Shown: positions 1-64,000 of the stretch, piece by piece | How the letters are laid out: each line of letters opens with the position of its first letter | How positions within the stretch are numbered: the stretch's first letter is position 1 | Origin: Eledone cirrhosa | Lineage: Eukaryota | Direction of reading: 5' to 3' | DNA length: 64,000 bases | Assembly (NCBI GenBank): GCA_964016885.1 | Contig: OZ024746.1 | Span: 68,448,001-68,512,000, forward strand | Notes under the pieces: model-generated | What the model was told of the DNA's origin: nothing | Databases searched by the model: none | What the model saw: the letters and a program-made list of their open reading frames with translations, nothing else | Made by a program: the position numbers and the translations under genes

Positions 1-10510: not shown

Positions 10511-12159
10511 CACAAAGAAATTATTGTTTAACAAACTAAGCAGAAGATAATATTGGAATCTATGGTTGAAGTAAGCAGAAATTGTAAACCTAAGCTTGCC
10601 AAGCTAGACAATGAAACAAGTGTAAAAATGAAACAAGTGTAAAAGTGTAGTCAATGAAACAAATGAAAAAGTGTAAAAGTCATCAGATGGTGAAGAGTGA
10701 CACAGTGAACATAATTGTTGCTATGATTTAGCCCTAGGTAAACCCTGATGAAGCAGACCCCAGATCAAAGGCATCCCAGTTATAATAATCAAAATCTTTT
10801 TCTTTTGTTTTTGTTTAGGCACAGGCTTTTTATGACTACATCCCTCCCTTTTGGAATGGGATATGAGGAGAATTTGGTTACTATTTTAACAGGTCAAGTG
10901 GTCATGTAGTGGTGTAATCATTGGTCTGTAGAAGGTGAATAGATATCAGGTAAAAAAAAATCCATCAGTTAATGGTAGTTATTGGGTTGATACAGACCAA
11001 GGAAGATATGTAAAGAAATGGTGGTGTCTGATCTGAAAATGTGTTTCACAACAAACTATACAAAAATATATTAATGGATGTTGAAATGTTGATTATATGA
11101 TTATTGTTATCATCATAATTATAACAGGATTGTAATATTAGTGAAGAAACGGGTGATGGATTAGCAGAATCAATAGAATATCAAACAAAATACCTTGTGG
11201 TATCTAGATATAGTTCTTTGTAGACTGTGTTCAAACCTTACCAAGGTTAACTTTGCCATTTCATCCGTTCAGGGTCATCATCATAACAAAATACTAGTTA
11301 TGTACTCAGTTAAGTTTAATTGACTACATCCTTTCCTGAAATGTGTGACCAATGTCAGAAATCAATAATCGCAAATAATGACAACTGCTTAGTTTTTATT
11401 CCAAGCTGGAACTTACTATACTACTGTATTTTGCAAATATATTACACTCAATCCATTTCATTATTGACTATATAACTCTAAAATATCACACCTAATTCAA
11501 AATATTATACAATGTTCTTTATATATTTTTTTTTAAAGTGGTCTGCCTGATCATGATGGATGAGATCTGAAAGATTCAATCATTTCAAAAATCAATCATT
11601 TCAAAAATTTCTCTGATCTTCAAAGTTAACAGATATATCATAGAAAATTCAGAAATACATAACACTAAAATCTGGTTTCATGGTGTTAAATGAATTAAAG
11701 ATAAATCTCATACAGTTGATCACAGGGAAATATTTATAGAATGCCTGACACTTATTTCCAACATTTAAATGATCTAAAGTATGTAGAACTAAACCTTCCA
11801 TCCAAACACAATGGCAAGCTGCAGTAAATTTGAACTGCTCCCATGAGTCTGTAGATCAACACCTTAATCAATGAACTAGTTTAACACCTTATTTAATGAA
11901 CCACGAGCATTGATTGATGTGTAAATAGATGGGAAGTGTTAGTTCTACCAATGGTCTTTATGGCATTGTGGTGTAAACTACAGGAATGGGAAACAGGATC
12001 TCCTGCTGGAGGAGAAAAAATAGCAAGAGGACAACTAGGAGTCATGACCTATGTGTGTTAAGAGAAATGAAGGACCAAAACACTTGTTTGATGGGAGTTC
12101 TCCATCAACCAATGTTCTATATGACTCCAGTTCTCATTGGTGGATTTGATTTGGGAAGA

Positions 12160-12505
12160 ATCATGCGCAATGTTAATGTGAGAGAATCACAGAGCTTGGA
12201 TGAAATGGGATAAAAACTGGATATAAGAGGAATCAGAAGTAGTGTGCAAGACTGTGTTCATATTAACATGTGATGTGCATGGATGATGATTGTTGGGTGT
12301 AGAAGTGGCAAGAAATCCAAGTAGAAGCAAGCCACAGTAGAAAAATACAAAAGAAAACATGGGAGGAGGAGGTGAAAGATGACTTCAAATTGCTGAAGCT
12401 CATGGTAGGATGATGACAAAAGAACATAGGTGGAGAGATGCTGTACTGAAAAGGTCAAACCAATTCAAGTCTAAAAAAGTCTATGTAAAATTGATGATGA
12501 TGATT
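12160..12505 (+). mobile_element. Old RTE LINE 3' fragment
   Basis: Diverged homology to ~5440-5760 (LDIRGIRSSV, HVMCMDDDCWV, KTWEEEVK) ending in (GAT)n. Confidence 0.7.
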
Positions 12506-13743
12506 ACTTTCTCTAGTCTCTTGCATTACTAAGCTGACCCTTGAGACAAAGGAGCTACTTGGAAATAGCAGGGAGACTGAGTCATGTAGTACCTGGGTGT
12601 GTCCATATGTCAGTAGGCCAGCATACTACATATCTTGGAGTCAGTCTTCTTCTGGAGTCTATGTAGGTGCTGCCCATGACCACACAGGCATATTTACCAT
12701 TTGTCACCACTGGGAGGTACTACAGTAAACCTAATGTTGGAGAGGTTACATACAAGCAAGAGAAACACACTCAGCTCTCCTTTTGCAGAGATCCAGAGGA
12801 AGCAAGAAGTATCTAGTACTACCACAATCACACTAACACAGTCATATCACAACAATCACCACATACCGAAGTTTAGTTGTACACATTTTCTGTCATAAAT
12901 TGTTCACTGCTTTACTTATATAACAGTAATGCTTTTGGAGATAGTAAAAAGATATTTATGATGCGAGTGCTTTTAGTAAAGTTGTTGGTTGGCATCATTG
13001 AAAGAAATAAAAGAACAAATGGTTGTAGTGGTGATTTTAGTAATTTGTGTAAGAATTAAGATAATGGGGATGGGACTATTGTGTTGCTAAATATATTAGT
13101 GGTTTTGTGTATGATAACACTAGAAAAGCAATTCAGAAATCCATAGAGAACTCTAATAGATAAATGTATTACATATATTGAATTACTGGATAAAATGCAA
13201 GTTCTAATCCAATAGATATTACAATATCTAGTTTAAAGAATCACTGTGACAAGATATTTAACATAGATATCAATTATCAAATGCTACATTTTCTAACATT
13301 GTATTAAAATAGATGTCATCTCTACAGCATTACTGTACAATGCATACATTTATCAAATATATTTGATAGCAAATACAGTTCCAATAACTAAATACAGTAA
13401 GTGATTTTTTACCAAGATGCTAGCAATTTTGCTAATCCACCTATTACACTAATGTAAAAAATCTGGAGTAGAACCCCGTCAGTTTTGATGATCAGTTTTT
13501 CAATTGTTTGATCAATGGAACAACCTGCTCATGAAATTAATGTTTAAGTGGCTGAGCATTCCACTGACACATGTTTCTTTAACATAATTTTCTATGAGAT
13601 TCAGTGAGACACAGTGCAACAAGGTAGGATATTTGAGTTACAGATAAGATAAAACTCATTTTTGCTTGCTGAGTGGACTGTAGCAATAGGAAATAAATAA
13701 CACAATGCACCACCAGTAATAAAGCGCTCAACCTTGTGATGGC

Positions 13744-13792
<49 letters not shown>

Positions 13793-14186
13793 AACGATCG
13801 ACTTTCGTCAAATCGGACCGAGGGAACAATGTTTCCGTTGGTCTTTCCAATTGCTAATACTATCTATCGGTCGCAACTCCAGGTAGAAGGAGCAACGTGA
13901 AATAAAGTGTCTTGCTCAAGGACATAACGCATCGCCTGGTCCAGGCGATGAAAGACGTAAAATAAGAAAATTTTAAAAATTAAAAATCAACTTACTAAAA
14001 TTTTCACTCCAACTAATTAGTTTCTGTAATGGGATAAATATAGTTACATAATATATATAACTATAGAGAATTCATTACGTCATCAATGCTTTCACCTGCA
14101 TAGAACCACATAGGTACTAAGACATAACTTATATATTTGCTAGCATGAGTGTACATCTGTACACATATGTTGGTAGATGTACTAAT

Positions 14187-14222
<36 letters not shown>

Positions 14223-14602
14223 AATATATATGTGAGACCTTATTTGCTCACAATACAGAGAGATGGGGAGGGCAAGAGAGATGGAGGCGATGACAGTGGG
14301 AGTTCGGCTCTTCCATGTTCGGACACATTGCACCTGTCATACTTTTCTAGAAATCTGTAATCATTCGATTATATATTGATTTAGGAATAATGTATTAAAT
14401 GTAACGATATCGTTTTATAGGGATTAACCTTGTGGTTGAGATTCGAACACTGTAAATATTAAGCTACCTATGTAATAATGCTGTCACCAATGTGTATTAC
14501 ATTTTCCTGTGTTAAGCCAAAGAAGGAGTGACTACATGATCATAATGACCTGCTAGAAATAGTAGCCCCAAATATCACTCAAATCACTCTTTACCATTTT
14601 AA

Positions 14603-14843
14603 TCCTTTCATGGTCATACTTCTATTAAAATTAATTCTTTTTCAATTAATTCATGACGAAGTTTTAGAGATTTACTAACATTATTAATGATTTTATTGTT
14701 AAAATAGTAATTTAACATATGGTTCTTACGTATGATCATGTATGAACATTTTTATTTAAATGGAAACTCTTTAAAATAGGTGATTTTTGTTGCATAGAAC
14801 CAGGGGAGGGAGGGGGGGTTCAGGCAGGTAGGTATCAAAAGTG
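14603..14843. mobile_element. Possible piggyBac-like MITE
   Basis: TTAA flanks at 14599 and 14844 with degenerate TCCTTTC.../...AAAAGTG ends; a similar right end occurs at ~37655-37670. Confidence 0.35.
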
Positions 14844-16687
14844 TTAATGAAATAACACATTAGATAATGTCCTACATACTCTTAAAAATACTGTATATTC
14901 ATGGCTGGAAACCTTTGATCAAAGATCTGCTTAGTCAGGTTTAACATAAAGTTGAACAACAACTACAAACTCCTGTGTTCAGCCAAGGTGAGAGCTTCTA
15001 TACAGTTGTTCAACCTGTTAGAAATAGCAACCAAATATCCCTCACATCATACCTTACTGTCTGAAAAAAGAAAGGTTACATTGAACTCATTGCAAAAGTA
15101 GATTATCGGGTGTGATCATCATCATTTTCATCACTGGTTAACATTTATTTTCCGTGTTGTTTTGCCTAAAGTCAATTCTGATTGAGGAGACGTAAGATCT
15201 AAGCCATTCCAACCATGACAATCCTGCATTTTTTTAAGGGAAGGGGTGTCTGGGAGTGCCCTACCCTTTCTTTTAAAGCTATATGTAGGTTTTGATTTAT
15301 GTGAAATTTGGCTCTTATTTCCAGTAAGTTCAGTAGCCATGAACAGGTTTATTTACAAATAGAAATGAATTGGGAGAGACATATGTTCACAAGTAGTCCA
15401 TTACATCTTGTCTAAAGGTCACTATGATGTACATTTGTTAATGCCTAAAGCTATTATTTTCATTTCAGCATTCATTAAAATAATATTACTGCTATACATA
15501 TAAGATTATTTTTCATAGTCCAAAAAAATGTGCAGTGAAGCTTCTAACTTTCGGTTAATTTTCAATAAATATAAACATTTTTCTGTCTCTGGGAGCTTAA
15601 ATCCTGAGTTGAAGCAGTTAATTTTAAGCTAACATACATTCAAAATATTTATAAATGATTTATTCCCTAGTCCTTTCCTCCCTTTTCCTCTCATTTAAAG
15701 CATTTATGGTCCTTTCCAATACTACTTTCTTTTTCTATATATTTGACTAAATATTAAATTCTCTATTATTTTTATGTAATTTTATCCTAGAAATATATTT
15801 GCATATTTTTAAATAAAATAATTTACATATGCTAGTCTTCTATGTCAACCAGTGTACATTCGTATACATTCACTTAGTGATTCTTCATCAGTATATTAGT
15901 AAGTACAATTAGGTCTATGCTGTACTGATGAGGTGATAAATTTGAAATATCTTCAGAGCTGTACTCCATACATGTCAAAATTGTTCAAATAACATTCATA
16001 ATTCACAAACATTGCTTTTATCTCACAGTGCAATTATTTCTAGTTAGTTTTTATAATGTGCTATGAAGTAAATGTTAACACTAAGTTAACCACACACACA
16101 CACTTGGCTATTTACACATATATCCTGCATACACCATTATTTCCAAGCAATATATATATATTTGTGGATGATGATGGTGAGGTGATAATTCTTTATAACA
16201 TAGGCACAAGGTCAACAATTTGAGGAAACAAGAAAGTCAACTATATTGAGCTCAGAAAGATGAAAGGCAAAGTTTCACCTCAGTGGAATTTGAACTCAAA
16301 ACATAGAAAATCAAAGCATTTTGTTGAATGTTCTAATGATTTTGCCGATCCTCTGCCCTATATGGAGGTGTTAAAATAATCATAAAGGGCTGAAGATGCA
16401 CCAAATGTTTGTGTTTCATATATACATGCAAATATAAAGTATGCAATGAAAAGAAATTAGTCACGCAAAATGAAGATAGTGTGTGTTTTTTTAAAATGGG
16501 TTTGTGAAATGGCTATCTCATTTGTTTTTTATTGACCAGCTTTTGCTTTTGTGAGTTCTTCAAACGTATTATTTTCACAGTTACATTTGTTATGGGCTTG
16601 TCTCTCTCTCTCTCTTTTCGTGTATGTAGACCCGTCCAACCCTTGCTAGCAGGAAAAGAGGACATTAAAATGACACTGATATATATA

Positions 16688-16718
<31 letters not shown>

Positions 16719-18844
16719 CTGTGTCTGTCTGACACATACCATCATGGAAAAAAAAACGAACATAAACTGATGATGATATAAACCTCTGCTGCTATATATT
16801 TACAGACATACATTGATATTTATATCTTCACAGTCATAAACATTTACAGTTCTATATTCATGTATAACAGCCTTGCTCTCGTTAAATCACTTATATCTTT
16901 AAATTCAGTAATATATCTATATTAAGTATAATTGTTCCTACTTTAGGCACAAGGCCAGCAATTACCCCAGTGCATTACTGGTACTTTATTTTATCGACCC
17001 CGTAAGGATGAAAGGCAAAGTCAACCTCGGCGGGATTTGTGGGCAGGCATGTGGCTTAGTGGTTAGAGAGGGCCAAGCAATGCGTTATGCCCTTGAACAA
17101 GGCACCTTATTTCACATTACTCCTCCTGCCAGGTGTTGCAGTCAGTAGATAGTATCAACAAGTGGAATGACTAAAGGAAACTTGATGTTAAACGATGATG
17201 CTGATATGGGTATGTGTGTGTATTGTTTTTATTTATTTATTTGCTTCTGATTGTTTTTATTGTCATCTGTCACAGCTCACTACGACTAATTCTTTTTTTT
17301 TTTTGTTATAAGGGAATTTTTTACTGTTTAGTCAGGGAGGGAAAGGCAGTGTCTCTGATCTTTTTCAAGGTTTTTGAATCTAGTGGAAAGGAGAAAAGCA
17401 TCCTTAAACCTGAGACCTGTGGATGGGACATGTAGAAAAGGGAGGGCAATGAAGACATGGGGCAAAGTTATAAAGAATGACCTCCAGACACAACTTCATG
17501 AAAGAGATGACAAGACTGGGATGACTAGTGATATGCCATAACACAAAAGACTCATTGACAGTACAAGCATTGCCTCACTAAAAGTAAATATGGTAAGAGA
17601 CCAAAAGCTATAGAGTGTAACAATCAAAAGGGGTCAATGTAGAGTTTGGGTAGATTCTTGAGTCTGGCCTAGCATTTGACATCTCTAGTACTGGCGACAA
17701 AATAAAATCTACCCACTACATCCTGTAATGGGTTAGTGTTGGTGCTATGTTAAAATATACTCAGTGTACTTAGTAAAATGGTAGTACTGGTGACTCAAAA
17801 AATGCACCCAGTAAGATGATTGGCATGAGGAATCGTATCTAGTTTTAGAAACTATGCTAAATATGGAATGTAATGAGCCTGATAGATTTTTCTGACCCAT
17901 CTGTTCTTTGACTGTGACAGCCCTCCAGCCATTACTACCATGAAAAGTGGGCATGAAATGATAATGATGATGATGTGTGTGTACATGTATTTATGTCTCA
18001 TAACTTTACAATTCAACAACAAAAAAAGATCAGTAAAATAAGGACCAGAACTGAAAAGATAAGTACTAGGGCTGATCTGATATGATTGACTAAATCAAAG
18101 TGGTGTCCCAACATAGCAACAGTCCTGTAGCTGAAGCTAGTAAAAAAAACTAAATGAATAAAAGAATACATATATACACATGTATGTATGTATGTATTCA
18201 ATAGGCTTCATTAGATTTTGTTGTAAAGCAAACTTCTATATATATATATATATACACATAGTATAGATATATATTACACTTAGTAGTGATCAAGCTCATA
18301 TAAATATAGGGACCTAGTTGACTGGCTCAGATCTATGAATTTACATCTCTTGAGAAATATAGAACACTTTACAATATATATTTCTCCCTTTCTAGGATCG
18401 ATAATATAAGTGCCATAGATATAAAATCGATTATGATCCCTCTACTTACAGAGGAGTCTTTAAACCTAGTCAAAAACTAATAAAAGTAAATATTAGTGTA
18501 AAGAAAAAAAAAATTTGTTGAGGTTTTTTTTTGTGTTGTGGTTGAGGTTTGTTGTCTAACAATTCCCCCGATGTTTTCTATAATCATCTTACATCTACGT
18601 TGCATGAACATCTTACAAGTAATATTGTAAGAAATGCAAAATAAATAAATAAATAAGTAAGTAAACAAATAAGTAAATAATTTAAAAATTGTTGCAAAGA
18701 GGTGGGGGGGTATATATATATATGAGTTTGGCAAAAAGCCATAACAGATGAAGAAATTTTAATGATTTGCATGACTTTGGAACATTTCTCAAGAAAGGGA
18801 GAGGAAAAAATGGTATATATATATATATACACATAGCCACATAT

Positions 18845-18909
<65 letters not shown>

Positions 18910-19185
18910 TACATATATATAAATATATATACACATACACATACACACACATATATATCATTATTGTCGTTTTAACGTCCACTTTCTCCCTTATATATGA
19001 ATATATATATATATATACAAACATTTTTATATATATATATATATATATATACAAACATTTATATATATATATCATCATCATCATCATCATCATCGTTTAA
19101 CGTCCATGTTCCGATGATGATGATGATGATATATATATATATATATAAATGTTTGTATATATATATATATATATATATAAATGTT

Positions 19186-19228
<43 letters not shown>

Positions 19229-19803
19229 GTATGTATATATATATATATTCATATATATATATATATAAATAATATATTTATACAAATAAATATATGTGCA
19301 TGTACTCAGTATCTTTTTATTTCTTTTTTTCATTCATTTCTTTTTTTTTCAAACTTTTTCACTTTTATTTCAATTTATTTTCTTTTTTCCTAGTCAACTT
19401 ATTTTGTTTTTCAGACTCTCTAATTTGTATTCTTTTTATGTTTTGCAGGCAATGATTGCTGTTTGGGTTTATTTGCGAGTTGTTTTCAGTTAACATTAAA
19501 GTGAAAGCTAGAAAGGTACAATTTAGTCTATTACAGATAGTGGGTGGAGATAGTTATCATATTTTGTTTTACATTAAACGCAAAATAACATCATATATAT
19601 ATATATACACATATATATACACAAAACACACATAAATATATTTATATATGTGTATATATATATACATGTATATATACATGTATATATATGTGTGTATATA
19701 TATATATATGTAATATATATATATATTTGTGTGTGTGTATATATCTATATATGTATATATATGTGTATGTGTGTGTATGTGTGTGCATATGTATATGTGT
19801 GTG

Positions 19804-19879
<76 letters not shown>

Positions 19880-20014
19880 TAAATTCAATATATTTTCAAG
19901 CATTTGTAAAAAAATAAATTCATCCTACATCTCATTTATCAATTTATTTATTCTCTTATTGTTCTTGTTAATGGTGTTGGTGGTGATATCATTACTATAT
20001 TTTGTTGTATAATG

Positions 20015-20062
<48 letters not shown>

Positions 20063-20504
20063 TACAAAATTATTGATACTTTAAATAACTATCAAACTTT
20101 GTATTACAGTGGTTGTTCAGTGCTTCTATCTATCTATCTATCTATCTATCTTCCTCTCCTCCTCTCTCTATTTATCTATCACTGCAATCTAGTCAGACCA
20201 GCCCAGTTTCACACCGATTCCACAATTGTACCTAATGAATAGCATGGAAGAAGAAATTGAGTTTAGACCACAGCTAATGATGAACTTGATGACTTGAGAA
20301 GAAATAAGAATAATATTTTGTTAACAACTTCTTTTAAAAAAGAAACGTCTTATGTTCAGAAAATGAATGCTTGAAACATCTCACTTTCTCTAAAAACAAG
20401 TTACAAGTTTTTAATGAAAAGAGACAAGAAAAATATTACTTATATTCAAGGAAATATATGTCTAAATATATATTTTGTGTTCAAGAAAAAAAAAAACACT
20501 TTGA

Positions 20505-20850
20505 GGTGGCCAATTGGCTGTCATTAGAATGTCAGATGGAATGCTTGGCAGTATTTTTTCTGGCTCTCCACACTCAGAGTTCAATTCCCATTGAGGTCAA
20601 CTTTGCTTTTATCCATTTGAGGTGAATGAAAGAAGTACCAGTCCAGTACTAGGGTCGATTCTTCCACTGCCTCAAATTTTTTTTTCTCTCTCCCTCTCTT
20701 TTTCTGGAAGAAATCAGCTATGTTCAGACATGGAGAGGAGATGGGCTCTGCCAGGTTTAAAATATTCAAGCCATACTGTATGTTACTATAGCGCCCTTTC
20801 AAAATGATCAGGAGTCCATACATACAAATATATTTTCTGGAATACAGATG
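20505..20850 (+). mobile_element. Older long variant of SINE family 2 with extra 3' body; other copies ~27165-27460(-), ~44600-44880(-), ~49570-49910(-)
   Basis: GAGTTCAATTCCC...GAGGTCAACTTTGCTTTTATCC core plus a shared downstream block (GAAGAAATC...GGGCTCTGCCAGG...). Confidence 0.7.
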
Positions 20851-22621
20851 TCTCCCCCATGTCAATCTAACCTCTGGGTCAAATTGCTTTGATTGAAATG
20901 AGACAATGTAAGGTAGTGAGTACCCTTTAGAGTTATGAGTCTCAAAGTAAACTCACTAATATTGCTAACGATAAAGTTCACCCACTACACTGTACAGTGC
21001 TAGTGCAGGTGCCATAATAGAAAGCATCCAGTACAGTCTGAAAAGTGATTGGTATTTATAAGGGCATCCAGTCATAGAAACCATACTACAAATGGATTGA
21101 ACGAGTAAGATGAGGTTATCTAACTATTCTTCTCTCTCTCATCAGAAATATGGTTATGAAGGGGTTAAAATGGTATGGAATGACATAAATGAGATTTGGG
21201 GATACTATTTCTAGAAGGCCATTATGACCATACACAGGCTTAATCTTTAGCTTGTCACAGGAAAATATAATACACATTGATAACAGTATTATTATATAGG
21301 TGGCCTAGTGGTTAATCTGTTCAATCTCAATCATAAGGTCATGAGTTTGAATCCTCTCTACTCTGTATTGTCTCCATTTGACCACCAACCAGTTTACAGA
21401 GTGTACTGCAGACATTTTTCATGACACTAAAACTACAGAGGTTGTCTTGCAAGACTAAAATAACCCCTCTACTTTACATAATCACTGTTGTTTGAAAGTA
21501 AATGGAACCAAGTGTAGGATTAGGAGAGGAGGGGAGCAGTAGCTAAATTGAAAGAGGAGGAGGACCTCTTCAGTCATGGCTAACCATTTGTTTGCACCTA
21601 GAAAGTTCCTCACTGAGGCATAGGCTTCAACAAGATGTTTTTGTGGAAGACTTGCTGTCATCCATGCATGCCAGTCTTTCCTCCTTGCACCACTAATCAT
21701 AATATAATAAAGGGAGGAGTGCAGGACTGTGTCCTGAATATATTTGTTCATCCTGTTTGTAAAATAAGTTGGATTACTTTGAATAAATGACTGAATATTA
21801 CATAATTTATGTACTAAATTTCGTAGCTGTTGATTAAACATAAATGTTATATATAATGGTTGCTTATTTTAAGATTCACTTCTTTTAAAATTTTCAAATG
21901 CCAATACTTCCGGTTTTGATATAATGGACGCTATATTATATCGTTTATATAAATCTTCATATATTTGCATCGTTATATCATAACGTTTATATTTCTATCG
22001 CTAATTTTCTCCTTTTTCATTTTCATTACAGACTCTTCAATTTCTGTGCATATTGTCAATTACGATTTTATTTGATGTATCATATCTACATGCATGTATA
22101 TTTACATATAATATCAATATGCACACTACACATGCTAGCAGAAAACCATGCAAGGGTAGTTTTACTGCTAGTATATATAATGTGTTTAGTAATGTTATAT
22201 ATAAGAATGTAAGATAAAGGGTAAAGATTTGCTTCAGTCAGAAATGACAATGGGTTTTGCACCTAGAAAGTTCCTCTCCAAGGCAAAATTTTTTTTGCGA
22301 AAAACCTGCAGTCACTCAAGCATAACAGTCTCCCCTCTCCACAACAACAACGTCATCTAAGGAAAAGACAAAGGCCTATACAGTGTAATACCAGTCATGT
22401 CACAACACATATATACACCATATACATATGATATATACTATATATATAGTGGTGTCCAAGGGAAAGGCAATGCTGATACAGCCTGACACTAGTGTCATTG
22501 CAACTCATTTTTTCCAGCTAAGTGAAACTAAAGTGTTTTCCTCAAGAACACAACACATTGCTTGATCTAGGAATCAAAAAGAATATACATGTTTAAATCC
22601 ATTGGATAACTGGATGTATAA

Positions 22622-23070
22622 CCATATACACTCAAATATAATCCGAGGTGGTCGTGGAGGTGCCACGGCAAAAAAGCACCCAGCCCACACTGTAAAGTGG
22701 ACGTGTAAGCGCCACGAAAAAGCACCCAGCACTCACTGTAAATGAGGTTGGTGTTAGGAAGGGCATCCAGCTGTAGAAATCAAGCCAAATCAGTTCCTGT
22801 ATGAGCAAGGCATGGTCAGCCGACCAGACACTGCCCACAACAGGACAACCCGTCTAACCCATGTTAGCGTGGAAGAACGGACGTAAAACGGTGATGTTGA
22901 TGATGATGATGAATATGTGACCAAAAAAATGATAGACTGGGAGCGGTCCAGCTTATATATGCCATATAAATAATGTGTTTATTAGCTGTGTCAGCTTATA
23001 AATGGGGTTTGGATTTTACCCATTTCTCAGACATAAAATAGGGTCTCAGCTTATATTTGAGTATATACAA
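22622..23070. mobile_element. pogo/Tigger-like MITE interrupted by an RTE-tail element (~22645-22912, +)
   Basis: Ends CCATATACACTCAAATATAA / TTATATTTGAGTATATACAA; same family as 27578-27763. Confidence 0.6.
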
Positions 23071-23232
23071 TAAATATATTTTGACTGTTGCAATGATTAT
23101 ACAAAGATGCTAGTGAAATATTGATTTGTAAATTAGGCACAAGCTCATTAGATATTTTGGAAGGGGTTTAAGGACAATGAATTATATCAAATGACCCTTG
23201 CTAACAAGGGAAATAGACATTAAATAGTAATT

Positions 23233-23497
23233 ATGATGATGATGACCATGATGATGGTGAATATGATGGTGAAGATAATAATGGTGATAATGGTGAAGAT
23301 GATGTTGATGATGGTGGTGGTAGTGTTGGTAGTGGTGGTGATGGTGAAGATAATGATGGTGATGAGGCAGTTGGTGGTGGTTATGATAATGATGGTGATG
23401 TCAGTGCTGGTGGTGATGAAGATAATGGTGGTGGTGGTGGTGATGGTGGTAAAAATTATGATAATGAAGATGATGGTGGTAGTGGTGATGATGATGC
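23233..23497. repeat. Imperfect (GAT/GGT)n trinucleotide repeat
   Basis: Direct reading. Confidence 0.9.
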
Positions 23498-23876
23498 AAT
23501 ACTTTACTGATTGTTATATAATCAAGTCCAGCAGGAAGACAACACCATCAAGAGCTGACCTCAAAACATAAAGAGATACTAATATGGCACAAATTGATGT
23601 AAATGAAAGACCTTTTGTCTGAAAATACATTTTAAAGCTGAAGTATTATATAAGCATTTATGTCAATATTACAGCAATGATCTCTGATTATGGAATAAAT
23701 GTACATCATAGACATAATCTAATCAAATTCTTTGCTATGTCCTACAAACAGAGTGCGGCATGGTTAAAAGGATAAGATCTTCAGCTCACAATCATGAGGT
23801 TCTGGGTTTGATAGCATTATCTGGGCATAGGTTGACAGAAACTGTGTAGAAGTCTGCTGGATGGCTGGTACCTGTA

Positions 23877-24049
23877 CGAGGGTCAGCTGAAAAGGAGTGA
23901 TGCTAGTGCTGTGACATCTTACATTAATTTCAACTCTTCTTATTAAGAACTATATTGTTTCTTTCCAGGGATTATGTGAAAAATAAACCTCATTTGGTCA
24001 CTCCATGAGAGTATCTTGGTCAGCCTATGAACTTTTCAGCTGACCCTTG
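23877..24049. mobile_element. Mariner-type MITE with TA target duplication
   Basis: TA-CGAGGGTCAGCTGAAAAG ... CTTTTCAGCTGACCCTTG-TA terminal inverted repeats. Confidence 0.8.
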
Positions 24050-24110
24050 TAATTCAAAGAGCCAGCCTTATCACATGTGTCACACCAAATCTCCATAAGA
24101 ATTATGTTAA

Positions 24111-24333
24111 CCCTTTAGCATTTAAACAAGGCGTATCCAACAAGAATTCTCTCACCTCTTTCTGATCAAACCGGCTGTAACCAGCCACTCATACTGATGT
24201 TGAGGTATTGTTCTCAAAATAAATAATATAAAAATCTCATAGATTCGATATTATGTGAGATAATTATGTGAAGTAAAGCCTTTACCATGAAAATATAATA
24301 GTATATATATACAGTAATGTAAATGCTAAAGGG
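24111..24333. mobile_element. piggyBac-like MITE
   Basis: TTAA-CCCTTTAGCATTTA ... TAAATGCTAAAGGG-GTAA; the right part recurs at ~54435-54535. Confidence 0.7.
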
Positions 24334-25534
24334 GTAAAGGTACAAGGGTTCACATGTATGTGGTATACACAGTCACTTACACACAAATATAATGAGTAGG
24401 CCAAACTATTGATCAAACAACTGGAACACCCATCATCAAAGCCAATGATGGTGCATTTACTTTTACTATGTATGGCTCTGGCTTTACTATTTATTTTAGT
24501 ATATTTCATCATTCTACTTTATTGATTATGGGGTGAGAGAAAATGAAAGATTAGATCAACTTTGGCAAAACTCAAACTCAGAATCGAAAGTTATAACAAA
24601 CAACCGTTCAATTATACAGTACAGGTCAACAATCTGACATTGATCCACCTTTAAATACAATCTATTAGGTTATGTCTAATCTTATTATTATTTTGAGTTA
24701 TATTCCATAGTGTCAGTTATTATATCATAAATAATAAACTAAAAAGACAATACTGAATACAAAGAGTCAGTTATAAGTTTCCATCAATGAAGTTAATTCA
24801 GAAAAACTAAATTATATAATATAAAAATAACAAAACAAACATAAACAGTCGACAACGGTTTGATTTTACTGTTTACTGATAGTTGTTACTGTTTACTGGT
24901 TGTGCTGGTGCCACAATAAAATGCACCCAGTACACTCCGTAAATTGGTTGGCATTAGAGAGGGTATCAAGCTGTAAAAACTATGACAAATATGTATGAGT
25001 AAGACATGGTCCGCTGATCCATCTATTTCTCAGATTCTGACAACCTATCAAACTCATGCCAGCATGGAAAACAAACAAAAATAATAGTGATTATCATGAT
25101 GACAAAGAGGAGAATGAGGAAAGAAGGGCAGTTCCCAAGACCCTTTTCAGAACTTCCAAGACAAATGAGGGCAAGAGAGGAAAATATTTTCTTCCAATAT
25201 TTGCTTCCAATACTTTACAACAGAAGAGACACCCAGTGGTTAGGTAGAGAGGGTCATTAAATGAGATGATGGATTAAGTAGACCACAATAAAATTTGAAC
25301 TCAAAACACACAGCATCTTATCCGGTAGACTAACAATTCCATTAGACAGGTTCTTTATTTTATCAACCCCAGAACATTAAAGGCAAAATTTACTGTGGAG
25401 GGATTTGAATTTAGAGTGCAGAGAAGTGAAACAAATACTACAAAGCATTATTTGTCATTCAAATGATGCTGCTAATTTGTAAAATGACAATCTAAAATAG
25501 AATAGATAAAATTATATAAAAACAAAACAAAAGT

Positions 25535-25885
25535 TAGGTGGTTGTGCTTGTGACACAACAAAAAAGAACCCAGCCCACAATGTTAGGTGATCATACTGGT
25601 GACATGACAAAAAGCACCCATTTTACCCTGTTAGATAGTCATGCTGGTGATGTGACAAAAAACAATCAGTCAGTTCACCCAGAAAGGTGGTCATGCTGGC
25701 GACACAACAAAAGGTACCCAGTCCACCCTATAAGGTGGTCATGGTGGTGTCAGGAAAGTATCCAACCATAAAAACCAAAAATAAACAGATCTATATGAGC
25801 AAGATATGGTCAGCTGACCTGACTTGTCTCATAACATGACAACCCATGCTTGCAGGGAGAGTGAAAGTTAAACTATGATGATGAC
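25535..25885 (+). mobile_element. Diverged RTE 3'-UTR-derived element with ~47-bp tandem units
   Basis: Four to five degenerate copies of the GGTG..ATGACAAAAAGCACCCAG unit, then the RTE tail. Confidence 0.7.
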
Positions 25886-27577
25886 AAAAGGCTTTCTACT
25901 TCAAGCAGTGATATTTCTTCCTATTTGTCATTGTGTAATACTCTGATTGCTGACTTTTATTTTATGGTATTTTACATATACTATAATTTTGCCTATCTGA
26001 ATACACTAAGAACTTTAGTTCTTTAATACATAAATCTACAGATGTTTCAAGCAAGATTCAATTGCTGTATTACTATCTTTAATGACATACATACAATAAC
26101 TCCCAAGATATTGCTGCCAATAATTATATTCAGAAGAATGGATAACAATAAATATTATATACTTTAAATGTGTGTATCAATGAATAAAAGAAGGAATAGC
26201 TTCTATGACAATAATAGTCTTCATGGGAATTCTATTTCTACTAAAGACACTTGGTGTTTTAAACATTTATTAGATTTTCTATAAAAATGTATATAATAAA
26301 GTATGAAATTTCACATGCACACATATACATACAGGCACTCTCATCTCTCACATATACACATACTGAAGCAAGTTTTAGAATGAACAAATACTCAATAATT
26401 TAATCAGAATTTCATATGGTAGTTATTTATTCATTTCAAGCTGGTGTATCACTCATGGCAGAGCTTCTTGCTGGGCAATAGCTATATAGTATTAGTGTAG
26501 TGTATGTATGCATGTAGATGTCTAGTTATGCATACACATATATACATACAAACCTCTAGTTGGATGGCTTGTAATGTTGCTAAGCTATGACAGATAACAG
26601 TTTGATATATCAAAATTTTAAGTATATAAACTTTACTTCTCTGTATCAAATACATTTTAGTCATATAGATATATGCAATTATATATATATATATGTGTAG
26701 ATATAGATATACTGTACATGTGTGTGTATGTGTATATTATATATGTGTATGTGTGAATGTGCATATGTGTGAGTGTGTACCTATATAGATGTAATTGTGT
26801 ATATTACATATATAACAGACTAATAATATCAATATATCTTAACCAGAAGATATCAGTACTGTGTGGAATAGATTTTTGTTGATTTCAACAAAGAGTTTTT
26901 CAGTTGTTTGATCAATGTAACAGACTACATGTGAAATTAATGTGTTAACGGTGGAAAATTTCAAAGGTACACATGTTTCTGTCAACCCAATTTCACTCAC
27001 AAGGCTTGTGATGACCCAATGTTATGGTAAATGAGACTTGCCCAAGATGCAGGGAGATTGAACCGGAGACCTTATAACTGCAAAATAAATGTCTTAACTA
27101 TTCAGTTATGTTGTGTCCACAGTACTGTATGGTCAAATATTACCTATTTTCTTCATTCTACTTAACAGTATATTTGGTATGGTCCCGTAACTCCTGATAG
27201 ATTTGTAGGGGCCCCGTATTGATGTACCACGTTTCTTGGACATTTGAAGCCTGGTGGAACACATCCATCTCCAGGCCTGAGTACAGCAAATTTCTTCCAG
27301 AGAGTGGAAGAATCCACCCTAGTACTAGACTGGTACTTTTTTATCGACCTCAAAAGGATGAAAGGCAAAGTTGAGCTCAGCGGAATTTGAACTCAGACAG
27401 TAGAGAGCCAGAATGAATACCATAAAGCATTCTAACCAACGTTCTAATGACTGCCAATTCATATATTTACTTTCCAAATTTAACACTTCCTTGCAATGAT
27501 ATAGCTTATAGAGTAACAACTCCTCCATGCTCACATATTCTGGTACATCTCATGTTAAGTGAAGTCATCCAGGCTAA

Positions 27578-27763
27578 CCGTATATACTCAAATATAAGCC
27601 AATCTAAATATAAGCCAATCACCCTATTTTATATCTAAGAAATAGGTGAAAATCTAAACCTTGTTTATAAACCGAGACAGCTAATCAGCACATTGTTTAG
27701 ATGGCGTATATAAGCCAACTCCTATTTTACCATGAATTTTGGCTTATATTTGAGTATATATGG
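27578..27763. mobile_element. pogo/Tigger-like MITE
   Basis: TIRs CCGTATATACTCAAATATAAGCC / GGCTTATATTTGAGTATATATGG-TA. Confidence 0.8.
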
Positions 27764-28139
27764 TACTTCAACCATATAATTTGTTTGTGTCTTTACCTCT
27801 CTAGTAACAGCCACAGCTTGTTAACTAGACAACATACAAAATCATTACTGGCAGCAGAGTGACGTTAATGAAGCTAACAGTGATTTGTGACAGCCTATCT
27901 GTGATGAGAACATCACATACCTCTTTTGAATAATGAGCGACTTGCTAGAGCTAGGAACTTTGCCACATGTGATAGGGTTTTAATCCCTGAAACATACAGC
28001 CATTGAATCGTTCACACACATATATGAATAAAATGCCATTAATGGTTTGTGTAATTACATAATTATATTTAACAATGGTGGATACATATCGCCGATGAGG
28101 AATGCTCCATCTTGCTTATTCTATAGTTTGTTGATTGAG

Positions 28140-28812
28140 ATGAGGCATGCACAATTGTCAAGAAGGCCAAGGATGTCTTGGCATCATTCATCAAGACCTT
28201 TGTCAGCTGCTCTCCAACTATTTAAAGCTGTATATAGATATGGTGCAGTTACACTTAAAATTTGCATCACCAGTGTGGAACCCCTATCTTGCTCAGAATA
28301 TAGACCTCCTGGAAACTGTTCAGAGACATGCAACCAAGTGAATACCCTCCATCAGGTATCTATGATACTCTGAACACCTTGCTTCTCTGGGCATGGATAC
28401 ATTGAGGCTCCAATGTCTGGCAACTGACTTGGTAAACACCCACAAAATTATTAACCATTTTGCCAACAACAACCCTGAGTACCTTTTTCAATTCCATGTG
28501 TCTAACACACATGGGCATGCCTACAAAGTCAGAAAACAGCACAGCTCCAATGACTCAGAGTTGCTGAAGCATAGAACAAACTACCTACATCAGTTATTAG
28601 CTGTCGAGACACTGCATCCTTTCAAACCTCCATGCTTCCTGAAATTCACCAACACTACACCTGATATTCTCCTTCCATACACATGCACACATGTATATCA
28701 TGACTCATACACTGTTCACTTTTGTGACATTTGTACATTATTCTATGTATTATACATGCACCTTTGTTTAATTGTAGTGTACCTGAGCACTGAACACAAT
28801 AATTTCATTATC
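28140..28812 (+). mobile_element. CR1/L2-group LINE 3' fragment (degenerate)
   Basis: YLKLYIDMVQLHLKFASPVWNPYLAQNIDLLETVQRHATK*IPSIRYL*YSEHLASLGMDTL...DLVNTHKI...THGHAYKV is the typical CR1-like ORF2 C-terminus. Confidence 0.85.
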
Positions 28813-28911
28813 ATAACTCACAGAAATAAACACTCAGATAAATAATGACAACTATATAAATGCATATATTAATTCATTTGAATTAATATATATATATATA
28901 TATATGTATAT

Positions 28912-31077
28912 AGGAGAATAAATGGGAGAAAGACAGTCTCCCCCATATCGACCGAGGAGAATAAATGGGAGAAAGACAGTCTCCCCCATATCGACCCAAT
29001 AGAGGGACCAGCAGTGTTAGTCGAGGGGAGTATAATAAGTAAGGCAATCAAGGATATGAAGACGGGTAAGGCGGCTGGGCCTTCGGAAATAGTTGCTGAG
29101 AAGCTGAAGGCATCTGGCACGGTGGGACACACCATGGTCACCCGCATAGTTAACCAAGTCGTACAGAATGGGGTTGTTCCGAAGGACTGGCATAGCAGGA
29201 TCATCGTTAACTGTTATAAGGGTAAAGGAGACGCCCTAGATAGGAGTAACTATAGAGGCATTAAATTAATCGACCAGGTCATGAAGGTCACGGAAAAAGT
29301 AATAGCGCAACTAATCAGAGAGAGAATTGACCTAGATGAAATGCAGTTCGGGTTTGTGTCAGGCAAAAGTACCACAGACGCTCTTTTCATAGTACGACAA
29401 CTACAGGAGAAGTACCTAGCTAAAGGTAAACCCCTCTACTTAGCTTTTGTCGACTTGGAGAAAGCCTTCGACAGAGTCCCCCGCTCCATTATCTGGTGGG
29501 CTCTTAGAAAACTAGGCGTTGACGAATGGCTTGTGAGGGCTATACAAGCCATGTATAAAGAAACAGTCAGCAAGGTTAGAATTAACAACGAATATAGCGA
29601 AGAGTTTAGCGTAAAAGTTGGCGTCCATCAGGGCTCTGTTCTCAGCCCACTACTATTTATTATTGCCCTTCAGGCTATAACAGAGGAGTTCAAGACAGGC
29701 TGCCCATGGGAACTCCTATACGCAGACGACCTGACACTCATAGCGGAATCAATGGCCGAGCTAGAGAAGAAATTCCAAACATGGAAGCACGGCCTAGAGT
29801 CAAAAGGACTTAAAATTAACCTGGCTAAGACCAAAGTACTAGTTTGTAGGAAAGAAAACAAGGCGGCGGTCCCTTCTGGGAAATGGTCGTGCTCGGTGTG
29901 TAGGAAAGGCGTAGGTAGAAACTCCATTTTATGTCCTAAATGCAAAGTATGGGTGCATAAAAGATGTAGTGGGATCACAGGTAAGCTAACTAAGAACATA
30001 GATTTTACATGTGGCCGGTGCTCTGGTGCAATAAGTAGCAGCAAGTGCCCACAAAATACTAGCTCTTTCAATTGCGCAGAGGGTTCTATAGAAATAGTGG
30101 ACAGCTTCCGTTACCTGGGCGATAAAATCAGCAGTGGGGGAGGGTGCTCTGAAAGTACTGTAGCTAGAGTCAGAACTGGTTGGAAAAAGTTCAGAGAGCT
30201 TATACCACTATTAGCTGCTAAAGGGTTCTCACTAAAAATGAAAGGCAGGTTGTACGATGCCTGCATACGAACAGCAATGCTGCATGGCAGTGAGACCTGG
30301 GCATTGTGTGCAGAGGATATACGCAGACTAGAGAGGAACGAAGCTTGCATGCTCCGCTGGATGTGTAACAGTAATATACGTGAACGGCAAAGCATAAACG
30401 AACTAAGGAAAAAATTAGAGATAAGAGGGATCAGATGTTGTTTACTCGAGAGAAGGCTACGTTGGTATGGACACGTGATGCGCATGAAAGTCGATAGCTG
30501 TATAACAAAGTGCAGGGCAATAAAGATAGACGGTAGTCACGGAATAGGCAGACCTAGAAAAACCTGGGATGAGCTGATAAACTCCGACATCACACACTTA
30601 CACCTCTCCAAGACAATGTCACTGGACCGAGACCTTTGGCGGTACTCAGTAACAGAGAAGACCCGCCTTACCTAAATATATAGTAAAACCTACTCCAGCC
30701 AGTAGGCATCTCTAACAAAATACACCCCGTCCCACCACCACCACCCCCACCCCATCCACACCACCCCGTTCTATGTAAAGTTATGTTGGTGCCGCGCCAT
30801 CGAGGCCGAAACAAATGAGATCGTGTAGGTGTCACGACAAAAAAACACACAGTCCACGCTGTAATGTGGCCGTGTAGGCAACACGGTAAAAACCTCCCAG
30901 ACCCACACTGTAAATGTGGTTGGTGTTAGGAAGGGCATCCAACTGTAGAAAACCTGCCAGACAGTCCTATGCGAGCAAGACAATCACTCTTGCCTCAAGT
31001 GGGACTACCCCCGTCCAAACCCATGCAAGCGTGGAACACGGACGTTAAACGTTGATGATGATGATGATGATGATGAT
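28912..31077 (+). mobile_element. 5'-truncated RTE-clade LINE (young), 3' UTR with 48-bp units and (GAT)n tail
   Basis: Uninterrupted RT ORF, ~400-bp 3' UTR, (GAT)n tail, 42-bp tandem duplication at the 5' junction. Confidence 0.95.
29014..30675 (+). CDS. Reverse transcriptase of RTE LINE (N-terminally truncated, no APE domain) with internal PHD-type finger
   Basis: YRGIKL, QFGF, FVDLEKAFDRV, GVHQGSVLSPLLF, YADD, FRYLG, RRLRWYGHV, GRPRKTW; open for 553 codons. Confidence 0.9.
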   Translation: MLVEGSIISKAIKDMKTGKAAGPSEIVAEKLKASGTVGHTMVTRIVNQVVQNGVVPKDWHSRIIVNCYKGKGDALDRSNYRGIKLIDQVMKVTEKVIAQLIRERIDLDEMQFGFVSGKSTTDALFIVRQLQEKYLAKGKPLYLAFVDLEKAFDRVPRSIIWWALRKLGVDEWLVRAIQAMYKETVSKVRINNEYSEEFSVKVGVHQGSVLSPLLFIIALQAITEEFKTGCPWELLYADDLTLIAESMAELEKKFQTWKHGLESKGLKINLAKTKVLVCRKENKAAVPSGKWSCSVCRKGVGRNSILCPKCKVWVHKRCSGITGKLTKNIDFTCGRCSGAISSSKCPQNTSSFNCAEGSIEIVDSFRYLGDKISSGGGCSESTVARVRTGWKKFRELIPLLAAKGFSLKMKGRLYDACIRTAMLHGSETWALCAEDIRRLERNEACMLRWMCNSNIRERQSINELRKKLEIRGIRCCLLERRLRWYGHVMRMKVDSCITKCRAIKIDGSHGIGRPRKTWDELINSDITHLHLSKTMSLDRDLWRYSVTEKTRLT

Positions 31078-31196
31078 ATCCAACCCATGCAAGCATGGAA
31101 AAACAGGTGAAGGACGATGATTTTATATATATTGGATCGTCAGGTATGAAATTTGTAGAAAATATAAATTTCTACAAATTTCATACTTGACGACCC

Positions 31197-31265
<69 letters not shown>

Positions 31266-31554
31266 TTAATACTTTATATCTATAAAGCCTTGTAAGATAA
31301 AATAATATATGAAGAATAAATTGTTTTAAAACTGATTGATTATAACTCCTAATTGAATTTAAAAATAGAATGTCAGGTTAAATGTTTTGTTTAATAAAAC
31401 AAAATACATTATCATCATCTCCATTATTTTCATGTCAATTTTTCTATACAACAATGTCAAACTGTCTTCATCTTTTGCCATCCATTTGAGAAGATTAATA
31501 TTCTGAGATCTGACATTACCACATCTTCCCACATATTTCTTATTCTTTCTCATG

Positions 31555-31795
31555 TATTGATGACCTTCAGTAAGTGTACACATATCACAATCTATATTGA
31601 TGTCCTGCAGTGAGAGCACACATGTCATAATCTATATTGGTGTCCTTTAGTAACTGCACACATTTCACAATCTACATCGATGTCCTTCAGTGAGTGCACA
31701 CATTTCATAATCTACATTGATGTCCTTCAGTGAGTGCACACATTTCATAATCTACATTGATGTCCTTCAGTGAGTGCATACATTTCATAATCTAA
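31555..31795. repeat. 40-bp minisatellite, ~6 copies
   Basis: Unit CATTGATGTCCTTCAGTGAGTGCACACATTTCATAATCTA. Confidence 0.9.
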
Positions 31796-32052
31796 CACCG
31801 ATCATCAGGTACCAATACCAATGTTGTTTCATACAGATTTATATTACATATCCAGCAGATCATTTAAACAACATTTAAACAACAATTCTCTACAATAAAT
31901 GTTAATGGCTGGTCAGTAGCACATTTGATCAGTGGCACAGTTGGTCAGTGACACACTTGGTCTGGATATGCACTATGGGACAGAACCGGCCAAGATAATT
32001 AAGAAATCTGGGAGTTTGTGCCCCATTATTAGACTATATTATCTAGTCAATA

Positions 32053-32237
32053 GGGTGGTGGATTGGCAGTATCAGTAGAGGGTCGGACACCATGCTTTCA
32101 TGCATAGTTACGTCCCTTTACGATCTGAGTTCAAATCCCGCCGAGGTTGACTTTGCCTTTCATCCTTACGGGGTCGATAAAATAAAGTACCAGTAATGCA
32201 CTGGGTAATTGCTGGCCTTGTGCCTAAAGTCAAAACA
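32053..32237 (+). mobile_element. tRNA-derived SINE family 2, full length with 15-bp TSD
   Basis: TGGCAGTATCAGTAG box A-like, GAGTTCAAATCCC box B, GCCTTTCATCCTTACGGGGTCGATAAA core; TSD ATTATCTAGTCAATA at 32038 and 32238. Confidence 0.9.
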
Positions 32238-32516
32238 ATTATCTAGTCAATATTACAGTGAAGCTTCTATTTCTATTTCAATTCTATACATACATATATA
32301 TAAAATGACAAACATAGAAATAAAAAAGCAATTACTGTTATTTGGTTTACACTTTGGATGAAAGAGAGAAAATAAGTTCAACATATTGGGCGTTAGTCCA
32401 TCGCTGGGTAGATAGATCAGAAAATAGAGCATATGAGCATATGAGTGTATGTGAATTGTTTTTAATTTTTTGTGTGAATCACCGTATATATTGGTGGAAA
32501 GGTGTCTCTCTTTCTG

Positions 32517-32565
<49 letters not shown>

Positions 32566-32601
32566 AATTATATATGTAATTATATTGTGTTGTTTATTAT
32601 G

Positions 32602-32634
<33 letters not shown>

Positions 32635-33530
32635 TAATAATAATAAATTTGAAGACTAAAATCCAAAGACGGCTTGATAAGGATAAATATATATCAAATA
32701 TATAAGAACCGTAGAGCAAATATTTATTAAAATAAATTAAAACCTCATTTTCTTATATATATATATATATATATAAGAAAATGAGGTTTTTTTAAGAAAA
32801 AAAAAGAAAAAAAAAGAAAAAAAAAGAAAAAAAAAGAAAAAAAAGAAGAAAAAAAAGAAAAAAACGAGATGTCCGACACAGGTGAAAGTATAAGGAAAAG
32901 AAATTGAAAATGCAACTGGAGTCTTTTTAAGAATATTTATTTATTTTCTTTACCAGTTTCACGGTTCTTATGCTTTTCAAAAGTAAAATTGAGATGGAGA
33001 GTTTGTGGTTTGTCTCGCATATATATATATATAAAGTTCCTTATGCTAATGATTATATTCCATTGTGATATATAATGAAACAATTGTAATAAGTAAAAGA
33101 CAAAGTAATGAGGATATATATAATTGAGTAAAACCTTTAAAACTGGTGCCTTAAGATGGCCACAGTCCAATTACTGATTACTGAAACCAGTAAAAGAAAA
33201 GAAAATGATACATCAATAAAAAATATTATGCTGCACATTTATCATTGATTAGATTAGTTTTTAAGTAAATAATTAATGTACTTAAGATGCAATTAATTGG
33301 TTCCAAGAAAATTTCACATCAATACAAATTACACCTGAATTAGTTCCTCAGAACTGATATTGGATTCTAAAATTAGAGCAAGGCCACAAATTTGGGGGAA
33401 AATAAAGCTAATTAAATTGACTCCAGAATTCACATTACTTGTTTATTTTATATTACATTTTATGAACAATAGCATCATTAGTTTCAGGAATCCAAAGTGT
33501 CAATCAGTGGTGAACTGTATTTATAATAGT

Positions 33531-33706
33531 TGTTTCTACTTTTGGCACAAGGCCAGCAATTACCATTACTGGTACTTTATTTTATTGACCCCGTAAGGAT
33601 GAAAGGCAAAGTTGACCTCGGCGGGATTTGAACTCAGAATGGAAAGGGCCGTAACTCTATGTGTCAAAGCATGACGTCCGACCCTCTACCAATACTGCCA
33701 ATCCAC
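33531..33706 (-). mobile_element. SINE family 2 copy
   Basis: Homology to 32053; TSD TTATAATAGT at 33521 and 33707. Confidence 0.85.
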
Positions 33707-34429
33707 TTATAATAGTGACAGTAATAATGGAGTGTCTGTGAAACTATGGTGGAACAAATATCACAAGGATCTTTGTTAAAAAAAAATACTGATTTTGAAA
33801 AAATGTTCTTATCAATATCTAACATCTACCACTGCTATACATTGCTGAAATATATTCACATACATAAAAATAAGTGTGTATACACAATGTAAACGTGGTT
33901 GGTGTTAGGAAGGGCATCCAGCTGTAGAAAACCTGCCAGACAGTCCCATACGAGCGAGACGACCAATCTTGCCTCAAGTGGGATAATTCCCTTCTAAACC
34001 CATGCTAGCGTGGAAGATAGATGTTAAACGATGATGATGATGATGATGATGACACACACACATATGTATGCATGCATGCTTGAGTCTGTGTGTGCAGCAA
34101 AATGTCCATGGGAAGGAATAAGGAAAAAAGCCCTCAATCGAGAACAAGAGAGTTCATTTAATATTTATTAATATTCATGAATGTTACATGTATTGTACGG
34201 CCTCAGATGTGAAGGTCTAGGTATGGTCACGACTTTGTACAATCTACAGTGGTGGACATAAATAGACCTTGAAACCTAAGGTAGTTCAACACATGTTATG
34301 TGTATGAATATTAATAAACACTACAAATACCTGCATGTGTTTGTGTTTATATATATATGTGTGGGGGGGAGGGAGTATGTGCACGTGTCAATAGGTCGGG
34401 GCAAACAATAACAGTATAATGTCATAAGT

Positions 34430-34880
34430 ATGTTTTTCATAGTACCAGCACCACCACCTTACAATGTACTTAGTGCAATGTACTTAGTGTGTTTTATCAT
34501 AGTATCAGCACTACCACAGTATGAGGTGTACTGGGTGTGCTTCATCATGGCACCAGCACTACCACTTTATGGGGTGTACTGGGTATGTTTTTCATAGTAC
34601 CAGCACCACTACTTTACAATGTACTAAGTGTCTTTTATCATAGTACCATCACTAGCACAATATGGAGTGTACTGGGTGTGCTTTATCAGGACACCAGCTT
34701 TACCACTTCACAAGGTGTACTGGGCATATTTATCATGGCATCAACACTACCACTTTACATAGTGTACTGCTTATGTTTTATCATGGCACCAGCATTATTC
34801 TTTTAGTGTGTATAGGGTGTGTTTTATGGTATCAGTCCTACCAATTTACAGTGTGCTGAGTGTATTTTATCATGGCTCCC
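34430..34880 (-). repeat. Diverged ~47-bp tandem array derived from RTE 3' UTR unit; similar at ~39215-39420
   Basis: Repeated GTGTACTGGGTGTG..TTATCATGGCACCAGCACTACCACTTTAC. Confidence 0.75.
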
Positions 34881-35135
34881 ACCACTAGGGAGGTTGTCAC
34901 ATATTCACCCAGACTCTTCAGTCTTGGGTGAATATAGTGATTGCTGATCACCAATGTATTTGAAAGGGAGCAATTGTGTGATTGCTTCATTACAGGTTGT
35001 GGCCTCTTATTCATGGTCAGATCTATGAACTTTCCTGTATGGATAATTATTACTGATACCACCAATCCATTTATAAGGAGTATGTAAGGAGTAAGATAGG
35101 GCACAACAAACAGAATGACAAAAACAAAAAAAATC

Positions 35136-35305
35136 ATTGTTTTTACTTTTGGCACAAAGCCAGCAATTATCCCAGTGCATTACTGGTGCTTTATTTTATT
35201 GACCCCACAAGGATGAAAGGCAAAGTTAACCTCAGTGGGATTTGAACTCAGACCGTAAAGGGCCGTAACTCTATGCTGCAAAGCATAACGTCTGACCCTC
35301 TACCA
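35136..35305 (-). mobile_element. SINE family 2 copy
   Basis: Homology to 32053. Confidence 0.85.
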
Positions 35306-36955
35306 CCCAAACATCATTAAAAGTTGAATCATCTTGAAGAAACTCTGGGTTTCACATTGCAAATTATTCAATAAAACTCACAGTAACAATATAAAACTCA
35401 GTAACAATTCAAGAAACTTCAGCTTATAATAAGTTATATACATTTTTCTTTATGTTATGTGAGCGTGTACTCTCATAAGCACATATACACAACTGCACAC
35501 TAACACACACATGCCACAAACATAACACATAGGTACATCTATGTATTCATTAATAGAAACTGAAGTATTTACAATATAGTACTTCAGTTGCTATTATCTT
35601 CCCTTTAAATTTCTGTTTCTAAGACAATACATACTCCTGCTATTCTATGTTTCAATTTAATTTCATCAATCTACCATCTTCTTGCCTCTAGCCCTCATGT
35701 AGGTGCACACATAACTGTGTGGTTAAGAATTAAGCAAGTAACTTCTACCATAGCCTCTGGTTAACAAGTAATTCATGAGTGGAATTTCATATTTCATATT
35801 CATACTGTACCATTATGTGTGTATGTGTGGATGCTTTTCTTAATGTATATATATATATAAACATATAATATATACTAATATATCAAAAGGGTAAACTACA
35901 TTTTTTATATGTAGATGATACAAACTGACATCAACATATCTGATTTTGTGGTATATTTAATTTAATACAACAGTGATTAATTCCTAAAAGCTTGTGACAA
36001 CTACCTGATTAAGCAAAGATGGGATATGAACCAACTCCTGAAATGATGTTTGACATCAACATGATTTAATGTCGATCTTCCTTGCCAGCAAGGATTGGAC
36101 AAGTCAGTACTCAAGTAGAGCCACCCACCTCTCTGATGGGCCAGGGATCTGACATGATAATCATAAACATAATTAAAACAGCCCAGCACAGCATGGTCAA
36201 TGAGATGTGAGTTGGTATCAACTTTTTGATAAAACAGTTTTTTTAGATACTTTTAGATATTTCACAGCTTTGATTTAAGCTGGACACTGTTTTGTGTCTT
36301 ATATTGGGGACAAAGGAACATGTAAACAATACAAGCTCGCACCAAAATATTTCATATTGTGGCTAATATAATTTAATAATCAAGTACAATAGATATACAA
36401 GGTGTTTCGAAAAATTTGACATCAATGACCTGTGCCAAGGTTGTCACAAAAGATGTGTGAATTAGTGTAGGTGTCATGACAAAAAGCCCCCTGCCCACAC
36501 TGTAAAGTGGCCATGTAGGTGTCATGACAAAAAGTACCCAGCATACACTGTAAATGTGGTTGGTGTTAGGAAGGGCACTAGCCATAGAAACCAAGCAAAA
36601 AACAATTCTTTATGAGCAAGTTATGGTCATCAGATCTGAATTGTCTCAATGGAGCAACACGTCTAACCCATGCTAGCGTGGAAAATGCAAGTTAAATAGT
36701 GATTATGATGATGATGAATGTTAAATTTTGAGGAATAAATCTTATGTTGCTCAACATTTAGCCTGCTCAATCTCATTCTCCTAAACTTTGTAGTTTCCGA
36801 GATATTTACATCTCAAATGATATCAAAGCGTTTTAATCACCCTGTATTTTCTGTCATTAAACCCTTTGATCAGTACTGTGAAACCTTTCAATCATTACAA
36901 TAAAATCCTTCACTGATGTTGTTTAGCCCCTAATCAGCCATAATTGAGCATAACT

Positions 36956-37069
36956 ATGCCAAAAGTTATATGTATCCAAGATAATGTAGTATATGTTATA
37001 AAAAGATAGTCATGACTATCTTTTTATAACATATACTACATTATCTTGGATACATATAACTTTTGGCAT
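36956..37069. repeat. 114-bp perfect spacerless palindrome
   Basis: Symmetric about GTCA|TGAC at 37012/37013. Confidence 0.9.
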
Positions 37070-37376
37070 TTTTATGGCATAACAGAAGAGTTTTCCCAAC
37101 CCTTTATCTGGAAGGTTTTCTACAACTGGATGCCCTTCCTATCAGCAACCACCTTACAGAGTGTACTATATGCTTTTATTGTACAAATAACCAACACAAA
37201 GACAGTTGTCATGTCTATGACAACTGTAGAGTACTCCTGACCTTTTGTTTGCCAAGTTATTTTACGGAGAGTCACTCCAGATAAAGCCGCTACTTCTCCA
37301 AATTGACAGATCACAGCTCCGATACTATGAACATGTGGTTAGAATATCTCAGGAAAGAATCACTGGATAGATTTTA

Positions 37377-37565
37377 CGGGCAAAACCAACAGGTAGGAGA
37401 CCCAGGGGTAAGATCCCAAGCAATGGTTGGATAACATCCATCAACTTGGCTGGTCACACTTGGGGATCCAGCCAGATCAGTTGGAGATGGTTGCTTCTGA
37501 CAGGACCCACTGGAGGGAGTGTTTGAGGACTCTGCTCCCATGACCCTCTCTGGAATAAGTGGGCA
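37377..37565 (+). mobile_element. RTE (Expander/Rex3-like) LINE extreme 3' fragment
   Basis: KPTGRRPRG...WLDNIHQLGWSHLGIQPDQLEMVASDRTHWRECLRTLLP. Confidence 0.7.
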
Positions 37566-37983
37566 AAGAAGAAGTTCTTTTGATTTTAAATAGGAACCCT
37601 TTAAAATATGTGGTTTTGTTTCATAGAACCAGGGTTGGTTTGGGGGAAGTTTGGTATCAAAAGGAATTAACATGCTTTAATCAGTTACAGTAAATTGCTT
37701 TAGTGTGTAGCATCTGTCTGTTTTATTAGAAGAAAATGTGTAAAAATATGCACTGTAGAAGTGACTGTGTTGAACAGTAGATTTCACAGAGGAGATCTTT
37801 CACAACTGAAACTATCAATTTTCACAGGTAGTTCCGGTGTAGTAGCATTTGGTTTCAGATTCTATCAGAAATCATACAACACAACTGACTGATGCTGGAT
37901 ACAGTGATACAGTGATGTTAGCTCCATGTGACAATTATGGATTGTTATTGAATTGAAAGAACTCATACTAATAGCAAACTTAC

Positions 37984-37998
37984 ATACATTAATGTTGC
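37984..37998 (-). other. Candidate 15-nt microexon
   Basis: Minus strand CTAAC-TCCTCTTCAG|GCAACATTAATGTAT|GTAAGT; splice signals only. Confidence 0.25.
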
Positions 37999-38751
37999 CT
38001 GAAGAGGAGTTAGTAGGGGGGGATGATGGTGGCGGTAGTGGTGGTGGCAATAACAGAAAAGTGTAAATGGGAGGAAGGCATATATCTTCAAGAAGGAATT
38101 TAAGAAGTGATGACATACTCTAAGTTATTGAAACTAAAGTTTATTTAATACACACACATGCACACAACTATATATATTCTTACACATACAAATGCACACA
38201 TATAAACATGTGTATTTGTGTGAGCAGTATATTTGTGACAAATGTAATAAAGTATGTGTGTGTACGCTTAGGCTTATATACAGTTATGTGTGTGTGTGTG
38301 TACTCTTAGGCTTATATAAGGTTGTGTGTGTGTAAGTAGTCTATAGTCTTTATTACTGACTTGTCTTAATTAATAGTGGTGGTGGTAGTGGTGGTGGTGG
38401 TGGTGGTGGTGGTGGTGGTAGTGGTGGGTGCACTGAAAGCATGTAAGCCAGAGGGAAAAAAAACAATGTAGAAAATGTTCAAAGAGCTGTTACTTCTATT
38501 GGTAACAAAATATTTCTATTTCAGATTAAAGGGCTGATTGTATGATGACCGTATACAATATGCAGTTGTAGCTTGGTCGTCAGACTTGAGCCTTAGATTC
38601 AGAAAATTTATGTCAAGAAAGCAATGAACTGGTCATGTGCCACTGGAAGTATTAGTATGAATACTTTGACAGAGTACAAATTAAGTGAGAAGAAAGCTGT
38701 ATATAAGAGGAATCTGATGTAGTGTGCTAGAGAGAAGATGATGCTAGCATG

Positions 38752-39055
38752 GGCAGTTGATGTGTTCGCACCGTTCGCCACCAAGACTTGGACCCCATAC
38801 TTGGACCCCATACTGCCGAACACCTCTACAAGATCGGAACGTCAGCAGCCCATCATAGGAAGGAGCCCCGTGAGGTAAGGTGGCTGCTGCAGCAGGTGTT
38901 GTTGGCCATTGTCAGCAGAAATGTTTTTGTGGTCTCGTCCGTGGGGTGCAGCCCCAACACTGCCACGCCATAGGCCTAGAGCCCATCACCCTCTCTCTTT
39001 CCCCTCCCATTCTACTGTAACCTTAGAGCCCTTGTCCCTCCCTTTCCTTTTTTAA
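38752..39055 (+). mobile_element. 3' fragment of a CRE-like (restriction-like endonuclease) non-LTR retrotransposon
   Basis: FAPFATKT/LGPHTAEHLYKIGTSAAHHRKEPREVRWLLQQVLLAIVSRNVFVV resembles the F.P.A.ETLG...EPRE..FL.QR.S.AI.RGNA C-terminus; GC-rich island with a 13-bp duplication. Confidence 0.55.
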
Positions 39056-39743
39056 ATATTTGCAGATTTGTTATTTGAAATAGATTTGAAATAGATTTCT
39101 GAAGAATCTGTTATGAGGCTAGACAGGTCAGGTGACCATATCTTGCCCATACAATCTTTTTTTACTTAGTTTTCTATGGTTAGATGCCCTTCCTACTGCT
39201 AAAGACATTTCAGCATGGACTGGGATTGTCTCTCATGGCACCAGCATTATCACATTACAGAGTGGACTGGGTGTTTTTTGTCATGTCACCAGTACGACCA
39301 CTTTACATGGTCAACTGGGTGCTTTTTGTTGTGGCACCAGTATAACCACCTTACAGGGTGGACTGAGTGATTCTTTTCATGGCACCAGTATGACCACTTA
39401 CAGGGTGGAGTGGGGCTTTTGTCAGTGCAGATATGACTATCTTCTAGTTTGATCTTTTGTATAAAGTCTGACATTTAGATGCTTTCAAAGAAAAGCTGTT
39501 CCTTATTTAGAAAAGTAGGCACGCACACCCACCCACACCCACACACACACACACACATACACAGATCATGTACAAGAAGCAAGAGAAATAGAATGAAGGA
39601 AAGAAAGAAAAATAGGAAGGAAAAGAAGAATGAAAGAAAGGAAAAAAGAAAGAACAAAAAAAAGGAAAAAGAAAACAAGAATGAAAGCAAGCAAGCAAGA
39701 AAGAGTTACTTCCACTCCCAATATTTGTCCTATTAAGGTTAAT

Positions 39744-39928
39744 TATTTCTACTTTTGGCACAAGGCCAGCAATTAACCAGTGCATTACTGGTACTTTATT
39801 TTATCGACCCCGTAAGGATGAAAGGCAAAGTCAACCTCGGCGGGATTTGAACTCAGATCGTAAAGGGACGAAACTATGCTGGAAAGCATGGCGTCCGACC
39901 CTCTACCGATACTGCCAATCCACCGCCC
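39744..39928 (-). mobile_element. SINE family 2, full length with 20-bp TSD
   Basis: TSD TTTGTCCTATTAAGGTTAAT at 39724 and 39929. Confidence 0.9.
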
Positions 39929-40334
39929 TTTGTCCTATTAAGGTTAATATTCTCTCTTTCTCAATTTTTTTTATAAAATATCATCAATATTGAAAAAGTA
40001 CAAGATTTAGTTTTGAATGTAATATTTGATAGAATGAAGTTGAATAAACCTCCCTACTCACTCATATTGAGGCAGAATTAGTAGCCCTTATGAGTGATCA
40101 CTGAAATTTGGAATGGCTATTCCTACACATCTCCCTCGCCAGCCTCCAGGGCAAGGCTTTCTCCATTCTGTTTGGTGTGACCATGAAGTGCCCAGTGCCT
40201 GAGATGTCATGCCTGCCAGAGTGTGCTCTCCCACACTATTCAGGCCCATATGTTTGAGCACACTTTTGGGACATAAAGCAACAAGATGCTGGAGAATAAT
40301 GTTTAACCATCACAATATATATATATATATATAT

Positions 40335-40502
40335 ATCGTTTCTGAATTTGTTTAGCAAGGTTCTTTATCTGAAAACGTGTGTTGAAACCGATATTGTTAT
40401 ATTTTGGGAGGGTCATGTTGCCAATAAGAAACACACAATAAGAAAGCAATTGGTGCATGTGTTTCTTATTGGCAACATGACCCTCCCAAAGTATAAGAAT
40501 AT
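40335..40502 (-). mobile_element. Short fold-back copy of family A (no ribozyme retained)
   Basis: Same two termini as 1866-2424 with arms cut to ~45 bp; (AT)n flanks. Confidence 0.85.
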
Positions 40503-40524
40503 ATATGTATATATATAAATATAT

Positions 40525-42215
40525 AAAAGTACCACAGACGCTCTTTTCATTGTACGACAACTACAGGAGAAGTACCTAGCTAAAAGTAAACCCCTATACT
40601 TAGCTTTTGTTGATTTGGAGAAAGCCTTTGACAGAGTCCCCCGCTCCATTATCTGGTGGGCTCTTAGAAAACTAGGTGTTGATGAATGGCTTGTGAAAGC
40701 TATACAAGCCATGTATAAAGAAACAGTCAGCAAGGTTAGAATTAACAACGAATATAGTGAAGAGTTTAGCGTAAAAGTTGGTGTTCATCAGGGCTCCGTT
40801 CTTAGCCTCCTACTATTTATTATTGCCCTTCAGACTATAACAGAGGAGTTCAAGACCGGCTGCCCATGGGAAATCTTATACGCAGATGATCTAACGCTCA
40901 TAGCTGAATCAATGGCTGAACTAGAGAAGAAATTCCAAACATGGAAGCATGGCCTAGAATCAAAAGGCCTTAAAGTTAACTTGTCTAAGACTAAAGTTCT
41001 AGTTTGTAGGAAGGAAAATAGGGCACCGGTCCCATCTGGGAAATGGCCATGCTCAGTGTGTAGGAAAGGAGTAGACAGAAACTCCATTTTAAGTCCCAAA
41101 TACAAAGTATGGGTGCATAAAAGATGTAGTGGGATCACAGGTAAGCTAACTAAGAATATAGATTTTATATGTGGCCGGTGCTCTGGTGCAATAAGTAGCA
41201 GCAAGTGCCCATTGAATACTAGCTCATTCCATTTCACAGATAGTTCTATAGAAATAGTGGACACCTTCCGTTACCTGGGTGACAAAATCAGCAGTGGGGG
41301 AAGGTGCTCTGAAAGTACAGTAGCTAGAGTCAGAACGGGATGGAAAAAGTTCAGAGAGCTTATACCACTATTGGCCGCTAAAGGGTTCTCTCTAAAAATG
41401 AAAGACAGGCTGTATGATGCCTGCATACGAACAGCAATGTTACATGGCAGTGAGACCTGGGCATTGTGTGCAGAGGATATACGCAGACTGGAGAGGAATG
41501 AAGCTTGCATGCTCCGCTGGATGTGTAATAGTAATATACGTGAACGGCAAAGCATAAATGAACTAAGGGAGAAATTAGGAATAAGAGGGATCAGATGTTG
41601 TTTACTCAAGAGAAGACCATGTTGGTACGGTCACGTGATGTGCATGAAAGACGACAGCTGTATAAAAACGTGCAGGTCGATAAAAATAGACGGTAGCCTC
41701 GGAGTAGGCAGACCCAGAAAAACCTGGGACGACTTGATAAATTCCGACCTCACACACTTACACCTCTCCAAGACAATGTCACTGGACCGAGATCTTTGGG
41801 GCTACACAGTAATACAAAAGACCCGCCTTGCCTAAGTACAAAGCGAAACCTACAGCCAGTAGGCACCTCTAACAAAAATACACCCCTGTCCCACTACCCC
41901 CACCCCATCCACACCACCCCCTTCAATGTGAAGTTATGTTGGTACCACAACATCCAGTCGGAAATAAATGAGGTCGTGTAGGTGTCACGACAAAAAAACA
42001 CACAGTCCACGCTGTAATGTGGCCGTGTAGGTAACACAGTAAAAACTTCCCAGTCCACACTGTAAACGTGGTTGGTGTTAGGAAGGGCATCCAGCCGTAG
42101 AAAACCCGCCAGACAGTCCTATACGAGCAAGACAACCAATCTTGCCTCAAGTGGGAAAACTACCGTCCAAACCCATACAAGCGTGGAAGATGGACATTAA
42201 ACGATGATGATGATG

Positions 42216-42217
<2 letters not shown>
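40525..42217 (+). mobile_element. Second 5'-truncated RTE LINE of the same family as 28912-31077 (ORF 40615-41835)
   Basis: High identity to 29365-31077; YADD intact; PHD CPKC mutated to SPKY; (GAT)n tail; (AT)n on both sides. Confidence 0.95.
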
Positions 42218-42259
<42 letters not shown>

Positions 42260-42527
42260 TAAGTCGTGTACCAAAGCATTAAAAACAATTTCATATACAT
42301 GTACATTGTATTGTATTAATAACAAAAATTATATTGAAATAACAAAGGGAACATTTTCATCATCTCACCATCTGTAATTTTAAGGAACTGATTGAATCCA
42401 ATAGTTGACATTTTGCACCACAGATCACACTTTTCGTGTGCAACTTAAGGCCCACCCTGTATAATTAGTTACAACACTGACATATACAGTGACTTAAGTT
42501 TCATTGGACTAAATAACCCAAATTTGT

Positions 42528-42558
<31 letters not shown>

Positions 42559-42654
42559 ACGAAGGAAATGTGGTAAGGAACCAGATGGACCATAACGCAC
42601 CAGAGTACTCAATACTTTGGGTAGTAGATCTGCCGTCAGGGTCCTGACTCTTTT

Positions 42655-42743
<89 letters not shown>

Positions 42744-42901
42744 CCTTGCAAGCAGGGAAAAGCGGACGTAAAATGATGATGATGATGATGATGATGATAT
42801 ATGTTTTAGGTAGTTCCAAAGAAAAAGCAAAGAGAAAAAGAGTGCTCTATGTATAGAACTGAGCTGTTTAATTAGAAAGTGAACAACACAATATATAACT
42901 A

Positions 42902-42970
42902 CTCCATTACCAAAGGTTTCAGGGCCCTAGACAATATTAATATACGTACTAGATCGTTCATCAGACAGAG
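42902..42970 (-). ncRNA. Type-I hammerhead ribozyme (family H) within fold-back 42882-43016
   Basis: CTCTGT-CTGATGA-ACGAT-CTAG...CTAG-GGCCCT-GAAA-CCTTTGG-TA-ATGGAG; inverted arms 42882-42923 / 42976-43016. Confidence 0.65.
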
Positions 42971-43063
42971 ATGTCCTAAAACCTTTGGTAATGGAGTATT
43001 TATATATTGTGTTGTTTACCTAATATATATATATATATTGACCATGATGACTGGAAAAATAAT

Positions 43064-43178
43064 TGTTTCTACTTTAGGCACAAGGCCAGCAATTACCCAG
43101 TGCATTACTGGTACTTTATTTTATTGACCCCGTAAGGATGAAAGGCAAAGTCAACCTCGGCGGGATTTGAACTCAGAG
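43064..43178 (-). mobile_element. 5'-truncated SINE family 2 copy
   Basis: TSD ATGACTGGAAAAATAAT at 43047 and 43179. Confidence 0.85.
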
Positions 43179-45430
43179 ATGACTGGAAAAATAATGTGAG
43201 GCTAACACTCTTGGAGCTACATCTGGGTCTATAACACAAAACTATTTATAGCATAATGTTTATCATCATCATTTAATGCCCACTTTCCCTATTAGCAAGG
43301 GTTGGATGGGTCTACAGACACCAAGTTAGAACTGAAGCAGAGAGCTACTGACCTCCCAGATAGGCCGGGATAGTCAATATCTCATGTACGGTCTTACACT
43401 TTCAAGGGCCCAGGGAGGGGTCATGTCTTTGACACAACTGAACGTCTTCCCAACCCTTTGTTTGGCAAGCTTTCCAACATTCCATCATAAATCTTTGTAA
43501 AAAAAACCTTCCTTATGTTATGTTCTAAATACTAGATAAATGATGGAAAAGTTAGTTAATTTAATAATTCTTGATTATTTTCAAAAATACTTGAATATCA
43601 TAGACAGTGTCTTTCAATAGAAACATGGTATTGAAAGGATTAAATAATGTTGTGGATATTGTTATTTAGTCCTATGTCAGCACTGATCAAGCAGATCTAT
43701 GATCTATTTTAACTATAATCAAGCTGTATTTTTTTTACCAAGCATTAAATAGTATGTCTTTTCTTTTTAAGATAGATGGAAACATGGTTGTGTGGTTAAG
43801 AAGTTTACTTTGTAATGGTTTGGGGTTCAATCGCAACATGTGCAACATACAGTAAGTATCTTCTTCTGGAGCCAAAAGTCTTGTATAAATGAAATTTGGT
43901 ACACAGAAACTGTATGGAAGCTCGTCAGAAGGACCATTGAATTGTAAACTTAGTCTGTCACCTGATTTAACACAACAGCATGGCCCTTGGATACCTTTAA
44001 TGAAACATACTCTGTTGCAAGCTTTCAGATTGGGTATCTAGTATGGGGATAACTTTCTCCCTTTGTCCAGTCTCAGAAGCCCTGAAAAGGGCCATGGGTA
44101 CTGGTCTTCCTTCTTTAACCTCAAAACAAACGAAAATTCATGGGGTGTGATTTGAAGGCGACTTGGTTGCTATTTCTAGCAGGTTGAGTTTTCATCTAAA
44201 AGTCACCACAGATTTTAATAATGTTAAAATAACATTAATAACAAATTACTAATGAACTAACAAGGAAGCTATTACCTGTTCACTTAATGTGCTAGAAATA
44301 ATAGCTAAATCTCTCTCAAATCACACCCTACCAGTTGTTTTTATACTGAGCTAACAAGGGAGCTTCTACATAGCCACTGGATTTGCTAAAAATAGTAGCT
44401 AAATCTCTTTCAAATGATACCTGACTATCTTAAAGATAATGCACCAGATTATATAATCCTGAATTCTCTGTATGTAGGGAAATGATGAGGTGGTCATGAG
44501 TGGAAAGCCTTTAATCATAGGTCTGTTTGAGCAGGCCTAACCTGGAACTAAACAGTAAGAAATCTACTTTCACTTTTAAATGACAGTTCATAACTTTTTT
44601 TTTATTTTACTCCCAGAAAATGTTTTTGAGTATCACTGTATCTATGTGTAGACTCCTAACTCCTGATAGAGTTGTAGGGGTGCCATATTGACATATGGCA
44701 TTTCTTGGGGATCTCCTCTCCTGACTGAAAATGATAATGAGTGAAAGAAAGGAAATAAGAAAAAGATGTAGAGGAAGAATCAACCCCAGTACTTGACTGG
44801 TACTTTTTTTATCAACCTTGAAAAGATGAAAGGCAAAGTTGACATCAACGAGATTTGAACTCTGGCAATTCACTGCCTATTTTGAGTGTCACTAGAATAA
44901 GAAAACGAAAAAAAGAGTTGAACTAATAAAAGTGCTTCTACATGGCTACTTAACCTGCTAAAAATAGCAGCCAAATAAAAAAAAAAAACAACATGGGCGA
45001 TGTAGTTCTAGATGTCTCCAAAATGTCAGGATGGTCATGGTTGGAACATTTTTCATCATATTTATATACAATCAGAAAATACCTAGGGCTTACATCATTA
45101 TGGCACAAAAAAGAAAACTATATGACAAGGATCTTAAAACAAATTTACGTCTTTTAGTGGAGTTTAGTGTATTAGGATGCATATTACTGTGTATATACGT
45201 ATGTGAGAGAGGAAAAAGGAGAATATGTATGTGTATATGTGTGTGAATTTGTGTGTGTATATATTTGTGTATGATCCAGTGGATGTGTCGGTGAAAAAGG
45301 GTGTGCATTTATGTGAGTGGGTGTGTCTGTAAAAAATGATTGTGAGTGTGTGTGTGTGTGTGTGACTAGTGAGCAAGCAAATGTGTGTATGTGCAAATGT
45401 TTTGGTGAGACTATATCTATATATGCATAT

Positions 45431-45479
<49 letters not shown>

Positions 45480-46510
45480 ATATATATACATTTGTGTGAT
45501 TGTGTCTTTGTAGGAATAGTTGTACAGATGTGTGTGTGTAGGTATGTGTGTGTGTATGAGAAGGAGACTGGTTATGTGTCTGTGTATAAATACATGTGTG
45601 TGTGAGTGTATACAGAAATATGTGCCAACATATATGTGTATTTACATATTTGTGTATCTTGTATTTGTATATAGGCATATATGACTGTATATGTATGTGT
45701 GAGGAGGAGTATGTGTGTGTGTGTGTGTGTGTGTATGTGTGTGAGCACGTGTGTGTGTATATTTTCACCTTTGCATATGCGAATATGACTGTTACATTGT
45801 CTATAAGACTGACAGTGTAAGTGAAAAGGGGGTGTGTCAGTGTATATGTATGTCAGTAAGTGAGTGTGCATATATGTGTGAGTATGTGTATGTACATGTC
45901 AGTAAACTGGTCTGGAAATGACGGGGAGACAAATGATGCCAGTGGACACATATCTAAACTGTTATTCTCCTAAGCAGGATGAAATACAAGGGCTAGGATT
46001 GTTTTAAGTTATAGTAGACACTGTAAAAATGTTGTCAGGTGTCCCCTTACAATTTCGTGCAAAGACTTAAATGAATATTGGATTGATTTGCAGGTAAGTG
46101 GTCTGCTGTAGAATTTTTTCCCTTTCACTGTGAGTGGGGTGGGGGTGGGGAAGCTTCCAGAAAAAAAAAACAGAATAAAGAATAAAAAAAAATAGCATAT
46201 GTGAAACATATTTAAAAAAGCATTTAAAAAAGAAACTCATGTCCATAATTCCTTTAAAAATAATAAGGGTTATTTATTAATTTTAATTTTAATTTTTTTT
46301 CCTTTTTTTTATATTGTTGGTTTTGTTACATTAATAATTTCTTTGATAAAACATTTAGAAGAAAAAAAAAGAGAAAAGCTGTGTGTTATATTATATAGTG
46401 TATCAATTGAAAGTGAACTTTTACAATTGTAGGTTATTTCCTAGTGTGAAATATATTTAAAAATATATATGTATGTATATGTATGTACATGTATATATGT
46501 ATGTATGATA

Positions 46511-46567
<57 letters not shown>

Positions 46568-46920
46568 CTGTTTATGCGTATATATATATATATATATGTA
46601 TATGTATAAATATATATGTATATAAATATATATATATATGTATAAATGTATATGTATATAAATATATATATATAGTATAAATATATATATAGTATAAATA
46701 TATATATATAGTATAAATATATATATATAGTATAAATATATATATATAGTATAAATATATATATATATATATATAGTATAAATAAAGTTTCACACACTTA
46801 ACATGTATGTGTTGTGTAACCATTGGTTTCAGGGACCCATTATGGCCCCCACTCTATCGTGGAGGAGGCTCTTCCGAACTCATCGAGCACTCAGACAAAA
46901 ATACGATAAACGAAACTCAC

Positions 46921-46969
<49 letters not shown>

Positions 46970-47053
46970 ATTATCAACAACAAATATTTCAAGAAAATAT
47001 CTATATATATCATCATCATTATCATCATCATCATCATCAAGAGAATGTTAAAA

Positions 47054-47089
<36 letters not shown>

Positions 47090-47103
47090 ATGTATAGATG
47101 TGC

Positions 47104-47141
<38 letters not shown>

Positions 47142-47229
47142 TGTGTGTGTGTGTAAATATAGAGACAGTTGACAACATAGATTTTCTGGATCAAACAGCT
47201 GACACCTAAGATACAACACTCCTTCCTAC

Positions 47230-47315
47230 CTGTGGTTCTGTAACTCCTGTGGATGTGAGCGATGTCGGTTTGGGGACAAACACTGGCACCTTTTACCAGA
47301 ATGTTGGTTGCCCAT
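47230..47315 (-). CDS. Candidate first coding exon MGNQHSGKRCQCLSPNRHRSHPQELQNH (possible N-myristoylation signal)
   Basis: Acceptor TTTCTCAG at 47375, ATG in AAATCATGG context, donor CAG|GTAGGA; unique CpG-containing sequence; no homology recognised. Confidence 0.3.
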
Positions 47316-47525
47316 GATTTCTCGGCATTTATAGATCCAGAAACTTAAGATTCAATGGATTGATTGAACATAGACTGAGAAACATATTCAACATTTATCC
47401 GTAAGCTTGCCTTGACTTTTTTTTTCTTTTTTTTCATCTATGTATCTAATTGCATACTATTATCTCAAAACTGATGTTTGTTATACTTGGGGTATTGTGG
47501 TGGTCTCTCTCTACACACACACACA

Positions 47526-47566
<41 letters not shown>

Positions 47567-47707
47567 GGATACATGCACTATAATTGAACACATGGGCATG
47601 TGAGTGCAAACATGCATGTGATATCATTTGGAATGAACACACATACACACATGATATAGTTGTAGGAGGAGATTGAGAAAAGAATGAATGAATGAATACT
47701 GATGTTT

Positions 47708-47708
<1 letters not shown>

Positions 47709-47806
<98 letters not shown>

Positions 47807-47830
47807 GAAGGAAGAAAGAAAAAGAAAGAA
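47709..47830. repeat. (AAAG)n microsatellite
   Basis: Direct reading. Confidence 0.95.
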
Positions 47831-49080
47831 AACAAGGAAAATTTTACAATATATATAATGAAAGAGAGTAGCTAAAAAAAAAATTAATTAAAATAATATA
47901 AAAGTGAAATACTAATTTTAAGATATGATAAAACAGAGGCTAATAACATGGTTTTGGTATTAAATTAAAAAAATATGGGTGGGTGGGGTAAGGTAGAGAA
48001 GAGAAATACAAATTTAAGAAGTATGGAGAATTCTTTTCATGCTGTCATAAGAACTTCCCAAAGAATAAATAAATTTTTTAAAGGAACTTAGTTGATGTAT
48101 ACTGGACTTATTGAAGTGATAAAAAAAAACATAAGATGACTTAAAAATTAAAACTGTTGCTATTGTTGGTGTATAGCGTATATGTATCTATATATATATA
48201 TCTATAGTTTTATATATACGTATGTTTGTATATATGTGTGTGTATGTGTGTGTGTGCATTTATGTTTCTGCGCATGTGTGTGTGCATGTTGCGTGTTTTG
48301 TTTTTTTTTTGTGTTTTATGTTTGATGTTATTGATGTTGCTATTGTTGTTGTTTTAGTCAAGTATATATATGTGTGTACGATGCTGTCTCAGTGCAGTCG
48401 TCATCCCCCCAACAACAACTTCTACTGACTGCAAGTCAGAGCAAACACATGCACATAAAACAGTCGAATCACACATGTTCCCTCTCTCTCTTTCCTCGTC
48501 CTCCTGCTTCTCTCATTCTCTCTTTCTCTCCATCTCATTCTTTCTCTTCTCAACTTCTTCCTCTTTCTAGTTTTCAGTGATATCAGCATCGTCTTTCCCA
48601 ACTTCTTATTCTCCCTCCTCTCCTCTCCTCTCTACCCACTATACTTCTTCCCTCATCACTTCTTCCCTCCCCATCCGTCTCCTACTCCTATTCATCCTCC
48701 TCCTCCTCTTCCACCACCACCAACTGTCACCCCTCCATCACCTCCATCAACAACAGCAGCAGCTGCAGCAACAACGGCAGCAACAGCAGCATCAGCAGCA
48801 GCAGCAATCCAACGTTTGTTAATTTAGTTTTACTGTTAGACATGATGCTAACGCAACATTACATTCCGACCGATGCCGCCACCTACAATACTATCAGCAT
48901 TCACCCACACACACCCCAGCTCTCCATGCATGACCATCACTGATGTCAGTGTTGATAGTGGCAACACCATCAGCAACAATTGCAGTAGTAAAAGAAGATG
49001 AATTTGTCATTTTGGCACAAAGTTAGCAATTTTGAGGGGAAGGAAAAGTTGATCACATCAACCCCAGTACTTGACTGGTA

Positions 49081-49763
49081 CTTTTATTTTAAGGAGCTGG
49101 AAAGGATGAAAGGCAAAGTTGACTTGGGTGGGACTTGAACTCAGAAAGTAAAGAACTAGAAGAAATACTGCTAAACATTTGTCTGATGCTCTACCGATTC
49201 TGTCAATCTACTGCCCTCAGTAAAAGAATTATGTATGTATGGCCCCGTAACTCCTTATGGAGACGTAGGGATGTTGTATTGACATACAGCATTTCTTGGA
49301 TATTTTAAGCCTGGCAGAGCCTATTCCTCTCCAGGCCTGAGTACAGCAGATTTCTTCCAAAGCAAGATAGAAAGTGAGAAAGAGGAAATGAGAAAGAGAT
49401 ATAGAGGAAGAATTGACCCCAGCTTTTATTTTAAGGAGCTGGAAAGGATGAAAGGCAAAGTTGACTTGGGTGGGACTTAACTCAGAAAGTAAAGAACTAG
49501 AAGAAATACTGCTAAATATTTGTCTGATGCTCTACCGATTCTGTCAATCTACTGCCCTCAGTAAAAGAATTATGTATGTATGGCCCCGTAATTCCTGATG
49601 GAGACATAGGGATGTTGTATTGACATACAGCATTTCTTGGGTATTTTAAGCCTGGCAGAGCCCATTCCTCTCCAGGCCTGAGTACAGCAGATTTCTTCCA
49701 AAGCAAGAGAGAAAGTAAGAAAGAGGAAAGGAGAAAGAGATATAGAGGAAGAATTGACCCCAG
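49081..49763. repeat. 342-bp tandem duplication of adjacent SINE family 2 segments
   Basis: 49081-49422 matches 49423-49763. Confidence 0.9.
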
Positions 49764-49923
49764 TACTAGACTGGTACTTTTTTTATTGACCTCGAAAGGA
49801 TGAAAGGCGAAGTTGACCTCAGCGATATTTGAACTCAGAGAGCAGATAGCCAGAACTAATACCATAAAACATTCTATCTGACATTCTAACAATTCTGCCA
49901 ATTCACCACCTTAGAATAATAAT

Positions 49924-50106
49924 TGTTTCTACTTTTGGCACAAGGCCAGCAATTACCCAGTACATTACTGGTACTTTATTTTATCGACCCTGTAAGGATG
50001 AAAGGCAAAGTTAACCTCGACGGGCTTTGAACTCAGACCATAAAGGAACGTAACTATGCTAGAAAGCATGGCGTCCAACTCTCTACCGATACTGCCAATT
50101 CACCGT
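49924..50106 (-). mobile_element. SINE family 2 copy inserted at the head of an older SINE
   Basis: TSD CCTTAGAATAATAAT at 49909 and 50107. Confidence 0.85.
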
Positions 50107-50744
50107 CCTTAGAATAATAATGGTTTCTAATGTGAGGATAATGCTAATAATTCATAGGTTTATATCGACCTTGGTACTTGGCTGGTATTCTATTTTATCA
50201 ACTCCCCAAAATCATAAAAGGTAAAGTTGACCATAGTAGGATTTGAACTCGGAACGTAAAGAGAGGAGGCCCATAACTAAATAATTTTTTTAAGTTAATA
50301 TAAAGAATGATGTGCTCATGTGTGGAGATGCTATAAAATAGCTTATAAAATAGAGGGAAGACCCTATTTTATCAGAAAAAGAAGTGGCCATTGACCACTA
50401 TGAGGAATCGAACACTATATCTCCTAGATACCTCAACAGCCCAGTTAATGGACACATCATAAAAAAGTGTAGAAAGATGTTCCAATTTTTTTTTTTTTTT
50501 TTTGGTAGAGGTGAATAAAACAGAGAATGGGGTGAGCAAATATTTTAAATATTTTTTTTTGAAACTTATCAATTTTTTTTAATTACATAAATTAATTAAA
50601 TTAATATATCAACACAGATATAATTAAAGGAATTTTAATTTAATGAAAAGTGCATGAAACATTCCGAGTCAGTGGATGAGAGGATGAGATTGGAAAATTA
50701 AGGAATGAAATGTATAAGACAGATTATAAGACGTATTATTCTGA

Positions 50745-50916
50745 GTATCGGTAGAGCGTCGGACGCCATGCTTTGCAGCAAAGAGTTACGGCCCTTTATC
50801 GTCTGAGTTCAAATCCCGCCGAGGTTAACTTTGCCTTTCATCCTTACGGGGTCGATAAAATAAAGTACCAGTAATGCACTGGGATAATTGCTGGCCTTGT
50901 GCCAAAAGTAGAAACA
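50745..50916 (+). mobile_element. SINE family 2 copy, slightly 5'-truncated
   Basis: TSD ATTATTCTGA at 50735 and 50917. Confidence 0.85.
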
Positions 50917-52366
50917 ATTATTCTGATAGGTGATGATGATGATGATGGTAATGATAATGATGACAAGGATGATAATGACATTGGTATTGACACTAATGAT
51001 GAAGATCATAATGATGATGATGATGATAAGAATCCAATGACAACAATGTTAACAATTATGATGACAATGATGATGATAATTATCACAATCAAAATGACAA
51101 CAACAATGACTACTGCAGCTGATGATGATGATGATGATGGCAGTGATGAGGGGGAATCCTCCTCCTCATCTACATTATTGACTTGTGTGTGTGTTCAATA
51201 CTAAATAATCAGCATTAGAAGAGAAACTGAAAGAAGGATGAAAGAGAAAAGATAAAAACAAAAAAAAAACAACAACAGAGAAAGAAACAGAAGAAAGGTG
51301 AAAGGTGAAAGAAGTGGGGGGGGGGTAAAAATGGTGAATTAGTTAAAAGAGCAAAGCATAAATAAGAAGGAATGATAGTGGTGGTGGTGGCGGTGATAGT
51401 TTTAGTGGAGGGGTGAAAGAGGTAGGGGTGTAATGGAAGGCATAATAGTATAACTAGGAAGGAAACAGATTAAAAGGGGAAATGGTAAGGTGAGATGAGG
51501 TAAGAAGAGAAGAGATTTAAAGAATGATGAAAGGATTCTGAAAAAAAACAAAAGGGGGTAAGAGGAATAAGTATTTAGTAGTGAATGAGAGAAGAAGAGA
51601 TTTTGGAAAATACGCAGTGAGGAAGAGGAAGCATTTAGGTAAGAGTGAGAGAAAGATGGATTTGTAAAATGAGGGAGAAGGGGAGGTATTTGGTTGAGAA
51701 AGAGTTGAGAAAGAATTAGAGGATTTGGGATTTTGTAAAAACGAGAAGGAGGTATTTAGGAAAGGGGAATGAAAGAAAAGGGATTCAGAAAGGGGTATAG
51801 TTAGTAGATATTTGAGAAAGAGTGAGAGATGAAGGTATTTTGGAAGTAAAGGAAAGGGGGTTTGGTGGGGTTAAACATAGAATAAGTGAGAAAATATATT
51901 AATCCATGCAAATCTGGGGAAACAGGGCATGATGATTATGATGATGTTTGACAGGAGAAAGTTTACTGAGAAAGAATGGATAGGAGCAGGCCTATGTATA
52001 ACTAGTAATAGACCCATTCTAGGTGTAAAATGTAGGCCACCAAAACCTAGTAAAAGGCACAGACCAGATGTGAAATGTAGACTCAAGCCACCCAAATCCT
52101 GTAAAATGCTCAGGCCAGATGTGAAATATAGGCCACCTCTGTCTGGTAAAGGGTCCAGGCCAGGTGTAAAATGTAAGCCCCATTTTAAACTGTTCATTAA
52201 GTATTCTAGTAATCAGTGCCAAATACATATAACTCATGTACAGATTATAGGTATATATGTATGTATATATATATATATATATCCAGGTATATATGTGTGT
52301 ATATATATATCCAGCAAATCTTCAACCATCAAGGTTGTTTTTCTAAGGGTATGTCAACAAATTTTG

Positions 52367-52430
52367 TATTTTATCTGATGAAAGTGCACCAAAATTGCCT
52401 TGGTTGCCTTGAAATATATATAATAAAATA
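52367..52430 (+). ncRNA. Type-I hammerhead ribozyme (family F) in (AT)n-embedded insert ~52311-52566
   Basis: TATTTTAT-CTGATGA-AAGTGCACCA...TGGTTGCCTT-GAAA-TATATA-TA-ATAAAATA; 8-bp stem I. Confidence 0.8.
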
Positions 52431-52714
52431 AAATAATTATGGTTTTATAAATATAGTTTCCATTTATTAATATATTGAATATTTACTCCAGTAACTGTTG
52501 AGTGCTTTATATCAGTTATAAAACTTTTAAGCTTGTTGAATCCTAACAAATTTAATATAACTTCTGCATATATGTATATATATATAATTGGTGTTGGGTG
52601 TTTAAAGCGTCCGTATGCGGTAGGCCGTATGAGCACTCGATGTTCTCATAGAGCAGAGTATTATATCACAGAAAAAAAGGAAAATCTATAGGAAAATCTG
52701 CTTCGTAGAATCAA

Positions 52715-52811
52715 GACGTATCTGAGGACCTTGCGATTTTCAGAGTCAGGTTCGATCATCAAATCGATCATGCCTCGAGCTGGTCGCCCAGAGAAACGAT
52801 TGTAATATGTC
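52715..52811 (+). ncRNA. Type-I hammerhead ribozyme with extended stem II (family E) in insert 52588-52862
   Basis: GACGTAT-CTGAGGA-[64 nt]-GAAA-CGATTG-TA-ATATGTC, then AATAAA. Confidence 0.65.
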
Positions 52812-52937
52812 CAATAAATTCCATTCGTCGCAACACTGGTTCTCTTTTTTTTATGTGATATATATATAGAGAAAGATAGCGTGAACCTAATAAACCTTTA
52901 TTTGTCTGCCTCTCTGTTTTTGTTCCCATCCAAGTTT

Positions 52938-52975
<38 letters not shown>

Positions 52976-53016
52976 CGAAACATAAGTCAATTGCATGAAC
53001 TCATAATCCTTTATTT

Positions 53017-53072
53017 GCTGCTATATATATTTCAATGATAGCCATTGAATGGCTATGACCTCATCAGGCAGT
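53017..53072 (-). ncRNA. Type-I hammerhead ribozyme (family B relative)
   Basis: ACTGC-CTGATGA-GGTC-ATAGCCAT(TCA)ATGGCTAT-CATT-GAAA-TATATA-TA-GCAGC. Confidence 0.8.
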
Positions 53073-53154
53073 TAGTCAGTTCTTAGATATGCCAGCTCTG
53101 TGTTTATAGTGTTGATGGTATTAGAGCCTTGAGACATATTATTATGGCCCTTTA

Positions 53155-53499
53155 CATCATCATCATCATCATTTCATTTTACGTCCACTTTTCCCTGCTT
53201 GCAAGGGTGGGACGGGAACTGATTCTGGCTTGATTTCTACAGCTGGATGCCCTTCCTAACACCAACCCCATTTACAGTGAGTGCTGGGTGCTTTTTTGCC
53301 GTGGCACCTCCACGACCACTTTGCAGTGGAATGATAGGGACCCCAGTCCCTATCATCTCATTTCTACAGCTGAGTAAACTGGAGCAATGTGAAATAAAGT
53401 GTCTTGCTCAAGGAAACAACACATCACCCGGTCTGAGAATTGAACTCACAACCTTTCGATTGCAAGGCCAATGCTCTAACCACTAAGCCATGTGCCTCC
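53155..53499 (-). mobile_element. tRNA-derived SINE family 1, full length
   Basis: GGAGGCACATGGCTTAGTGGTTAGAGC head, box B, RTE-type tail ending (ATG)n. Confidence 0.9.
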
Positions 53500-55536
53500 A
53501 TATGCATATATATATATATATATGCATATGTATATACAGCCCACTTCACACCCCTCTAAACTGACTTGGGTAGAGGTGAAGTGGGGTAAAATAAGAAAAT
53601 ATGACAGACATGAAAAAATGTTAGATCAGTGCCATGTCATGATTAAAAAACAAAAAGTAAGCAAATGGAACAGTGTATTTGAGGGACCATGGATTCACAC
53701 AGTGATACTATCTCTTTCAAAACAAAATATAACAGATTCAAATTAAGTTTATACCATTACTAATTTATTATATTATCCAAAAATATTAATATCATTATTT
53801 AAGTAATACAATTTCTGGTTTAGACACAAAGCCAACAATTTAGGGGAAGGAGAAAGTCGATTAAATCGACCCCAGTGTGTTACTGGTACTTTATTTTATC
53901 AACACCGTAGGGATTAAAGGCAAAGCTAATCACGGAAGGATTTGAACTCAAAATGTAAAGCGCCATAACAATATGCCACAAGCATGTTGTCTGATGCTTT
54001 ACTGATACTACTAATCCACCAAAGTATATTTAAATAATATGACAATGAGTTTAGTAGTCTACAAAATTGTGAAACAAAAATAAAATGTTAGATAATTAAA
54101 TAAATAATAATTTTTATGGGGGTAATCTATGTTTATTTTGTTTCTTAGAAACATATAACTCTATGCACCCAGATCAGTTTGATCATAATTAAGTTTGCAT
54201 GAGCAGGGCAACTTATACATTCTGAAAAAAGTTTTATTCAGAGTTACTGCTCTCTTAGACTGATCACAGAACCACCTCTTACACATAAATTCCGTTTTTT
54301 ATATTGTTTCTAGGGTTGCATACCCCTTTAAACACCAACTGCTTTACAGAACTAGAGATCTTGTTTGTATACAAACACACAAATACAGAGTTAAGTCACA
54401 CATATATAATATGAGTAAAAAGACTTCATAGAGTTGATATGTGAGATAATTATGTGAGATAATTATGTGAGGTAAAGCCTTTACTGTGAAAATATAATAG
54501 CAAATATAAAGTAATGTAAATTCTAAAGGGTAAAGTTCTACTATTTTACTCTAATGTTATATTTCCTGGACAATTCTTAAAATTTGGTAGAAAACCACAA
54601 CCCCTTAAAATTTGAAATTGCAGGAATTTGGAACATGAAATCTGTAAAGATTGCACCTGTGATAATCAATGTATTTAGGACTGTGAGTAAGGAAATAGAC
54701 AAATGGATAAAGGAGATTGGAGAGAAGTGTCCTGTAGAACTTTTACAGAAGGTTTGCGTCTAGGGCAGAAGTTCCTAAAGTAGGTTCCGTGGAAACCAAG
54801 GGTTCTGCAAAGGAGATTTGGGGTTCTGTAAAAAAAGGTAGAGGAGTATATTTATATTACAACAATATAACAGTATTAGACTTTGGGGCTCTCCCAAAAG
54901 TTTCTGAACCAAAAGGGGTTCTGCATTTGCAAAAGTTGGAGGAAACCCTATTCTAGGAAACAGGAAAGATAATCAGAAAGGTTTTGAACACTTGATGTCA
55001 TGTTGAAATCATGTGAATACCTAGTGTTACGGGTAGTAACCCACCACCTACATTTTACTAGGAATAAGATCAATCCTAAGTCAAAAAAGAATAATAATCT
55101 CTATTTTGTTTTGATCTAGCACAAGTTAAATGAGGCAATGACATTGCTTTTCATTATATTGCTTTTGTGAATCTCAATGCTTTTTAGGCTGGCTTTTATA
55201 CTGGATTTCTGCTCTATGTGCATCTTTTAGTGTCGGTGTGTCGGTATGTGTGTGTGTGTGTGCATATGTGTCTATATGTATGTCTGTCTGTGCATACGTG
55301 TCTGTGTGTATGTGTGTGTAGATGTGTACATATGTGGATGTACATGTGCATATGTGTCTGTATGTGTGATCGCGTGTTCATGTGTGTGTCAGTGTATGTG
55401 CATGTGTGTGTGTGTACATGCAAGTGTACATGTGCATACATCTGTGCATGTGCATGCATGAACTACGATCAAACAGTTAAGAAGCTCTATGAAATCATAA
55501 AGTCCCGTGTTCCTATCCACTACTAAACAGCTTCAC

Positions 55537-55971
55537 TATCTGTCTTCTACCATACTCCTGGATAGACCAAAACCTTGTGAATAGATTTGTGAGGCAGAGA
55601 CTGTGTGGAAGCCCACTGGATAATTATCTGTCTTCTACCATACTCCTGGATAGACCAAAACCTTGTGAATAGATTTGTGAGGCAGAGACTGTGTGGAAGC
55701 CCACTGAATAATTATCTGTCTTCTACCATACTCCTGGATAGACCAAAACCTTGTGAATAGATTTGTGAGGCAGAGACTGTGTGGAAGCCCACTAGATAAT
55801 TATCTGTCTTCTACCATACTCCTGGATAGACCAAAACCTTGTGAATAGATTTGTGAGGCAGAGACTGTGTGGAAGCCCACTGAATAATTATCTGTCTTCT
55901 ACCATAGTCCTGGATGGACCAAAACCTTGTGAATAGATTTGTGAGGCAGAGACTGTGTGGAAGCCCACTGG
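55537..55971. repeat. 88-bp minisatellite, ~5 near-identical copies
   Basis: Units start at 55537, 55625, 55713, 55801 and 55889. Confidence 0.95.
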
Positions 55972-56508
55972 GTGCGTTGTGGAGTGTGTTTGTAATTCAA
56001 AGAGTGGCTCTAATATATCCACACAACTGTGCCATGTTGAGTCTACCTCAAGATGGTATTAAGTATAGATGTGTTTGTGGAATGTTTAACAACACTGGAA
56101 GTCAATGACTTGATGATGATGATGATGATAGGGGGTGATACAGATGATGGGGGAGGAGAAGGATAACGATGATGGTTGTGATGATGATGATGATGATGAT
56201 GATGAGGCAGAAGAAGAGGAGAACAAGTGTGGTGGTCGTGATAATGGTGTTACAGATGGTGGGGGTGGGAGATATGTTTGATGGTGGTGATGATGATGAT
56301 AAAGAGGAGGATAAATGTGATGTGATGAGGCAGAAGTGGAGAATAAGTGTGACGATGGTGATAATGGTGATACAGATGATGGAGGAGGAGGATATATATA
56401 TATATGGTGGTGGTGATGATGATGAAGAAGATGATGGTGGTGGTGGTGGTGGTGGTGAGGAGGAGGAGGCTGAGGACTGTGATGGTAGTGATGATGCTTA
56501 ATCAAGAA

Positions 56509-56606
<98 letters not shown>

Positions 56607-58172
56607 GGTGTGTGTGTGTGCCTATAACCTCTGATGCCATCTGTGTGCATTTGTGTGTGCAGGCATGTGTGTGGTGTGTGGATGCACACTCACAGAAACC
56701 TTAGATACCGTCTGTGTATATAACCTCCGATGCTATGCCTTTGTCATCACAACACTATATATAATGCAAAGTCAGTCATGTATTACGCAGTCACATCCTT
56801 TTTTTTACAATATACAATCATATCATTTGCCTATAATGGACAAACCAGTGAATAGTTACTCCTAATCTCTACTCATTTGCATGCAGCTTTTCTCCTGATT
56901 TCACATTGCATATCAAATAGAAAAAAAATCATTCCAATCTATACAGATATGTAAAACACATACACACACACAGAGATAGCATGTAGATACAGGTATAACA
57001 TACACATACATACATGTGGGAATTATAATAATCATTCTTGCACATAGAGGCATATATAATTCCTATTGTATGAAGAAATATCATGGATACAGATATAGAA
57101 AACAGGCAGGGTTTCACAAATATGTGTATATGTGTATGTGCTAGCAGGGAAAGTGGATATTAAATGATGATGATGATGATGATGTGATAAAATACATATA
57201 CATACACACACACATATATATACACACACACACACACACACATCATCATCCTTGTTTAACGTCCACTTTCCACGCTAGCATGGGTTAGACGGTATATATA
57301 TATATACATATATATATGCAAAAAGTAAACAGAAATAACAAAGCAATGACACAGCATAATGAAGAAATATATTAGTTTTACGCTTGATATAATAGGAAAA
57401 GAGCCTTAACGTTTCGGATGATAGTCTTTTATCAGTAAATAGAATGAGAAATAAAAAAAGAAATAGAAAGATAGGGGAGAATGAGCAGTGGTAGAAACGA
57501 GTATATATATATTGAATTAATTTTTTTTTTTGTTGATATAGATATAGGGATTGCTGCAGAAGCTGTTGTATTTTGCCATAAGTTGTGGGTGGTTGATCAA
57601 GTAGGCTTATGATCAACTACCATTCATGGAAAAAGTGTCTCGTCTAGACTCACAATGACCTGAGGCTATAGTAAATGATATTTGCTCAAGATACTATGCA
57701 ATGGAGTTGATCTCTGGATCTAATGATTTTGAAGCGAATCCCTTAACCATCATTCAGCCATACTACATCCAGAATTGGATAATGTAGCTCAATTTGAAAC
57801 ATCAACTGCATTAATCTTACTACCTTTGGAAGACTTATGCAGGCTATAGGCAAAAACCCTTAAATAGACAGAATGGTCATAGCTGAAATAACTTTGATTA
57901 CAAGTTTTCTTAGAGTAGACTTGGGACTAAACAACAACACTAACCTTTAAATGTCTAATGAATTTATTCAATCCAGTCAATGTCTTATGAGAGCTTAAAT
58001 ATATTTTAAAATATAGATCCTCAAGAAAAACTAAAAGATGCATACCACCTTCACTCTTCATGTACAAGCCAATAAGCAAACATTTATATCATAGATTAGC
58101 TGACAGTAATACAAGCTAAGGCTCTTTTAGTCATAATAAAAGGATGACAAATTTCATAATATTATCTTAGAT

Positions 58173-58356
58173 GGCGGTGGATTGGCAGTATCGGTAGAGG
58201 GTCGGACGCCATGCTTTCCAGCATAGTTATGTCCCTTTACGATCTGAGTTCAAATCCTGCCGAGGTTGACTTTGCTTTTCATCCTTACAGGGTCGATAAA
58301 ATAAAGTACCAGTAATGCACTGGGTAATCGCTGGCCTTGTGCCTAAGGTAGAAACA
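58173..58356 (+). mobile_element. SINE family 2, full length
   Basis: TSD ATTATCTTAGAT at 58161 and 58357. Confidence 0.9.
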
Positions 58357-59756
58357 ATTATCTTAGATACACTATATTTCAATAAAAATTTGTCTGGTGA
58401 TTCATAGAATCCTTCTGAATCAGGGATTGATCCATAGTTGAGCAACAACAACTCGGCATACTTTAATTATTAATACCTTTACTTCTTTAAACTGCATTAA
58501 AAAGCAGAAAACAGCACAATGACTACATCACATTAAAAATTAAAATATTTAATTTACTGCAAAAATTTCCAGCATCCTGTCCCCAATTAAAGATTTGATA
58601 AACATTTGAATTAGCAAAACTGTTTTTAGATTGTTTCTGCTAAATCCTTACAGGATATTATGAGTTAAATCAATCCTAGTTGGAGATAATTCTTTACAAG
58701 TAGTTAGTAGTGTTGTTTCAATGACTTAAGTCAATAATGACTATTTCAGCACTTCTGAGATGAACCAGAAACCAAGCACAAAGGCTTGAAGCAAATAAAG
58801 ATACCAAAAGGTATCTTTATTTGCTAAACATTGCGAAGGATTAACTCTTAACATCCTGTTAGGAGAAAATATCTAAAAGTGTATTTGTTAATTCAAATAT
58901 GAATAGTATTTTTGCTAGTGGACAGATTGTTGTGAAAATTTGCAGAAAGCTGAAAGGTTTCAATTTTTAATGTGCTGCAGTCATAAATGCTATTTTGTAC
59001 TTTTCAAGATTATCATGTTAATGCGGTTTCATGTGGTACAGGATATTAAAAGATAATCTAACACACAGGAATGGAAACAGTTCTCTCTGACAGGCTTCCA
59101 CACAGTTTCTATCTACCAAATTTCACTCACAAGACACTGGTTAAGCCAAGGCTACAGTAGAACATGCCACACTTTCTCAAAGTACCATACAGTGAGATTG
59201 AACATAAAACACAATTGCAAAACAACCTTCATAACCACACAACCAAACTCTTGATAGAGATATTTCATTTTATGAGAAGATGTTTTATTTAAAACACAAA
59301 AATTCTTTCTTTTCACTAGTAAAAATAAACATTTTCTTTTTAGGGAAGGATAAAACAATAAATAACCTTTTCAGTATTTAGTTACATCCCAGTTATTTCT
59401 ACCTTCTCATCCCACTGGAGATGATACAGCCTTTTATCTCTCTCTCTCTACTTAATAAAATAAACATTACCTATATATATTGATAAAATATGTAACTAAA
59501 GTATAATCAGCTCCTAAAAAGAATTGTTCCCTCTACCTTGTCAAAAGAAATCACAATTTTAAGAGATAATTCTCCCTTTCATCCTATCCATAACATTTCC
59601 CACTCTGTTTCTTGTCAAAAGAAATATAGTGTACTTATTGTTTCTTTAAGCAAACAACATAGATAAAATAAATGACATTACATTGCTTTGTGGTTCTCTA
59701 TATACACTATATATTTCTTTAATTACTAAATAAACTGAATGGTGTGTATATATGGG

Positions 59757-60099
59757 ATCATTTCATTTCATTTCATTTTACGTCCGCTCTTTCCCTGCTT
59801 GCAAGGGTGGGACGGGAACTGATTCTGGCTTGATTTCTACAGCTGGATGCCCTTCCTAACACCAACCTCATTTACAGTGAGTGCTGGGTGCTTTTTTGCC
59901 GTGGCACCTCCACGACCACTTTGCAGTGGAATGATAGGGACCCCAGTCCCTATCATCTCATTTCTACAGCTGAGTAAACTGGAGCAATGTGAAATAAAGT
60001 GTCTTGCTCAAGGAAACAACACATCACCTGGTCTGAGAATTGAACTCACAACCTTTCGATTGCAAGGCCAATGCTCTAACCACTAAGCCATGTGCCTCC
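59757..60099 (-). mobile_element. tRNA-derived SINE family 1, full length
   Basis: Nearly identical to 53155-53499. Confidence 0.9.
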
Positions 60100-60153
60100 A
60101 TAGGGATATATATATATATATACAAATATATGTGTGTGTGTGTATTTATACAA

Positions 60154-60188
<35 letters not shown>

Positions 60189-60246
60189 AATGTGTGTGTG
60201 TATACAAATAAATATGTGTGAATGTGTTCATGTATGTGTTTATATA

Positions 60247-60319
60247 CAAGGTGTCCTAAAAATGTATACACACTTCATCAGCATTCTAATCATCAACTGG
60301 TGTATACATTTTTGGGATG

Positions 60320-60322
<3 letters not shown>
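60247..60322. mobile_element. Miniature Tc1-like MITE
   Basis: TCCTAAAAATGTATACAC / GTGTATACATTTTTGGGA inverted repeats, preceded by TA. Confidence 0.55.
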
Positions 60323-60356
<34 letters not shown>

Positions 60357-60503
60357 GGTATATATTTTATCTAATAATTCTAAGGACATGATTTATGATA
60401 TATATATATATATATATATATACAATATATTAACAAATGGAAACTATATTTATAAAACCATATATATTTCATTATACATATTTTATAAAACTAACCTATA
60501 TTA

Positions 60504-60569
60504 TATTTTATCTGATGAAAGCGCACCATAGTTTGCTCTGGTGGTGCTTGAAATATGTATAATGAAATA
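60504..60569 (+). ncRNA. Type-I hammerhead ribozyme (family F) in fold-back insert ~60421-60700
   Basis: TATTTTAT-CTGATGA-AAGCGCACCA...TGGTGGTGCTT-GAAA-TATGTA-TA-ATGAAATA; 60421-60483 is an inverted copy of 60551-60613. Confidence 0.8.
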
Positions 60570-60999
60570 AATATGGTTTTATAAATATAGTTTCCATTTG
60601 TTAATATATTGTATATTTACTCCAATAATTTGTTGAGTGCTTTATATCAGTTATAAAAATATTTTGCTTGTTGTATCCCAACAAATTAAATATAACCTCT
60701 ACATATATATATATATATATATATAAAAGGAAAAAATGAAACAAAATTTCATTTCCCACTCTTGGTACGGCTGTTACTTAAATATAAGTATGTACATGTA
60801 CATACATATATGTATACAGACGTACAGTAGTATGTATATATATATATATATATATACATACATGCACACATATATATATGTACGTATGGATTCACCGAAC
60901 ATTTATTATAATGCTCGGTGTGTTTGTAAACAAACATCCCGTATTAAGCCGTAGTGTCTAGCAACCATCGTTGCTTGTTTGTTCAACACTGACAAAGGA

Positions 61000-61042
61000 A
61001 CGCTGTACTAGTTTCAAGCTTATTAGCTATCGTCAGCAACGT
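61000..61042 (-). ncRNA. Minimal type-I hammerhead ribozyme (family G, left arm)
   Basis: Reverse complement of 61455-61497. Confidence 0.85.
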
Positions 61043-61454
61043 ATACCTTCCTGCCAGATGATTGAACGTCTGAAAGTATATACTTTCTTTATGCATATTA
61101 ACGGCTGAGCAGCCTAATTTGCATATCGAGTGGGTTAATCGGCCGGGTGCACCGACAACGATAAACGGAAAAAATGAAACAAAATTTCATTTCCCACTCT
61201 TAGTACAGCTGTTACTTAAATATAAGTATGTACAGTACATCTGTATACATATATGTATGTACGTGTACATACATATATTTAAGTAACAGCCGTACTAAGA
61301 GTGGGAAATGAAATTTCATTTCATTTTTTCCGTTTATCGTTCTCGGTGCACCCGGCCGATTAACCCACTCGATATGCAAATTAGGCTGCTCAGCCGTTAA
61401 TATGCATAAGAAAAGTATATACTTTCAGACGTCAATCATCTGGCAGGAAGGTAT

Positions 61455-61497
61455 ACGTTGCTGACGATAGCTAATAAGCTTGAAACTAGTACAGCGT
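61455..61497 (+). ncRNA. Minimal type-I hammerhead ribozyme (family G, right arm)
   Basis: ACGTTG-CTGACGA-T-AGCT(AATA)AGCT-T-GAAA-CTAG-TA-CAGCGT; palindromic stem III ACTAGT, GUA cleavage triplet. Confidence 0.85.
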
Positions 61498-61727
61498 TCC
61501 TTTGTCAGTGTTGAACAAACGAGCAACGATGGTTGCTAGACACTACGGCTTTATACGGGATGTTTGTTTACAAACACACCGAGCATTATAATAAATGTTT
61601 GATGAATCCATACGTACATATATATATGTGTGCATGTATGTATATATATATATACTACTGTACGTCTGTATACATATACGTATGTACGTGTACATATATA
61701 TATATATATATATAGAATAAGGAAATT

Positions 61728-62004
61728 GATATAGGTGGTGGTGGTGGTGGTGGTGTTGGTTGGTGACAGTGATATAGGTGGTGGTGGTGATGGTGATGTT
61801 GGTTGGTGACAGTGATATAGGTGGTGATGGTGATGTTGGTTGGTGACAGTGATATAGGTGGTGGTGGTGATGATGGTTGGTGACAGTGATATAGGTGGTG
61901 GTGGTGGTGATGGTGATGTTGGTTGGTGACAGTGATATAGGTGGTGGTGGTGGTGATGGTGATGTTGGTTGGTGACAGTGATATAGGTGGTGGTGGTGGT
62001 GGTG
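61728..62004. repeat. ~40-bp G-rich minisatellite with variable (GGT)n
   Basis: Unit GGTTGGTGACAGTGATATAGGT(GGT)nGATGGTGATGTT, about 6-7 copies. Confidence 0.9.
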
Positions 62005-62182
62005 TACCTTGGACTGCATTATCTAATGTGGTCATTTTTTAAAATATTATTTTAGATCGTAGGCTGTGCTATGAGAGAGAATTGACTGCTATTTCTAGTG
62101 TTAGTGTAAAAAATTAGAAAGACCCGAATTCCCATGGGCTGAAGCTGAAGCATATAGACAATATGCCCCCATGCCCCTCCCG

Positions 62183-62637
62183 CTGTAAAGTGGTCGTGTA
62201 GGTGTCACGACAAAAAGCACCCAGTCCACACTGTAAGTGGTCGTGTAGGTGTCATGACAAAAAGCCCCCAGTCCACACTGTAAAGTGGTCGTGTAGGTGT
62301 CATGACAAAAAGCACCCAGTCCACACTGTAAAGTGGTCGTGTAGGTGTCATGACAAAAAGCACCCAGTCCACACTGTAAAGTGGTCGTGTAGGTGTCATG
62401 ACAAAAAGCACCCAGTCCACACTGTAAAGTGGTTGTGTAGGCGCCACGGTAAAAGAGCACCTAGTACTCACTGTAAATGAGGTTGGTGTTAGGAAGGGCA
62501 TCTAGCTGTAGAAACTGAGCCAAATCAGTCCTGTATGAGCAAGACAAGGTCACCTGACCTGGCATTGCCCATAACAGGACACCCCGTCTAACCCATGCTA
62601 GCATGGAGACATCAATATAAAACAGTGATGATGATGA
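62183..62637 (+). mobile_element. RTE 3'-UTR-derived element with six 48-bp tandem units
   Basis: Unit CTGTAAAGTGGTCGTGTAGGTGTCATGACAAAAAGCACCCAGTCCACA x6 (62183-62470), then the shared tail and (GAT)n. Confidence 0.9.
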
Positions 62638-63052
62638 AAGAAAAAAGGGAAGAATGAAGGAAAAGGGAGTGAGAGAGAGAGAGAGAGAGAATGAAGGAAA
62701 AGAAAATGGATATTGAGGAAGAAAACAGATGTAGAGAAGATATAGTAGATTTGTGACAGAAAATATAAAGCTTTGACAAAAAAAAACATGGAGATATGAA
62801 AAGAGGAGAGAGAGAGTGAATGGAAGAAAGACAGAGAGAGAGTGAAATAGAGAGAGAGTGTGTGTGTGAATGAGAGAGAGAGAGAGAGAGTGTGTGTGTG
62901 AATGAAAAAGAGAGAGAGTGTGTGTGTGTGTTTTGATGGCTGCCGGAAAGTTGTTAGAGTGACTATTTGGTTCAAACACGCACTTCTAGGCTTTGGATCC
63001 TTAGTTATACTTGTGCGGACACACAGAGACATGACATTAAGCTCTGGTTGAC

Positions 63053-64000
63053 TGGTTGTGTGGTGGGTTGGTATAGTTGTGTGGTTGTGTGGTTGGTTGG
63101 TATAGTTGTGTGGTGGTGTGGTGGGTTAGTATAGTTGTATGGTTGTGTAGTGGGTTGGTATAGTTGTGTGGTTGTGTGGTGGGTTGGTATAGTTGTGTGG
63201 TTGTGTGGTTGGTTGGTATAGTTGTGTAGTGTTGCTATAGTTGTGTGGTGGTGTGGTGGGTTAGTATAGTTGTATGGTTGTGTAGTGGGTTGGTGTGGTT
63301 GTGTGGTGGATTGGTATAGTTGTGTGGTGTGGTTGTGTGGTTGTGTGGTGGTATAGTTGTGTGATGGTGTGGTGTGTGGTGGTATAGTTGTGTGGTTGTG
63401 TGGTGGGTTGGTATAGTTGTGTGGTGTGTTGGTATAGTTGTGTGGTGTGTTGGTATAGTTGTGTGGTTGTGTGGTGGGTTTGTATAGTTGTGTGGCGTGT
63501 TTATGTGGTTGTGTGGTGGTATAGTTGTGTGATGGTGTGGTGTGTGGTTGTGTGGTGGGTTGGTATAGTTGTGTGGTGTGTGGTGGTATGGTTGTGTGGT
63601 CGGTTGGTATAGTTGTGTGGTGTGTTTGTGTGGTTGTGTGGTGGTATAGTTGTGTGATGGTGTGGTGTGTGGTGGTATAGTTGTGTGGTTGTGTGGTGGG
63701 TTGGTATAGTTGTGTGGTGTGTGGTGGTATGGTTGTGTGGTGGTATAGTTGATTGGTTGTGTGGTGGTATAGTTGATTGGTTGTGTGGTGGTATAGTTGA
63801 GTGGTTGTGTGGTTGTGTGGTGGTACAGTTGAGTGGTTGTGTGGTGGTACAGTTGAGCGGTTGTGTGGTGGTATAGTTGAGTGGTTGTGTGATGCTCTAG
63901 TTCAGTGGTTGTGTGGTGGTATAGTTCAGTGGTTGTGTGGTGGTATAGTTCAGTGGCTGTGTGGTGGTATAGTTCAGTGGTTGTGTGGTGGTATAGTTCA
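63053..64000. repeat. GT-rich low-complexity minisatellite running off the window
   Basis: Variants of GGTTGTGTGGTGGTATAGTT. Confidence 0.9.

Follow-up and report, generated by a model that had tools for sequence, protein, structure and literature searches.

Animal non-LTR retrozymes have been proposed to be mobilized by Penelope-like elements (PLEs), a hypothesis drawn from common hammerheads, co-occurrence and pLTR similarity (PMC7229834; 10.64898/2026.07.22.740005). We asked what a ~970-bp, hammerhead-bearing fold-back in Eledone cirrhosa contributes to this question: what kind of unit it holds, which machinery inserted it and whether its RNA template was a circle or an uncut tandem. The analysis covered the surrounding 64,000 nucleotides (contig OZ024746.1, positions 68,448,001 to 68,512,000; hereafter the window, in which all coordinates are counted), an AT-rich stretch with many microsatellites and LINE-type RT remnants. 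Here a retrozyme-type unit bears the full PLE end pattern, and neighbouring fold-backs serve as internal controls. The locus does not reveal a novel class of element, and one decayed copy is too little to decide what form the template took.

Geometry of the fold-back

In a self-comparison of the window, 60779-61706 and its reverse complement aligned at 92.8% across 942 columns (E 0.0), bearing out the original prediction of a ~970-bp fold-back in which each arm exceeds one unit. The two arms stand head to head, with their 5' ends central and both 3' ends pointing outward into (TA)n, and the same comparison found no further non-microsatellite copy of the fold-back in the 64-kb window. Its parts are as follows.

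60703-60725, no strand: left (TA)n target tract, from the sequence; it also terminates a neighbouring PLE-type remnant (60415-60702)
60729-61234, minus strand: left arm, 506 bp, made of a 438-bp unit and a 68-bp upstream piece, 5'-truncated, as a pLTR-like partial tandem; 3' end outward
60729-60788, minus strand: one-sided extension ('tail') of ~60 bp on the left outer end only, containing a predicted hairpin with its foot at the long end
60994-61051, minus strand: type I hammerhead motif of the left arm, core CUGACGA at 61036, predicted cut 61006/61005
61167-61234, minus strand: inner copy of the left-arm redundancy, from self-comparison
61230-61238, no strand: fold-back axis GTA-CAG-TAC, a small central palindrome
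61235-61697, plus strand: right arm, 463 bp, made of a 425-bp unit and 38 bp, 3' end outward, without a tail
61446-61503, plus strand: type I hammerhead motif of the right arm, core CUGACGA at 61461, predicted cut 61491/61492
61612-61697, plus strand: internal TA-rich, self-complementary tract of the unit, in which the short outer end falls, as do the two inner ends
61694-61714, no strand: right (TA)n target tract, from the sequence

Both terminal redundancies were recovered close to their predicted lengths. On the left, where 67 bp at period 438 had been expected, 60729-60796 repeats 61167-61234 (66 of 68 bases identical, period 438) and the match breaks off abruptly inward (0/12 of the next bases); beyond the tail, 5 of the 6 bases at 60723-60728 also match. 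On the right, with ~35 bp expected, 61235-61272 repeats 61660-61697 (35/38 identical, period 425), and the gap between the two periods equals a 12-13-nt length difference in the internal TA tract. The right arm could be just a mirror image of the left and, whether or not it is, its redundancy counts for little as independent evidence. Past the long end both arms continue into the next unit and not into an ORF, matching at 28 of 31 bases across the head-to-tail junction; since the long end runs into the next unit and the copy crosses a perfect hammerhead site, the template would have held the unit head to tail.

The inner ends of the arms lie ~30 nt or less apart and the outer ends ~60 nt apart, the latter at +206 and +264 to +271 nt from the predicted hammerhead cut, which coincides with neither. 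The arms had been predicted to start at different points of one cyclic sequence: the offset is real but small, consisting of one ~60-bp extension on one outer end, and judged from these ends the apparent permutation matches a PLE-type tail. Both outer ends adjoin (TA)n, and no target-site duplication is readable apart from this flanking microsatellite. Across 433 aligned columns the arms show 13 substitutions besides indels (~3% divergence), and with that many differences, 5 of them of CpG type, the fold-back is by its pattern of decay aged genomic DNA rather than an assembly mirror.

Hammerhead motif, coding content and predicted folding

The two hammerhead motifs lie on opposite strands and point away from each other, leaving one hammerhead per strand. 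Each has a 6-bp helix I with an internal loop and an outer stem, a 4-bp helix II and a 2-bp palindromic helix III. Set beside the canonical hammerhead described in PMC4209133 (6-bp helix I with a loop, short helix II, 1-2-bp palindromic helix III), the proportions of the predicted fold are canonical except at the base of helix II, where an atypical U.U replaces G-C at positions 10.1-11.1. The full length of Rfam HH9 aligns, with a score of 19.7 bits (E 0.0063) where 52 would be needed to reach gathering score. An Rfam scan of the 64-kb window gave no match at gathering score; at E up to 10, 60600-61800 gave 105 matches, all sub-gathering and none a hammerhead, and we set aside the top ones as miRNA-hairpin look-alikes of the fold-back. 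The claim of one intact hammerhead per unit holds for the motif, which is present in each arm, while cleavage is a prediction from sequence. Between the arms the hammerhead region is identical at 86 of 86 positions (60977-61062); we rejected this as a sign of selection, since such identity has an expectation of ~7% at 3% divergence. Hammerhead pairs on opposite strands, 100-700 bp apart, were already observed in 2014 (PMC4209133).

The unit (425/438 bp, 37% GC) carries no ORF, as had been anticipated, and the longest stop-to-stop frame in the doubled unit is 73 aa. A helix III this short would, according to PMC4209133, need a dimer to cleave, and this requirement together with the U.U pair suggests slow cutting, which would speak for an uncut tandem as the template.

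In a predicted circle, helix I (pair probabilities 0.44-0.93) and helix II (0.90-0.99) can form, and the whole folds better than 60 of 60 shuffles; the unit without its TA tract still does so (z -3.69 and -5.73). Because the antisense (z -3.05) and two of six control windows (-4.4 and -5.3) also score, this modelled signal, which comes partly from the TA tract, lends weak support to a retrozyme. Read-through RNA of the locus is predicted to be 95% paired, with the ribozyme buried; given this fold and the single hammerhead per strand, the model indicates that the locus itself could not release a monomer. With one hammerhead per strand, a monomer circle would need a tandem donor.

An octamer motif occurs at 61374-61381 and 61117-61124, ~110 nt upstream of the cut and within a predicted hairpin. 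That such an octamer may act as an snRNA-type promoter is a lead that reportedly comes from newt satellite 2; we rejected this role for ATGCAAAT at 61374, as the octamer occurs 11 times in the window and twice in the element, not above chance.

Penelope-like ends in the fold-back and its neighbours

PLE insertions are described as having a partial tandem, an adjacent inverted 5'-truncated copy, a 30-40-bp tail at one end and a bias for (TA)n (PMC8557442), and their palindromic head-to-head junctions have been interpreted as self-priming (PMC3846280). In vitro, a PLE RT used unprocessed RNA, began at two adjacent internal start sites that define the tail, and extended both strands; the same report, on a single lizard element, describes hammerhead mutants as without effect on insertion (PMC11167929). 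As in these accounts (PMC3846280, PMC8557442, PMC11167929), the fold-back combines a partial tandem with an adjacent inverted, 5'-truncated copy joined at a palindromic head-to-head junction, and it likewise shows a one-sided tail, a (TA)n target and ends shortly downstream of the hammerhead. Its tail, at ~60 nt, is longer than the 30-40 bp published and similar to the offset in a neighbouring family (family B, below).

Unlike endonuclease-bearing PLEs, the fold-back has no RT/GIY-YIG ORF, repeats at ~430 bp and carries a ~60-bp tail, and its hammerhead differs from the minimal type with a long helix II; the RT plus GIY-YIG ORF between pLTRs that marks an autonomous PLE is missing from it. Another parallel is MRC1 of Chlamydomonas, described in PMC8557442 as non-coding, with pLTRs and head-to-tail insertions made through PLE machinery. 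The non-autonomous PLEs of that paper generally share 3' sequence with an autonomous family, whereas the unit has no such partner in the window and does have a hammerhead.

Within the 64-kb window we detected no similarity of the unit to PLE pieces or to neighbouring families. A GIY-YIG-like ORF remnant stands at 66-524 (feature score 0.94-0.97), which suggests from sequence features that PLE-type enzymes exist in the genome. It belongs to a broken minus-strand ORF (66-1229) that ends in the GIY-YIG-like domain and whose upstream piece presumably resembles a Neptune/Nematis-type PLE linker; no Pfam family was found for the pieces 66-524 and 531-1229.

We surveyed all short fold-backs in the 64-kb window (n = 12, the element under study included). 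Among the 11 others, seven (5 clear, 2 weak) stop within 2 nt of a TA run on one side and 30-138 nt away on the opposite side, another two reach TA runs on both sides, and the last two match neither pattern; for background, 8.4% of random points lie equally near a TA-run end. The one-sided cases are the following.

1927-2420, clear one-sided fold-back
7847-8077, clear one-sided fold-back
8419-8568, clear one-sided fold-back
40397-40496, clear one-sided fold-back
60423-60611, clear one-sided fold-back
31133-31197, weak one-sided fold-back
42879-43019, weak one-sided fold-back

The two copies of family B (1868-2424 and 40337-40500), both head to head in (TA)n, share the same long end (55/56) and the same short end, offset by 55-60 nt, while arm length and centre differ between them; families C and E have long ends common to two copies each. 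Self-comparison found no greater-than-unit repeat in families B, C and E. Because these neighbours share one-sided ends without such a repeat, the offset ends of the element do not, on this comparison, need a circle. The original prediction had taken the fold-back as the footprint of reverse transcription around a circular or along a tandem RNA: a template of more than one unit, read through the ribozyme site, survives from that claim, and random entry into a circle as the source of the offset ends is not supported, the one-sided extension recurring in 7/11 neighbours and being fixed between family B copies.

The motifs of families B, C and D have a long helix II, resembling the PLE min-HHRs described in PMC4209133. 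The family B copy at 1868-2424 has hammerhead-like cores at 2236 (plus strand) and 2095 (minus strand). Family C is the PLE-type remnant at 60415-60702 and 52361-52586, with a long-helix II hammerhead motif (cores 60512 and 52375); the fold-back under study sits in the (TA)n at the long end of the former, one insertion within the target tract of another. Hammerhead-bearing repeats at 3083-3237 and 4246-4400, inverted and ~1 kb apart, make up family D, which has a relative at 53007-53072 and whose right-hand repeat ends at a SINE-like repeat. Further short fold-backs with a one-sided extension lie at 8343-8572 and 52587-52686 (family E, starting at the identical base after (TA)n and 81/100 identical), at 7845-8125 and at 42879-43019, the last with a hammerhead-like core at 42964 on the minus strand. 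Spacers in nine other measured fold-backs range from 0 to 75 nt.

Template, donor and class of the element

We give a probability of roughly 0.5 to the reading that a PLE enzyme inserted an ORF-less, ~430-bp, hammerhead-bearing unit of retrozyme type head to head in (TA)n, the likely template being an uncut head-to-tail transcript. The broader claim that PLE machinery inserted a retrozyme-type unit, whether its template was uncut or circular, we hold with considerable confidence. From the observed geometry, repeats, motif, flanks and like end pattern in neighbours we infer an enzymology, a donor and a template form as follows. A tandem donor elsewhere would have been transcribed; a PLE GIY-YIG/RT protein would then have nicked (TA)n, with cDNA beginning inside the RNA, ~264-271 nt past the hammerhead cut. 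Reverse transcription would have covered ~1.2 units, through the uncut hammerhead and into the preceding unit, leaving the 68-bp partial tandem. The mirror arm would have come from snap-back at the palindromic TA-rich tract or from RT starting a second time, on the opposite strand; it would have ended ~206 nt past the cut, giving the one-sided tail. The copy would have decayed afterwards, to arms that are now 3% different.

The central 8-mer (61230-61237) equals 60822-60829 of the unit, and the asymmetry now seen would follow if, after snap-back, 30 nt were lost between two identical 5-mers. Going by this centre, both arms may stem from one event, a single ~535-nt cDNA (1.2 units) that snapped back, and probably not from two independent ones; two bluntly joined cDNAs also fit, the near-equal arm lengths then being a coincidence.

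The same unit and enzyme may instead have worked on a cut and ligated ~430-nt circle, with the RT starting internally and passing the ligation junction, a possibility to which we attach distinctly less weight. The copying passed a perfect cut site and covered more than one unit; helices I and II of the hammerhead are able to pair in the predicted circle, whose fold beats all 60 shuffles; animal retrozymes accumulate as circles, which are the dominant retrozyme RNA in mussel (PMC7229834), and circles have been proposed as RT templates (PMC7229834, PMC4209133). An uncut tandem, however, would leave identical DNA, so that one locus cannot separate the two; the offset ends are explicable without a circle, the fold signal is due in part to the TA tract and also appears in the antisense and in two control windows, and the PLE studied in vitro took unprocessed RNA (PMC11167929). 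By analogy with the circle dominance in mussel (PMC7229834), a circular template would be no less favoured than a linear one. More doubtful still is an extended form of this idea, in which a retrozyme family conserved in several related species supplies its ~430-nt circle as the PLE RT template, with fixed starts at +206 and ~+265. If that were true, a retrozyme-PLE partnership would have left its direct mechanistic footprint at this locus, which would also offer a natural minimal substrate for comparing circle with uncut RNA. The locus does yield exact predictions, namely fixed ends at +206 and ~+265 from the cut.

Two further explanations were weighed. It is unlikely that the fold-back is a one-off gutted PLE, a rare by-product whose ORF was lost by internal deletion that brought two pLTRs to a 430-bp period. 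Every end feature is that of an ordinary PLE insertion, pLTRs alone are reported to drive insertion in trans (PMC3846280) and the short junction would have had a single origin should the right arm be a mirror copy; yet neither side of the junction retains an ORF remnant, nothing matches the PLE pieces of the window, and the short helix II with a defined loop 1 contrasts with families B, C and D, whose motifs have a long helix II. Far less credible is that DNA was duplicated and inverted locally in a region rich in microsatellites, or that the assembly folded back on itself, the hammerhead then being a chance resemblance. The copy is single in the window, and the tract that contains the two inner ends is palindromic and of low complexity; against this, the arms carry 13 substitutions as well as indels, with decay of CpG type, HH9 is matched by the hammerhead in its full geometry, and both ends adjoin (TA)n as in the neighbours. 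The 21-35% of sampled 31-mers present in nine other-organism runs speaks against it as well, though these could mark one orthologous locus.

Turning back to a retrozyme-type unit inserted by PLE machinery, the head-to-tail template, the canonical hammerhead, the size and the GC content together make the element probably a new non-LTR retrozyme, for which a multi-copy family and circular RNA would be expected. Like the animal non-LTR retrozymes described in PMC7229834 and 10.64898/2026.07.22.740005, the unit is ORF-less, has a head-to-tail junction and stays under 45% GC; it also shares with them a canonically sized type I hammerhead whose palindromic helix III is short, and a structured predicted monomer. 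Its length slightly exceeds the 170-400 nt of invertebrate retrozymes and lies within the 51-972 bp given in 10.64898/2026.07.22.740005. Unlike the 'active' retrozymes defined there by a two-hammerhead rule, the locus carries a single hammerhead on each strand, with 1.1-1.2 units in each arm; it also departs from the non-LTR retrozymes so described in its head-to-head arrangement, its U.U at 10.1-11.1 and its lack of pLTR homology within the window. The plant LTR retrozyme as set out in that source combines a type III hammerhead with direct LTRs, a PBS, a PPT and a 4-bp TSD, whereas the hammerhead here is of type I and the repeats are inverted. The earlier retrozyme inference thus stands as to a non-autonomous, ORF-less hammerhead unit of retrozyme size, and fails as to a circle made by this locus, which has one hammerhead per strand. 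Among the literature records listed, we found no description of a retrozyme in an inverted head-to-head arrangement, though supplements to these papers may include inverted copies of retrozymes or families from cephalopods.

Neither the 64-kb window nor motif searches of metagenome contigs revealed a second copy, a tandem array or an autonomous partner. The exact hammerhead pattern gave 0 matches in those contigs, and we dismissed as chance the 16 metagenome matches and 1 viral match to a relaxed pattern, of which 0/17 form both helices or match beyond the motif. Among the matches listed, nine runs (8 studies, 9 other organism labels) contain 21-35% of 34 sampled 31-mers, a count that leaves out the study with the largest share and 7 of the 20 listed rows, with shares under 0.2; no RNA run was among the matches listed. 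Such sharing across organisms may reflect a family or one orthologous locus.

Elsewhere in the window, LINE-type RT ORF copies lie at 28882-30675, 40519-41835 and 4876-5695, the longest with an RVT_1 and a PHD-finger match. A 48-bp tandem array related to a dispersed SINE-like repeat, together with G+T-rich minisatellites, occupies 62187-62474, 61734-62017 and 63000-64000.
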